A stretch of 64,000 nt of DNA from an uncultured Candidatus Binatia bacterium. Lineage in GTDB: Bacteria > Desulfobacterota > Binatia > Bin18. The notes under the pieces are model-generated. The model did not search any database, was not told the origin of the DNA, and was given only the letters and a program-made list of their open reading frames with translations. A program made the translations under genes and the position numbers. Numbering within the stretch: position 1 is the stretch's first letter; each line of letters begins with the position of its first letter. Shown here one piece after another: positions 1 through 64,000 of the stretch. The stretch is taken from assembly GCA_965214605.1 (NCBI GenBank), contig OZ243961.1, positions 1,504,001 to 1,568,000 on the forward strand. The letters are read 5' to 3'.

Positions 1-678
1 GTGCAAACCCCAGGTGGCGGACTGATCCAGGGCGACCGAACGGCCATGCGGTTTGAGTTGAGTTCTGCGGCTCAGGTCCATGTCACCAACCAGGCGGCTG
101 AGAAGATCCACACCATGACGGCTAACTGCGCACTCCAACAGATTAACTTCACCCTTGGTCCCGACGCGTATGCGGAATATTGTCCTGAACCCCTCATCCT
201 ATTTCCTGGGGCACGTTTTGGTCAGGTCCTTCAGATTCAGTTAGCATCTGGGGCGAGCTTTTTTGGAACCGAGATTGTTCTGTCTCGAGCCGCGCCAGAC
301 GGCGCATCTTTTGAGGCCTTCACCACCAACCTCACGGTTTTGGATGACGACGGGGACATACTTGTTCGAGACCTAGGTCTTGCCCTACCCGACCAACACC
401 CCCTCGTCGGGCCAGGAGTGCTTGCCGAGCATCGTGTCTGGGGCCAGGCGTTCCTAGTCGGTCCCGACATTCCAGCCGACTGGGCGCGTGAAATCCATGA
501 ACGGCTGCCGACTGAGGGAGGAACGGTCTGGGGAGTTAGCCTGCTGCCGCGAGAGCGCGGGATCAGTGTGAAAGTCGTCGGCTCGGAGGTCCGAGCGGTC
601 CGACAAGTTCTATCCAGCGTCTGGAACCTGCTACGCCTGCGTCATAGGGGGGCCTCGGCACCTCGTTTTCCAAAATAG
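1..678 (+). CDS. ureD: Urease accessory protein UreD (5'-truncated by window edge)
   Basis: GGGLIQGD, TNQAAEKIH and PEPLILF motifs typical of UreD; followed by ureE and ureF. Confidence 0.9.
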   Translation: MQTPGGGLIQGDRTAMRFELSSAAQVHVTNQAAEKIHTMTANCALQQINFTLGPDAYAEYCPEPLILFPGARFGQVLQIQLASGASFFGTEIVLSRAAPDGASFEAFTTNLTVLDDDGDILVRDLGLALPDQHPLVGPGVLAEHRVWGQAFLVGPDIPADWAREIHERLPTEGGTVWGVSLLPRERGISVKVVGSEVRAVRQVLSSVWNLLRLRHRGASAPRFPK

Positions 679-696
679 TCAGAGACAGGGGGAAAT

Positions 697-1221
697 ATGC
701 TGCGGATAAGCAGATTGCTCGGTAATATCCATGCCGATTCTAAGATCGTGGATCGGGTCAACCACTGGAGGCAAACAAAGCAGCTGGAAGAAATTACCCT
801 CGACGAGCGAGACGCTCAGAAGAGCCGTTTACGCACCCAGACCGCGAGCGGACGAGATCTGGGCCTCGTCCTGCCGCGCGGCACGCTCCTGAGTGAGGGC
901 GACGTGTTCGCCCTCGCCGGCGAGGCCGGAGGGGTGTTGGTCCACGTTAGACTCCAAGAAGTCATGGTCCTCACTCCACCAGCTGAGACCGACCCGGCCG
1001 AACGTTTACAGCGGGCGGTTCGGCTGGGACACATATTGGGCAATCAGCACTGGTCTATTGCGCTTGTCGGAGAGCAGATCTTAGTGCCCGTCTCACTGGA
1101 TCGAACGGTGATGGAAACGGTGTTACAGACGCATCATATGACGGATTATTTCCAGATTCGCTACGAACGCCGTGCCTGGCCGCGCGACCAAATGGACCCA
1201 CTTCCAGCCCACAGTCACTAG
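697..1221 (+). CDS. ureE: Urease accessory nickel chaperone UreE
   Basis: KSRLRTQTASGRDLGLVLPRG..L.EGD and LGHILGNQHW motifs; GGGGG/GGA RBS-like stretch upstream. Confidence 0.9.
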   Translation: MLRISRLLGNIHADSKIVDRVNHWRQTKQLEEITLDERDAQKSRLRTQTASGRDLGLVLPRGTLLSEGDVFALAGEAGGVLVHVRLQEVMVLTPPAETDPAERLQRAVRLGHILGNQHWSIALVGEQILVPVSLDRTVMETVLQTHHMTDYFQIRYERRAWPRDQMDPLPAHSH

Positions 1222-1228
1222 CAGCCGT

Positions 1229-1933
1229 ATGAACAGGCCAGTACCCATGGACGACCCTGCCCTGCTGGCCGCCTTGCAGCTGGCCGATTCGTTTTTTCCG
1301 TCCGGCATGATCAGCCTGTCGCACGGGCTTGAGGCCTTTCTCAGCCTACAACCTCAGTCAGGCAAAGACATCCGGCGTTTGCTTGAAGATTATCTTCAGC
1401 ATAAAGTCGTGCCATTAGAGCTGCTTGCCTATTTCCATGCTTACCGAGCGGCGGAAACGGCCGATCTTGAGCGGCTGCACTTTGTTGACCGCTATCTGAC
1501 TGCGTCCATCCTGCCTCAGGAGTTACGCCAGGCCTCGACCCATTCGGGCTGGGCGATGCTTGAAACCCTCCGTCCCCTGGAAAACGGCACGCTCTTCCAG
1601 GCCTTTGTCAGTGGAGTCGGTAAGCGACACAGTGAGGGCAACAGTCCGATCTGTCTGGCCTTGGTGTGTGTTAACTGGCAGGTGCCGCAACGAGCGGGCG
1701 GGATGGTGTTACTGTATACCTTTATGGTCAGTTTTGTGAGCGCCGCCCTGCGCCTGGGTAGCCTCGGACATCGTCAGGCGCAGGCGATTCTACTCGACCT
1801 GCGGCCACAGCTGTCGTCACTGGTCGATACGGTCTGGGAACGGGATCTGGAAGAGCTGGGCGCGTTTGCTCCCCTAGCCGATATCCGGGCTATGCAGCAC
1901 GCCTATCTACCGGTCCGGCTGTTCAGCAGCTGA
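1229..1933 (+). CDS. ureF: Urease accessory protein UreF (start ATG 1229 or 1247)
   Basis: LQLADSFFPSG..SLSHGLE N-terminus and the conserved C-terminal RLFSS. Confidence 0.9.
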   Translation: MNRPVPMDDPALLAALQLADSFFPSGMISLSHGLEAFLSLQPQSGKDIRRLLEDYLQHKVVPLELLAYFHAYRAAETADLERLHFVDRYLTASILPQELRQASTHSGWAMLETLRPLENGTLFQAFVSGVGKRHSEGNSPICLALVCVNWQVPQRAGGMVLLYTFMVSFVSAALRLGSLGHRQAQAILLDLRPQLSSLVDTVWERDLEELGAFAPLADIRAMQHAYLPVRLFSS

Positions 1934-2748
1934 GCATTTTGCCTCTGGAATCCGGGCTTCCTCTCTCCGCCCAGCGTACAAAAGCGAAATCACAAAAGGG
2001 AAGACAGTGGAGACAGGCGACAAGTGATCTCTACCGGCTTTTAAGTTAAACCAAAATGGCCGACTGCCGAGGCATTGGAGGACCTACGTGAGACTAATCT
2101 TGAACCGGGGCTAGAGCCCATTTCTCCTATCATCCAGTCCGGCGCTCAATCCGACTGACTTGGCGTTGTCGCACAATTCTCAAACACGTCTAGTCCGGTC
2201 TGATTTCGGCTGATTTTGTCCACTTCACCATTTCCCGAAGGAACTTGCCGCTGTAGATGACAACCACTCAATCGCCGTTGGGGACTTCCTGCTTGTGCAT
2301 ATCACTTTTTGCAATAGCAATCCATGGGCTTGACGACTAGGGCAGGTCTGAACAAGTGGAGTGTGGGAAGAGTGACGAAGCGGCCCCGGCAGCTGAGCGG
2401 ACGCTGGAACCGGTGCCGGGTGGGGAACTGGCTCATGCTTCGACGAAGCGGCGCCCAGGGCGCGAGCCAGGCTTTCCGAAGGCCGGTCGGGGGCGCCGGC
2501 CGGCCCCGCTTTGGGCGCTGCGGTGCGTGCCCGGTGGGCAGGTGCTTGAACGTAAGGGTGCTGGCACGGAGCTCCCGGGGCAAAGCGTCGCCCCCAAGCG
2601 CCCTGCTTGAACCCACAAACCGCCCCTGGGCGGGTCCGATGACCCCCCGGCCTTCCACCCCTGGACCCACCGATCTCCCGGGCTCGCCAATACTGGGGTT
2701 CTCCAGACCTTCCCTAGGGGCTAGACAGGGGGCGGGCGAGCTGGAAAG

Positions 2749-3960
2749 GTGGGGGAGATGCGAGGAGCGAGTGCCCTGGAGCCCCCTGATGGGGGTAGGC
2801 AACTTCTGTGTCTGCTGCCGAGCCTGCACGACACCCTGATTGCGCGGCGGATCGCGATGCTCACCCGCAGCGGCTTCGCGGTGGAAGCGGCCGCGTTCGC
2901 CCGCCCGGTGGGCTTTGGCCGGGCCCCGGGGTGTCCGGTCGTGCGGTTGGGGGCGCTGCCGCCTCGGCAGTATCTCCGCCGCCTGCCCACGCTGCTGCGA
3001 GCGGCGGGCCAAGTGCGGGCGCTGATCCGCCGGCACGCGCTCGTGTACGCGTTCGGCCCGGACCTGGCGTGGCTGGCGACGCTGGCGGGGGCGGGGCTCG
3101 CGCGGCCGCTGGTGGTGGAGGTGGCGGACATCAAGGCGATCCAAGTCGAGCGGAGCTGGCGCGGGCGCGTGGTGCGGGCCCTCGACAAACGGGTGCTCAG
3201 CCGCAGCGGGTTGCTCGTCCTGACCGCGGCGGGCTACGAGACCTACTACCGGGAGGAGGTGGGCGTGGCGACGCCCACGCTCATCATCGAGAACAAGCTG
3301 GACCCGGCGTTCACCGCGTCGCTGCCGCCGCCCGCCCCGCCGGGGCGCGGGCAGGCGCAGGCCCGGCCCTGGCGGATCGGCTGGTTTGGCCGCCTGCGCG
3401 ACGCGTGGACGTTGCGCGTCCTGGATGAGGTAACCCGGCAGGCCCCCGGGCAGTTCACCGCCGTCCTCGCGGGGACGGTCTCGCCGTTCCTGCGCGAGTT
3501 CTCGGCGCGGGTGGCGGCCAATCCGCACCTGGCGTACCGGGGGGGCTACCGGTATCCGGACGACCTGCCGGCGCTCTACGGGGGGATCGACCTCACGATG
3601 GCGTGCCATACGCCCCGGCGGCCCGACCACTGGTCGCGGGGCAACCGGTATTATGAAGCCTGCCTGTTTCGCAAGCCGGTGCTGATCCGGGCGGGCCAGG
3701 CGCCTGCCCACGAGATCCGTCGCCATGGCATCGGCCTGATTATTGAGGCCGGGGGGGTCCGCGAGGCGGTGGCCACGCTGAGAGGGATTCGGGCGGCGGA
3801 TATGGCGCACTGGCAGGAGAATCTGGCCGCCCTGCCGCCTTCCGTCTACACCACCACGACGGAAGGCGCCGCGCTGCGGGCGGCGCTCGTCCGGCTGGTT
3901 GAGGCTTGGAGCCCCCCCCCCCCCCCCCCCCCCCCCGCGGCGACTTGCCCGCCTGGCTGA
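2749..3960 (+). CDS. Glycosyltransferase, ExoL-like (GT-B fold)
   Basis: RRIAML...G, VEVADI, ENKL, IGWFGRLR, YRGGYRYPDDLPALYG and NRYYEA motifs resemble succinoglycan glucosyltransferase ExoL. Very GC-rich; 25-nt poly-C near the 3' end. Confidence 0.75.
   Translation: MGEMRGASALEPPDGGRQLLCLLPSLHDTLIARRIAMLTRSGFAVEAAAFARPVGFGRAPGCPVVRLGALPPRQYLRRLPTLLRAAGQVRALIRRHALVYAFGPDLAWLATLAGAGLARPLVVEVADIKAIQVERSWRGRVVRALDKRVLSRSGLLVLTAAGYETYYREEVGVATPTLIIENKLDPAFTASLPPPAPPGRGQAQARPWRIGWFGRLRDAWTLRVLDEVTRQAPGQFTAVLAGTVSPFLREFSARVAANPHLAYRGGYRYPDDLPALYGGIDLTMACHTPRRPDHWSRGNRYYEACLFRKPVLIRAGQAPAHEIRRHGIGLIIEAGGVREAVATLRGIRAADMAHWQENLAALPPSVYTTTTEGAALRAALVRLVEAWSPPPPPPPPAATCPPG
3912..3936 (+). repeat. Homopolymer C25
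   Basis: Direct count of the C run; encodes a poly-Pro tail of the glycosyltransferase. Confidence 0.9.
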
Positions 3961-4530
3961 CTGAGCAGGCGCGGGCGGGGGGGCGGGCGCCCGCCGCCTC
4001 TCCCTTCTTCCTGGACGGCGCTGACAGCCGCCCCCCCCTCTTCCGGCGCCCGACAAGGGGGACAAGCCGGACAGCGCGCCCGGGAAGGGGCGTGAGGGGA
4101 GGGGACCGGGGCATCCGGTGGGGGCGTGGGCGTCCTGCGCTCACCAAGCGGCGTCGCTCCCTCGCCATGGGGTGCCGTCAGCCCCCCCGCCCGCAGCCCC
4201 GTTCTGGCGCGCTCTGTGGGCCCCGACGCAGGCCCGGTTCGCGGTCCGGGCGGATGCCCTGAAGCTCCTCCGGGCCGCCTGCACTGGGGGGGCGGCGCTG
4301 GTCAACGTGCGGCGCGCCCCGGGGGAGCCCCGCGCGCTCATCCGGGCGGTCCCTGAGCAGGCCGCGCCGCTCGCCGCCCTGTGGCACGCTTGGCACAGGG
4401 CGCATCTCTCGGCAAAGGTCCTTCCAGCGGGGAAGCGATATCAGCAGACGAACGAGGCCAGAGACAAGTTCCACTACTCCATGCTTAAGAGAGTAAAGAC
4501 ATGGCCAGTGTTGCAGAACGGGACATCTCT

Positions 4531-4808
4531 TTGCCGCCGGAGCCCGCCGGGCTGAGGGCTGTTGGGGGTGAGGGGGACGATCATGCTGTCCTGGGCCGTT
4601 CCAAGTGATCCCGACATCATCGGCTACCGGTTCCGGCTGAAAGGCTCGCGGGAGTCCGACTGGGGGTGGGTGGCGCGCAGTCAAGGCATGGTGGCGGCAC
4701 CGCACCCTGTTGCCTGGCCTGACCAACGGAAACCTCTACCAGGTGCAGTTGCGTGCGGGAAACGGTCGGGGCTGGGGACCGCTGAGCGAGACGGTGGCGA
4801 AAGCGTAG
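4531..4808 (+). pseudogene. Fibronectin type III domain remnant with two frameshifts
   Basis: Three frames join to LPPEPAGLRAVGGEG / TIMLSWAVPSDPDIIGYRFRLK... / LPGLTNGNLYQVQLRAGNGRGWGPLS, which matches the FN3 consensus (LSW, GY, GL..G..Y.V.VRA.N..G.GP.S). Confidence 0.75.
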
Positions 4809-5171
4809 GCACCGGAGTCGTGACGTGGCGGCGGTGGAGCGGTGAAGAACTCTCCCCCGTACTCTCGACCGACGGAGACAGGTAAGACCCTGTTGAAAAG
4901 TCACTGCAGGTTCGTGCAGTCTCTTGATGCCGTGAGTGCAGCAAGGCTGAAATCTGCTCTTTTTTCCTAGTCGCTGTGGTAGGATCTCAGTCGTACTGCC
5001 CGTCCCGAGCCTTACCCTTGTGCCTGGCGCTGGGAGTGACCTAATGGGGTCATACTGTCACGGAATTCCACCAGAGACTACCTAAGTGTCCGGAACCTGC
5101 TGGCCGAAGAAGGATTCTGAGCTTTGACCGGGGCGCTTATACGATGCAGTAACTCTCCTCCCCGCCACCGC

Positions 5172-5283
5172 TGGTCGAGACAAGCCTAGAGTTATCTGTT
5201 AATGTTACATCACAATCTCGAGATTGCGTATCGCAATAAAGAACGCATGGTCGAGACGAGCCTAGAGTTATCTGTTAATGTTA
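5172..5283 (+). repeat. 36-bp direct repeat pair (1 mismatch) separated by 40 bp
   Basis: TGGTCGAGAC(A/G)AGCCTAGAGTTATCTGTTAATGTTA at 5172-5207 and 5248-5283; the spacer contains the palindrome CAATCTCGAGATTG. Confidence 0.85.
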
Positions 5284-5357
5284 TCCTTTTTGACCATAGT
5301 TGTGGGTAAATACCTGCGACAATACCCGAAGTCCCACTCCCTACCGGGATAAGCATT

Positions 5358-8300
5358 ATGATGTTGGATGTCAACGGAAATACTTCTCCACCTGCCGGCT
5401 CATCATTTAGGAGACTTGTCCACGGATCCGCTTCCGTTATTCTCTCCTCCTGTATCGTGCTCACCGGCGCGTTGTTACTGGCGAACATCCTGCGCCTCTA
5501 TTCCCCGGGCCCGCCCATGGACGGTCTGCTTGGCGTTGTGTTCCTTACACTGGGCTTATCGCTGTTGCGTCATCGTGCGCCCTGGCCACGGGCGCCTCTA
5601 CTCTGTTTCACCGCCTTGGCTGCCCTTTACGGCGTGGGCGTCGCCATTGAGAGCAATTTCGAAGGCGTCCGCAACTTCGTCTCCATCCTGTACGCGGCCA
5701 TCATCTTCCTGTTCGGGTTTCGCAATGCGCCCGAATTGGCCCGGCACAGCGGCCTGATTGTGCTACTCGTGATCGTAGCGACGGTCATTACCATATTCCA
5801 GTGGCTACCCACGTTCCCCACCCTTAACCCGCACCTGATCTCGTCAATTTACGTCTATATACTCCTCACCATCGGATTAATCCTGGCTGCTCGCGGCTGG
5901 CAGGGGAGGGCCACCCTTGTGTTCTTGTTGGTCATTCCCACAGCTGCCGTCTTCGCCAACCGCTCGCTGGTGTTCGCAGCGTTGGGGAGCTATGCAGCGT
6001 ATTGGGCCGGGAAGGTCGTCCTGCGAGACCGACTGCGGGTCACAGGACTGGCTGTATGTCTCGGTTTCTTGATCTGTCTCCCGCTGCTCTTTGTGTTGTC
6101 GTCAGCGGTACCGCTCAATGAAGAAGAAGCCTTCCGAGAGCGCACTAGTCGACACCTTCTTCAAAATGGGCGTCAGATCTTGTGGAAGGTGGCGGTGGCC
6201 CACATTGCGGCAGCTCCCTGGTTTGGCCATGGGCCGGGTGCTGAGCTGAGTGCTGGGATGCATTCACCGCTGTCGCCAATCGACGGAGAGAAAGGGGCGG
6301 GATCGGTGTCCTGCTTGGAACAGGCTGGTGCTCCTGGCCTTGCTAGGGATTGTGACCTGTTGCTGGACATCAAGCACCTCTTGATTGGAACAGATGGGAA
6401 GGGAGAAATGCTGTGGAGCTGGAATATGCGGTCGCCGATTGCCTTCTGGAGGGGGATCGAGCTGGCCGGCACGCCGCCTCGTGTGACGGCCTTGCGCTTG
6501 CCTAACTCTGGCTTGAGCGGCCACCTCCCGGCACAGCTGGGGGAACTCGATGGGCTGCAAGAGCTCAACCTTGCGCGCAATCAGCTCACCGGTCCCATCC
6601 CGCCGGAGCTGGGCAAGTTGCCCAAGCTACGACGCCTGGCACTCCAAAGGAACCGGCTGACGGGGCCCATCCCGCCGGAGTTGGGCAAGCTCTCTGATCT
6701 TTCGGAATTATGGCTCAGCAACAACCGGCTGAATGGTGCCGTGCCGACAACCCTGACGCGGCTCGACCGCTTGTCTGGGCTGCGTTTAGCCAACAACGAA
6801 TTTGTCGCGCCCTTTCCAAGTCCGCTCTATGCCATAGCGGACCACGACCTCACGCAGGCCCTGTTCTGCCTGCCTATGCCCCAAACCCCGCCCGAACTGC
6901 TCGCGGACTGCACTGCCCTGCTGGCCATGCGGGACATTTTTGCTGGCGACGTTCCCCTCAACTGGACTCTCTCCTCACAAATCGGATTCTGGCAGGGCGT
7001 TGTAGTGGCCGGCACGCCGCCTCGTGTGACGGCCTTGCGCTTGCCTAACTCTGGCTTGAGCGGCCACCTCCCGGCACAGCTGGGGGAACTCGATGGGCTG
7101 CAAGAGCTCAACCTTGCGCACAATCAGCTCACCGGTCCCATCCCGCCGGAGCTGGGCAAGTTGCCCAAGCTACGACGCCTAGCACTCCAAAGGAACCGGC
7201 TCACCGGGCCCATCCCGCCGGAGTTGGGCAAGTTGCCCAAGCTACGACGCCTGGCACTCCAAAGGAACCGGCTGACGGGGCCCATCCCGCCGGAGTTGGG
7301 CAAGTTGCCCAAGCTACGACGCCTGGCACTCCAAAGGAACCGGCTGACGGGGCCCATCCCGCCGGAGTTGGGCAAGCTCTCTGATCTTTCGGAATTATGG
7401 CTCAGCAACTGAATGGTGCCGTGCCGACAACCCTGACGCGGCTCGACCGCTTGTCTGGGCTGCGTTTAGCCAACAACGAATTTGTCGCGCCCTTTCCAAG
7501 TCCGCTCTATGCCATAGCGGACCACGACCTCACGCAGGCCCTGTTCTGCCTGCCTATGCCCCAAACCCCGCCCGAACTGCTCGCGGACTGCACTGCCCTG
7601 CTGGCCATGCGGGACATTTTTGCTGGCGACGTTCCCCTCAACTGGACTCTCTCCTCACAAATCGGATTCTGGCAGGGCGTTGTAGTGGCCGGCACGCCGC
7701 CTCGTGTGACGGCCTTGCGCTTGCCTAACTCTGGCTTGAGCGGCCACCTCCCGGCACAGCTGGGGGAACTCGATGGGCTGCAAGAGCTCAACCTTGCGCG
7801 CAATCAGCTCACCGGTCCCATCCCGCCGGAGCTGGGCAAGTTGCCCAAGCTACGACGCCTGGCACTCCAAAGGAACCGGCTGACGGGGCCCATCCCGCCG
7901 GAGTTGGGCAAGCTCTCTGATCTTTCGGAATTATGGCTCAGCAACAACCGGCTGAATGGTGCCGTGCCGACAACCCTGACGCGGCTCGACCGCTTGTCTG
8001 GGCTGCGTTTAGCCAACAACGAATTTGTCGCGCCCTTTCCAAGTCCGCTCTATGCCATAGCGGACCACGACCTCACGCAGGCCCTGTTCTGCCTGCCTAT
8101 GCCCCAAACCCCGCCCGAACTGCTCGCGGACTGCACTGCCCTGCTGGCCATGCGGGACATTTTTGCTGGCGACGTTCCCCTCAACTGGACTCTCTCCTCA
8201 CAAATCGGATTCTGGCAGGGCGTTGTAGTGGCCGGCACGCCGCCTCGTGTGACGGCCTTGCGCTTGCCTAACTCTGGCTTGAGCGGCCACCTCCCGGCAC

Positions 8301-11300
8301 AGCTGGGGGAACTCGATGGGCTGCAAGAGCTCAACCTTGCGCACAATCAGCTCACCGGTCCCATCCCGCCGGAGCTGAAAGAGCTGCGCAACCTAGTATT
8401 GACCGGAAACCGCCTGACGGAGCTGACATCGCATCCCGTCGCCAACCACGACGTGAGCAGTCAGTTTCGCTGCTCGTCGCTGCCCAGCGCTCTGGTTCGG
8501 GATTGCATCGCGCTGTTGGAGGTGCGGGATGTCTTGGCTGGGGGTGCGGTACTGAACTGGGATGACTCGACCCCGATTCAGCTTTGGCAGGGCGTCGTGG
8601 TGGACAAGATCCGCCAACGCGTGGTCGCACTGGACTTGTCTGGCAAAAGGCTGCGCGGTCGGCTTCCGAAGGAACTTGGAGCATTGGATCAGCTTCAGTC
8701 GCTGCATCTCGATCACAACCTGCTCAGCGGTGCCATCCCCCCTGAACTGGGACGATTAGCCCACTTACAGGAGTTGGTACTGGACGCCAACATGTTGGTA
8801 GGCCCCATTCCGGTGGAGATCACACAACTTGCGAATTTGACGGTATTGTCGCTGCGCGACAATGGGTTGACCGCCGTTCCGTCGAGGCTGGAGGAACTTG
8901 GTAAACTTTCACGCCTGAGCCTGGGCGGCAACGACTTTTACGATCCTCTCCCGCCAGCCCTTGTAGAGATCAACCGCGATGTTGGCGACGATCTACTGTG
9001 TTCCATGATAGCTCGTCAGGATACCTTCAGAGGCCTGCGGCAAGACTGCCGCGCTCTGCTGGACGCACGAGACATCTTGACCGGAAGTGGCGAGCTCAAC
9101 TGGAACGACACCCTACCCATCGGTCTGTGGCGCGGCGTCCGGCTTGCGCATGCTTCAGAACCGCGTGTCGTCGCCCTGCGTTTGCCGGGGAGTGGGCTGA
9201 CCGGCGAGATTCCTCCCCAACTAGGCCACCTGACTAGGCTGGTTTCGCTTCGACTAAACGGGAATCATCTTACCGGCACTATCCCGGCGAAGTTAAGCTC
9301 GCTCAGAGAGCTGGTGGAACTCCGGCTTGAGAATAACCGCCTGAGCATGAGCAGTCCAATCCTCGATCTGAACCTCTTGAATAACTCGCTGCTTGTCAGT
9401 CTCGGCGGCAACCGCCTTGACGCCGTGAAAGCGTCAAGCGCTTCCAGAGACTTGGCACTGGTGACGGCTACAGCTAGCGACGGGTCCAAGCACGTTGCAC
9501 AGCCGGTGCCGGATATCATCGGCAAGGAGCTCTTCTGCCGCCCGTCGGCTTCTCCCACGGAGCTACTCGCCGATTGCGAGGCGCTTCTGGCGGCCCGCAC
9601 CGCATTGATCGGCAAGGGGGCAGCGCCGCTTGTGAACTGGAGCGACTCGATACCTATCGGTTTTTGGCGAGGAGTGACACTTAGCGCAGAGACGCCGCCG
9701 CGGGTGGTTGCGCTAGATCTGTCGCAGATGCGGCTTCACGGGCGTATCCCTCCCGAACTTGGCGTACTGGAGCGACTCCACTCCCTGCGGTTACATCGCA
9801 ACCGACTCGCTGGGCCGATTCCAGCCGAACTGGAGGCCCTGGATAACTTGCAAGAGCTGATGCTCGGTATGAACGCCTTGACCGGCTCTATCCCGCCAAC
9901 ATTGGGGAAGCTCTACCAACTCAAGGTGTTACATCTACGCAGGAATCGACTCACTGGTTCTATCCCGGAGGAGCTTGGCGAACTCAAGAACCTGCAAACG
10001 CTCGTGCTGGACGGCAACGCTTTGACGGGCTCCGTTCCGGTGACACTCGCGAGTTTGCCCAACCTAGAAGAACTGTGGCTGAAGGGAAACCGCTTGAGCG
10101 GCGAGATTCCGGCGGAACTCGCGGAGCCCGGCAGACTGGCCGTGCTGGATCTTGGGGACGATGTGTCTAGCGTCGGTTATGATGCTGGCGGTCTCCGGTT
10201 CTGCGAGGCGGCTCGTGGCAAAGACAACGGTTTGGGGCAAGATTGCACCGTGTTGCTCGACGTGCGAGAGAGGCTCATGGGTACGGCTAGGTTGAATTGG
10301 GATATCACGACGCCGATCAATGATTGGCAAGGCGTCGAGGTATCTGGCGTGCCCGCACGCGTGACGGCGCTGAACTTGGCCCGTACAGGGATAAACGGGA
10401 ATATTCCTCCCGAACTGCACAAATTGGACCGGCTCATCGAACTGCGCCTCAGCGACAACGGGCTCACCGGTCCCATCCCGCCCGAACTCGGCAAGCTGGT
10501 GCATCTGCAAGTGCTGGCACTCAATAATAACGCCCTGACCGGCTGGCTGCCTAGAGACTTGGCCAAAATACCCGGCCTGCGCGAGGTGCGGCTCGGCGGC
10601 AATGCGACAGAACACAAGCGGTTGTGCCAGCCCTCGTTGCTGGACAGTCCAGGCCTGTTGGACGACTGCACCGTGCTGCTTGCCGTCCGCGATCGGCTGA
10701 GGGGTGACGCGTTCCTCAATTGGAACAAGAGTACGCCCATAGAAGCCTGGAAGGGTGTGACGGTGGGCGACGGTGGGCCGGAGCGCGTGGTAGCGGTCGA
10801 GTTGCCTAGGGCTGGGCTGAACGGCCGGTTGCCGTCGGAATTGCTGGCGCTGAAACGACTCGTGTCCTTGCGCCTGGAGGACAACCGGCTGACCGGTTTC
10901 ATCCCGGCTGGTCTGGACCATCTTAGGGACCTAGTGAGATTGCGGCTGGACGGCAACGATTTCTCCGGTTGCGTGCCGTCTGCTCCGGCGAGGATGCAGG
11001 GCCGTGATCTGGAGCTGGATATGCTATGCGGCCCGTCCGCATGGGCCAAACCGAAGCTCTACGACGACATGGCCGTGCTGATAAGCGTGCAGGACGCTCT
11101 AGCCGGTAATGCCGAGCTGAACTGGGACTTCACCCGTCCTGTGACCTCTTGGCAGGGCGTAACCGTGGGAGGCGAGCCGCCTCGGGTAGAGCAAATCATG
11201 CTGTCACGGATGGGCCTTGACGGACACATCCCACCGCAACTGGAGGCACTAGATCGACTCGTGGCCCTGCACCTCGACGGCAATCGGCTCACCGGCACCG

Positions 11301-11899
11301 TGCCGTTAGAACTCGGCAACCTAGAGCATTTGAGGCTCCTATGGATCAATCACAATCAACTCAGCGGAAGCCTGCCGTCGGAGTTGGAGAGATTCGCCGG
11401 ACTTACATCCATAAGGCTCCATGAAAACAACTTTACTGGCTGTGTCTCACATCCGTTGCACGGGCTGCGTAGGGAGTTAGCCGCCTCATCTGGCCTCCCC
11501 GAGTGCGTCGTGGCGGAGAGTGATACACAAGGTTTCAACCTCAAACGCACGTTAATCGAGGGAGCCCATCAGTGGTCCTTATGGCGGCCCGCCATCACGA
11601 CGAGCAAGACGGCTCACAATCTCGTTTTGCAAGTAGGGTTGCAAACCGGGATCATCGGCATAGCCGTGCTGCTCCTGTTGTTCGTATCCCTGATCTTCGG
11701 CCTAGTGGCGCCACAGGGTGAGGGAATTGGACCTACGCGACGGTTTGCATTGGCGTGTATCGTCACGATCATCCTTCACAACGCCTTCGAGGTCTTCTTG
11801 TTGCAGAATGCGCTCGTCCTAATGACCATAACCTGGCTGCTGATCGGTCTCTCCACGGGCGTGGTCCACGCCGGCGAAACATGCAAAGGAAGCCAATGA
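5358..11899 (+). CDS. O-antigen ligase/polymerase (Wzy_C-like) membrane protein with a very large inserted LRR array; frameshifted at ~7409 (ORFs 5358-7412 and 7397-11899)
   Basis: N-terminal multi-TM region ends in GRQILW...PWFGHGPG; C-terminus has AHNLVLQVGLQTGIIG plus TM helices; between them are about ten Cys-capped 24-aa LRR modules. A 7-bp deletion relative to sister repeats explains the split; restored length about 2182 aa. Confidence 0.8.
6468..8376 (+). repeat. Near-identical tandem 543-bp intragenic repeats with nested 72-bp LRR units
   Basis: Anchor GGCACGCCGCCTCGTGTG recurs at 6468, 7011, 7691 and 8234 (spacings 543, 680 = 543+2x72-7, 543). Confidence 0.92.
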
Positions 11900-11927
11900 A
11901 AGGCAACGGCTCCTTATTAGAGGGCGC

Positions 11928-13301
11928 TCATGACCATCGCATTCCAGCATGGCGGACCAGCTTGAGAGCCGAGGTCCACAAAAACGCCACGTCGGCGGGC
12001 CGGAGCAGCAGAGTGGCAGACATGGACAATTGGGTGGTTCTCTGGAACGTAATCCACAGGATGAAGCTGCGGCAGAGAAGGCTGCCGGTCAAGGCCCATG
12101 CAGCGCCGTGCAACCCCCACGTCGGATAAAGGACAAAGAAAAGCACGCCGTTGGCAGTGAGGCCGAGCCACATGGCATAGGAGAAGACCTGGGGAAGGTT
12201 AACGCCCCGGAAGTAGGTGGCGAAGATCTCGGCGCCAGCATAGGCCAGTACACCGATGGACATGATCCAGGTCAAATGGACGACCGGAGCAAAGGCTTCC
12301 GAGAGAAGCAGGGGCACTAGGTGGGTGCTGACGGCGAACCAGACCAGCAGCAGCCCTCCCATGGTTGACCAGGTCACGCGGGCGCAGAAGGCGGCAAGTT
12401 CGGGCCTCCCAGAAGCACTGTCGGCCGTCCGCGGCAGCAGATAGGCTGAGACTGCAGTCTGAATGAAGTTACTCTTCGTGATCAGAGTATTGCTTGTGGC
12501 GAAGAGCCCGATGTCGGCGCGATCAGCCACATTGCCCAGCAGCAGACTCCCCACTCGGGATTCGAAGGACTGGCCAACTCTCGCCGGATACTCTTTGAGG
12601 CCGTATAGAAGCACCTCTCGCAACCCCTCCCAGCTCGGCAGCTCCAAGGTCAGACCGCAATGCTGCCTTAAGTCCAGAACACAAGCCCCGACCATTGCCA
12701 AATGCCCCAATGCCAACGCCAGGACTGCGCCGCTGACGCCTAGGTTCAGTCCCCACACCAAAACTACGACAGCAGCCGCTCCCACTCCCGCACGGAGGAA
12801 GGAGAATAACGCCAGTCGGCCGAATCGCCGCAGCCCCTCTAGCTGCAGGATGATGGCGGAGACAAGGGAAGATATGGGGATCAGGAGCATAGCCATGTAG
12901 AAGGAACTCGTGCTGGCGTTGCGGAAAAAATCAAGGTCGCTATGAATCAGCGGTAGTGCTGCAATGATGGCGACCGTACTCCCAATCAGACAAAAGACGA
13001 CCGCAATCGACACACCCCGCGAGATGCTGATCCGCTTCGTGATAATGAGGTATTGCGCACCGTGGCCAGAGCCCAAGGTGACTAGGGCCCCGGCGAGGCT
13101 TCCAAATAAAACGCAGACCGTATAGGCACCGCGGCCTTCGGGCAGAAGCGTATAGGCAAGAAGACTTTGGGTTACTACGTTTAGGGTCAGGACAATTCCC
13201 CGGGTGATCAGCAGGACTGTTACCTCCTGTCGGCCGGTGGAGGCTGGTCCCGATTGGGTGGGAGGCGTAATAAGTCTCTCCTTACAAAGCCGATTGCTCA
13301 C
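11928..13301 (-). CDS. Wzx-type oligosaccharide flippase (PST/MOP family)
   Basis: Many hydrophobic helices; LAYTLLPEGRG, GVSGAVLA and GLHGAAWA motifs typical of polysaccharide flippases; start uncertain. Confidence 0.85.
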   Translation of the reverse strand: MSNRLCKERLITPPTQSGPASTGRQEVTVLLITRGIVLTLNVVTQSLLAYTLLPEGRGAYTVCVLFGSLAGALVTLGSGHGAQYLIITKRISISRGVSIAVVFCLIGSTVAIIAALPLIHSDLDFFRNASTSSFYMAMLLIPISSLVSAIILQLEGLRRFGRLALFSFLRAGVGAAAVVVLVWGLNLGVSGAVLALALGHLAMVGACVLDLRQHCGLTLELPSWEGLREVLLYGLKEYPARVGQSFESRVGSLLLGNVADRADIGLFATSNTLITKSNFIQTAVSAYLLPRTADSASGRPELAAFCARVTWSTMGGLLLVWFAVSTHLVPLLLSEAFAPVVHLTWIMSIGVLAYAGAEIFATYFRGVNLPQVFSYAMWLGLTANGVLFFVLYPTWGLHGAAWALTGSLLCRSFILWITFQRTTQLSMSATLLLRPADVAFLWTSALKLVRHAGMRWS

Positions 13302-13770
13302 TTACATCGAGATGCCGAACGCCTATATTCTATGCGCAGGGGCCTGATGCGCGCAGGTTTTATAAGCGACTCTACGCCTCAGCAGGGGTGAGCGGCTAGT
13401 TGGTGACGATCTGCGGGGATATCGGCTCCTTATAATAAGCTTTTTTGTCCCCGTGTCAAATATTCTCCACGTACACCACCGCCATACTAACCGTCGTTAT
13501 CTCCACCCGTCGGCCGGTTTGTAGCTTTTGAAAGGCTGCAGGAACCCCATGTTGATATCACGAATACCGGGGTATATGAGGTAAGACTTCGAGAGGTTGG
13601 AAGAGGCTATAGAGGTAAGCTCAGCGTTCGTTGGAGGCTGGTCACCGACGACGCTTTTCAATGTTGCGTTGGTTAACACAACCCTGGAATTGGAAGGCTC
13701 GTGCGGCTACCTCTTTATCAAAACTGTCCGAAAGTCTTGCTCATCTCATAAGGAGAAAGGCTGGAAACCC

Positions 13771-15879
13771 ATGAAGAAACGCTGGAAAACGACGATGTTT
13801 CCCCCCCTTGCCGTTCTGAGATTCTTTCTCAACCTCGGTCTTGCGGCACTGCTGCCGGTGACGGCAAGCTGTGCGCATGAGGTTGATCCTCCGCCGAACG
13901 TGCTCGTCATCTTCGTCGACGACCTCGGCTACAACGACGTGAGCTTCAACGGCGCGACCGAGATCAAGACGCCGAACATCGACCAGCTGGCGAAAGAAGG
14001 CGTGATCTTCGCCAACGGCTACGTGGCCGCTCCGACCTGCGGCCCGTCGCGTGCCGGCCTGATGACCGGGCGCTACCCGGCACGGTTCGGCATGGAGTTG
14101 AATCTGGCCTACGCGCCTTTCGACCCTGACCACGGTCTGCCAGTGGAGGAAACGACCTTTGCCACGTACCTCCAGGACTCCGGCTACCGCACCGGCCTCG
14201 TCGGCAAATGGCAGCTCGGCGCCGCGCCGCCGTTCCACCCGCTCAACCGCGGCTTCGATTCCTTCTTCGGCTTCCTCGCCGGTGAACATGACTACTTCCG
14301 CATCGACGTCACGCGCTCTCCACTCCATGTTGGCTGGCTCCCGCTCAGCGACAACCGGGGCGCGGTCGGGTTCACCGGCTACCTCACCGATGCGCTGACC
14401 GAGCGCGCGGTGGACTTCATCCGCGAGGAGTCGGAGGCGCCCTTTTTCCTGTATCTGGCCTACAATGCCCCGCATACGCCCCTGCAGGCGCCGCCGGAAC
14501 TCGTCAAGAAGTATGCTCACGTCGCGGACGAGAGGCGGCGCGTGTACCTGACGATGGTCGATTCGCTGGACTACAACGTGGGCCAGGTGCTGGACGCACT
14601 GCGGGAAACGGGCCAGCGGGACGATACCCTCGTGTTCTTCCTCAGCGACAACGGTGGCGTGTATCCCCGGCCCAGTTGGGAGAACCAGACTTGGGCGGAC
14701 AACTCTCCGTTTCGCGGCGGCAAGACCAGCTTCCACGAAGGCGGCATTCGCGTGCCGTTCGTCGCCTCCTGGCCGGCCCGTTGGCCGCGCGGCGTGACCT
14801 TCGAGCCGATGGTCATCAGCCTGGATATCGCGGCCACCGCGCTCGCCCTGGCCGGCGTCGCCGACCCGGCGCAGCCTCTCGATGGCGTCAACCTCGACCC
14901 CTTCGTTCGCGGAGAGGCCACCGGCCCTCCGCACGACGCCCTCTTCTGGCGCCGCGTGTTCCCCCGGGACTGGTCCAAGACCGTCTACATCGTGCGCGCC
15001 GGCGACATGAAACTCATCAAGGCCACCCGCGATGGGGACGCCGCGCTCTTCGATCTGCGCACCGACCCCGGTGAGACGCGCGACCGGGCCGGCGAGAAGA
15101 CGGATGCCGTGGCGCGGCTGGCCGCGCTCTGGAACGAATGGAACCGGGAGAACCTGGGATACCGCTTTACCGACGAGACCACGTATAAAAATGTTCTCCA
15201 CGAGACAAGAAAGAGGTTGGCCGCGAGGTCGATGGTAATGCCCCCGTTCCAAATAGGATCCAAAAAGGAAATGACCGATATGCAGGTGACGCCCTCGTGT
15301 TCCAACGGAGTCGTGGTGCCGGAGCCGGACCGCAATCCCGGCCTGGTCGCCGACTGCGCGGTCCTGATGGAAGTGAAGGACATGTTCGTCGAGGAAGTCC
15401 ACACCTGGAGGTTTACCCGGCCGCTCCAGACCTGGGAGGGCGTCACCATTGGCGGTCCACCGCTTCGGGTCCGCGCGTTGTCGCTCGCTCAGCGCGGTCT
15501 CCCTGGCCGCCTCCCCTCGAAGCTTGCGGAACTGGACAGGCTTGAAGAGTTGAGGCTCAGCGGCAACCGTCTGGCCGGCGGGATTCCGCCGGAGCTGGGC
15601 CGTCTGACCGGGCTGCGGCTCCTCGCCCTTAGCGATAATCTCCTGACCGGCGAGCTGCCGCCGGAGCTGGGCGCGTTGTCGGACCTGGAGGAGTTGCGGC
15701 TCCGAGGCAATCGGCTGACGGGGGCGATTCCGCCGGAGTGGGGCGGGCTGCCCCGACTGCGGCTCCTTAGGTTGGCGGACAACGGCCTTGTCGGCTGCAT
15801 TCCGCCGGCTTTGCGGGAGGTCGAAAGTCACGACCTGCAAAGGCTGGGCCTTGTGTCTTGCATTCCGGCTACGCCATAG
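13771..15879 (+). CDS. Arylsulfatase-like sulfatase with signal/lipobox-like N-terminus and C-terminal LRR module
   Basis: PNVLVIFVDDLG, CGPSRAGLMTGRY (CxPxR formylglycine motif), GKW, PH, SDNG, EGGIRVP; then CSNGVV..PGLVADC cap and LRRs; hydrophobic stretch ending VTASC; ATG 13771 follows AGGAG/AAGG. Confidence 0.9.
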   Translation: MKKRWKTTMFPPLAVLRFFLNLGLAALLPVTASCAHEVDPPPNVLVIFVDDLGYNDVSFNGATEIKTPNIDQLAKEGVIFANGYVAAPTCGPSRAGLMTGRYPARFGMELNLAYAPFDPDHGLPVEETTFATYLQDSGYRTGLVGKWQLGAAPPFHPLNRGFDSFFGFLAGEHDYFRIDVTRSPLHVGWLPLSDNRGAVGFTGYLTDALTERAVDFIREESEAPFFLYLAYNAPHTPLQAPPELVKKYAHVADERRRVYLTMVDSLDYNVGQVLDALRETGQRDDTLVFFLSDNGGVYPRPSWENQTWADNSPFRGGKTSFHEGGIRVPFVASWPARWPRGVTFEPMVISLDIAATALALAGVADPAQPLDGVNLDPFVRGEATGPPHDALFWRRVFPRDWSKTVYIVRAGDMKLIKATRDGDAALFDLRTDPGETRDRAGEKTDAVARLAALWNEWNRENLGYRFTDETTYKNVLHETRKRLAARSMVMPPFQIGSKKEMTDMQVTPSCSNGVVVPEPDRNPGLVADCAVLMEVKDMFVEEVHTWRFTRPLQTWEGVTIGGPPLRVRALSLAQRGLPGRLPSKLAELDRLEELRLSGNRLAGGIPPELGRLTGLRLLALSDNLLTGELPPELGALSDLEELRLRGNRLTGAIPPEWGGLPRLRLLRLADNGLVGCIPPALREVESHDLQRLGLVSCIPATP

Positions 15880-16026
15880 CGGACGCATTACCGATGGCCC
15901 GGCGAGGTTTCACCCTCCGAGAACAAGTCGAAATGTCTTTGAGCCGGCAGAAGTGAAGGGGGATTTGAAACTGAGCCACTACTTACGCGCCTTGAGGAAT
16001 TAGCGTGACGACGTTTGCCCGAAAGG

Positions 16027-16080
16027 GTCATTCCTGCGAAAGCGGAAATCCGATGGATGCTGAGTCAAGCCCGGCATGAC
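16027..16080. repeat. REP-like short palindromic element
   Basis: GTCATTCCTGCGAAAGCGGAAATCC...TGGATGCTGAGTCAAGCCCGGCATGAC: GTCAT/ATGAC ends and internal hairpins, resembling common bacterial intergenic palindromic repeats. Confidence 0.55.
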
Positions 16081-16201
16081 GTGCAGACGGGGCCTATGCC
16101 TGCGGATGATGGATGGTATCCTGGCAACAACTTCTGGCAGAGACACTTCAAGAGGGGTTAACGAGTTGCCAAGTGCGTAATATCACTCGCTTGAGATACT
16201 C

Positions 16202-16520
16202 GTGCTGATCAAAAGAACTCTCGTTGACCGGATACGCAGAGGGAGCGCCGTGATCCGAGCGCCTCGCTTGCTGAAAAAACTCGCGGGGGGGCTTCGTGCA
16301 GTCCTTTATCACCACCTTGGAGAACCGTGCCTTTTTACCCGGCGAATCGGAGTTTGTACGCCACCCGAGTTGTTCGAGGCACACATCGAGTGTCTCGTGT
16401 GCGACTACGACATCATGAGCCTGGATGATGTCCTGGATGGCACCCTTCCAAAGCGGCCACTGCTCATCACCTTCGATGACGCCTATCGGTCAGCGCTTGA
16501 CGTAGGCGCGCCTATTTTTC
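16202..16520 (+). pseudogene. Polysaccharide deacetylase (NodB/CE4), N-terminal fragment only
   Basis: VLYHH...TPPELFEAHI...LLITFDDAYRS; similarity is lost immediately after, with no later CE4 motifs. Confidence 0.75.
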
Positions 16521-16919
16521 TGAGAGGAACATTGCGTCGAATGTGCACCACCGCGGTGTTATTCGAGCGGTGTTATTCGAGCTGCTCTCTCTATTTAGCG
16601 TCAAGACCGCAAATGCGCCTGTTTTGTCTATGGCGCCTCTCCCAATCGACAAGTCAGCGGCCTCTGCGCATTCTTCTTCGCAACAAACAACAGACCTGCG
16701 CCTCAGGCGCCGTCCGGCAGGATTCTTCTAGTGGCCGGGCTGCCTAGCCCATCAGGGCGGCGGCTATCCAGCCTTTATCTCGGCCCAAGACTATCACCAG
16801 CTCGCAAAAGATAACCCTTTCCCTTTCTTGGCCGCCAGTAGAACATCGCACCCTTCCTGGCGTGTCAGGCTTGCTCGTCCTTATGAAAAATCTGGGTCAG
16901 AACCCGGACCGTCAGCCCA

Positions 16920-18419
16920 TCAAACCTTCAGCGTCATCTCGATAAAGCCGAAGCTGGCCCCATCACCGACAAAAATTCGATCGACAATACTGTCGCCAAA
17001 GACATGGGCAAAGAAAATATTGACGTTGACATGCCGGTTGACTGTGTAGTTCAGTGAGGTCTCAATGATCTGGAACAGATCGTGTTTGCCAAACACCGGC
17101 CGGCCGACATAGCCAAATCCAGTCTGTCGGTTCTCCAGTGTAGCTCCAGCCCCCTGGTACCACAGGTCATTGTCTTCACTCACCCGGATATTGTGAAAGT
17201 CGGTGCGCCAGACCAAGCCCTTGAGCGGTTTGAGAATAAGCTGCAAGAAGGCGTCTTCGCTATTCATCAGGTTGTAGAAGGTCGTAAACGAATATACCCG
17301 GGCGGTGGGCAGGATCTGAAAGAAGGTCTCGTGATCGTCATCGTGGGGATCATCATCGCCCGAACTGCGATTATAGCCAACCCGAATCCACGGCTGCCAG
17401 GGCAATGTCCGGGGCTGCCAGCCGATCTCAAACGCCAGCGCCCAGGCCGCATGGTCCAGCCTGCCCCAGTCACCGCCCTGTCCCACGCCCCAGCCCATCA
17501 GGTCAATCGGGCCGGCTGAAGTCGGCCTCACATAGATTAGGTTGCCGCCGGCGGTGTGGACAGCGATATGCTGGCGGTCGGCGTTACGGACTGCAGCAGG
17601 CCGGTTGTCGGTCGGTCGCAGGCCGCGCCCGTCGGCATAATAGATGTAAAACAGACGTGCATCACTGGTTTGGGCAAACGATGGTCGGGTGATGTTGAAG
17701 CCAGTGTACAACAGGTCAATGTCCTCTATCATCTCAAGGCCGGCCAGATCAAACCCACCCTGGGTCGGGTGGGAGCCGTGCACAGTCAAGTTATAGGCGT
17801 CTTTGGTATAGCTCAGGGTGAAGCCGTCATACGAGCGCCCGACGTGCGACCAGCCAAACGGGCCGATCAGGCGTTGCGAGACGCGGAAGCGCTTGATCCA
17901 ATCGGTAGTCGGGTCCTTGCTCAGCACTTCGGCCCCTTCGGCGATCAGGTGTCGCCCGCCCTTGATTGTCAGCCCCGGTACGCCCAACTGCTTGAGCGTC
18001 AGGTGCGCCTGTTTGAGAAAAACGCCCGAGTCGTTCCTGCGGCTGCTGTGAGCACGGTAGACCGCCCCCAGGCCAAAGGCGGCCTGCGGAGCGGGTGCTG
18101 AGGCGTCATCGGGCAGGCCGAGCAGGGAAGAGTTTTGTCCTTCCACATAGACATCAAAGAAGTTCTCCGACCACTTTAGCCCGAACTTGGCAACGGTTGC
18201 CGCATAGGCGTAGGAACTGTCTCCGGATGATCCCTCGAACCAGTCCCAGAACTCTCCCCGTACCCGCAGGCTGGCCGCCAGCGACAGCTTGGAGGAAATC
18301 TGAGACCGCGCCGTGTTTGCCTGGATCCGGGCCGGCAGACAGACCAGGAAGCAGACGGCGAGCAGCATGCTAGTCAGCCCCCTCCTCGCGCGAATCAAGG
18401 CAGGCGGTCGTTTTATCAT
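16920..18419 (-). CDS. Alginate export (AlgE-like) family outer-membrane beta-barrel
   Basis: Signal peptide, SLRVRGEFWDWF, LKQAHL, SQRLIGPFGWSHVGRSYDG, GYNRSSGDDD motifs; beta-strand pattern; purine-rich RBS before ATG 18419. Confidence 0.75.
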   Translation of the reverse strand: MIKRPPALIRARRGLTSMLLAVCFLVCLPARIQANTARSQISSKLSLAASLRVRGEFWDWFEGSSGDSSYAYAATVAKFGLKWSENFFDVYVEGQNSSLLGLPDDASAPAPQAAFGLGAVYRAHSSRRNDSGVFLKQAHLTLKQLGVPGLTIKGGRHLIAEGAEVLSKDPTTDWIKRFRVSQRLIGPFGWSHVGRSYDGFTLSYTKDAYNLTVHGSHPTQGGFDLAGLEMIEDIDLLYTGFNITRPSFAQTSDARLFYIYYADGRGLRPTDNRPAAVRNADRQHIAVHTAGGNLIYVRPTSAGPIDLMGWGVGQGGDWGRLDHAAWALAFEIGWQPRTLPWQPWIRVGYNRSSGDDDPHDDDHETFFQILPTARVYSFTTFYNLMNSEDAFLQLILKPLKGLVWRTDFHNIRVSEDNDLWYQGAGATLENRQTGFGYVGRPVFGKHDLFQIIETSLNYTVNRHVNVNIFFAHVFGDSIVDRIFVGDGASFGFIEMTLKV

Positions 18420-19566
18420 GTGGGCTTTCCCCTCTCTCCCTCTTGTATAGACAGGAAGCTCTGTACTAGGCGGTCGCTCCGAGAGAACAGCTGGCGAGAA
18501 CTTGGCCGGCAGGCTGTACGCCAAGGCCACATACGTAGGCACTCAGCCACATGAGTACTTCGGGCGTAGACAGGAGTTCGGAACGGGACAGGAAGTCGGC
18601 CGCCGCGGCCTCGACACTGCCTCCGGCCCCGACAATGCCAGCCACCCCGCCACGCGTGTTCTTGTTAAGGAACAGTACCACGCGTAGGTCGCGCCTTCGG
18701 ACCTCTGGACAAACAGACTGAAGATAACCATAGTCGTCGCGGCCAGAAACAGCGTAGCCATCCGGAGAAAGAGGATCAAGGCCCAGGCTCTTGGCCAAGA
18801 ACGCGCTGCCCACATATCACACCCGGCCGGTCAAACTGCTCCTGACTGTCAGTCTGTCGGAAAAGGCGTCCTCTAGCATCCGGGGAGAAACGTTCGTCAA
18901 TCCAAACACCTTGTTGACGCCGCACAACGGGACAAAGGCGCATCGGAGCGAACATCATAGAGGAGTGATGACAAATGAAACCCCAATAGCGCCAACCGAA
19001 ACAGCAGGAAGCTCTCGTAACTGTCTGCCTGCCCGATGTCCATAACCGGTAGTGACTCTCACACCAGTAGCCCAGGTATGAGTCGGATGCGTCCTAAAAC
19101 GCCGGCACGTCCCAATAAGCACGTCCGTCATAGTTTTTACACAGGACGCTCAGCAGATACAGTTTGTATGTAGAAGTCGGCCATATTGCGGAGGCTAGTA
19201 AAGAATCTTTTGTCAGCGATATGCCGGGGGTAGAAAGCGTGCTCTTTCAGTGGCCGATCTTCCTTCAGCGCGTATGGTGCGCCACAGCCACCAAGTCGTG
19301 ATAAAACATACTCCCGAGACGTCTGTGGCCGGCCCTGCAATAGCATCAACACTGCCGAGATACCCATTTATAAGTCTCAACCAACAAACCCCTGGTTGTT
19401 GGTTGCACTTTTAGTTTTCCGCCTATCACAAAAGTAGGCAGCCAGTAGTGACTAGCTCCCAGCCCAGTCGAACCATATTTTTCGGAAAAAACAAGGACAA
19501 GGGCGCGATTTGAGTCCGTTTCCTACCCACACGGGGCAGTTGTATGACAGATACTACTCCCCTCCT

Positions 19567-19644
19567 ATATGTAACGAGAGAGCTGGCTACCCATATGTAA
19601 CGAGAGAGCTGGCTACCCATATGTAACGAGAGAGCTGGCTACCC
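19567..19644. repeat. Perfect 26-bp tandem repeat x3
   Basis: ATATGTAACGAGAGAGCTGGCTACCC at 19567, 19593 and 19619, with no spacers. Confidence 0.95.
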
Positions 19645-19712
19645 ACCTGACTCGCTCCTTTTCCTTAAACACAGGGATGGCGTTCCCCTCACGCCCCCCT
19701 TTCGCTTATTTG

Positions 19713-20438
19713 CTATTGCGATGGGCGGCTGGTAGAGCGGACCGCCCGAACAATCTGAGCTACTCCGCCGCCCACCCGCTGTTTGCTAACCCGTTCAAAT
19801 CCGACGCTCTCGATCAAGCGCTTCAATTCCTGACTATTAGGCAGATAGGAGACTGAGCGTGGCAGGTACGCATATGCCGCAGCATCCGATAGCAGGGCTC
19901 CCAGCCGAGGCACAATACGATTGAAATAGATGGAATGGGTCTGCTGCATCACCCAGTTGGTGGGCGTATCGACCTCTATCAAGATCAGCCGTCCGCCGGT
20001 CTGGAGCACCCGCGCGGACTCGGCCAGAACAGCCGAAATCGACACGAAATTGCGCAGCGCAAAGCCCGACACCACCGCGCTGGCCCAGGCTGACGGAAAG
20101 GGCAACAGACCGGCGTCGGACTGCACCCAGTCGGCCCTGATACGACGTCGACGCGCACAGGCTAACATTTGTGCAGCAAAATCAACCCCAACCACCCAGG
20201 CTCCCGTCCGACTGGCCAGAGCGCTGAGGTCTCCCGTCCCACAACCCAGATCAATGACCCGGTCACCGACCCCAAGCTCGGCTGCCCGCACGGCCCTCCG
20301 CCGCCAGCCCTGGTCCAGCCACAGCGAGATCAAACGGTTTAGGACGTCGTAGCGCGGAGCGATTCGGTCGAACATAGCGCGGACGACGGCCGCTTTTTCG
20401 GCGTTGTTGGGGAGCAGCGCGCCGGGCCGATCTTTCAT
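19713..20438 (-). CDS. ubiE: UbiE/MenG family quinone biosynthesis C-methyltransferase
   Basis: VRAMFDRIAPRYDVLNRLIS, DLGCGTGD, GFALRN, AYAYLPRSV. Confidence 0.85.
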   Translation of the reverse strand: MKDRPGALLPNNAEKAAVVRAMFDRIAPRYDVLNRLISLWLDQGWRRRAVRAAELGVGDRVIDLGCGTGDLSALASRTGAWVVGVDFAAQMLACARRRRIRADWVQSDAGLLPFPSAWASAVVSGFALRNFVSISAVLAESARVLQTGGRLILIEVDTPTNWVMQQTHSIYFNRIVPRLGALLSDAAAYAYLPRSVSYLPNSQELKRLIESVGFERVSKQRVGGGVAQIVRAVRSTSRPSQ

Positions 20439-20458
20439 AGGTCCATAACACCCCCACC

Positions 20459-22210
20459 TTAGGGAATCACCGGCAGGACAATATGGGAGCGAAACTCCCG
20501 ATTATGGAAAACTGTTTGCTGGGCCGTCTGAAACGTCGTTCCTGTAGCTTGATCTCCGCCTGTGTTGAGGTTGCGGTCAAAGCGCGGAAAATTGCTCGAC
20601 GCAATGTCAAGTCGCAGCCGATGGCCGGGTAAAAAGACATGGCTGGTCGCCCACAGGTCAATGCTCAATTCGGTTGGCTGGCCAGGTGACAGAAGTTTAG
20701 GTGTTGTCCGCGACTCACGGTAGCGGGCCCGCACGATGCCGTCGGCAATATTCTGCGCATAGCCATCGGGTCTCACGTCAACCAGCTTGGCCGTAAAGTC
20801 GGTATCGGGTGCTGACGAAGCGGCGTACAACACGACTTTGAGCGGGCCGGTGACTTCTAGAGGCTTGTCCAGCGGCGCTCCGGTATAGACTAAGACGTCT
20901 TGGCGGCTTTCGACCTGACGCTGGTCGGCCACGCCGACCGGAATGACCAGCGTATTACCCCCACAGGTGGGGACCGGATCGGCTGGGTCGTAGCGGAAGT
21001 GGTCGACGGCCTCCTCAGCCGGGGGATCAGGGCTGAGGAGGCCGTCACCACGTAGACTGTTGGCCTGCCCCGCACTGTGCAAATAGTACGGTATATAGGT
21101 GGTCCGGGCCAGCGGCCACTCGTACTCGTCACGCCACTGGTTAGTACCCATCACAAACAGACGAATCGGAGCTTCCTCAGAAATACCAGTGTCCATACCC
21201 TTCAGCCAGTAGTCAAACCAGCGCAACTGTATGTCATGCAGCTCAATGGACGCGTTGGGCCCAAAATCAATGTCACCGGTTCCGCCACTTATCGGTGTCG
21301 TATAAGGAAACAGGTGTGCCCAGGGACCGATTAACAGCTTTTGTCCGCCACGTGCCTGAGGGGTCATGGCTCTGGATCGCAGGCCGCAGAAATGGACGAA
21401 GGCGTCGCGCAAGAAAATATCGTACCACGAGCTGACATGGTACATTGGGATATTGATATTGTGGTGCTGGCGTTCGACATTGATCGCCCACCAGTACGGC
21501 CCGTCCTCGGGATGGGCCAGATAATCGCGCAAATACGGCGCCACATCGCGTAAGGTATCGGCCCAGTCCATCAACGGTAGACGGCGGTAAGCCTCGGGCG
21601 TCAAGGGATTACCAAAATTGATCGACCGCTCTAGATTGGGCCGAATGTGGGGCCACAGCTCCTCCTTAATGCCTTTGCGGTCGATTGTATTGCGTGCCAA
21701 AAAAATAGCGTACGGCACCTGCCAACCCAGGGAAAACGCGCCTCCGGTGTGGTACACCCAACTCTGATGAAAATCGGCCGCAGCCGAGACCGGAAACGCG
21801 CAGCGCAGGTGGGGCGGTCGGGTCGGGGCCAGCTGATATTGGGTGGCGCCCAGATAGGACTGGCCCTGGGTACCAACCAGACCGTTGCTGCAGGGAAGAC
21901 TGGCTGCCCACTCGACCGTATCGTAGCCGTCTTGGGCTTCGTCAATCAGGGCGTAGTATTCACCTTCTGACTCAAACCGGCCGCGCCCGTCCTGGATGAT
22001 CACCACATAGCCGCGGGCCGGAAAATACTCGTGGTCGCCAAACAGTTCGGCCATGTGTTTGCCGTACGGCAACCGGAGCAAGATGACTGGAAAGCGCCCC
22101 TCAGCATCGGGCCGGTACACATCGGCATACAGCTTGGTGCCGTCCCGCATAGTGGCAGCAACCTTTTTTTCGGTTCGGATAGCGTATTGTGGACGACTAC
22201 CGTGCGGCAT
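20459..22210 (-). CDS. CocE/NonD family hydrolase
   Basis: MRDGTKLYADVYRP, GRGRFESEG, GQSYLG nucleophile, GPWAH, SSNFPRFDRN; start placed at ATG 22210 after GGAGG. Confidence 0.92.
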   Translation of the reverse strand: MPHGSRPQYAIRTEKKVAATMRDGTKLYADVYRPDAEGRFPVILLRLPYGKHMAELFGDHEYFPARGYVVIIQDGRGRFESEGEYYALIDEAQDGYDTVEWAASLPCSNGLVGTQGQSYLGATQYQLAPTRPPHLRCAFPVSAAADFHQSWVYHTGGAFSLGWQVPYAIFLARNTIDRKGIKEELWPHIRPNLERSINFGNPLTPEAYRRLPLMDWADTLRDVAPYLRDYLAHPEDGPYWWAINVERQHHNINIPMYHVSSWYDIFLRDAFVHFCGLRSRAMTPQARGGQKLLIGPWAHLFPYTTPISGGTGDIDFGPNASIELHDIQLRWFDYWLKGMDTGISEEAPIRLFVMGTNQWRDEYEWPLARTTYIPYYLHSAGQANSLRGDGLLSPDPPAEEAVDHFRYDPADPVPTCGGNTLVIPVGVADQRQVESRQDVLVYTGAPLDKPLEVTGPLKVVLYAASSAPDTDFTAKLVDVRPDGYAQNIADGIVRARYRESRTTPKLLSPGQPTELSIDLWATSHVFLPGHRLRLDIASSNFPRFDRNLNTGGDQATGTTFQTAQQTVFHNREFRSHIVLPVIP

Positions 22211-22417
22211 AAACCCCTCCTTATCTTTACTGTCTGTTATAGAAGCCTGTCGGCCAAAAGGCAATCCAAATCTGGGCTGCTCACGCCTCCAGCCATCAGG
22301 CAGGAAACGGCCTTGTCGAGGTGCGGTCAAGAATGCTAGACACGCGGGAGAAAAAGAGAGCGTTAATGATCGCTCCCCATGCAGGAAGAGATAAACGCTA
22401 TCCTTAATGAGAATGCT

Positions 22418-22837
22418 ATGCACTACTGGCTAGTCAAATCGGAACCGTATAAATACTCATGGGACCAATTCTGCCAAGATGGCTCAACCTACTGGGACGG
22501 CGTGCGGAATTATCAGGCTCGCAATAATCTCCAGACCATGCAGATCGGCGATCAGGTCTTGTACTATCACAGCAACAGAGAGCTAGCCGTGGTCGGGGTG
22601 GCTCGCGTCACCAGAGAAGCCTACCAGGATCCAACCACTGACGATGAGCGTTGGGTAGTGGTCGATCTGGAGCCGGTCCAAGCCTTAGCCCGGCCTGTCA
22701 CCCTGCGTGAGATCAAACAGGACACTCGCTTGCAGGACATCGGCCTGATCAAGCAGAGCCGGCTGTCGGTAATGCCGGTGAGCAAAAAGGAATTTGACCT
22801 GATTGTCAAAAAGGGCCAGCCAATCCGAAAAGCATGA
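22418..22837 (+). CDS. EVE domain protein
   Basis: YWLVKSEP, WDGVRNYQARN, YYHS, SRLSVMPV. Confidence 0.93.
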   Translation: MHYWLVKSEPYKYSWDQFCQDGSTYWDGVRNYQARNNLQTMQIGDQVLYYHSNRELAVVGVARVTREAYQDPTTDDERWVVVDLEPVQALARPVTLREIKQDTRLQDIGLIKQSRLSVMPVSKKEFDLIVKKGQPIRKA

Positions 22838-22869
22838 CCCATATTCAGCATCGACAAGACCACCCGTCA

Positions 22870-23870
22870 CCGACGCTTACAGCACTTCTGGACGAGCAGA
22901 CTTTGGTTCACCACAAAATCGAGCTCCTGCATAAGGCGAGTGCAACCTCACATATGCTTCAGCAGTTTGGGCGCTGCTGACACAGATTTCCCCTGTTGCT
23001 ACCGCTCCAGGCGTCCGAGATATCGAGGGCCACGGGCCAAGGGCGGGTATCAGCAGATCAGGGTTTTGACAGTGCCGTGAACAAAGTGTTCCCCGCTCGC
23101 TTTCCCTTGTTGTCCGCGTCTCAGTTCTAACCGAATCCGCCGCACCTCACCAAAACCACGTGCAGCATACAACAAAAAGGGGACGAGACCACCGCCGGAC
23201 TCGCGCCCTTGCTCGGCTAGCGGTGATAGTCTGAGCGCGCGCGTCTGATCAGAGAGGTTGCTGAGCAAGGGTGCCGCAGAGCTGGGGACACCAGATGCGG
23301 CCAGAAGGACAAACTCAACGAGGGGTGCCGTGCGCCCGTTGCCCTCCCCGCATGGATGTATCCCTGTAATGCAGGTGGGCTAAAACCGCACGGATAAGGG
23401 TATCAATCACTTCCTGGTCTGCTTGGTCCGTCGGCAGCTGATTATTGAAGCGTTCTCGTAAATATCCAGAGGATTCACACGGCGCACCGTGATAGCATGC
23501 CGCGCTGACTCGATAGGTCGATATCTCTCCAGGGCAAACTCCCTCGTCAACTCTCCGTCCCCGTAAACACCCCTCAGTTGAACCTTATTCATGGTCTGCG
23601 GACTTACCGTCTGGCGTTCGCCTAGAGTCGAAACTGTCGAGAACGTTGTTACAGAATGTCGATGATGTTGTCGATCTCGTAGCCCAGATACTTCTGAGAA
23701 GCGGGCAGCTTAAGAGTACCCCGTCGAGGTATTGTCGCGCTTGGGCTTCAGACTGAGTGTTGCCTTTCGACAGATGGATATCGTGCAACTCATCAGCCGT
23801 GTCCGGGCTAAGCGGCAGAGCAGCTACGTACCCGGCAGTGTGAACGGGCTTCTCCAAGGAGGAGCCATGG
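22870..23870 (-). pseudogene. Fic family protein, decayed
   Basis: Minus strand near 23400-23280 reads LIRAVLAHLHY/(shift)IHPCGEGNGRTAPLVEF, a degenerate HPFxDGNGRxxR motif; several short ORF fragments; boundaries approximate. Confidence 0.75.
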
Positions 23871-24108
23871 CTCTAGGGTGAAAACGCATCTCCCAGCCGC
23901 GTCTTCCCGCATATCTTCTTCCTTGTCTCTCCCCATGCCACATCTCGAGAAACCTCTTTGGCTGTTAGTATCTTAGAAAAATTCTATCAAAGTAAGGATA
24001 CCGATTTTATCAACGAGACTGTCCAACATCCTGTCCTGTGTGTTCCCTGTCACTTGGCTTGACCCGCGGGGAGCAGTTCGCTAACTTCTGGGCTGAGGAG
24101 GGATCGCT

Positions 24109-24921
24109 ATGAGAGCGCCTCGGTCGTATCTAGCCGCAGCCGTCCAAATGACGGCGTCAACCTCAAAAGAAGAGAATCTGGCCAAGGCCGAAGCCTTTGT
24201 CCGCCTAGCGGCTGAACGGGGAGCGGCCTTTGTTGTCCTACCCGAGGTGTTTACCTGGCGCGGACCGCGCAGCCAAGAGACGGCCCAACTCGAATCCATC
24301 CCCGGTCCGACCTCAGAGCGTTTGGCCGAGTTGGCCCGCGGTCTGAGCGTTCATCTGCTGGCCGGCTCTTTTTTGGAAGAGACGACCGAACAACGCGCCT
24401 ATAACACCAGCCTGCTGTTCAGCCCAGCCGGGGAAATACTGGCGCAGTATCGCAAGATTCATCTGTTTGACATCGACCTGTCCGGTCAGGTCAGCATCAA
24501 GGAGTCTGACACCAAAAAACCAGGTCAAGACATCGTAACCGCCACAACTGAGCTGGGAACGGTCGGCTTGTCAATCTGTTACGATCTGCGCTTTCCCGAA
24601 CTGTACCGTCGGCTGGCCGATAAAGGTGCCGAACTTATCTGTGTGCCGGCTGCCTTCACCTTTCCAACCGGGGCAGCCCACTGGGAAGCCTTGCTGCGTG
24701 CCCGCGCAATTGAGAACCAGAGCTATCTCATTGCTCCCAACCAGATCGGCAAAAACGTCCACGGCTTTGCCGACTACGGCAACTCGATGATTATCGATCC
24801 GTGGGGCAAGATCCTGGCCCGGGCGCCGGACAAAGAAGGCTTGATTACGGCCGAGATTGACCGCGATTATCTGGAGAAAGTCAGAAGGGAGTTGCCATGC
24901 CTCGCGCATCGGCGGCTGTAG
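24109..24921 (+). CDS. Carbon-nitrogen hydrolase (Nit1/deaminated glutathione amidase-like)
   Basis: LPE, YRKIHLFD, ICYDLRFPE (Glu-Lys-Cys triad), RARAIENQ. Confidence 0.93.
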   Translation: MRAPRSYLAAAVQMTASTSKEENLAKAEAFVRLAAERGAAFVVLPEVFTWRGPRSQETAQLESIPGPTSERLAELARGLSVHLLAGSFLEETTEQRAYNTSLLFSPAGEILAQYRKIHLFDIDLSGQVSIKESDTKKPGQDIVTATTELGTVGLSICYDLRFPELYRRLADKGAELICVPAAFTFPTGAAHWEALLRARAIENQSYLIAPNQIGKNVHGFADYGNSMIIDPWGKILARAPDKEGLITAEIDRDYLEKVRRELPCLAHRRL

Positions 24922-26171
24922 CGCCCGCTCCGGTCAAAGCCTTTTTTCGGGTCGTTAGCTGTGCCGACGCCCAGGCTCAGCTGGCGGCTTTCGCCCCCCT
25001 GACCAAGAGCGAAACTATTTCGGTCTTAGATGCGGACGGGCGAGTCTTGGTCAAAGGTCTAAAGGCACCAGTGCATCTCCCTCATTTCAACCGGGCTAAT
25101 ATGGACGGCTACGCGCTACGGGCCCAAGATACGTTTGGCGCCTCGCCAAGTTTACCGACCTATCTCAAACTGCTCGGAGTGATCGAGATGGGCCAAGAGG
25201 CCAAACGACGGCTTAAAAAGGGCGAGACCATACGTATCTCGACCGGCGGCATGCTGCCGCCCGGTGCCAATGCAATGGTCATGGTCGAGTATACCGAAGA
25301 GATGGGCGACGGTACAATCGAAATCCAGCGCAGTGTCTCGCCGTGGGAGAACATCTTGCGGGTGGGCGAGGACATTAAAAAAGGCGCCTCAATTTTTTCA
25401 GCCGGCCGCCGTCTCCATGCCCAGGATATCGGGGCGCTGACCGGGGTCGGGATTACCAAGGTAGCGGTCTACCGGCGACCGCTAGTGGGCTTGATCTCAA
25501 CCGGGGACGAGATTATATCGCCTGAAAAAATCCCCAAGCCTGGTCAGGTTCGGAATGTGAACCAATATTCGCTGCGGGCGATGATTATCCAGGCTGGCGG
25601 AGATGTGTGTGACCTGGGCGTGGTCAAAGACGACCGCGCGGCGTTTGAGAAAGCCCTGGAGCAGGCTCTGAGAAAGGCCGATGTGGTAATGATCTCGGGC
25701 GGCAGCTCAGTCGGCACAAAAGACATGGCGGTCGAGGTGATCTGTTCCTTTCCCCGTTCCGAGCTATTCTTTCACGGTATTTCGATCGCCCCAGGAAAAC
25801 CAACCATCTTTGCCGCCGCGGCTGGCAAACCGGTCATGGGCCTGCCCGGGCACCCAGTTTCGGCACTGGTCGTTTTCTCGCTGTTTGGCATGCCGCTAGT
25901 CCGTATGATGGGTGGAGAAGCGGCCCAGGTCGCGTTCACCCCGGCCCGTACTATTCGCGCCCAGCTGAGCCAAAACATTCCGTCTGTCCCGGGTCGGGAA
26001 GACTATGCCCGGGTCACCATTAGCGGCAACAACGACAACCTGATGGCCGACCCCGTGCCCGGCAAATCGGGCGCTGTCTTCAGCCTCGTCCGTGCCGACG
26101 GCATGGTGCGTATTCCTCAGAACGAGGAGGGCAAAGAGGCGGGTGAAGAGGTGGAAGTCCTTCTATTTTAA
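24897..26171 (+). CDS. moeA: Molybdopterin molybdotransferase MoeA
   Basis: ANMDGYA, ISTGGMLP, STGDE, SGGSSVG, PGKPT, GLPGHPVS. Confidence 0.93.
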   Translation: MPRASAAVAPAPVKAFFRVVSCADAQAQLAAFAPLTKSETISVLDADGRVLVKGLKAPVHLPHFNRANMDGYALRAQDTFGASPSLPTYLKLLGVIEMGQEAKRRLKKGETIRISTGGMLPPGANAMVMVEYTEEMGDGTIEIQRSVSPWENILRVGEDIKKGASIFSAGRRLHAQDIGALTGVGITKVAVYRRPLVGLISTGDEIISPEKIPKPGQVRNVNQYSLRAMIIQAGGDVCDLGVVKDDRAAFEKALEQALRKADVVMISGGSSVGTKDMAVEVICSFPRSELFFHGISIAPGKPTIFAAAAGKPVMGLPGHPVSALVVFSLFGMPLVRMMGGEAAQVAFTPARTIRAQLSQNIPSVPGREDYARVTISGNNDNLMADPVPGKSGAVFSLVRADGMVRIPQNEEGKEAGEEVEVLLF

Positions 26172-26174
26172 GCC

Positions 26175-28202
26175 ATGCCACAGCACCATCTCCACAAGTC
26201 AGACACCCCGGAGCGGAAACGCTATTTGCAAAAGAAACCGCTCGGGGAAGCTTTAGCGCTTCTCCTTAGCGCTGTTACGCCGTCGCAACGGGTAGAAAAG
26301 ATCGCGGTGGAGGACGCTCTCGGCCGCACTACGGCCCAACCTGTCTTTGCCGCACTGTCCGCTCCACACTACCACGGGGCGGCCATGGACGGCATTGCGG
26401 TGCGCGCCGAAGATACCTTCGGGGCAAGTGAGTTCTCGGCCGTGAGCCTGACCGCGGTCAAGTCCAACACCAAGCGGCTCAGTCCCAACCATGGACGACC
26501 GTTCCAATATGTAGATACCGGCAGCCCACTGCCAGCCTGGGCCAACTCGGTCATTATGATCGAGCGGGTGTTTAAAAAGAGCGAGACCGAGGTAGAGATT
26601 CGAGACGCCTCAACGCCCTGGCAACACGTCCGCCTGGTCGGCGAGGATATTGTCGCCACCGAACCGCTGCTGCCGCGCGGTCACACCCTGCGCCCGTATG
26701 ACCTCGGAGCCCTGCTCGCCGCCGGACATACCATCATTCCGGTCCTCGCCCGGCCAACGGTCGGGCTTATTCCGACCGGCTCGGAACTGATCGAACCAGG
26801 AGAGCCGGTCAAACCGGGCCGGATTATCGAGTTTAACTCTCGGGTGGCGGGGGCGTTTGTTGAAGAGTGGGGAGGCATGCCGCAGCGCCAGCCTCGGGTT
26901 GTAGATGAGCTGCCCAAGATTATCGGAGCGCTCAAAAAATCGATTGGAGACAATGACATCACCGTCATCATTGCCGGCTCTTCGGCTGGTGAGCACGATT
27001 TCACCTTGCGAGCCTTGGAATCACTGGGAGAGATCTTGGTTCATGGCATTGATATCATGCCCGGCAAACCGGCCATCTTAGCGGTCATCAAGGGTAAACC
27101 GGTGATTGGTCTGCCTGGCTACCCAGTGTCGGCAGTTGTCATTTGTCAGCAGATTCTTCATCCCCTGCTCGCCCATTTCCTCGGCCGACCGGCCCAAGGA
27201 CCGTCCAGACTGCGGGCCGTTTTACCACGTAAGGTCCCTTCACGGCTGGGCTTAGAAGAATTTGTGCGGGTCAGTCTGGGCAAAGTCGGCGAGCGATTGA
27301 TCGCTAATCCACTCGGCCGTGGGGCCGGGGTGATTACGACGATGGTGAAGGCCGATGGGGTACTGCGGATTCCCTCGCTCGATGAGGGTCTGAATGCCGG
27401 CCAGGAAGTGCCAATTGAGCTCTTACGTCCGGCCGAGGAGATTGCCAATACCATTCTATTCACCGGCAGCAATGATCTCACCATCGGCGTTCTTGACGAT
27501 CAGTTGCGGGGGCAGTATCCGGGGCTCAAGATCTCGGCCAGCAATGTTGGCTCGCTGGGCGGCTTAGTCGCTCTAAAACGCAGCGAAGCGCATATCATTG
27601 GCAGCCACCTGCTCGACCCGGCCAGCGGAACCTACAACTTGCCTGATCTCAAAAAGCTGAGGCTGACGTCCAAAGTTGTAGTGCTGAACCTGGTGATCCG
27701 CGAGCAGGGTCTAATCGTGCCCAAAGGCAATCCTAAAAAGCTGAGCGGCATCAAAGATCTAGCCTGCCAAAACCTGAGCTTTGTCAATCGCCAGCCCGGG
27801 GCCGGCACACGGGTTTTACTCGACTACAAACTGGCCAAGCTTGGCATCAAGCCGGACACGATTCAGGGCTACGAGCACGAAGAAGCTACCCACATGGCCG
27901 TGGCAGTTGCCGTTGCCAGCGGACTGGCCGACACCGGGCTGGGGGTCAAGTCAGCCGCCAAAGCCCTTGACCTGGACTTTATCCCGGTCGAGCACGAAGA
28001 CTATGACCTCATTTTTCTCAAAGACTTCTTCAACAGTACCACCGGCCAAAAACTGCTCGCGGTGATCCGCTCCGACGGCTTCAGACAGGCGGTCGAGCGC
28101 TTGGACGGCTATGACACGAGCAAGACCGGTCGCGTCAAAAGCCCAGCTCCAGGACAGACACGCAAAAAACCGGCGACCACAGCAACCAGGCGAAATGGCT
28201 AG
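26175..28202 (+). CDS. moeA: MoeA fused to C-terminal PBP (molybdate/tungstate-binding-like) domain
   Basis: AAMDGIAV, PGKP, GLPGYPVSA, then NVGSLGGL, REQGLIV, FVNRQPGAGTR, THMAVA. Confidence 0.9.
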   Translation: MPQHHLHKSDTPERKRYLQKKPLGEALALLLSAVTPSQRVEKIAVEDALGRTTAQPVFAALSAPHYHGAAMDGIAVRAEDTFGASEFSAVSLTAVKSNTKRLSPNHGRPFQYVDTGSPLPAWANSVIMIERVFKKSETEVEIRDASTPWQHVRLVGEDIVATEPLLPRGHTLRPYDLGALLAAGHTIIPVLARPTVGLIPTGSELIEPGEPVKPGRIIEFNSRVAGAFVEEWGGMPQRQPRVVDELPKIIGALKKSIGDNDITVIIAGSSAGEHDFTLRALESLGEILVHGIDIMPGKPAILAVIKGKPVIGLPGYPVSAVVICQQILHPLLAHFLGRPAQGPSRLRAVLPRKVPSRLGLEEFVRVSLGKVGERLIANPLGRGAGVITTMVKADGVLRIPSLDEGLNAGQEVPIELLRPAEEIANTILFTGSNDLTIGVLDDQLRGQYPGLKISASNVGSLGGLVALKRSEAHIIGSHLLDPASGTYNLPDLKKLRLTSKVVVLNLVIREQGLIVPKGNPKKLSGIKDLACQNLSFVNRQPGAGTRVLLDYKLAKLGIKPDTIQGYEHEEATHMAVAVAVASGLADTGLGVKSAAKALDLDFIPVEHEDYDLIFLKDFFNSTTGQKLLAVIRSDGFRQAVERLDGYDTSKTGRVKSPAPGQTRKKPATTATRRNG

Positions 28203-28232
28203 GGGCGGTTCCCCTTCCTCGTCCCCTCCCCC

Positions 28233-29447
28233 ATGATCGACTTCAACCCACCCACCCACGTCCAGACCGCAGTCAGTGCTATCAAACGTTTTATCGCTGA
28301 CGAACTCAAACCCATGGAGCGCGAGCTAGCCGACTATCTGACCAACGAACACCTCTATCTACAAGCCGACGGCCAGCTCGCTCCACTGATCTTATCGGCC
28401 CAACGGACCATTCGCAAAATGTCTGCCGAGCGGGGACTGTACGCCCTACATATGCCCACAGAGGTTGGCGGCGGTGGCTTCAGCCTGACCGACATGTTCT
28501 TTGTCCATGAGGCTGTCTATCAGCACGGCATAGGCCTCAGCCAGTGGATGCTGTCATGGACTGAGGGACCCAACCAGATGCAGATGTGGCTGAGCGAGGA
28601 GCAAAAGCAGCGCTACCTGCTGCCGCTCGTCCGGGGAGAGCAGACCGCGGCCTATGCCATTACCGAATATCGGGGGGGCTCGGACGTGCTAGGCATGCAA
28701 ACTCGAGCCGAGCGCTGCGGTGATGAGTGGACTATTCATGGCACCAAAGCCTATATCACCAACGCCCAGTATGCGGATCAGATCTTTGTCTGTGCGCTCA
28801 CCGACCCCGCTCAAGGCAGCTCGGGCGCAACCGCCTTTATCGTAGAGAATGACGCGCCGGGCCTCACCATCGGTCGCACCTATCGGACAATCATGGACGA
28901 CGGCATGACCGGCGAGCTGATGTTTGACGACTGCCGAGTACCGCTGGAAAACACTTGGGGACAAGAGGGCCAAGGTTTTTACCTCAGCATGGGGATGATC
29001 AACTGGATTCGCGTCCGCCGGGGCGGTATGTGTAGTGGTCTGGGCCAATACTTACTTGATCGGTGTATCGACTACGCCAAAAACCGCCAGGCTTTTGGCG
29101 GCTCGCTGAGCCGTTTCCAAGCCTTACAGTGGATGATAGTCGATTCCTATCTCGACGTACAGGCGATGCGAAGCATGTCCTTGCGCAGTCTGTGGGAAGC
29201 TGACCAGGGCAACCTGTGGGCGCTGAAGGTTGATCCGCGACTCATTCAGACCGTGTGTGGCTTAAAAGTCTTCTGTGATGAGGCGCTCTACCGGGTCGCC
29301 GATCGGGCGGTGCAGCTGCACGGCGCCTACGGCCTGAGCAAAGATTCGGGTATTGAAAAGATTTTTCGGATCGCCCGTAACTTACGCATTCCAGGCGGAA
29401 CGGACGAGATTCAGCGGGTGAATATCGCCAAATCTCTAGGTTTGTGA
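28233..29447 (+). CDS. Acyl-CoA dehydrogenase family protein
   Basis: YAITE..GGSD, GTKAYITNA, RQAFG, AVQLHGAYG, GGTDEIQR. Confidence 0.9.
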   Translation: MIDFNPPTHVQTAVSAIKRFIADELKPMERELADYLTNEHLYLQADGQLAPLILSAQRTIRKMSAERGLYALHMPTEVGGGGFSLTDMFFVHEAVYQHGIGLSQWMLSWTEGPNQMQMWLSEEQKQRYLLPLVRGEQTAAYAITEYRGGSDVLGMQTRAERCGDEWTIHGTKAYITNAQYADQIFVCALTDPAQGSSGATAFIVENDAPGLTIGRTYRTIMDDGMTGELMFDDCRVPLENTWGQEGQGFYLSMGMINWIRVRRGGMCSGLGQYLLDRCIDYAKNRQAFGGSLSRFQALQWMIVDSYLDVQAMRSMSLRSLWEADQGNLWALKVDPRLIQTVCGLKVFCDEALYRVADRAVQLHGAYGLSKDSGIEKIFRIARNLRIPGGTDEIQRVNIAKSLGL

Positions 29448-29475
29448 GGAAAGAGAGCGATGGACAGAGTTCACC

Positions 29476-29790
29476 ATGAATAGAGAGGACTGGCTCCCTG
29501 AAAGTTGTCGAATACTCCGACGAGGATCAATGCTATATCGGGAGAGCTCCCGGTGTCATGCTGGGCGGCGGAGTGCGTGACTAGGACGATGCCCAAGGTA
29601 GACGCCAAGTGATGCGAAAAGTAGAGGCAGATCTAGGCAGCCGATAGTGACCCCCTCCCGTTCGAGACCGCGAACAAGGCGTATTCAGACAAATTCAACC
29701 TGCGGGTAGGCAAACACGAACGGCTAGCGATCACTGCCTGCAAATCCGATCAGATCCTGCACTTCTTTTGTGTCAAAGTTCTTGACAGAG
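29476..29790 (+). pseudogene. HicB-family antitoxin remnant
   Basis: Across stops and shifts: LKVVEYSDEDQCYIGRAPGVMLGG ... DPLPFETANKAYSDKFNLRVGKHERLAI, matching the HicB N-domain plus YSGKFxLR RHH motif. Confidence 0.75.
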
Positions 29791-29853
29791 AAACTGACCG
29801 TCAGCTCTCTCCGCCACCTTGACAATCTTTTCTCCCACCCCATACTGCGTTCG

Positions 29854-31173
29854 ATGAAGAACTCCTCCTCAGTGGCCGAGGAGTTGACCCACCCCTCTGT
29901 CCCGGCTCCCACGCGGCGCATCTTTTACGGCTGGATCGTACTCGGTTTGGCTTGGACCGTCCTGTTTGTCTCTTACGGCGTTCAATTTACGTTCGGGGTT
30001 TTCATGCCGGCTATTGAAACAGATACGGGTTGGGACCGGACCAGCTTGTCTCTCCTCTATGCGGTCTATGTGTTTCTGTATAACGTCTTGGGAGCCGTCA
30101 GTGGCTGGGCGACCGATCGGTGGGGTCCGCGGCTGGTTATCTTTACCGGTGGCTGTTTTCTAGGCGGTGGTGTTCTTCTGACCAGCCAAGCGCAGGAGCT
30201 CTGGCAGCTGTATGTCACCCTCGGCGCTATCACCGCAATAGGTATGAGCTCAGCCTTCGTGCCGTGCAACTCCACGATTGTCCGCTGGTTTACGAGGCGG
30301 CGGGGTCTAGCTCTGAGTATTTCGACCAGCGGGGGCAGCGTGGGAAATTTTCTTTTTCCGCCGCTTGCCGCAGCCCTCATCGCTGCTTACGGCTGGCGTC
30401 CGACCTATCTGATTCTAGGCTGTGCTAGCCTGGCCATTATCGGCCTGTGCGCTCTGTTCATCGTTCGTGATCCAGAACAGTTGGGGCTGTCCCCGGACGG
30501 CTCTTTCACCTCGCCCGTCCAAGAAGAACCAAACGGCCATGCAGTCGCAGGAACGGACTATACGCTCGCCGAGGCACGAAAGACGGCTTCTTTTTGGCTG
30601 TTAAACGCTGTCTTTACTCTGACCTGGCTGGTCGTGTTTATGCCATTGATTCATCTTGTTCCGGTCGCCACCGCTCTGGGGGCGTCGCCAGTTCAGGCGG
30701 CCACAATTGTGAGCGCGGTTGGTCTTGGCAATCTGGCTGGCCGTCTGCTAGCCGGAGTCATCTCTGATCGTCTGGGTCCCTTGCCAACCCTAGGGACCAG
30801 CCTTGCTATGCAGGTGCTGGCCTTTGTTGGTTTTGTGCTGAGTAGCAACCTCAGCCTGCTGTATCCCAGCGCGATTATCTTTGGCCTCGCCTATGGCGGG
30901 GCGGTCGCCCTGTTTCCGCTCATTGTGGGAGATTTTTTCGGTCGGGTGTCAGTCGGGGCTATTGTCGGCTTTATCTTTGCCGTTGCCGGCTCAACCAGTG
31001 CCTTTGGGCCCTTTATCGCCGGCTACATCTATGACACCAGCGGTTCATATGAGACGGCTTTTCTGCTCGGTGCGGGGCTCAACCTGCTCGGTTTGGGTGC
31101 ACTCTTTTTTGTCAAAAGACCGCCGGTTAAACAGCCCTCCCCAAACCTGATGGCCCCTGTTCACACAGGATAA
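29854..31173 (+). CDS. MFS transporter (OFA/MCT-like)
   Basis: About 12 TM; GWATDRWGPR and GVISDRLGP motif A; IFYGW N-terminus. Confidence 0.92.
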   Translation: MKNSSSVAEELTHPSVPAPTRRIFYGWIVLGLAWTVLFVSYGVQFTFGVFMPAIETDTGWDRTSLSLLYAVYVFLYNVLGAVSGWATDRWGPRLVIFTGGCFLGGGVLLTSQAQELWQLYVTLGAITAIGMSSAFVPCNSTIVRWFTRRRGLALSISTSGGSVGNFLFPPLAAALIAAYGWRPTYLILGCASLAIIGLCALFIVRDPEQLGLSPDGSFTSPVQEEPNGHAVAGTDYTLAEARKTASFWLLNAVFTLTWLVVFMPLIHLVPVATALGASPVQAATIVSAVGLGNLAGRLLAGVISDRLGPLPTLGTSLAMQVLAFVGFVLSSNLSLLYPSAIIFGLAYGGAVALFPLIVGDFFGRVSVGAIVGFIFAVAGSTSAFGPFIAGYIYDTSGSYETAFLLGAGLNLLGLGALFFVKRPPVKQPSPNLMAPVHTG

Positions 31174-31251
31174 AGTTATGGCTGCTCTTGTCGTTTCCCG
31201 CCCCTCAGGATATTGCACACCTCAGTCTCAGCCTCAGGCAAGGAGGGAGCG

Positions 31252-32055
31252 ATGTTACGCGCACAGGTGAACGGCATCGAGTTAGTCTACGAACTGAACG
31301 GCTCGGGCGAGCCTCTAGTTCTGATTCATGGGGCCCAGAGCGACCGTAGTATTTTCGCCGGACTGTTGCCCGCTTTTACCGATCAGTTTCAGGTCTTGAC
31401 CTTTGATCAACGCGGCTCAGGGCAGAGCGAAAAACCCGACATGGAATACACCATCGCCCTGCTGGCCGATGACACAGCGGCCCTTATGGAGCAGGTCGGG
31501 TTTGGTTCGGCTCACATTATCGGTGTGTCAATGGGTGGCATGATCGCCCAAGAGTTTGCCCTACGGTATCCGGCCAAAGTGCGTAGCCTGGTGCTTGGCT
31601 GTACCACATCCGGAGGTCCCAAGGCTGTCCCGCTGTCCGGGGAGGGCCTCGCTAGGGCCTACTCCACCAAAGAAATGTCGGCCGAAGAACGTGGCCGTGC
31701 CCTGGCCGAGGCGGCCTTCACCAAGGGCTATATCAAGGCCCACCCGGAAGTGATCACAGCCATGATTGAGACCCGTCGCAGTCGCCCGATCGATCCCGTT
31801 GGCTTTGGCTCTCGGATGAAAGCCGCGTTTGCCCACGACACCTACGACCGCCTGCCCAATATCTCCTGCCCGACCCTGGTTATCACCGGCAAACAGGACG
31901 CCCTGATTGCCTGGGAAAATTCCGATTTGCTGTCTGAACGTATCCCTGGCGCTAAGCGGGTGGTGCTGGAGCCGGCCGGGCATGTGTTTTGGATTGAGCA
32001 GCCCCAGCAGTCGTATCAAGCTATCCTGAGCTTTTTACACGGACACACAGCGTAA
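31252..32055 (+). CDS. Alpha/beta hydrolase (PcaD-like)
   Basis: LIHG, DQRGSGQS, GVSMGG nucleophile, GH; AAGGAGG RBS. Confidence 0.9.
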   Translation: MLRAQVNGIELVYELNGSGEPLVLIHGAQSDRSIFAGLLPAFTDQFQVLTFDQRGSGQSEKPDMEYTIALLADDTAALMEQVGFGSAHIIGVSMGGMIAQEFALRYPAKVRSLVLGCTTSGGPKAVPLSGEGLARAYSTKEMSAEERGRALAEAAFTKGYIKAHPEVITAMIETRRSRPIDPVGFGSRMKAAFAHDTYDRLPNISCPTLVITGKQDALIAWENSDLLSERIPGAKRVVLEPAGHVFWIEQPQQSYQAILSFLHGHTA

Positions 32056-32065
32056 AGGACGCAGT

Positions 32066-33103
32066 ATGCCACAACGACAGGTGACCAAAGACAGCCAAGC
32101 CCGAACCCTGCGCGGCTGGATGCTGGGTTTGCACGCGACCCATATTGTCGATGTTGGCGGTCGGTTGGGCTATTTTTCAGCCCTCCGCCAGCAGGGTGGG
32201 AGGGCAACCGCGGCAGAACTGGCCGCCACCCAAAACCTCGACCCATGGCGCACCGCGGTGTGGTGCAAAGCCGCTTGCACGGTCGGTATTCTGCAGGCGG
32301 CTGACGGGGGGAATGACATCCTCTATGGCTTTGCTCCGTTCATGGATGAGTTGTTGGCCGATAACGCGTCCGACCTGCTGACCGCACACGTGTTGGCCAA
32401 TCTGGCCCGCGACTATCCAATCTATCCCGATGCATTTCGGACCGGGGCGACCAAGACCTTTCACGACCACGACGAGGATTTTTTCGCCCGGCAGGGACGT
32501 ATTTCGGCGCTCCGCGCTCCAGTCGTGTTGGCAGCCGCCCGGCAGCTGCCCGGCGTTGAAGCGCGCCTGAGTGCGGGCGGCACCGTCGTGGATATCGGCT
32601 CTGGTAGCGGCACGGTCTTGGCCAGCTTTGCCGAAGCCTTTCCAAACTGCCGGGTGATCGGTATCGAGCCCCTGCCCTACTTTGTGGAAAGCTCACGCCA
32701 ACGCATCCAAGAGCGAGGCTTGGAGCAGCGGGTTCGGGTTGAATCGGGCGGTGGCGAGCGTATGGACTTTGACCAAGTCGCTGATCTGATCACTATGGTT
32801 CAGGTCTTTCACGAGTTGCCGGACACGGAAAAAATCACGATTCTGCGCCGCTGCCATCAAGCCCTCAAACCCGGGGGTACCCTTCTGATTGTTGATCGCT
32901 GTGCACCGGAGACCGCCCAAGATATTCAAGACCGACGTTTTAGCATGAGCATCCTAGAGCAGTGGTTTGAGGTCACCTGGGGTAATATTGTCAACACGCG
33001 GAGTGAAATCCTTGCCATGCTCCAACAGACAGACTTCACGGTCAGCCAGGAGACTCCAGATATGGTGCCGACCTATTGGTCGTTTGTGGCGGAAAAAGGC
33101 TGA
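32066..33103 (+). CDS. Class I SAM-dependent methyltransferase with N-terminal wHTH-like domain
   Basis: VDIGSGSG, FHE, ALKPGG. Confidence 0.88.
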   Translation: MPQRQVTKDSQARTLRGWMLGLHATHIVDVGGRLGYFSALRQQGGRATAAELAATQNLDPWRTAVWCKAACTVGILQAADGGNDILYGFAPFMDELLADNASDLLTAHVLANLARDYPIYPDAFRTGATKTFHDHDEDFFARQGRISALRAPVVLAAARQLPGVEARLSAGGTVVDIGSGSGTVLASFAEAFPNCRVIGIEPLPYFVESSRQRIQERGLEQRVRVESGGGERMDFDQVADLITMVQVFHELPDTEKITILRRCHQALKPGGTLLIVDRCAPETAQDIQDRRFSMSILEQWFEVTWGNIVNTRSEILAMLQQTDFTVSQETPDMVPTYWSFVAEKG

Positions 33104-33156
33104 GGACGAGTCTGAGCTTTAGGTCATCTCTCTTAAAATCCTCAAACGGAGCGTCT

Positions 33157-34140
33157 ATGTCTCGCCTTGGCATGGTTGTGTATCACGGTATTGAAAGCGG
33201 GACCGAGCTGGCCGAGTACGGCCGGATTGCCGAAGGAACAGGCTTTGATTCACTGTGGGTCACCGAGCGCTATTTTCACGAGGAAACATTTTCACTGCTA
33301 GGCTATCTGGCAGCCGTTACCCAGACCCTCAAGCTTGGTGTTGGAGTGGTGAACCCGTATACCCGCAACCCGGCTCTGTTAGCCATGGCCGCCGCTACCC
33401 TGGACCGGCTCAGCGGAGGACGCCTAATACTGGGATTAGGCCGCAGTGAGCCGGCGGTTATTCAAGACAAAATGGGCATTCACTACGGCAAGGCCAGTGC
33501 GGCGATGGAAGGCGCGGTCGGCCTGCTCAACCGCCTCCTGTCGGGCCAACGAGTCACCGAAACGGCTGGTCCGTTCAGCCTGGCCAACACCAAACTCTCG
33601 CCCGTCCCAATTCGGAAAACGCCGATTTATCTTGCTGCGATTGGTCGCAAGGGCTTGCGCCTGGCCGGTGCCATCGCCGATGGGGTTGTTCTTAACGCCT
33701 ATGTGCCGACCAGCTATATCAGCTACGCGGTTGAAGAAATTCGCAACGCTGCGCGCAACGCGGGCCGTGACCCGGCTGCGATCGACATCAGCTGTATGCT
33801 CGTCGTCCGCCTGACCAACGATCCGCTGCCCCTCTACCCAGGGCTGAAAAAGCGGCTAGCGCGATTGCTGGACGAAGATTTCGTTGGAGAAATTCTGCTC
33901 GAAAAAGGCGGCTTTGATCCGGGCATTCTAGTGCCCCTGCGGGCAGCCTACCGCAGCCGTGACGAAGAGGCCGCAGCCGGGTTGGTTACGGATGAAATGG
34001 TCAGCGCGTTTTATGTCGTCGGACCGGCCGACAGCTGCAAAGAACGGATTGCTGCCTACCGGGCGGCTGGGGTTGACGCGCCTCTGCTGTTGCCGCGTCT
34101 GGAGGATTACCGCAAGGTGGCCGAGACCCTGCGGGACTAA
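33157..34140 (+). CDS. LLM-class (luciferase/Mer-like) flavin- or F420-dependent oxidoreductase
   Basis: GFDSLWVTE, GVVNPYTRNPALLAM, LSGGRLILGLG, PIYLAA, ADG. Confidence 0.9.
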   Translation: MSRLGMVVYHGIESGTELAEYGRIAEGTGFDSLWVTERYFHEETFSLLGYLAAVTQTLKLGVGVVNPYTRNPALLAMAAATLDRLSGGRLILGLGRSEPAVIQDKMGIHYGKASAAMEGAVGLLNRLLSGQRVTETAGPFSLANTKLSPVPIRKTPIYLAAIGRKGLRLAGAIADGVVLNAYVPTSYISYAVEEIRNAARNAGRDPAAIDISCMLVVRLTNDPLPLYPGLKKRLARLLDEDFVGEILLEKGGFDPGILVPLRAAYRSRDEEAAAGLVTDEMVSAFYVVGPADSCKERIAAYRAAGVDAPLLLPRLEDYRKVAETLRD

Positions 34141-34227
34141 CCCCTGTCAGCCCAGGCTCCGCTCCACCGACTCCCGGCCAGAGCGATTGGCAAAGCCGCC
34201 TTCCCAGCATTTGAGGCTTTCCCCTGC

Positions 34228-35097
34228 CTATGTCTGAGCCCGGTTCGCTTTCACCCCAGCCAAGAAGTCAAGCACAGCGACGCCAAAGGCATCGTTCTGA
34301 TCCCCCGCCACCATATGGCCTGCGCCTGAGACATCCACATACCGGGCGTGCGGAACGGCGTGACGAAACTCATCGGCCGTCTCTTCACTGACCACATCGC
34401 TGATTTTTCCGCGCACCAACAGGGTCGGAACGGTCAGGGCGCGAGCGGCCGCCAGCATACGCTCAGGGTCACGCCGCAGCCGAGCTGGGCTTAACATCTG
34501 GGGGTCCCAGTGCCAACGATAGCGGCCGTCCTCGCCTTTGCGAAGATTTTTTTCAAGTCCACTCAAATTTTTAGGGCGCGGTCGCTGAGGTAGATAGGCG
34601 GCAACATAGTCAGCCGCTTCCTCGAGGTTGGCAAAGCCATTTGGTCGGCCGGTCATAAACGCGCGAATGCGATCAACCCCCTCCTGCTCTACCCGGGGCG
34701 TAATATCCACCAACACAATAGCCGAGCTGACCGGCCCGGACGCCTCACCCTCGGTCAGCAGCGAGGTCATGCCACCCAACGATGCACCGATCAGTACAGG
34801 ACATTGGCTAAAATGGACAAGGATTTTGTGCAGATCCGTTACGTAGGCGTCAATATTATAGTTCCCGTCCGGTGCCCAGTCGCTATCGCCGTGGCCGCGT
34901 AAGTCGATTGAGACCGCGTACCAGCCCCGTTCGGCTAAAGTCCGTGCCGTTCCGCCCCAGGCGTGACGTGTTTGTCCTCCCCCGTGCAAGAGCAGAACAG
35001 GCGGAGCGTCGCTCTTCCCCCAGGCGTCAGCAGTCAGTCTCAGCTGACTCTCGACCTGATAGTGAATCCGTTGTGGAGTGATATCTTGTCCTGACAT
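34228..35097 (-). CDS. Alpha/beta hydrolase (BpoB-like non-heme peroxidase family)
   Basis: LLHGGGQTRHAW, DLRGHGDS, GASLGG, AGHMVAGDQND. Confidence 0.9.
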   Translation of the reverse strand: MSGQDITPQRIHYQVESQLRLTADAWGKSDAPPVLLLHGGGQTRHAWGGTARTLAERGWYAVSIDLRGHGDSDWAPDGNYNIDAYVTDLHKILVHFSQCPVLIGASLGGMTSLLTEGEASGPVSSAIVLVDITPRVEQEGVDRIRAFMTGRPNGFANLEEAADYVAAYLPQRPRPKNLSGLEKNLRKGEDGRYRWHWDPQMLSPARLRRDPERMLAAARALTVPTLLVRGKISDVVSEETADEFRHAVPHARYVDVSGAGHMVAGDQNDAFGVAVLDFLAGVKANRAQT

Positions 35098-35299
35098 GGT
35101 TTTTCCTTAAAGACAGCGAAGTGAGGCGGCAGCCTAACAGGATGGCGCTTCCAAAACAAGCCGTGTAAAACTGAACGCTCAGTCAGCATGGAGTCTAAGC
35201 GGCGCGAGTCTTCAAGCCTGGCTGGAGCGAGTAGACTCAGGGGAGCATGCCGGAAATGGACGGACACGCGAAGCAAGCCCCCTGCCGGCGTCAGGGCAA

Positions 35300-35848
35300 T
35301 CAGAGTAGTGATCGGAGGGGATACCTACAGCCTCTTCCGGCGGAGATAATAGGACAATTCGTTGGCATTTCTCGCCACTGTGACCCATCCTGTTCGGAAG
35401 ACCGGGCTACACGACAGAGGGCTTATATGTTACTGAATAAGGTCGGTATCTCTGCAGGTTGGCAAGATTACTCTGCGTCGGACGCTGGTGAAAGCCACAG
35501 AGAACGGCCGAATTCCGCAGATTTCAGACTATCCACTACATTCATTTTTTTCATAGCATCGCGACCATTCAATAAGTATTGTTGATCCGGCCGCGGAATA
35601 TGACGGAGGTTTGGTCCCTGACGTATTCAAATTACGGGGTACTCGTCGGTCTCTCTGTAAGCTCAGTGATAGCGGGCTGTATAAAGGAGATAATCAGGAA
35701 GCGTGGTTTGCGTCTTTTCTCTCTGGATCAGTTCCCGGCAGCAGCATAGCAGTGAAGCGATCTTTCCGCAGCCAGCGGAAGCTGGTAGACACATGTTCTG
35801 CGGGGCGGATTGGACGAAATACAACGGAGAGCGGTTGAGGTTGGCCAC
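35300..35848 (-). pseudogene. UvrD/REP-like helicase N-terminal remnant
   Basis: GGAGG RBS then MANLN..FVQSAPQNMCLPASAGCGKIASLL, a decayed Q motif plus A.AGxGKT Walker A; the frame breaks afterwards; 3' boundary uncertain. Confidence 0.5.
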
Positions 35849-36027
35849 GATATGCCTCCGTTTCTAATACGAAAGTTGCTTCGTCCCATCACAGAACAAG
35901 GAGGGTATAAGGCCGTCCTTCAAGCACCCACCCACCGGCACAGAGGGACCTCTTGCCAAGTGGCTCCGAGCCGTTCAGTTCTGCACACTTTATTAGTGGA
36001 AACTCGGTCAACCCTCAGCCCGGCTGC

Positions 36028-37791
<1,764 letters not shown>

Positions 37792-37897
37792 GTATAACCC
37801 TCCATGCGTATGATCCGTATAAGCCTGTATGGGCAGCGGCTAATGGGGTAGCCGGGATTCAGGTGGGCGAAGGCGCCGAGAAGAGGGAACAAGGGCA

Positions 37898-37922
37898 CGT
37901 AGGACGCTAGTCCCGTCCTACG
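37898..37922. terminator. Hairpin downstream of the ABM gene (terminator or REP-like)
   Basis: CGTAGGACG-ctagtcc-CGTCCTACG perfect 9-bp stem; no clear U-tract. Confidence 0.4.
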
Positions 37923-37937
37923 CCTAAGGGAGAGGTT

Positions 37938-38234
37938 TTAAGCATCAACCCGATCAAAATACTTGATGTTGGGCGGTCCTTGCAGGGCTTTGCCAAGCTG
38001 TTCCATAGCGCCGGTTTCAGTCCGCCAGTTCAGATATCTCTGATAGTGTTCTTTTGAATCCCAGCGTTCGTAGAATACGAGATGACCAGTTTCATCTAGG
38101 TCCTCATAGATGTCGAGGCCCTGGCAACCGTCATAGGCACGGGTATCGGGCAGCATCTCTTTGAGGGAAGCTTTAACCGTATCCACAGCCTCAGGTTTGA
38201 CGTGCATATCGAGTATAACAACTGTTGTCGCCAT
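37938..38234 (-). CDS. Antibiotic biosynthesis monooxygenase (ABM) family protein
   Basis: LPDTRAYDGC, YERWDSKEHYQRYLNWR; GGAGG RBS. Confidence 0.88.
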   Translation of the reverse strand: MATTVVILDMHVKPEAVDTVKASLKEMLPDTRAYDGCQGLDIYEDLDETGHLVFYERWDSKEHYQRYLNWRTETGAMEQLGKALQGPPNIKYFDRVDA

Positions 38235-38327
38235 TATTTGTCCTCCTGTCGGTTGAATATGCCCCACCGGGCGGTGTCTAGATCTAAGCAAGTTGTCGGG
38301 CGTGTGTCAAACGTGCCGAGCCGCAGC

Positions 38328-38924
38328 TCACGACACAAGCGTCCGTCCCTTCCCAGGCAGGACAACCGACAGTCGATCGAACCGGTGGTCAACCAGTTCA
38401 TCAGCGCGGGCCAGCAGAGCGTCATTGGTGGTGAATTTCTCGACCATGTAACTCAGATCGCTCAAATCGTGGATGAGCAGCTTCACGGCTTGGTCGTGGA
38501 TCCTGTCTTCCTTGACCACCTGAAGCAGATCCACCACCACATCCTCAAGCTCTGAGCTTTCAATATCAATCGCCATCTCAAACGCTCGCTCAACACTGAG
38601 TCCACCACCAACCTCGCGGCCGTAGGCTCTGAGTAGAGAACGGAGGCGGACCACCGAAGACGGATCAAACCACACCTTGCTGCTCTCGGCCACTGCCGGC
38701 TCGCTCTCCAAGACGGCTTCGACCAGAGCTAGGGCACCTAGATGTCCGGCTTCATGACGCGCCATGGCGAACCAGAATCTACGCAGATCGTCCCGATCCT
38801 GAAAAACCTGGGCAAAGCGCGTGTACAGCGTCATCGTCTTCTTTTCCAGACTGACCGCAGTGCGGAGAATGTCTTTCAGCGTAACGCGCTGTGGACGACG
38901 ATGCAGATCAGCTCTCTCGGCCAT
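38328..38924 (-). CDS. Ferritin-like/rubrerythrin family protein
   Basis: AVSLE..TMTLY, MARHEAGH (ExxH), AIDIESSE. Confidence 0.75.
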   Translation of the reverse strand: MAERADLHRRPQRVTLKDILRTAVSLEKKTMTLYTRFAQVFQDRDDLRRFWFAMARHEAGHLGALALVEAVLESEPAVAESSKVWFDPSSVVRLRSLLRAYGREVGGGLSVERAFEMAIDIESSELEDVVVDLLQVVKEDRIHDQAVKLLIHDLSDLSYMVEKFTTNDALLARADELVDHRFDRLSVVLPGKGRTLVS

Positions 38925-39033
38925 GATCAAGACATAGCAGAAGCGGGCGGGAGAGTACAAGGAGACGGAGGAAATAAAAGGGAATGTAGGCCGACTTTAC
39001 AGAGCCCAGAGGTTCGCCGCCCTACCACAAGCG

Positions 39034-39345
39034 ATGGTGGCCACTAGCTCACCGCTGGCCCCGGCGACATTTGCCCTCTATCTCCACAACAACACGCTCT
39101 ACTACATTAAAGAGCCGTGCCAGCCGGAGGACACCACCGCCCGCTTCTTTCCGCACGTCTTCCCTCGTGATCAGGCTGACCTGCCCCCGTACCGACGTCC
39201 GTATCAATTTGACAATTGACACTTCTCTTTTGCTTGGCGCAGGGACTTCTTTGACGGGAAGTGCATGACGCAAGCTCCGCTGCCGACGTATCCGATCGTC
39301 CACATCAAGACCGGCCAGTTTGTGCCGAGCTGTTTCGGGCAGTAG
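39034..39345 (+). pseudogene. Isolated extracellular-type domain remnant with internal TGA
   Basis: Same frame reads YLHNNTLYYIKEPC..RFFPHVFP...FDN*HFSF...FDGKCMTQAPLPTYPIVHIKTGQF; protein-like on both sides of the stop. Confidence 0.55.
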
Positions 39346-39752
39346 AGGCCCCCATCAGTCCGAGGCCGCCCGTACGGTAATTTCGCAATGCCGCGACTCA
39401 GTTCACGGTGGTGCTGGAGATGAAAGGTTTTATCACCTTAATGCCCGCTCGCACTTTCTGCACGGTTACGGCATGTTAACTGACGAAGTTCGAGCAGTGC
39501 CAGCTCTCCATCACCAACCTTCCCCCTATCCTCGGTACTCCTGACCTATTGCTCAATAAGCACCGTAACCACTTTTACGGCATCACCTTTGAGCTGCTAC
39601 TGCTGCTGATCAAGTGGGGCTTGCGGGACAACCGCAACATTCTTCTCCTTTTGCACTTCCTGACCCCACCTCGTCTTTCTCGCCGACGGCGTCTGCTGTG
39701 GCTGACGTCTACCGGCTGTTCGGCAATGGGGTCGCATAAGCCTTTGGGCTGG

Positions 39753-40514
39753 TTATGGCTCGGATCCAACGCGAAGCGTTTGCTGACTCAAGGTGACACC
39801 GTTCTCGGGGTCAAGATTGACAACAACCAAGCTGCCCGTCTCGTGCGCTCCCATGTGTAACGGAGCGGGCGTACCTGGATAACACGCCCGCGTCTGGCCG
39901 TGAGAGATGTCGGTAAAGACGTGTACATGGCCCAAGGCTAAATAATCAAGCTTGGAGGCCGCCACCTCTTCGGGCGTGATCAGCGAAGAACGCATGACTT
40001 CTACGTCATCAACATAAAAGCCGTGGGCCATCCCGATATGCCAGTAATCGCCCTGACGCTCGGGCACACCAGCCAACGGTTTGTAGGAATGGTCGTGCTC
40101 GACCAACCCCTTGCCCCAGACGGTGGCGTGGAGTTCCGGAAACTCCAGGGTTTCCCCCATCTCTGAGGTCAGCGTAAATACATGGGAACCCGCGTCACAG
40201 AAATCGACTTTTTTATAGATCGAACGGTTATCGTAACAGTCATGATTGCCCGGAATCAGGACGACCGGACAGGGCACCCGTTCCAACTCCTTGTAGACAA
40301 ACTCAACGCCCGATTCCTGCACTCGGTTCGAATCGAACAAATCGCCGGCAATCAGAAAGAGATCGGCCTTTTCCTCGGCAACCATATCAACAACTTTTTG
40401 GAACGCGTGCTCGATCCGCCTACGGAAGGCCCGGCCTTCTTGACTTTTACCAAAGGTATCACTCTCAAGATGAACGTCGGACGTGTGAACGAGCTTCAGT
40501 GGGCGACGTGCCAT
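39753..40514 (-). CDS. Metallophosphoesterase, SbcD/Mre11-like
   Basis: HTSDVH, AGDLFD, PGNHD, AHG, LALGHVH motifs. Confidence 0.9.
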   Translation of the reverse strand: MARRPLKLVHTSDVHLESDTFGKSQEGRAFRRRIEHAFQKVVDMVAEEKADLFLIAGDLFDSNRVQESGVEFVYKELERVPCPVVLIPGNHDCYDNRSIYKKVDFCDAGSHVFTLTSEMGETLEFPELHATVWGKGLVEHDHSYKPLAGVPERQGDYWHIGMAHGFYVDDVEVMRSSLITPEEVAASKLDYLALGHVHVFTDISHGQTRACYPGTPAPLHMGAHETGSLVVVNLDPENGVTLSQQTLRVGSEP

Positions 40515-40549
40515 ATATAATCCCTCATCGTTCTGACACCTGTGTCGGA

Positions 40550-41002
40550 CTACGTGGCAGGATTCCGCAGCGGCAGGGTGACGGTTGCCTTACCCGGGGT
40601 CAGGACCTTGCCCTGCCCATTCTCGACCCAGATGTCACACTCCACATGTCCAAGCCCATTTTCTATCCATTTCTTGGTAACCGTGCCCTTGCAGGCTAGC
40701 GGCTCGTTGACATACGCAATGTCACGGTTGGCATACGACATTTTTTTGAGCGTGCCTCCCTCGCCGATCCAGTTGGTCATGAGCTGGGACAAGAATGCGC
40801 CCCGCAGCGGACCGTGGACGATCACCTCCCGATAGCCCTCCTTGAGGGTAAAGTCTCGATCGAAGTGGATGCGCTGCGGGTTCCAGGTCACCGCACTGTA
40901 CAAAAACAGCAGAGTGTTGGATGGGATCTTTTCCAGCCCGGGGAGATGGGCGCCCTCTTGAACCTCTTCAAAATAGACCTGTCCGCTTGGTGTTTCGGCC
41001 AT
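40550..41002 (-). CDS. MaoC/hot-dog fold dehydratase subunit
   Basis: YSAVTWNPQRIHFD, IVHGPL. Confidence 0.88.
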   Translation of the reverse strand: MAETPSGQVYFEEVQEGAHLPGLEKIPSNTLLFLYSAVTWNPQRIHFDRDFTLKEGYREVIVHGPLRGAFLSQLMTNWIGEGGTLKKMSYANRDIAYVNEPLACKGTVTKKWIENGLGHVECDIWVENGQGKVLTPGKATVTLPLRNPAT

Positions 41003-41011
41003 GCCCGACTC

Positions 41012-41545
41012 CTAGCGTAAGATGCTTGCCCCTTTTTCAATCAGGACTATTTCACCCCTCTGATTGGTAAAAGTGGTTTCACGTTGGACAAAGATGAGTG
41101 GTCCAGACCGTCCGTTTTTTTGGTAAATATCCGTAATTTTTGAGCGACCGGTGAGGACATCGCCAACCCGGATGGGCTGCAAAAACTCGACCTCTGTTCC
41201 ACCGTCCATCAGGCGCGGCAGGGGAGTCGGCGGAACCGGAAATTTGCCCTCAAAAGGGAGCCCATCCGGGCGCAGTTCGGTCTCGGGTACTGGCTCGGTC
41301 AGGGGCGCCATATAAAACAGCGGCGGTGCAATCAGACCACCATAGCGACTATTTCTAGCCCTTTCTTCGTCCAAATAGAGCGGGTTCAGATCGTCCGTGG
41401 CCACCGCAAAACGAGTCACGTCGCGACGAGTGACCTCTACCGTCCAGGGTGGGGCTTCACGGCCGATCCATGACCGGATTTCGTCGGTGATCAAAGATTC
41501 AGACTGGGATTCGGGCTCACTCAACATCTGGGACTCCCATACCAA
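41012..41545 (-). CDS. MaoC dehydratase N-terminal-type (hot-dog) subunit
   Basis: RFAVATDDLNPLY, APP, MDGGTEVEF..PIRVGD. Confidence 0.88.
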   Translation of the reverse strand: MVWESQMLSEPESQSESLITDEIRSWIGREAPPWTVEVTRRDVTRFAVATDDLNPLYLDEERARNSRYGGLIAPPLFYMAPLTEPVPETELRPDGLPFEGKFPVPPTPLPRLMDGGTEVEFLQPIRVGDVLTGRSKITDIYQKNGRSGPLIFVQRETTFTNQRGEIVLIEKGASILR

Positions 41546-41645
41546 ACAGTATTACGTCCATATTCCTTAGCAGTCTTCAGGCGTTCAGTCTATGACTCTC
41601 CCGACCGCTCTTGAGACCGGAGGAGAGTGTGGATAGAGTCCCAGC

Positions 41646-42476
41646 ATGATCGAATTTGCCCACAGCTTTTTGCTTATTTTTGCTCAACTGTCGCTTGGCG
41701 GACTGTTCGGCCTGAGCATTCCCGGTTTTCATGAAATTGAACGCGGATTTTTTAAATCAACCGGCTGTGTATATTTGGGCTGTGGCTGGACCTTTTTTCT
41801 GGGGAAAACCTACCTAGTCTTGTCCTTCCAACCCGAGACGTTGTGGGGGGTACGTGGCTGGGAAATCGGGCTGTGGTCAGTCTTTTGCTGCGGGTTTAGC
41901 GTCTATGTCTTCAGCCTATGGGGCGAGGCTCTTGTGTTGCGCGCGCGGGCCTATCTCTCCACGCTTGTGCTCGGGCTTGTCGCCCTGGTGGTAAGCGCTA
42001 GCGCCTATTGTAGCGCACCCTTTGTGTCGATTGAAACGCTTGTTTATCCGCTCAGCTTGCTGCTGTCGGCCCTGATGCTCGGAGCGGTATCGACCGGCAT
42101 GTCGCTCGGCCACTGGTATTTGATTGAGCTTGACCTGTCGCTCGACCCGTTCAAGCGCACCTTCCATTTTTATGCTGGGACTCTCGTTATCTACCTCGGC
42201 GTGCTGCTCGTCGCGATTGGACTGTTGTTGCTGCTCGGCCAGCAGACCAGTGTAGACCGGCTCGCCAACCTGTGGACCAACCATCAAACCCTGCTGTGGA
42301 TGCGGATGGGCTTGGGACCGCTCGCCTCCCTGCCGATTGCCTACATGATTTGGCGGACCTTACAGATTCCGCAGACCATGGCAGCCACAGGGCTATTTTA
42401 CGTGGCAATTTTAGCCGCGATTGTCGGCGAGTTTTTGGGGCGCTTTATCCTGTTTCGGACGACCTTGCCGCTGTGA
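41646..42476 (+). CDS. Polytopic membrane protein of unknown function
   Basis: About 8 hydrophobic segments; MSLGHWYL, SATG-like AATGLFY, GEFLGR motifs. Confidence 0.75.
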   Translation: MIEFAHSFLLIFAQLSLGGLFGLSIPGFHEIERGFFKSTGCVYLGCGWTFFLGKTYLVLSFQPETLWGVRGWEIGLWSVFCCGFSVYVFSLWGEALVLRARAYLSTLVLGLVALVVSASAYCSAPFVSIETLVYPLSLLLSALMLGAVSTGMSLGHWYLIELDLSLDPFKRTFHFYAGTLVIYLGVLLVAIGLLLLLGQQTSVDRLANLWTNHQTLLWMRMGLGPLASLPIAYMIWRTLQIPQTMAATGLFYVAILAAIVGEFLGRFILFRTTLPL

Positions 42477-42486
42477 ATCAGAACGC

Positions 42487-42765
42487 TTACAGATCGTACA
42501 CCTTTATCACCGTTACACGCAGTCCATGCGAGGTCCAGCCGACGTCAAAGCCGACCCGCATCCCCTCAAACAGGAAGCGTAGGTCGCGGCGCGGGGCACC
42601 GAGCAGGGTCACATAGGCAAACACGAACGGGAAAGTTCTGCCGGACTGACTCCGAATCAGCCCGGTCTCATTGTTCCAGGAGATATTGTGGATAACGCCC
42701 TGATAGAATCGATCCGCCTCTCCCCGTTGGTCATGATCGGGCAGGTGGTCCTCATCGTGTGCCAT
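42487..42765 (-). CDS. Small cold-shock/OB-fold-like protein
   Basis: YQGVI...TGLIRS..GRTFPF...LFEGMRVGFDV pattern; starts 3 bp after the ilvB stop. Confidence 0.65.
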   Translation of the reverse strand: MAHDEDHLPDHDQRGEADRFYQGVIHNISWNNETGLIRSQSGRTFPFVFAYVTLLGAPRRDLRFLFEGMRVGFDVGWTSHGLRVTVIKVYDL

Positions 42766-42768
42766 GGT

Positions 42769-44490
42769 TCAGGCAAACATCATTTCGTGCATGGCACTGC
42801 CGGCCGGCACCATAGGGAAGACTCCCTCGGCTGTTGGGATTACCGTATCGACCAAAACCGGCCCGGGCTCGGCAAAGGCCGTCCGCAGGGTCGCAGACAG
42901 ATCGGCCGAGCGTTCGACCCGGAATCCTTTGGCCCCATAGGCATCGGCAAGTTTCACAAAATCGGGCATGGCGTCCATGTACGAGTGGGAGTAGCGCTCT
43001 TCGTAAAACTTCTCCTGCCACTGGCGGACCATGCCCAGATGGTGGTTGTTCATAATCACAACTTTGACCGGCACGTGGTACTGCACGGCGGTTGACAGTT
43101 CTTGGATGTTCATCTGAATACTGCCGTCGCCACTAATAACGACGATCTCGCGCTCGGGCGCGGCAAAATGCGCCCCAATGCCGGCTGGTAGACCGTAACC
43201 CATGGTCCCCAAGCCACCAGAGGTGAGCCACGAGCGGGGATATTTAAACGGCATCATTTGGGCCGTCCACATCTGGTGTTGGCCAACATCGGTGACAATC
43301 ACCGCCTCACCACGGGTCAGTTCGGCAATACCGTCAATGACCTGACGCGGTTTGATATCGCCGTTAGGGTCGTGTGTCTGGTACGGCAGCGGTTTTTCCG
43401 CTTTCCAGTCCATGATCTGTTGGTACCATGCGGCCCAGGCCTGTTGGCGGGAAGCCAAGTTCTCCTGGCTTTTGACCTTTTTGAGCATGGACTTGAGAAC
43501 CGTCTTGATATCGCCCACGATCGGCACGTCAACCTTAATGTTTTTGCTGATCGACGACGGATCAATATCAATATGGATGATCGTCTTAGCGTTTGGCGCA
43601 AAGTCCGCGACCCGACCCGTCACCCGGTCGTCAAAGCGGGCACCGACGGCAATCAGCACATCACAGTGATATACGGCCATATTGGTCCAATAGCCGCCGT
43701 GCATGCCGAGCATACCAAGGTGGAGCGGATCGTCGGTCGGGATTGTGCCTAGAGCCATGACCGTTGGGGTGAGCGGGATTTTGAGGCCATGAACAAGCTC
43801 GGTGAGTTCCGGCGCGGCCCCGGACCACTGTACCCCGCCACCCACATAAAAGAGCGGGCGCTCAGCCCCCTCAATCGCCTCCAGAGCCTTTTCAATTTGA
43901 CGCTCGTTGCCCTTGAGCGTTGGCTTATAGCCCCGGATATCCACCCGGTTGGGATACACAAATGGCGCCTCACCGGTCTGGATGTCCTTGGGTAAATCGA
44001 CTAGCACGGGTCCGGGACGGCCTGTGCCGGCAATATAAAAGGCTTCTTTCATCACCCGAGCGATATCTTTGACATCGCGGACGAGGTAGTTGTGTTTGGT
44101 GCACGGCCGGGTAATACCGGTCACATCGGCCTCCTGAAATGCGTCGTTGCCCAGCATGTTGCTCGCCACCTGACCAGAGAGAACAACCATGGGTGTTGAG
44201 TCCATGTAGGCATCGGCAATGCCGGTGACTGTGTTAGTCGCGCCTGGACCAGACGTGACTAGGACAACGCCGGGCCGCCCGGATACTCGCGCATAACCCT
44301 CGGCCATATGCGACGCGCCCTGTTCATGACGGACTAGGACATGGCGCAACTGAGGGTTTTGGACCAAGGCGTCATAGGTCGGGAGAATCGCGCCACCAGG
44401 ATAACCAAAGATGGTATCGACGCCCTCGGCCAACAGACTTTCAATAACGATTTGTGCACCACTCAGCTTCTTCATACCCGAATACTCCAC
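42769..44490 (-). CDS. ilvB: Acetolactate synthase large subunit
   Basis: FGYPGGA, RHEQ, TSGPGATN, DVGQHQMW, GDGS..MN TPP motif. Confidence 0.96.
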   Translation of the reverse strand: MEYSGMKKLSGAQIVIESLLAEGVDTIFGYPGGAILPTYDALVQNPQLRHVLVRHEQGASHMAEGYARVSGRPGVVLVTSGPGATNTVTGIADAYMDSTPMVVLSGQVASNMLGNDAFQEADVTGITRPCTKHNYLVRDVKDIARVMKEAFYIAGTGRPGPVLVDLPKDIQTGEAPFVYPNRVDIRGYKPTLKGNERQIEKALEAIEGAERPLFYVGGGVQWSGAAPELTELVHGLKIPLTPTVMALGTIPTDDPLHLGMLGMHGGYWTNMAVYHCDVLIAVGARFDDRVTGRVADFAPNAKTIIHIDIDPSSISKNIKVDVPIVGDIKTVLKSMLKKVKSQENLASRQQAWAAWYQQIMDWKAEKPLPYQTHDPNGDIKPRQVIDGIAELTRGEAVIVTDVGQHQMWTAQMMPFKYPRSWLTSGGLGTMGYGLPAGIGAHFAAPEREIVVISGDGSIQMNIQELSTAVQYHVPVKVVIMNNHHLGMVRQWQEKFYEERYSHSYMDAMPDFVKLADAYGAKGFRVERSADLSATLRTAFAEPGPVLVDTVIPTAEGVFPMVPAGSAMHEMMFA

Positions 44491-44525
44491 CTAACACATT
44501 CAGTGTCCTCAGAATCATATAAGCT

Positions 44526-44597
44526 ATGAATAAAAAAGGCAAGAAAGCCAAATTTTCTGAATTTTCTCTTGACATAAAGCGCTTTTATTCATTATTT
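44526..44597. promoter_or_regulatory. AT-rich divergent promoter region with TTGACA and an inverted repeat
   Basis: TTGACA at 44569; ATGAATAAAA (44526) / TTTTATTCAT (44583) inverted pair; AAAGCGCTTT palindrome. Confidence 0.5.
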
Positions 44598-44649
44598 ATT
44601 AGGAATCCTATTGAAAATCCCTTATATATAGAGGGAGAAGGTCCGTCAC

Positions 44650-45180
44650 ATGAGCCTCGATAGTCTTGACCGGCATATTCTCTCCCTGCTCCAGGAAAAC
44701 TGTAAACTCTCTCTGAACAAGATTGGAGAGCGAATCGGGCTATCCGCCCCCTCGGTAGTTGAACGGATCAAAAAACTCGAAGAGAGCGGCGTTATTCGGG
44801 GCTATACCGCAGTGCTCGACGCCCGCAAGCTGGGCAAAGATATTACCGCCTTTATCGGTGTCTCAATTCATCATCCGAAACTGATCCAGACCTTTGAGAG
44901 AGACATTGATCGCTTTGAGGAGGTCCAGGAGTGTCACCACGTCACCGGTGAGTACACCCTGCTACTCAAGGTCAAAACCGATAACACGTCAGGCCTCGAA
45001 GAGCTGCTCCGCCAGATTCGTTCCATTGACGGAGTCGCCCGGACCGAGACCTCGGTCGTGCTGTCAACCCATACCGAAGGGCTGTGGTTGAATCTCAAAC
45101 AGGAAGCCCTGGTGTCTAGGTCACGCCTCAAAGGCCCGCCTGAATCGCTTGTGTCCTTACGCACCAGAAGAGGAGGCTAA
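44650..45180 (+). CDS. Lrp/AsnC family transcriptional regulator
   Basis: [46 protein letters not shown]. Confidence 0.95.
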
Positions 45181-45182
45181 AC

Positions 45183-48100
45183 ATGCCACGTCACAACCAT
45201 CCTGGTATTCCTGCCAAGCAAGGGCTGTATGACCCAACGTTTGAACATGATGCGTGCGGCATTGGTTTTGTGGTCAATATTAAGGGTAAGAAATCCCACC
45301 AACTCGTCGAGCAGGCTCTGACTGTCCTGCAGAACCTCGACCATCGTGGGGCATGTGGATGTGAGGAAAACACCGGCGATGGGGCCGGGGTGTTGATGCA
45401 GGTGCCGCATGGATTTTTGCAGGCGGTGTGCGCCGAGACGGGCGTTCAGCTGCCTGCACCGGGCCAGTACGGGGTGGGGATGATTTTTTTGCCGCCGGAC
45501 GCCGAGCAACGCCGAACGTGTGAGCAACACTTTGAGGCGATTGTACGGTCCGAGGGGCAGACTGTCCTGGGCTGGCGGGATGTGCCAACCGATGATAGGA
45601 GCCTAGGCAAGACGGCCAGGGCGTGTGAGCCGTTTATTCGCCAGATTTTTATCGGCCGCAGTCCCAAGCTCGCGGATGACATGGATTTTGAGCGCAAGCT
45701 CTACGTCATCCGTCGTCAGATCACCAATGCGATTCGGTATAGCGATGTCCCAGGTGGAGAATTTTTCTACGTTCCCAGCCTGTCGTGCAAAACCTTGATC
45801 TACAAAGGAATGCTCACCCCGCACCAGGTCTCCGTCTTTTATCCCGACCTGACTGACCCGCGTGTGGAAACGGCGATTTGTCTGGTCCACTCGCGTTTTA
45901 GCACCAACACGTTTCCCAGCTGGGAGCGTTCGCACCCATATCGCTATATCATTCATAATGGAGAAATTAATACCCTGCGCGGCAATGAAAACTGGATGCA
46001 CGCCCGGCAGTCGATGCTGGCAACCGAGTTGTTTGGTGCTGATCTCCCTAAAATTTTTCCGATCATCTTGGAGGACGGTAGCGATTCGGCCAAGTTCGAC
46101 AACTGTCTAGAGTTCTTGGCCCTGAGCGGCCGTTCGCTAGCCCATGCGATGATGATGATGATCCCCGAACCGTGGGAAAATCATGACAGCATGGACCCCG
46201 CCAAGCGGGCCTTTTACGAATACCACAGCAGCCTCATGGAACCCTGGGACGGTCCGGCATCAATTGCGTTTACCGATGGCCTGCGCGTCGGAGCTGTTCT
46301 CGACCGTAACGGACTGCGGCCGTCGCGCTACTATGTCACCAAGGATGATCTGGTGATTATGGCCTCGGAAGTCGGCGTGCTGGAAGTCGAACCCGATCGG
46401 GTGCTGGAAAAGCGCCGTTTACAGCCAGGCCGAATGTTCCTAGTTGATACTGAGCAGGGCCGCATCATCAGCGATGAAGAGCTCAAGCAGCAAATTGCTA
46501 CCGAGTACCCCTACCAGGACTGGCTGGACGCCAACCTAGTCCATTTTGATGATCTGCCAGCGCTGGAAGACCCCCAACCCGCCTCCGATCATGAGGCTAG
46601 CTTGCAACGTCTCCAGGCGTTTGGCTACAGCTTTGAAGATCTACGCATTAACATTGGCCCCATGGCTGTTAACGGCATTCAGCCCGTCGGCTCAATGGGA
46701 ACGGACACGCCGCTAGCCGTCTTATCCGACAAACCGCAGCTGCTATACAACTATTTTAAGCAGCTCTTCGCCCAGGTGACCAACCCGCCGATTGATCCGA
46801 TTCGGGAAGAGCTCATCACCTCAACAACTCTCACTCTGGGTTCGGAGGGCAATTTGGTCGACCCACAGCCAGGCAGCTGCCGACAGCTGCGCCTGTCAAC
46901 TCCGATCCTGAGTAATGCTGAGCTGGAAAAACTGCGTCGCCTTGCCCTAGCCGGCCTGAGCGTCACAACGCTGCCCATCCTATTTACGCCCGGTAGTGGG
47001 AAAGCCGGTCTCGAACAGGCGATGGAAGCGCTATATCGAGCAGCCGATCAGGCCATTGCCAACGGAGCAACGATTCTCATCCTGTCCGATAAAGGCGTTG
47101 ATCGTCACCACACCCCCATCCCGGCGCTCTTGGCCTCGTCCGGTCTCCACCATCACCTGATCCGGACCGGAACACGGACCCGGATCAGCCTAGTTTTGGA
47201 GTCTGGCGAGCCGCGTGAGGTCCACCACTTCTGCCTCCTGCTCGGCTACGGCATTCAGGCCTTTAATCCGTATATGGTTTACGAATGCCTGAGCGATATG
47301 ATTGGCCAGGGCATGCTGCAGAACATCAGCTATGACAAGGCAGTGGCCGGATATAAAAAAGCCGTGGTCAAAGGGGTGGTCAAAGTCATGTCAAAGATGG
47401 GGATTTCGACCATCAAGTCCTACTGCGGAGCCCAGATCTTTGAGGCTGTGGGTCTAGGCCAAGAGCTGATCGACCGGTATTTTACCTGGACACCGTCCCG
47501 GGTAGGCGGGACTGGCCTAGAGGCTGTGGCCGAGGAGACTGAACGCCAACACGCTAAAGCGTTTCCCGAGATTCCAGTCAACGGTCGAACCCTTGAGGTC
47601 TACGGTCAGTATCAGTACCGCAAGGACGGCGAACTCCATCTGTTCAATCCGCGCACAATCCATCTGCTGCAGAAAGCCTGCCGCAATAATGATTATGCCA
47701 CGTTCAAGGAGTACTCCGGCCTGATTGACGGCCAGTCCCAACGGTTGGCCACGCTGCGCGGTTTGTTGGACTTCAAGTATGCCGCTGAACCAATCCCGAT
47801 CGATGAAGTCGAACCGGTCGAAGTCATTACCAAGCGGTTTAAAACCGGCGCCATGTCGTACGGTTCGATCAGTAAAGAAGCTCACGAAGCCCTGGCCATC
47901 GCTATGAACCGGATCGGCGGCAAGAGCAACACGGGGGAAGGCGGGGAGGATCCAGCGCGCTACATACCCGACCCCAACGGCGACTCGCGCAATAGCGCAA
48001 TTAAGCAGGTCGCATCGGGGCGTTTTGGCGTGACCAGCTATTATCTGACCCAGGCGAAAGAACTCCAGATCAAGATGGCACAGGGAGCAAAACCGGGCGA

Positions 48101-49790
48101 AGGCGGAGAGCTGCCGGGGCGTAAGGTCTACCCCTGGATTGCCAAAGTCCGGCTATCCACGCCTGGCGTAGGACTCATCTCACCACCGCCCCACCATGAT
48201 ATTTATTCGATTGAAGATTTGGCTCAGCTGATTCATGACCTGAAGAACTCCAACCACCACGCCCGGATCTGCGTCAAGCTCGTCTCGGAAGTCGGAGTTG
48301 GCACGATCGCGGCCGGCGTGGCCAAGGGCCATGCCGATGTGGTGTTGATTAGCGGCCATGACGGTGGCACCGGCGCCTCGCCCCAGACCAGTATTAAACA
48401 CGCCGGTCTCCCCTGGGAACTAGGAGTGGCCGAGACCCATCAGACGCTGGTACTGAATGACCTGCGTAGCCGCATTGTGGTTGAAACCGACGGCCAGCTC
48501 AAAACCGGCCGGGACGTGATAATCGCCGCTCTGCTCGGTGCAGAAGAGTACGGCTTTGCCACCACCGCCCTCGTCACCCTGGGCTGTATCATGATGCGGG
48601 TGTGTCACCTCGACACCTGCCCCGTTGGTGTGGCCACCCAAAACCCGGCCCTGCGTAAAAAGTTTATGGGCGACCCGGCCTATGCGGTGAACTTCATGCG
48701 CTTCATCGCTCAGGAAATGCGCGAGCTGATGGCCCAGCTCGGCTTCCGCACCGTGAATGAAATGATCGGCCGAACTGATCGGCTTGAGGTCAGACGCGCG
48801 GTTGAGCACTGGAAGGCTAAGGGGCTGGACTATTCGGCCATTCTCTATCAACCGGAAGTTGACCCGGAGGTCGGCCGTTATTGTCAGATTGACCAGAACC
48901 ACGGTCTTGACAAAGCGCTCGACAACACCACTCTGCTCAAACTCGCGGCTCCGACTCTGGAACGTCGCGAAAAAGTCAAACATACGCTGCAGATCAACAA
49001 CACCGACCGGGTGGCAGGGACGATTCTGGGCAGTGAGCTGACACGACAGTTTGGCCCTCAGGGCCTACCCGAAGATCACATCCACTTCCACCTGCAAGGT
49101 TCGGCCGGCCAGAGCTTTGGGGCGTTTGTTCCGCCCGGCATGACCCTAGAGCTCGAGGGGGACGCCAATGATTATTTTGGCAAGGGTTTGTCAGGTGGAA
49201 AAATCATCACCTACCCGCCCCGCGGCTCGACATTTCGACCCGAAGAGAACATTATCATCGGCAACGTCGCCTTCTATGGTGCTACTAGAGGCGAAGCCTA
49301 TATCCAGGGTATGGCAGGCGAGCGCTTCTGCGTCCGTAATAGCGGCGTACACGCCGTTGTCGAGGGCGTCGGCGATCACGGCTGTGAGTATATGACCGGC
49401 GGCCGGGTTGTTGTGCTGGGCAAGACCGGACGGAACTTCGGGGCTGGCATGTCGGGAGGCATCGCCTACATCTATGACGAGGCGGGTGATTTTCCTACCC
49501 ACTGCAACCTGGAGACCGTTTCCCTCCAGCTCCCCAGCGCCGATGATCTGCAGGAGATCGAAGCGATGCTTCAACGCCACGCCAGCTACACCCACAGTGA
49601 ACAAGCCCTGCAGGTGTTGGCAACATGGACCACCACGTCCGCAAAGTTTGTGAAAGTCATGCCTAAAGACTACCAGCGTATGCTCGCAGCCGTCCAGCGG
49701 GCCGAGCAGGAGGGGCTGGCCGGTGAAGATGCAGTGATGGCTGCCTTTGAGGCGAATAAGAATGACGCCGCCCGGGTAAGCGGAAATTAA
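45183..49790 (+). CDS. gltB: Glutamate synthase large subunit
   Basis: [47 protein letters not shown]. Confidence 0.98.
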
Positions 49791-49827
49791 AGGCGACACA
49801 CTGAGATCAAAGGAGCAGATTACCACC

Positions 49828-51312
49828 ATGGGTAAGCCAACCGGATTTATGGAATTTCAGCGTGAACTGCCACCTGACCGCTCCGCCTTAGAACGGATAA
49901 ATGACTGGCAGGAGTTTCACCAACACCTGCCCGTGGACAAACTCCAGGAACAGGGCGGACGCTGCATGGACTGCGGCATTCCCTTCTGCCACACCGGAAC
50001 CCTGATCAGTGGTATGGCCTCCGGCTGTCCGCTGAATAACCTCATCCCCGAATGGAACGACTTGGTCTACCGTGGCCTGTGGAAAGAGGCCCTAGAGCGT
50101 TTGCATAAGACGAACAATTTTCCGGAGTTCACCGGTCGAGTGTGCCCGGCTCCGTGCGAGGGTTCATGTGTGTTGGGTATTACCAATCCTCCGGTTACGA
50201 TCAAAAATATCGAGTGTTCGATTGTTGACCGGGGCTTTGCCGAGGGCTGGATTATCCCAGAGGCTCCGGCTAAACGCAGCGGCAAAAAAGTGGCCGTAGT
50301 CGGCTCTGGTCCAGCCGGGCTGGCGTGTGCAGCCCAGCTCAACCGGGCCGGTCATCGGGTGACCGTCTATGAGCGGGCAGACCGAATTGGTGGCTTGCTG
50401 ATGTACGGTATCCCCAACATGAAGCTGAATAAGAGCCTGGTCCAGCGCCGGGTTGACCAGCTTGTCGAGGAAGGAGTGCAGTTTGTCACCAGTACCGCTG
50501 TTGGCAAGGACGTGTCGGCTGTCCAGTTGCGTGAGGAGTTCGATGCCATGGTCTTGTGCTGCGGCGCAACCAAACCCCGTGATTTCCCGATCGAGGGTCG
50601 AGCTCTCAAGGGGATTCACTTTGCCATGGAGTTTCTTCACGCCAACACCAAAAGTCTACTCGACTCCAGCCACACCGACGGTGAGTACATCTCGGCCACC
50701 GATAAGCATGTGATTGTCATTGGCGGCGGCGATACCGGTACCGACTGTGTCGGTACCTCCCTGCGTCACCAATGCAAAAGCCTGACTCAGTTTGAAATCT
50801 TGCCCCGTCCCCCGGCAGAACGCCAAGCCGACAACCCGTGGCCGGAATGGCCCAGAATCTTGCGCGTCGATTATGGACAAGAAGAGGCTCAGGCCCGGTT
50901 TGGTGCCGACCCGCGGGTGTTCTTAATCCAAACCGAAAGGTTTGTCGGTGATGAAAACGGACGGGTGAAGGAACTCCATACCATTCAGATCGAGTGGAGC
51001 AAGAACGAAAACGGCGCCTTCATTCCCAAAAATGTTCCCGGTACCGAAAAGGTCTGGCCGGCCGACCTGGTGCTCTTAGCCATGGGCTTTTTGGGACCGG
51101 AAGACCCTATCCTGGAAGAGCTTGGCGTGGATCGTGATGGCCGCTCAAACGTAAACGCCGAGTACGGCAAATATGCAACCAGTGTCGAGGGAGTGTTTGC
51201 AGCCGGTGACGTGCGACGCGGCCAAAGCCTAGTTGTGTGGGCACTCCACGAGGGGCGCAGCGCCGCGCGAGAGTGCGACCGCTATCTGATGGGCAGTACC
51301 AATTTACCCTAG
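49828..51312 (+). CDS. gltD: Glutamate synthase small subunit
   Basis: [39 protein letters not shown]. Confidence 0.98.
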
Positions 51313-51385
51313 CCCTCCTCTACTTGAGTCATCGCAGCGTATCGCGTACAAAAAAGGAACTCTTGAGACAGAAGGACGGTGGCCG

Positions 51386-51640
51386 ATGAAGCCAGTAAAA
51401 ATATACACCACCCTGTTTTGTCCCTACTGTACAGCGGCAAAATCTTTACTGACCAAAAAAGGGGTTCCGTTTGAAGAGATCGACGCGACTGGGAATCCAG
51501 ACTTACGCCAAAAGATCATGGAACGCTCCGGCCAGCACACGGTTCCTCAGATCTTTATTGATGAACGACCGGTCGGCGGCTTCTCTGAACTGAATGAACT
51601 AGAGATGTGCGGAGAGCTTGACGGGTTGTTGGCGGATTAA
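51386..51640 (+). CDS. grxC: Glutaredoxin 3
   Basis: CPYC, TVPQIFI, GG. Confidence 0.92.
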   Translation: MKPVKIYTTLFCPYCTAAKSLLTKKGVPFEEIDATGNPDLRQKIMERSGQHTVPQIFIDERPVGGFSELNELEMCGELDGLLAD

Positions 51641-51691
51641 AGCTCCAGCGACGCTCTCTTCGCTTTTTTGAAGGAAGAAGGAGGAAATAGT

Positions 51692-52000
51692 ATGGCACTA
51701 TATCTCGACGAAGTGTGGCTGAAAGACCCGAGTCCGGAACGGATGAAGGAATTTACCAAGCTTATTGGCGCCGCGGCCAAGAGCCCAGCCTCGGTTGGCG
51801 CACCTCAAGAGGTCCGTTTTGCCGGTGGCCCGTGGTTCTCGAATGAAGAGCCCAAGGTCATCTTTCTCGTAGACATTCCCGATCACACTCCGACCTTCCA
51901 GGTATTTGGCAAAATCGTTTCGAGCGGCTTGATTGAAAAGCGACGCCTGACCCCGATTGTGGAATGGAGTGAGGTGGAGAAGATGGTCGAGCAGTTGTAA
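51692..52000 (+). CDS. Small hypothetical protein (dimeric alpha-beta barrel-like)
   Basis: GGAGG RBS before ATG 51692; protein-like composition; fold guess is weak. Confidence 0.65.
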   Translation: MALYLDEVWLKDPSPERMKEFTKLIGAAAKSPASVGAPQEVRFAGGPWFSNEEPKVIFLVDIPDHTPTFQVFGKIVSSGLIEKRRLTPIVEWSEVEKMVEQL

Positions 52001-53043
52001 ATTTTGGAGATAGGGGGAGGCTTTCTCATCTTGGTAGAATTCCGAGGATCCTATGGAGCGGAGAGCAGAATGGAGACCCCAAGGGATACAAAGGAAACTG
52101 CGTAGATAGCGAAAAAGTGTCTCACCCATCTTTTCGCTGACGAAGAGAGTATCAATGTCAGCTTTGAAGAGGTTGAGTCAACTCACCCGCCACATGAAAG
52201 GAGCCGCACGCCAAACCCCATCCCCGTACCCGGCGCCGACGCGATTACAGAGTCGCTGGGTGCAATTCGCCCACCTCATGCCGCCGGTGCAATATGGCCA
52301 CCGCCGACGCGCGTTTTTGTCGGAGGCCCTTGAGCTATCACGAGGTCCGTGCCCCTAGGGCGTAGCAGGGGCCTCAACCGAGGCCCGCGTCCCTTCATCT
52401 GGAGTAAGCTTGACCTACCTGAAGTAGTCCAGATGTGGTCTGTGGGCTGAGCGTTGACCGGAACGCGTGCAGAGAGCTCCCATTGACCGTCTGACGTAGG
52501 AAACGGTTGCGGTAGCTCATGCTGCTTAGTTTGGGTCCAGCCAATGCCGAGCCACGGATAGGGCGGCATTCAGAGAGGCAGAGTAGGCGTTCAGGAAGAC
52601 TTGGTGGCTACGAAAGTTGGATACGCGGGCCCGAAAGGCAGGGTGAGCCATTCACCCGCCTTGGTCTGAGTCGTCTCATTGCCTCAGGCCGCCGGCAGGG
52701 TTGAGGAATCATTGCTCTGCGGTACAAGATCTCAAAGCGCGGCCCAGCATCCAGGTCGTAGCGGACGCTGACCGCCTGGCAAAACCGATGCTGAGATAAA
52801 AATTGGTAGCGGACCCAGGACCATGCAACGGGCGTCTTACGGAACCTGGCTTGGGTCGGCCTACAGCAGGGTATCGCACCAAGGCGGGTGGCTGATGCCC
52901 GACAGCAAGGAATCCGCAGACAGGGCATTGGTCAGGCCCCAGTTCAGCCCCAAGATAGAAACCACGGCAGTCGCCTTCAGCCTGTGCGACAGATGCTTAG
53001 CTTTGCCGTTTCACCCATCTCTTGTCTTTTCCCACCCTTCTTA

Positions 53044-53925
53044 TCAGGCTGAGCAGACCTCACAGCTGTTCTGCTCAGCCAGCCAGCGGTCTTCTTCCGA
53101 CTGATACTGTGGCGTGCTGTAGCGCTCAGTGCGCGTGTCGCCGTCGTTTGAAGCGGTCTCTTTCCAGCCGTCACCCTGCGACCAGAGAAAGGGAAGGATC
53201 TTGATGCTGCCTGGCGTGACCAGAGAAGTAAAGCCGTCCAGCGCTTGGAGTAGAATGGCACGCTGGAGTGCCGGCTGATGCGGCTCGCCACTGGTATGTC
53301 CCAAGGGAAAATCCAGAAAGGCGGCCCGCGGTGGGTTTACCGCATGCATGATGTCTAGGGCGCTGCCCATGCTGAGCGTCGAGATACCGGCAGCCTCGGC
53401 GTTCCGGGCGATCAGTCCCACGGACTGATGACACACTGGTCAAACTGGGACTAAAAGCGTGGCATCGACTTTTTCTGCTCGCAGGCACTCAGTCAGCCGC
53501 GGAGCCAGCTCGTCACGCACCCGCCGCGACGAATAAATACCACCCATAAACGTATAGGCATGGGCGGCCAGCTCCCCGATCACACCTTCTTTGACCAGCC
53601 CTCGCAGGGCGTCAATGGGAAAAACCACGTTGGGATCTTTGCGGGCATCGGTTTGGTCATAGGCAAAGTGTGCGGTACGCAGATCATTGGTATCCACGTC
53701 GGTAGGGATTGCCCGGAACGAGAGGTCGTCTTTGAAGTGAAAGGCGACCTGGCCCTTCATGTACAGTCCACCGGAAGCGATCAAACCCAGACGGCATTCG
53801 GACAGTGGCTTCCGCAGTGGTGTCCATGGCGGAGTGTCGGGGTTGTGGACCCATTTATATGGCTTATAGCCGAGCTTGGCATAATTGTTAGTAATACGGG
53901 TGATGTAATCGACCGTTTGCGGCAT
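53044..53925 (-). CDS. GrdB/PrdB-family (glycine/betaine/proline reductase B-like) selenoprotein; UGA at 53442-53440 read as Sec
   Basis: PLSECRLGLIASGG, DPNVVFP, then LLVPV-TGA-PVCHQSVGLIAR in one frame (UxxC); SECIS-like hairpin directly 3' of the UGA. Confidence 0.88.
53411..53429 (-). promoter_or_regulatory. Putative bacterial SECIS element
   Basis: mRNA AUCAGUCC-GUG-GGACUGAU, a perfect 8-bp stem starting 10 nt after the UGA, with a G/U apical loop. Confidence 0.75.
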
Positions 53926-54090
53926 GGCTTCCTCCAGGAAACTTAACTTGACGATTTTTTCGCTAGAATGCAACAGGAGACGCGGTTCAAGAACGCATTG
54001 CGTCTTTGGTCTGCAAGCTTGCACGGCAACTGATAACCGGCTAGGCTCCCCAGCGTCTGGTAGACAACGCTGATCAGGAAGGGAATACAC

Positions 54091-54939
54091 ATGAAATTTG
54101 GACTTTTTGGTATCAATATGGGCATCGCCAGTAACCCGGATGTATCCGTACGGGTTGCCCAGGCGGCCGAAGCGGCCGGTTTTGAATCAACCTGGACCGG
54201 TGAACATGTGGTCTTGCCCGACCCCCAAGCACCGCCTTCCCCACTCCCACCCCACCACCCGCTGCTCGACCCAACCGTTGCTCTGGCCTTTATTGCCGGT
54301 CGGACAAAAACGATCAAGCTTGGTACCGGTATTATTATCCTCCCACAGCGAAATCCTCTTGTTCTGGCCAAAGAACTGGCCAGTCTTGACGTGGTATCCG
54401 GCGGGCGTCTCATCTTTGGCCTGGGCATTGGTTATCTCAAGCCGGAGTTTGACGCGTTAGGTATTCCGTTCAGTCACAAAGGTCCGCGCTCAATTGACTA
54501 TTTACAGGCGATGAAAGCCGTCTGGACCCAGGCCAAGCCCGCCCATCAGGGTGAATTTGTCTCGTTTAGTGATATTCAGGCTCGTCCCCAACCGGTTCAG
54601 AAGCCCCATCCGCCGGTGGTTTTTGGCGGCCATACCCCGCAAGCCTACAAACGTAGTGTGCAGTACGGCAACGGCTGGTTTGGCTTTGCCCTTGATGTCG
54701 AGGCCACAGCAAAATGTCTGGAAGGACTCAACCAGGCCGCTCAACAGGTCGAACGCCCCGCCGAGCTGGGCCGATTAGAAATCAGTGTCACCCCCAAGGG
54801 CGAGCTTGATTCAGACACAGTCAAACGCTTTACCGATCTCGGTGTTGATCGGCTGATTCCGTTTAAGGCATCAAAGACCGAGGCGGACTGGATCGATTAT
54901 ACCAAGAAAACGGGCGATGAACTGATTGGCAAGAGTTAA
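54091..54939 (+). CDS. LLM-class F420-dependent oxidoreductase (Rv2161c-like)
   Basis: GFESTWTGEHVVLP, LPQRNPLVLAKELASLD, QKPHPP. Confidence 0.9.
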   Translation: MKFGLFGINMGIASNPDVSVRVAQAAEAAGFESTWTGEHVVLPDPQAPPSPLPPHHPLLDPTVALAFIAGRTKTIKLGTGIIILPQRNPLVLAKELASLDVVSGGRLIFGLGIGYLKPEFDALGIPFSHKGPRSIDYLQAMKAVWTQAKPAHQGEFVSFSDIQARPQPVQKPHPPVVFGGHTPQAYKRSVQYGNGWFGFALDVEATAKCLEGLNQAAQQVERPAELGRLEISVTPKGELDSDTVKRFTDLGVDRLIPFKASKTEADWIDYTKKTGDELIGKS

Positions 54940-54959
54940 AGACACCGGAGAGGGCTGTC

Positions 54960-55736
54960 TCACCGACCGGCCGAAAATTCGGCGATGACCGGTGCGTGAT
55001 CAGAAGCTCCCTTACCTTTGCGTGCCTGGCGGTCGATCCGCGCCCCAGTACAGCGCTGGGACAGGGCTTGGGTGACAAGAATATGATCGATACGCAACCC
55101 CTGATTGTTCTGAAAGGCGAGCCGCCGATAGTCCCACCAGCTGTACAGTTTTCCCGCCTCATGGTGAAGCCGAAACGCATCGATCAATCCCCAGCCACAC
55201 AGTCTCCGGAAGGCGTTCCGAACGCCGGGCTCACACAGCACCGTTTCGGCCCATTCTGCCGGCTCACATACGTCACGATCCTCTGGTGCGATATTCAGAT
55301 CGCCGCACAGGACGAGGGACTCGCCTGGATCGCAGTGCCGTTCAAGGTAGCGCTGGAGCTGGTCGAGCCAGGCTAGCTTGTAGATGTACTTGTTGCTGCC
55401 GACAACCTGACCGTTTGGCACGTACACGCAGATGATTCGCATGGCGGCGATCTGGGCGGATAGAAAACGGGCTTCAACTTCCTCCTCATCGTCGTCAAAA
55501 CGGCGCCTGATATCGATCGGTTCGGCACGGGATATCAGTGCTACACCATTATACGTCTTTTGCCCACACGCCGTGACCTGATAGCCTAGGGCTTCAAAAT
55601 CGGCTCGAGGAAAGACGTCATCGCTCACTTTTGTCTCTTGTAAACACAGCACCTCAGGTTGGTGCGTTTCCAGCCAGGCTAACGCCCGGTCTTTGCGGGC
55701 GCGGATGGAATTAACGTTCCAGGTTGCAATACGCAC
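54960..55736 (-). CDS. xth: Exodeoxyribonuclease III
   Basis: ATWNVNSIR, LQETK, YVPNG, GDLNIAP, SWWDYR, RIDH, SDHAPV. Confidence 0.95.
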   Translation of the reverse strand: MRIATWNVNSIRARKDRALAWLETHQPEVLCLQETKVSDDVFPRADFEALGYQVTACGQKTYNGVALISRAEPIDIRRRFDDDEEEVEARFLSAQIAAMRIICVYVPNGQVVGSNKYIYKLAWLDQLQRYLERHCDPGESLVLCGDLNIAPEDRDVCEPAEWAETVLCEPGVRNAFRRLCGWGLIDAFRLHHEAGKLYSWWDYRRLAFQNNQGLRIDHILVTQALSQRCTGARIDRQARKGKGASDHAPVIAEFSAGR

Positions 55737-55831
55737 TGCTCAGTAGCCTAACATGATCCCACTGCAAGCGGAGAGCCGTTCAAAGGGAAAGAGAAGGGGC
55801 GCGGAAGCGGGAGAGTCCAAAAGCAAAGCTC

Positions 55832-57433
55832 CTAGTCTACGCGGGCGGCGTCGGGTTCGGGCAGGAGGGTTCCCTGGGCACCGATCTTGCCATACGTGAG
55901 CCCGGCCAGAGCGGGCACGGCTGCGGCCAGTTCGGAAAAAACTTCACTAATGGAGGTACTATCCGGGCCGTCAAGCTTGGTGCTGAGTAGCGCTAGCGCC
56001 TCCCAGCCCGTCTTGACCCCTCCCGGCGGAGGGAAGGCTTGGCGTAAACGCTGGAGCCGACCGGCATAGTTGATGCAGGTACCGTCAGTTTCAGGAGCCG
56101 TGGCGATTGGCAACACAAGGTCAGCATACTCGGTCGTGTCGCTGTAGTCGGTGTCCAGCAGGATGACCTCGACCTCGGCCAGGGCAGCATCGACCGCCGC
56201 TTTGCCCATGGCGGCGACGAGGTCGGCGCTGAACACAAACAGGACTTTGACCTTGCCCTGGTGTGCGGCGCTCAGAATCTGCTCGGCCTCTCCTCCTCCG
56301 TTTAGCAAGCCCAAGGTTTTGAGGCCGCGCGTGTTGGGGTTCTTATCCGCCCGGATCAGCAGATCATCGTGAGAGGCCTTGTCAGGCGACCAGGATAAGC
56401 CCGCGGCCTGATAGGTCCCCAACTGTTGTTTGAGAATGCGTGATAACAGATAGGCTTCTTCATTGCTGGCTTTGGCCCCGATAATAGCGGCTACGGCCTC
56501 GCTGCCGTGCTCGGTCTGGGCGCGCTTGACCGTCTTAACAAGCTGCCGCATAGCCTCATCCCAAGAGGTCTGACAAAATGCTGTCTCGGCGCGAACCAGT
56601 GGCTGAAGAATACGGCTCTCTTGTTGAAACGATCGGTAGGAGACCCGGCCCTCGTCACACATCCAAAACTCGTTGACCTCCATATTCTGACGTGGCCGAA
56701 AACGATACATCTGGCCGCGGCGGTGGTAGATATCAATATTGCAGCCGGTCTCACATCGGGTACAGATTGATTCGGTCTTTTCCAGATACCAGACGCGGGC
56801 CTTAAACCGAAAATCTTTTGCCGTCAGAGCACCGACCGGACACACATCAACGACATTCATTGAGTACGGGTTCTCTAGCTTTTTGCCGGGGAACAGATCA
56901 ATATTACAGTGATCCCCCCGGTCAAAAATTCCCAACTCGCCGGTCTTGGTAACTTCGTCCAGAAAACGGGTGCAGCGTGCACACAGAATGCAGCGCTCCT
57001 GATCGAGCATGACCTGCGGGCCGATTTCGAGCGCCTTATCTTTTTCGACCTTGGCCTCAAGCGGCATCCGGCTCTTATACGTCCCATAATCCATGTAATA
57101 GTCTTGCAGCTTACACTCCCCGGCCTGATCGCAGATAGGGCAATCAACTGGGTGATTGATCAAAAGAAACTCCAGCACCGCGGCCTGGGCGGCCTTCACC
57201 CTGGGGCTGGTGGTATGGATGACCATGCCCTCGTTTATCCGCGTATTGCAGGCGATCTGCAGCTTGGGCATTTTCTCAATCTCAACTAAGCACATCCGGC
57301 AGTTGCCCGAGATGCTCAGGCCCGGATGGTAGCAATAGTGCGGGACCTCAATACCGAGGCGCTCGGCCGCCTGGATGATGTTGAGCCCATCCTCGAGCAT
57401 AATCTCCTGCCCATCAATCTCAATCTTTGGCAT
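55832..57433 (-). CDS. nuoG: NuoG-like Fe-S subunit (short form)
   Basis: HYCYH..GNCRMC, HPVDCPICDQAGEC, CILCARC, CTRCETGC. Confidence 0.85.
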   Translation of the reverse strand: MPKIEIDGQEIMLEDGLNIIQAAERLGIEVPHYCYHPGLSISGNCRMCLVEIEKMPKLQIACNTRINEGMVIHTTSPRVKAAQAAVLEFLLINHPVDCPICDQAGECKLQDYYMDYGTYKSRMPLEAKVEKDKALEIGPQVMLDQERCILCARCTRFLDEVTKTGELGIFDRGDHCNIDLFPGKKLENPYSMNVVDVCPVGALTAKDFRFKARVWYLEKTESICTRCETGCNIDIYHRRGQMYRFRPRQNMEVNEFWMCDEGRVSYRSFQQESRILQPLVRAETAFCQTSWDEAMRQLVKTVKRAQTEHGSEAVAAIIGAKASNEEAYLLSRILKQQLGTYQAAGLSWSPDKASHDDLLIRADKNPNTRGLKTLGLLNGGGEAEQILSAAHQGKVKVLFVFSADLVAAMGKAAVDAALAEVEVILLDTDYSDTTEYADLVLPIATAPETDGTCINYAGRLQRLRQAFPPPGGVKTGWEALALLSTKLDGPDSTSISEVFSELAAAVPALAGLTYGKIGAQGTLLPEPDAARVD

Positions 57434-57440
57434 ACAAACC

Positions 57441-58736
57441 TCACGCAGCCTGAGGCTGCTTGTCAGCCTTTTTCTTCAGCGGACACCCGCCCTCGGTGAT
57501 ATGGGCCACAAATTCGTCGCGGAATTTACTCAGGTAGCTCTGGGTCGGCATGGCCGCGGCATCGGCCAATACACACACGGTATTGCCGGTCATGTTGGTG
57601 CAAATCTGATCGATCAGGTCGATATCGTCGGTCTGACCATTGCCTTCTTCCAGGCGGATCAGCAGCTTGTGCAGCCAGCCGGTTCCCTCTCGACACGGCG
57701 AACACTGGCCGCACGATTCGTGATGGTAAAAACGGTCGATGATTTCAAGCGCCTGGACCATACAGGCGTCTTCGTCCATGACAATGATCCCGGCCGTACC
57801 TAGGAAGGCACCGATCGCCCGCATAGAATCGAAGTCCATATTGACGTCAATTTCGTCCGGGGTGAGGATGGGAAACGACGAACCGCCTGGCATGACGGCT
57901 TTCAGTTTTTTTCCACCCTGAATGCCTCCGGCGTAATCATAAATCACCTCGCGCAGCGACATGCCCATCGGCAGCTCGTACAGACCCGGCTTTTCAACGT
58001 GCCCGCTCACGCAATAGATCTTGGGACCGGGACCGGTCTCCGGACCGATGGATTTAAACCACTCCGGACCATTGTGGATGATGGACGGCACACAGGCCAA
58101 GGTTTCAACATTCTGAACAATCGTCGGACAGCCGAACAGACCGTACACCGCAGGAAAGGGCGGTTTGATGCGCGGATAGGCACGTTTACCCTCAAGGGAT
58201 TGGATCAAGCCGGTTTCTTCGCCGCAAATATAGGCTCCCGCCCCACGGTGAACGTACACGTCAAGATCAAAGCCGCTGCCAAAAATGTTTTTACCTAAAA
58301 AACCACGGGCATAGGCCGCCTCGATCGCCTCGTGGAGACGTTTGGCGCCAAGGGCAAATTCTCCTCGGATATAGATGTACGCCGTATGGGCATTGATGGC
58401 ATAGGCGGAAATCAAAATACCCTCGAGCAAGATGTGCGTATTCCATTCAATCAGCGCCCGGTCTTTGAAGGTCCCGGGTTCGCTCTCATCCGCATTGGCA
58501 CACAGGTAAACCGGTTTATCCGAGTCTTTCGGCAAAAAGCCCCATTTCATGCCAGCCACAAATCCAGCCCCGCCACGACCCCGCAGATTGGAGTCTTTGA
58601 CCTGAGCGGTGACGTCTTGCGGTGTGAGTGTTGTGAGGGCCTTTTTAGCCGCTTCATAACCGCCATGTTTGACGTAGACCTCAAGCTTGCGGACGTCAGG
58701 AACATCGAGGTGGCGCAAGAGTACTCTGTCAGCCAT
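57441..58736 (-). CDS. nuoF: NADH-quinone oxidoreductase subunit F
   Basis: LRGRGGAGF, NADESEPGTFKDR, GAGAYICGEET, ESCGQCSPCREG. Confidence 0.95.
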   Translation of the reverse strand: MADRVLLRHLDVPDVRKLEVYVKHGGYEAAKKALTTLTPQDVTAQVKDSNLRGRGGAGFVAGMKWGFLPKDSDKPVYLCANADESEPGTFKDRALIEWNTHILLEGILISAYAINAHTAYIYIRGEFALGAKRLHEAIEAAYARGFLGKNIFGSGFDLDVYVHRGAGAYICGEETGLIQSLEGKRAYPRIKPPFPAVYGLFGCPTIVQNVETLACVPSIIHNGPEWFKSIGPETGPGPKIYCVSGHVEKPGLYELPMGMSLREVIYDYAGGIQGGKKLKAVMPGGSSFPILTPDEIDVNMDFDSMRAIGAFLGTAGIIVMDEDACMVQALEIIDRFYHHESCGQCSPCREGTGWLHKLLIRLEEGNGQTDDIDLIDQICTNMTGNTVCVLADAAAMPTQSYLSKFRDEFVAHITEGGCPLKKKADKQPQAA

Positions 58737-58918
58737 ACTTTTCGCCTCACTTTATCAGGTGTGCACAAGTCGGAGAACCGGCAACCGCTCGAACCGACTA
58801 CAGATTCGGCATCTCAAGCGTCGTGAGGAGGATAGCGGCCCCGATTTTCGGTGTCAACGGAGGAAGACAGCCCCCGTCATTTACATTTTCCGCCGCCTCT
58901 GGTTTAACAGCCGGCCAT

Positions 58919-59491
58919 ATGACTGAACAACTCAGCCTGTGGATCCATCTGTTGGCAACCACCGTTTTTGTGGGGAGCGCCGTCAGCGTGCTTGTCGTAC
59001 TGATGCCAATGGCGGCTCGGATTTCCTCGCTGAGGGAAAAGCAGAAATTTCTGGCCCAGGGTCTGAAAGCCTATAACCCGCTCAGCATTGGTGCGCTAGG
59101 CTGTATCATTATGACCGGAGCGTTCAACCTGACCTCGTATAAGCAACAGCTTGGCCCTCAATTTTTTGCCCTGCTAGGCGGCGTTTTTGGTCTGAAGCTA
59201 CTGCTCGTCTTTGGGTTGATTCTTATCAATACGTCGGCCACCATTGGCATGGGTCATCGCTTAGTTCGCACTGAGCTACGGGGTGAGGTATTTGATCCGG
59301 AAAAGCTCCCTGGGCTGATCAAACGCATGCAGCTCTTCACCATCCTGACCATAGCCTTGAGCGCCGGGGTGATGTGGGTCTCAATGGAGATGAGCAAGCG
59401 TGTCGAGACCTCGGCAGCCGTGGTGTCACGCTCGCAGGCACCGCTCCCCCAACCCGCAAGGCCGAACTTGGAGACAGGCCAACAAAACTAG
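58919..59491 (+). CDS. Four-TM membrane protein (CopD/DUF4149-like)
   Basis: WIHLLA..VFVG start, TG.FN, KLLLV; start placed at ATG 58919. Confidence 0.65.
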   Translation: MTEQLSLWIHLLATTVFVGSAVSVLVVLMPMAARISSLREKQKFLAQGLKAYNPLSIGALGCIIMTGAFNLTSYKQQLGPQFFALLGGVFGLKLLLVFGLILINTSATIGMGHRLVRTELRGEVFDPEKLPGLIKRMQLFTILTIALSAGVMWVSMEMSKRVETSAAVVSRSQAPLPQPARPNLETGQQN

Positions 59492-59556
59492 TGCGCAAGG
59501 AGTTCTGCTAACACCGGCGAACGGACGGCCGTCACCCGGGCCACGCTAGGTTCGTC

Positions 59557-60378
59557 TTACGAACCAGACCAACGCGGGAGGCGCTTTTCCACAAAAGCCG
59601 TCACACCTTCGGCATAATCGTCCTGTTTAGCCATTTCTCGAATCAGGCCATTGGCGTTCTCAACAGCCGATCTTGCATCACGATGCAGATCAGTATAAAT
59701 CTGCCGCTTTGTTGCCCGCAGCGAGCCGGGAGAAACTGTGGTGATCAGTTTTTGTGTGTAATCATAGGTATGCGGCAACAGCTCATCGGGGGCCAGGATG
59801 ACGTTTACGAGCCCCATCTCATACGCCTCATCGGTCAAAAACACACGGCTTGACAGCAACAAATCGTTGGCCTTGGTCAGTCCGATCAAACGTGGCAACA
59901 GCCACGACAGGCCAAACTCGGCGGGTAGATTAAGCTTGCCGTGCGCCGTCGTCAACTTTGCCCCGGTCACGGCAAAACGCAGATCGGCATAACAGGCCAC
60001 GGCCAAGCCTACCCCAGCCGCCGCACCGTTTATAGCGGCAATAATCGGTTTCGTCATACCAAACTGGTAGGCAAAATCCGCGTCAAACTCCGGCCGCACG
60101 CCATAGCCGGGGCGAGCCATCTCCTCCGGCGTGCCCGGATCATAGCCGCCCTTCTCCACATGACCCTCCAGGGCCCGAGAGTCCGCACCAACGCAAAACG
60201 TGTCACCGGCCCCAGTGACAACAATCGCCCCCACCGTCGGATCTTGCTCGGCCTGCTCCAGCGCCCAGCGGTATTCGACGTGCATCCGTCCGGTCCAGGA
60301 ATTCCTTCGCTGCGGGCGGTTCAGGGTCAGCGTCGCAACCCCGTCCTTGACTTGATAGAGAAGAACCTTCAGTTCCAT
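59557..60378 (-). CDS. Enoyl-CoA hydratase/isomerase family protein
   Basis: TLNRP, FCVGAD, KPIIAAINGAAAGVG, AFVEKR.P. Confidence 0.92.
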   Translation of the reverse strand: MELKVLLYQVKDGVATLTLNRPQRRNSWTGRMHVEYRWALEQAEQDPTVGAIVVTGAGDTFCVGADSRALEGHVEKGGYDPGTPEEMARPGYGVRPEFDADFAYQFGMTKPIIAAINGAAAGVGLAVACYADLRFAVTGAKLTTAHGKLNLPAEFGLSWLLPRLIGLTKANDLLLSSRVFLTDEAYEMGLVNVILAPDELLPHTYDYTQKLITTVSPGSLRATKRQIYTDLHRDARSAVENANGLIREMAKQDDYAEGVTAFVEKRLPRWSGS

Positions 60379-60410
60379 CTTTGTTTCCTCCCGTTCTCCA
60401 ACAACTGGGC

Positions 60411-61469
60411 TTACACCTCAAGGGCCAACAGCTCGGCTAAGTGTTGATCAATCTGCTCAAGATACGCAGGCTCCAGCCCAAACAGTCCCAAGTGACCGTA
60501 GATGCTGTGGATCACTCGGAACTCGCTGTTGGGGATCAGTTTATGCTCGGCCTCGCAGTCGCGTGGCGGAAAAAACATGTCTTCGTCTATAGGCAGGACA
60601 AAGACCTTGGCGGTGATCCGGGCCAGAGCCCGGCCAAGATCGCCGCCGGTGTGGCGGCTTACATCACCACGCTGCCATTTCCAGGCCATGCATAGCAGAT
60701 TGTTTGGATCCATGGAGAGAAAATAGTTTTCGATGAAGCCGACGACAAAGTCTTCGAGAGACGAAAACCCCAGCTCTCGCCAGGTTTCCCGCTTAAACAT
60801 CTCGGTGCAGAACCCCATGACTCCCCACAGTCCAGCGTGTCGGCGTAAGCCCATCTGCACCGCGTGCGGGTCGCTATACCAGCCGTTGTTCCAGGCCGGG
60901 TCCGAGGTAATGGCTTCGGTCAGGGCTTGAACAAACAGAAAGTCATGTGGAGTGTTTTTGGCCGTGCCGGCCAGGGGTGCGGCGCGTTTGACCATGTCCG
61001 GGTAGCGTACTGCCCACTCGTAGGTCTGCTGAGCGCCCATTGAGCCACCACACACCAGTTCCAGCCGCTCAACCCCGAACTGCTCGGTTACCAGTCTGTA
61101 TTGGGCACGGACATCGTCACTAATCCGGACCCGCGGGAAACGGGCCATATGAAACGGGGGGGGCGTATTTGTCGGTGAGCTCGACAGGCCGTTGCCAAGC
61201 TGGTTGGCGATGATGACGAAATATCGGTCTGGATCAATCGCCCGATCAGGGCCAACATACACATCGGCCATGATCCTGCTCGTGCCTGAGTACCAGGTTG
61301 GCAGCAAGACGGCATTGCTCTTGTCCGCATTCAGCGTTCCGAGCGTCGTATAGGCAAGCTGGCCGCCGCGGATCGTGCCACCTTCTTCCAGCCTAAAGCC
61401 TCCCAGGTCAAAGAACTGGAAAGGGCCATGGTTCTCCTGCGAGTAGTAGGGATTGAACAGTTCGGACAT
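60411..61469 (-). CDS. Homoserine acetyltransferase-like alpha/beta hydrolase
   Basis: YTTLGTLN, PTWYSG, GNGLSSSP, GGSMGAQQ, DMFFPP, GH. Confidence 0.88.
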   Translation of the reverse strand: MSELFNPYYSQENHGPFQFFDLGGFRLEEGGTIRGGQLAYTTLGTLNADKSNAVLLPTWYSGTSRIMADVYVGPDRAIDPDRYFVIIANQLGNGLSSSPTNTPPPFHMARFPRVRISDDVRAQYRLVTEQFGVERLELVCGGSMGAQQTYEWAVRYPDMVKRAAPLAGTAKNTPHDFLFVQALTEAITSDPAWNNGWYSDPHAVQMGLRRHAGLWGVMGFCTEMFKRETWRELGFSSLEDFVVGFIENYFLSMDPNNLLCMAWKWQRGDVSRHTGGDLGRALARITAKVFVLPIDEDMFFPPRDCEAEHKLIPNSEFRVIHSIYGHLGLFGLEPAYLEQIDQHLAELLALEV

Positions 61470-61506
61470 GGGGTGTCTCCTTTTTTCCTCTCCTGCGTCA
61501 AGCCGA

Positions 61507-62451
61507 TCAGGTCGGAACCCTGCGCAGCTGATAGCCGAAACGCGGAAAGTGTACGGTCACCAGTCCGGTGCGCGCATTGCTGTGCTGAAGCGCCATGCGG
61601 ACCGCATCAATGGAGACCAAGGTGCCGATGCTGGGGTTGGCCTTTCCGTAATCGGTCGGTGTCACCGCGACTGTCTCGCCAAGGGCGGGATCGCCGTCGA
61701 GCGTTTCACTGGGCGGTGGCGGCGGCGGGTCCACCGCCGCCGCTAGGTCTAGAGCCTCAAGAGCACTCATGGGTTGAAAACTGCCGTGTCCCCGGGCCGC
61801 AATACGATCCATCCACTGGCGTATCCGCTCCGGAATAAGCGTGAGGCGTTGGCCCGCTAGCTGATCCATTACCCATAGCGGGTGATAGATCAGACAGTCG
61901 GCCAGCGACATGGCATCGCCACACACATACGGCCGTCCGTCACTTAGCAGGTCGGTAATCCAGGCCAACTGAGGGCGCAGCTGGCTCAGGTTCTTACTTG
62001 CCGCCGCCCGTCGATGAGCCGGACCGGGTTCGGATTTTCCGAGCAGGGCCGCCCGGTCGGCTAAGAAGTCCGGCGTGAAGCGTTCGGCATCGGCGTAGGT
62101 GCACGAGGTGTAGTTGATGGCATGGCGGGTCAGAACGGAGTCGGTCCAGCGTTCTAGGCCAGCAGCAAAAGCCCGCCGGGCCGCCACATCGGGCCCGGGA
62201 TGGACCGGGGGCTCAGGAAAGCGCCGCTCTAGTTCTTCAATAATCCGGACTGTATCGCAGTAGACCTCAGCCCCGATCTGAAGGGCTGGGGCGCGACGGT
62301 AGCCGCCGGTGAGCGGTAGGTAATCCGGCTTGGGCAGGACTGGTGGAATTTCAACAGAGTGCCAAGAGAGTCCCTTGAGACCCAGCACAAGGCGAACCTT
62401 CTCGGAATAGTTGGAGAAGTCGTAGTGGTGCAGAATGAGTTTGGCAGCCAT
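61507..62451 (-). CDS. Glutathione S-transferase family protein
   Basis: LHHYDFSNYSEKVR, GGYRRAPALQIGA..YCDT, VHFPRFGY. Confidence 0.9.
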   Translation of the reverse strand: MAAKLILHHYDFSNYSEKVRLVLGLKGLSWHSVEIPPVLPKPDYLPLTGGYRRAPALQIGAEVYCDTVRIIEELERRFPEPPVHPGPDVAARRAFAAGLERWTDSVLTRHAINYTSCTYADAERFTPDFLADRAALLGKSEPGPAHRRAAASKNLSQLRPQLAWITDLLSDGRPYVCGDAMSLADCLIYHPLWVMDQLAGQRLTLIPERIRQWMDRIAARGHGSFQPMSALEALDLAAAVDPPPPPPSETLDGDPALGETVAVTPTDYGKANPSIGTLVSIDAVRMALQHSNARTGLVTVHFPRFGYQLRRVPT

Positions 62452-62764
62452 AGCGCCTCCTTAGCCTCTTCTCCTGGATTTTACCCAGCTTCATCTAGGC
62501 TGCCCTGCTCTCCTCAACTCTGCCCGGAGAGCAAAAGCCACTCGCTGAAGTGTTCAATTATAGTATTCACTTGGGAAGAGTCGTTGACGCGCGCCCCTGG
62601 GGTGTCTCCCCCTTTTTTAGCTATCTTACCCTGTACGACGCTGTAATAACGAACGCCACATTCATCCGTCTCTAGGGTTGCGCTGTGAAGAGCCCGGCTC
62701 GCAGCCTCCATCATCGTTTCAGTTTCTCAGGGCATCCTCTCGCAGGTTCCAGTCGTATGGAAGT

Positions 62765-64000
62765 TCATGTTTCCTCACTTGTGTCCGTCCAAAAGTCGTC
62801 AAATCGGCTGTAGGCAAGAGGGGGACCAAGTCGGAGGATATTGTCGGCAAAATCGATGATTGTGCATTCCGGAGTACCGCCGAATTGAGGGCCGCGGAGC
62901 CCACGGCCGATAATCTGTTCATAAAGCACTTCGCTCGCCGTCGGCCGGCAGAGCACGATACAGTCAACCTTTGGTGCATCAAATCCAGTAGTCAAAACTC
63001 CATAGTTACAGAGAAACTCAATTTCTTGTTTTTTAAAATTATTGATCAGCGCACGTCGGAGAGCGATGGAGGTGCTCGAGGAAACGGCCCCTGAGCTTCG
63101 TCCTTGGGCCGACAGAAGGGCCGACAGGAAATAGGCATGCTCCACAGTGCAGGCATATACAAGGGTGGAAGTACCCTGAGGTAAATCAAGAAGCCTGCTT
63201 ACGATCCGGCGGTTTCTCTCATTGTCAGCGGCCAGGCGCTTTAGAAATTCAGCCGGCAAATCTTTCTCTTTCTCGACCTCCTCGGCTTCCTTATCCGTGA
63301 GCCTGTATTCGCACCCGGACCGACGCAAAATATGGTGTGCTTGAGCAAGAAACCCATGCTTACGAAAATAACGCAGTGGGTACTGCTTATATTCCACGCC
63401 GAGGTCCGGCTTAATCAGATGTGCCTCAAATCGGCCGACAAGCTTCTCCGTGTCTGGACTAGCGCGGCCCGGCGTAGCGGTGAGGCCGCAGATTGGAAAC
63501 AGGTCGCTCCCGCCGCGTATCCTTTCGGCAGCATCCAACAATCCATTGTACATCCGTGAAACAGCGCGGTGTGCCTCATCGATAATCATCGCTCCAGTAT
63601 CGGAAAGAATCCTCTCGAACGACTTGTCGGCCGCCTTGATCCTGCTGTGGATTTGTTGAATGCTCGCCACGACAACTCCACCGCACAGCTCGTCCTCTGG
63701 AACTTCACGACTCCCGAAAAACCGATAGATGCGCAGAGGCCTAACGAACTCCCGCGAGCCCCACATTTGCTCAATGCAGGCAATAGCCTGCTCGCAAAGT
63801 TCCTCGCTCTGTGCCACCCAGATGAGATATTGCCCTTCCGTAAATCGAGGCTGCATCCAGTCGATGAACGCCTCGACGGCAACACGCGTTTTTCCCCCGC
63901 CAGTGGGCAAGGTCACGACGCAACGTGTCCGTGCGCCGTTTTGTTCAAGGACGTCCAACATTCTCGCCTTCAAAATTTCTTGAAATTTGACCAGCTTGGG
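62765..64000 (-). CDS. DEAD/DEAH-box (SF2, ResIII-like) helicase, 5'-truncated by window edge
   Basis: LPTGGGKT, IDEAH, GLTATP, TTGFDAP, QIIGRGLRG; frame stays open to position 64000. Confidence 0.92.
   Translation of the reverse strand, partial: PKLVKFQEILKARMLDVLEQNGARTRCVVTLPTGGGKTRVAVEAFIDWMQPRFTEGQYLIWVAQSEELCEQAIACIEQMWGSREFVRPLRIYRFFGSREVPEDELCGGVVVASIQQIHSRIKAADKSFERILSDTGAMIIDEAHRAVSRMYNGLLDAAERIRGGSDLFPICGLTATPGRASPDTEKLVGRFEAHLIKPDLGVEYKQYPLRYFRKHGFLAQAHHILRRSGCEYRLTDKEAEEVEKEKDLPAEFLKRLAADNERNRRIVSRLLDLPQGTSTLVYACTVEHAYFLSALLSAQGRSSGAVSSSTSIALRRALINNFKKQEIEFLCNYGVLTTGFDAPKVDCIVLCRPTASEVLYEQIIGRGLRGPQFGGTPECTIIDFADNILRLGPPLAYSRFDDFWTDTSEET

Follow-up and report, generated by a model that had tools for sequence, protein, structure and literature searches.

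Gene organization of the locus

The gene analyzed here lies in a 64-kb stretch of DNA (hereafter, the window). It is found as two ORFs in a neighborhood with the following features:

2749..3960, forward strand: GT4-type glycosyltransferase (Pfam Glyco_trans_4_4, E 3.3e-10)
5172-5207 and 5248-5283, no strand assigned: two 36-nt direct repeats, 97% alike, in front of the ligase-like gene (75-186 bp from its start codon)
5358-7412, forward strand: ORF1 (684 aa), encoding TM helices 1-9, the N-terminal half of the Wzy_C loop, LRR module 1 and the part of module 2 that precedes the break
7408..7409, forward strand: break point, where seven bases of both paralogous copies are missing and the frame shifts
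7397-11899, forward strand: ORF2 (1500 aa), encoding what is left of module 2, all of modules 3-10 and the C-terminal half of the Wzy_C domain
11928..13301, reverse strand: Wzx/MOP-type flippase-like membrane protein (457 aa), convergent with the ligase-like gene, assigned through its homologues
13597..15879, forward strand: sulfatase with a C-terminal cap+LRR module (module at ~15325-15825)

ORF1 and ORF2 are in different frames of the forward strand and constitute one gene that is split by a 7-bp gap inside a near-identical repeat; apart from this single break, the frames are open across 6.5 kb. The DNA at the break reads GGCTCAGCAAC up to position 7408 and continues after the gap with TGAATGG, and both paralogous copies, at ~6720 and ~7943, read GGCTCAGCAACAACCGGCTGAATGG. 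The read-through product of the two ORFs has a length of ~2,182 aa and consists, in this order, of nine TM helices, the first half of the Wzy_C loop, ten cap+LRR modules, the AHN motif and three TM helices.

The break is more likely to be an error of the consensus than a genuine pseudogenization event. In all four public sequencing runs compared (three studies), the sole contig spanning position 7408 carries the seven bases, so the frameshift is possibly an assembly error. The comparison used 251 bases around the break only, and the run contigs at this position are collapsed ones of 367-573 bp that represent three near-identical copies, such that a deletion in one copy is compatible with them. 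Alternatively, whatever the intact family does elsewhere, the gene in this particular genome could be truly pseudogenized, within an accessory island that is decaying. The frameshift is present in the assembly, the region immediately upstream of the gene (3961-5357) contains no large ORF, the GT4 gene includes a run of 25 C close to its 3' end (3912-3936), no ortholog was found in the 40 relatives searched, and the homologue in locus L010 is likewise split into two ORFs. This possibility nevertheless appears doubtful considering that the seven bases are present in the runs despite the retention, elsewhere within the same stretch, of short variant contigs of 31-80 bp, and that a single break interrupts otherwise open frames.

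Two halves of a Wzy_C domain

The elements of the Wzy_C domain are located at both ends of the gene:

5961..5963, forward strand: codon of R202 (NRSL), invariant in 23/23 rows of the family alignment and a candidate for the first Und-PP-binding Arg
6171..6239, forward strand: GRQILW...PWFGHGPG motif, the last canonical Wzy_C element ahead of the insert
11612..11899, forward strand: AHNLVLQVGLQTGIIG motif and the last three TM helices (helices assigned by homology to the model of relative P0003)

The original prediction described a Wzy_C/WaaL signature split over about 5.4 kb. This layout is borne out by the positions of R272 (codon 6171-6173), PWFGHGPG (6216-6239) and the His of the AHN motif (codon 11615-11617). 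Residues 191-293 of ORF1 match positions 3-107 of the Pfam Wzy_C profile (PF04932; 26.4 bits, E 6.7e-6), and residues 1401-1426 of ORF2 match positions 124-149 (15.1 bits, E 0.02). These matches are colinear and would roughly add up to ~41.5 bits, with each of them under the curated gathering cut-off of 31.7 bits. The three intact relatives that were scanned also score below this cut-off (P0003, 19.5 bits; P0004, 23.6 bits; P0005, 29.7 bits), and the best E-values among the ORFs and scanned relatives range from 6.7e-6 to 6.6e-7.

Profile-to-profile comparison yields a much clearer signal. A family profile with the insert excised, built from 22 relatives and the gene studied here, aligns with 20 bona fide Wzy_C ORFs across the junction at an hhalign probability of 97.7% (E 1.5e-12, 138 columns). 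Compared separately, the N and C halves reach 91.3% and 94.1%, respectively, in colinear template columns, and controls against a Wzx alignment give 0.0-0.2%. The N-part profile compared with one bona fide Wzy_C protein aligns in 31 columns only (probability 1.6%), so that an alignment of 20 such proteins was needed. A language-model search with the N part of the relative P0006 is consistent with this assignment, with Wzy_C clusters accounting for 28 of the 30 matches (score 0.96). No fold match to WaaL was obtained in structure-based and PDB searches: the N-part profile has no matches in the PDB sequences at E<=10; the matches listed by Foldseek for the full P0003 model are LRR targets only; and the AF2 model of the N part of this gene alone is poor (pLDDT 62.5, pTM 0.46), with no Foldseek matches at E<=0.001 and only meaningless ones at E>0.1. 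The expectation that the halves would match Wzy_C thus holds with respect to colinearity and profile comparison, but not with respect to the Pfam score. Altogether, these comparisons indicate that the two parts are halves of a single Wzy_C/WaaL-like domain. Another weak Wzy_C match in the same genome, L006, is an unrelated membrane protein.

The predicted catalytic residues are strictly conserved. The N parts of the 23 aligned proteins are just 33-50% identical, yet R202, R272, the PW-G-G motif (W288, G290 and G292 within GRQILW...PWFGHGPG) and the His (23/23 rows) are invariant; R272 and the His align with the respective R and H of bona fide Wzy_C. We take the H-N-x9-G-xx-G motif of this protein to fit the WaaL signature. 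In O-antigen ligases, two Arg bind the Und-PP phosphates and the His activates the acceptor (PMC10920833, PMC3643930). The distance between R202 and R272 is 70 residues; the corresponding Arg are 74 residues apart in the solved ligase (R191/R265/H313; PMC10920833), and E. coli WaaL has a spacing of 73 (R215/R288/H338; PMC3643930).

The AF2 model of the one-module relative P0003 contains nine TM helices, the LRR-bearing loop and three TM helices, with pLDDT of ~80-95 for the TM and LRR parts and below 50 for the catalytic loop segments 276-323 and 500-548. The short loops contain eight K+R on the inner side and none on the outer side, which places the LRR loop outside. In agreement with the motif positions, the model topology and this charge distribution, the original prediction correctly put the insert in the extracytoplasmic loop, past the second conserved Arg and ahead of the His. 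The protein is therefore predicted to have 12 TM helices and a periplasmic catalytic loop, as in a WaaL-type ligase. Since the bacteria are diderm and the protein would reside in the inner membrane, the LRRs are unlikely to be displayed to the outside.

Judging from this model, the protein shares with WaaL (CAZy GT121; PDB 7TPG, cited in PMC10920833) the 12-TM layout and the large periplasmic loop past TM9, along with the two conserved Arg ~70 residues apart and the conserved His in an AHN-type motif. The differences are the Pfam score under the cut-off, the accessory nature of the gene, which is unconserved in relatives, and the segment between the second Arg and the His, which comprises ~35 residues in the bona fide Wzy_C ORF L001. 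In the present family, the insert at this position ranges from ~230 aa (one module) to ~2,800 aa (in a member of 3250 aa).

The LRR array

The insert consists of an array of modules, one of which contains a tandem repetition:

6312..11506, forward strand: ten-module array
7127..7376, forward strand: tandem of 72-bp units (3.5 copies, 97% matches), one unit corresponding to one LRR; these are the extra repeats of module 2

Each module starts with a two-Cys cap (C-x10-13-L-x-DC-xx-LL...LNW...W-x-GV) that is followed by 24-residue LRRs of the plant-specific type. In accord with the predicted number of about ten modules between the halves, ten cap motifs are identifiable; DCxxLL is present in nine and DMxxLI in the tenth, and LNW....W.GV follows in every case. 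A loose pattern, which under-counts, detects at least 39 LRR units, two to six per module; neighboring units are spaced by 24 residues in 26 of 38 cases, and there are 19 strict matches to L..L.L..N.L[ST]G.[IVL]P..L. Modules 2-4 have stretches in common that are 100% identical over 300 nt or more.

The repeats belong to the plant-specific LRR class, the consensus of which is LxxLxLxxNxL(t/s)GxIPxxLGxLxx, with 23-25 residues (PMC2946307). The predicted fold of the module also resembles the SERK/BAK1 ectodomain: among the Foldseek matches listed for the P0003 model, all 47 are plant LRR ectodomains, and SERK/BAK1 chains match the module at 31-36% identity over ~140 columns with TMt of 0.64-0.69 (e.g., 6g3w_C: E 4.3e-7, 33% identity, 139 columns, TMt 0.65). 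The cap does not match Pfam LRRNT_2 (PF08263), either in the full ORFs at E<=0.1 or as an isolated 71-aa piece at E<=10, so the likeness of the cap to LRRNT_2 is one of pattern and position alone. Of the plant-like cap and repeat originally proposed, the repeat is hence substantiated by both consensus and predicted fold, but the cap lacks an HMM match. The best structural counterparts among plant proteins, namely the ectodomains of SERK1/2, BAK1, BIR and PGIP, share with the module the 24-residue repeat and the organization as a cap plus a handful of repeats. They differ from it in the cap, which here is C-x10-13-DC; furthermore, the modules described here are arranged head-to-tail inside the loop of a polytopic bacterial enzyme, and there is no kinase.

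The LRR part, and only this part, also resembles bacterial LRR proteins that act as effectors or adhesins, with matches to the Xop, LIC_11051 and internalin-type NCBIfam families at 14.6 to 166 bits (cut-offs 450-1600 bits). XopAC, XopAE, XopL, LIC_11051 and the internalins are soluble proteins that are secreted or injected, unlike the integral membrane protein analyzed here. Membership in the Xanthomonas XopAC/XopAE/XopL effectors was rejected given scores of 17.5-166 bits, in the LRR region only, against cut-offs of 450-600 bits.

Recurrence of the architecture in diverse bacteria

The search for the same split architecture elsewhere, proposed along with the original prediction, identified LRR arrays flanked by both halves in 23 of 154 database proteins. 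These relatives are intact, 633-3250 aa long, contain 1-12 caps by motif count and come from several bacterial groups, in MAGs titled Gammaproteobacteria, Nitrospirales and Thalassobaculaceae. We found no description of such a protein in the literature, in line with the earlier remark that no characterized protein of this architecture was known. The LRR-array-bearing design recurs in several bacterial groups and across phyla and is apparently still undescribed.

These relatives also bear on the concern that a repeat-driven misassembly brought the two halves together, given that the gene contains repeats with 100% identity over 300 nt or more. The N half, the LRR array and the C half make up single intact ORFs in the 23 other proteins, which argues that the architecture is not an artifact of assembly; the same arrangement is present at nine loci of MAG records, most of them titled chromosome-level; and lengths are stable over many independent contigs, with 12 of the 15 listed members of one cluster having 1335 aa. 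The misassembly reading is close to refuted and retains hardly any probability.

No ortholog was found among the 40 relatives searched, including seven of the same genus, whereas a canonical Wzy_C gene, which is also present in this genome, is common to 19 of 20 relatives (20 of 21 genomes including its own); the LRR-ligase gene is therefore accessory. A search with the N part among proteins of 161-585 aa (shared 5-residue words, 8000 candidates scored) revealed no sister group without the insert and returned only a 340-aa fragment. A full-library HMMER search with the whole P0003 sequence gave 84,231 matches at E<=0.001 and 10,979 at E<=1e-30; LRR proteins dominate among these, and the numbers are not a count of the family.

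In addition, there is a second group of LRR-bearing Wzy_C proteins (P0026, P0029 and the fragments P0034 and P0069). Like the family described above, they begin with a TM bundle, continue with a long array of this type of LRR and end with Wzy_C motifs and terminal TM helices. In contrast to the family, the array precedes the R..LW...P.FGHG.G motif, so that the Arg and His motifs stay adjacent, and the N part is unrelated to that of the family by phmmer. Positions 75-149 of the Wzy_C profile are matched in one piece in this group, and two of the four members are above the cut-off (35.5 and 32.8 bits).

Genomic neighborhood

The LRR-ligase genes are recurrently associated with genes of glycan pathways. 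Within 10 kb, a Wzx-like gene is encoded in five of the nine loci and a GT4 gene in four of the nine. GT4 homologues with 42-47% identity adjoin the LRR-ligase in L009, L010, L011 and L014, and in L009 and L010 the stop codon of the GT4 gene overlaps the ligase start by 4 nt. In the window, the GC content of the GT4 gene is 73.7%, compared with 58.2% for the window as a whole. The adjacent flippase-like gene, with a promoter-like site at 13459-13432 (promoter scan), encodes a protein that itself has no Pfam match. Its homologues, detected by tblastn at 41-46% identity, provide the assignment: five of the six members of the alignment match Polysacc_synt (best E 1.2e-13) and one of six matches MurJ. 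A PDB sequence search with the Wzx-like profile gave no matches at E<=10. A canonical Wzy_C gene is located nearby in both L009 and L010, in the former together with a GT2 gene.

Outside the ligase gene, the module occurs in this genome only in the sulfatase gene, two genes away. The likely start of the sulfatase is the ATG at 13771, which is followed by a signal-peptide-like stretch. No counterpart of the sulfatase part was detected near family members in the other loci (tblastn, 1e-5). Given its fusion to an unrelated exported enzyme, the module may be a portable binding unit.

Proposed function

We propose that the product of this gene is an inner-membrane, His-bearing WaaL-type transferase of the Wzy_C superfamily, an enzyme class that works at the periplasmic face of the membrane, where it transfers a glycan carried by undecaprenyl-pyrophosphate to an acceptor. 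Here, the neighboring GT4 enzyme would assemble the glycan and the neighboring Wzx-like protein would flip it. The periplasmic catalytic loop, between R272 and the predicted acceptor-activating His, would hold the ten SERK-ectodomain-like modules as a built-in binding platform that keeps an acceptor or partner macromolecule beside the active site. The numbers of modules and repeats could shift quickly via unequal recombination between near-identical units. That the protein is catalytically active, what type of acceptor it uses and that its LRRs serve in binding are our inferences, and we give the reading as a whole, an active Und-PP-glycan transferase with a periplasmic LRR platform, a probability of roughly one half.

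A natural point of comparison is the group of protein O-oligosaccharyltransferases of the PglL/PilO type, which have the same Wzy_C core and R/R/H triad (PMC3643930). Their acceptors for Und-PP-glycans are proteins, and a protein-binding LRR platform would suit such an activity. According to PMC3643930, the PglL_A motif is found in PglL and not in WaaL. PglL_A (PF15864) has no match in the ORFs at E<=0.1 or in the relatives at E<=10; the HMMER filters may hide very weak matches. Furthermore, unlike the PglL/PilO genes, the ligase gene has no adjacent pilin, and an LRR insert in this group was not found in the literature.

Alternatively, the protein could be a Wzy-type polymerase instead of a ligase. 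The LRR array would then handle the growing chain as a built-in ruler or a co-polymerase-like element, and the role of ligase would fall to the canonical Wzy_C genes near other loci. The adjacent Wzx-like flippase gene, the separate canonical Wzy_C genes in the clusters of L009 and L010, and the wide variation of the array length, from 1 to 12 caps, are all compatible with such a role. LRRs, however, are chiefly protein binders, and the acceptor-activating position is occupied by the invariant His in all 23 rows. His is the ligase state of this position, which is Asp or Glu in the polymerase families of the clan (PMC10920833), and a polymerase is accordingly an unlikely interpretation.

The original prediction left a choice between a ligase or polymerase with a recognition array and a ligase scaffold serving as a mere membrane anchor. 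Without settling the choice, the invariance of the catalytic residues and the glycan-pathway neighbors favor the enzyme. Under the second option, the Wzy_C bundle would be catalytically dead and function as a two-ended membrane anchor for a periplasmic array that binds or inhibits incoming proteins or is involved in sensing, in each case independently of any glycan transfer. The sub-threshold Wzy_C scores, the low confidence of the catalytic loop segments in the model, the fusion of the same module to the sulfatase and the rapid expansion of the LRRs all speak for an anchor. Loss of activity would be hard to reconcile with the invariance of R202, R272, PW-G-G and the His in such divergent sequences, with the association of Wzx, GT4 and GT2 genes with this gene across phyla, including the 4-nt overlap with GT4, and with the second group, in which the array is located elsewhere in the same loop and above-threshold Wzy_C is retained in two of the four members. 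An anchor devoid of activity hence appears improbable.

If the enzymatic reading is valid, these proteins would be of interest beyond the respective loci. O-antigen ligases and their kin determine what is displayed on the Gram-negative surface, and how they choose acceptors is poorly understood. Natural WaaL-type enzymes whose catalytic loop is interrupted by a modular, fast-evolving and putatively protein-binding array would offer a way into the question of how acceptors are selected. They would also provide a bacterial setting for a plant-type LRR ectodomain and, possibly, a scaffold for directing glycan transfer to chosen targets. In addition, the segment from the second Arg to the His tolerates inserts of roughly 230 to roughly 2,800 residues, which is useful structural information on the GT-C1 fold.

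Finally, a more far-reaching scenario, which we consider quite improbable, is that these proteins are receptor-glycosyltransferases in which the periplasmic string of SERK-like modules binds a protein or peptide ligand and thereby gates or selects WaaL-type glycosylation. By analogy with plant receptor kinases, ligand binding would feed into an output, here a GT-C ligase. The ligand would come from the cell's own envelope, from a host or from a neighbor, and the Ala/Ser/Thr-rich linkers of the array could possibly act as acceptors in cis. This scenario further implies that the cassette of Wzx, GT4 and LRR-ligase genes moves between phyla and that LRR arrays entered the loop at least twice, at two points. 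LRR proteins are counted among the 'eukaryotic-like proteins' of symbionts, which may be a lead toward a host-associated lifestyle.

Organization of the ligase gene and its LRR array

The WaaL-like (Wzy_C) ligase gene is read as two ORFs, with the LRR array lying between the two sequence motifs of the catalytic loop:

5358-7412, + strand: ORF1 (ORF call, 684 aa)
6171-6239, + strand: GRQILW...PWFGHGPG motif
7397-11899, + strand: ORF2 (ORF call, 1500 aa), in a frame different from that of ORF1
11615, + strand: His of AHNLVLQVGLQTGIIG, about 5.4 kb from the GRQILW...PWFGHGPG motif

The original prediction described 5358-11899 correctly in its particulars, namely the motif gap of this size, the ten modules of cap and LRRs, and the 24-aa repeats. 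Each of the ten modules between the PWFGHGPG and His motifs consists of a cap, C-x10-13-L-x-DC-xx-LL ... LNW ... W-x-GV (DM replaces DC in the tenth cap), followed by 24-residue repeats. At least 39 repeats are recognized by a loose LRR pattern, with a spacing of exactly 24 in 26 of 38 successive pairs, and the strict plant-specific pattern fits 19. The proposed affinity of the cap with LRRNT_2 was not recovered: this Pfam domain was detected neither in the ORFs (E<=0.1) nor in the isolated cap (E<=10). Module 2 contains a 72-bp tandem repeat (3.5 copies, 97% matches), and modules 2-4 have at least 300 nt in common at 100% identity, a pattern indicative of unequal recombination or gene conversion in the very recent past. 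Closely 5' of the ligase start, there are two 36-nt direct repeats (5172-5207 and 5248-5283; 97% alike, 76 bp apart), at which a consensus scan found no promoter-like site.

The modules resemble plant LRR ectodomains. The repeats of the window gene fit the plant-specific consensus given in an excerpt of PMC2946307, and Foldseek with the AF2 model of P0003, a one-module relative, listed 47 matches, every one of them a plant LRR ectodomain. The top matches, SERK1/2 and BAK1 (E 4e-7 to 2e-6, 31-36% identity, TMt 0.64-0.69), extend over about 140 columns, so that one module corresponds to a whole SERK-size ectodomain. XopAC, XopAE, XopL, a Leptospira adhesin family and internalins are matched by NCBIfam in the LRR region alone and far below the cut-off.

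The break between ORF1 and ORF2

The junction falls within a leucine-rich repeat, where the window has GGCTCAGCAAC|TGAATGG and both paralogous copies of that repeat have GGCTCAGCAACAACCGGCTGAATGG; hence, 7 bases are absent after 7408. With XX placed at the break, the read-through product is about 2,182 aa long. The window gene is present, whole or in part, in twelve public runs, five of which contain at least half of the sampled words, and four runs from three studies were compared over 7310-7560. The break is probably, at about two to one, an assembly or consensus error. Alternatively, there may be a real deletion in one of the three near-identical copies, within a worn island, as the contigs over the break (367-573 bp) stand for all three copies and can lose a minority variant; the lack of a large ORF in 3961-5357, the C run within the GT4 gene and the similarly split homologue in locus L010 are compatible with such decay. 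Against a deletion, the sole contig over 7408 in each of the four runs has CAACCGG inserted behind this position at a depth equal to the total depth, and none of the contigs in these runs has the deleted form, though variant contigs of 31-80 bp persist elsewhere in 7310-7560. The L010 homologue, from a Gammaproteobacteria MAG, consists of overlapping ORFs split inside the LRR-array part:

9824-11170: first ORF, 448 aa
11143-15648: second ORF, 1501 aa

Relationship of the two halves to Wzy_C

Pfam Wzy_C (PF04932) matches residues 191-293 of ORF1 (profile 3-107, 26.4 bits, E 6.7e-6) and residues 1401-1426 of ORF2 (profile 124-149, 15.1 bits, E 0.02). These matches run colinearly, and both fall short of the curated 31.7 bits, as do all single-protein scores of the window ORFs and the scanned relatives. 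For profile comparison, a bona fide Wzy_C set was assembled from above-cut-off ORFs (44-92 bits), which are present in 20 of 21 genomes (the window's own and 20 relatives); 20 of 30 ORFs, of 380-560 aa, were kept. The insert-excised family profile (22 relatives and the window; P0044, a protein without the N end, was left out) aligns with this set across the junction (hhalign 97.7%, E 1.5e-12, 138 columns), an alignment that starts at the GR..LW motif, takes in AHN and reaches the last TM helices. The predicted division of a Wzy_C domain by an LRR insert is thus borne out by both the colinear matches and the junction-spanning profile. As a control for an effect of the artificial junction, the halves were aligned separately: the N part gave 91.3% (E 9.7e-7, template columns 303-331) and the C part 94.1% (E 1.3e-7, columns 346-445), versus 0.0-0.2% for both against an unrelated Wzx-like membrane family. 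The N-part profile reached 1.6% over 31 columns with one single Wzy_C protein and had no match among PDB sequences. In a language-model look-up with residues 1-330 of the relative P0006, 28 of 30 matches were O-antigen-ligase clusters (score 0.96).

A recurrent family

Relatives of 633 and 808 aa, as well as seven in the range of 1310-2369 aa, were identified by searches with the N part, and a full-library search with P0003 supplied more. N and C parts flank an LRR array in 23 of 154 other proteins collected (633-3250 aa, 1-12 caps by motif count); two more contain only the C part and are fragment-like. In 90% clusters, full lengths recur over many contigs: 1335 aa in 12 of 15 listed members, 808 aa in 6 of 10 and 1735 aa in 5 of 14, the latter accompanied by members of 1711 and 1687 aa with one and two 24-residue repeats fewer. 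Misassembly through the repeats is all but ruled out by these 23 proteins and by the recurrence of their lengths across contigs.

A scan of species genomes yielded 11 loci in MAG records; the split architecture, for which the original prediction proposed a search of metagenomes, recurs in other genomes. By record title, these are Gammaproteobacteria (4), Candidatus Azophilus (2), Nitrospirales, Thalassobaculaceae, uncultured Pseudomonadales, uncultured bacterium and delta proteobacterium; the matches in the last two are partial and weak, and the good loci number nine (L008-L016). Tandem paralogues, differing greatly in array length within a locus, are present in L008 (two), L011 (three) and L014 (two):

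L008, 2627-9733 and 9923-12349: two LRR-ligase genes
L011, ~4002-9929, 10001-11869 and 12018-14354: three LRR-ligase genes
L014: second LRR-ligase copy on the opposite strand

The N parts of the relatives P0004 (808 aa) and P0007 (2356 aa) are nearly identical, and a contig of 205,208 bases carries P0007 together with an 808-aa member of the 90% cluster of P0004. A search of 40 relatives, 7 of them of the same genus, gave no match to the N part, and the LRR module is confined in the window's genome to the window gene (10 matches) and a sulfatase two genes away (1 match); therefore, the window gene is part of an accessory island.

Catalytic residues and membrane topology

Every row of the 23-row alignment retains R46, D55, R71, R202, R272, W288, G290, G292 and the His, with N parts of the relatives 33-50% identical to that of the window. 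In the alignment with the bona fide set, R272 and the His fall on that set's R and H, which places the insert after the second Arg and before the His. An excerpt of PMC3643930 gives an R/R/H triad for E. coli WaaL (R215, R288, H338) and Neisseria PglL (R224, R298, H349); the window family has this triad with an R-R spacing of 70. The comparison with WaaL held for these residues. For the fold, the listed Foldseek matches of the P0003 model were all LRR structures, and a model made from just the N part of the window protein was too poor for use (pLDDT 62.5). In the solved O-antigen ligase described in an excerpt of PMC10920833, the triad is R191, R265 and H313, with the Arg assigned to the Und-PP phosphates and the His to acceptor activation. 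Polymerase families of the clan have Asp or Glu where ligases have His, according to the same excerpt; the invariant His favors a ligase.

The P0003 model (mean pLDDT 75.7) places the LRR-module loop after nine TM helices and ahead of three more; pLDDT is about 80-95 in the TM and LRR parts and below 50 in loop segments 276-323 and 500-548. Its short loops contain 8 K+R on the assumed inner side versus 0 on the outer side, which puts the modeled LRR loop in the periplasm, in agreement with the Cys pair of each cap and a like module on the signal peptide-bearing sulfatase. As part of an inner-membrane loop in a diderm, the array is probably not exposed outside the cell.

Genomic neighborhood and proposed function

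The genes flanking the ligase include:

2749-3960, + strand: GT4 glycosyltransferase (Pfam)
11928-13301, - strand: Wzx-type flippase-like protein (Pfam matches of homologues)

The ORF at 11928-13301 itself has no Pfam match. Its homologues in other loci are 41-46% identical (tblastn), and in a six-row alignment of the window protein with five of these, Polysacc_synt is matched in 5 of 6 (best E 1.2e-13) and MurJ in 1 of 6; by this sequence similarity, it is a Wzx-type flippase-like protein. A flippase homologue is located within 10 kb of the LRR-ligase in five of the nine good loci (L009, L010, L011, L012, L014), and a GT4 homologue in four (L009, L010, L011, L014); neither was found within 10 kb in L008, L013, L015 and L016. 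The GT4 stop and the ligase start overlap by 4 nt in L009 and L010, which also contain:

L009, 945-2243, - strand: canonical Wzy_C gene (77.3 bits)
L009, 5865-6839: GT2 gene
L010, 17559-18968, + strand: canonical Wzy_C gene (58.7 bits)

The set of genes around the LRR-ligase is that of a Wzx-dependent glycan cluster. We consider it about an even bet (roughly 0.5) that the protein is an active WaaL-type transferase with a built-in LRR binding platform. Under this scheme, a glycan would be made by GT4 and other enzymes and flipped by the Wzx-like protein; the transferase would then move it from Und-PP to a periplasmic acceptor, with the LRR array binding that acceptor or a partner. The Wzy_C bundle could instead be a catalytically dead anchor for the LRRs, which is argued against by the invariant catalytic residues and the conserved glycan-gene neighbors. 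Of the readings initially offered, ligase or polymerase versus anchor, the enzyme, as a ligase, is thus favored over the anchor. The claim that no protein of this architecture has been characterized agrees with a full-text literature search, in which no description of an O-antigen-ligase-type protein with LRRs was apparent from titles and abstract openings.

Near its 3' end, the GT4 gene contains a 25-C run (3912-3936), read as a Pro run, and its GC content is 73.7% (GC3 88.9%) versus 58.2% for the window; possible explanations are a tract prone to slippage, a gene of foreign origin or a sequencing artefact. A short ORF at 4562-4885 and the adjacent frame look by eye like frameshift-broken pieces of a fibronectin-III-like domain; the ORF has no Pfam match at E<=1. 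In the sulfatase (13597-15879; E 4.5e-67 for Pfam Sulfatase), a start resembling a signal peptide lies at 13771, and the C terminus carries a cap with four LRRs of the ligase type, the only other module copy in the genome.

LRR arrays in a second Wzy_C lineage

Wzy_C was also detected, as a one-piece match (profile 75-149), in four of six other top LRR matches scanned (P0026, P0029, P0034 and P0069), two of them above the cut-off (35.5 and 32.8 bits). P0034 and P0069 are N-terminally incomplete; in P0026 and P0029, an N-terminal TM bundle is followed by the LRR array, R..LLW...P.FGHG.G, about 20 residues, VHNLYL or PHNLYL, and the terminal helices. The array thus precedes the Arg motif, whereas it follows this motif in the window family, and the N part has no detectable relation to that of the window family. 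Accordingly, two Wzy_C lineages carry LRR arrays at different positions within the same loop. In the window's own genome, another Wzy_C protein (632-aa ORF; loci L003/L005 at G000:C1:2960701-2961627, minus strand) also has a split Wzy_C match, with about 170 residues between profile positions 65 and 75.
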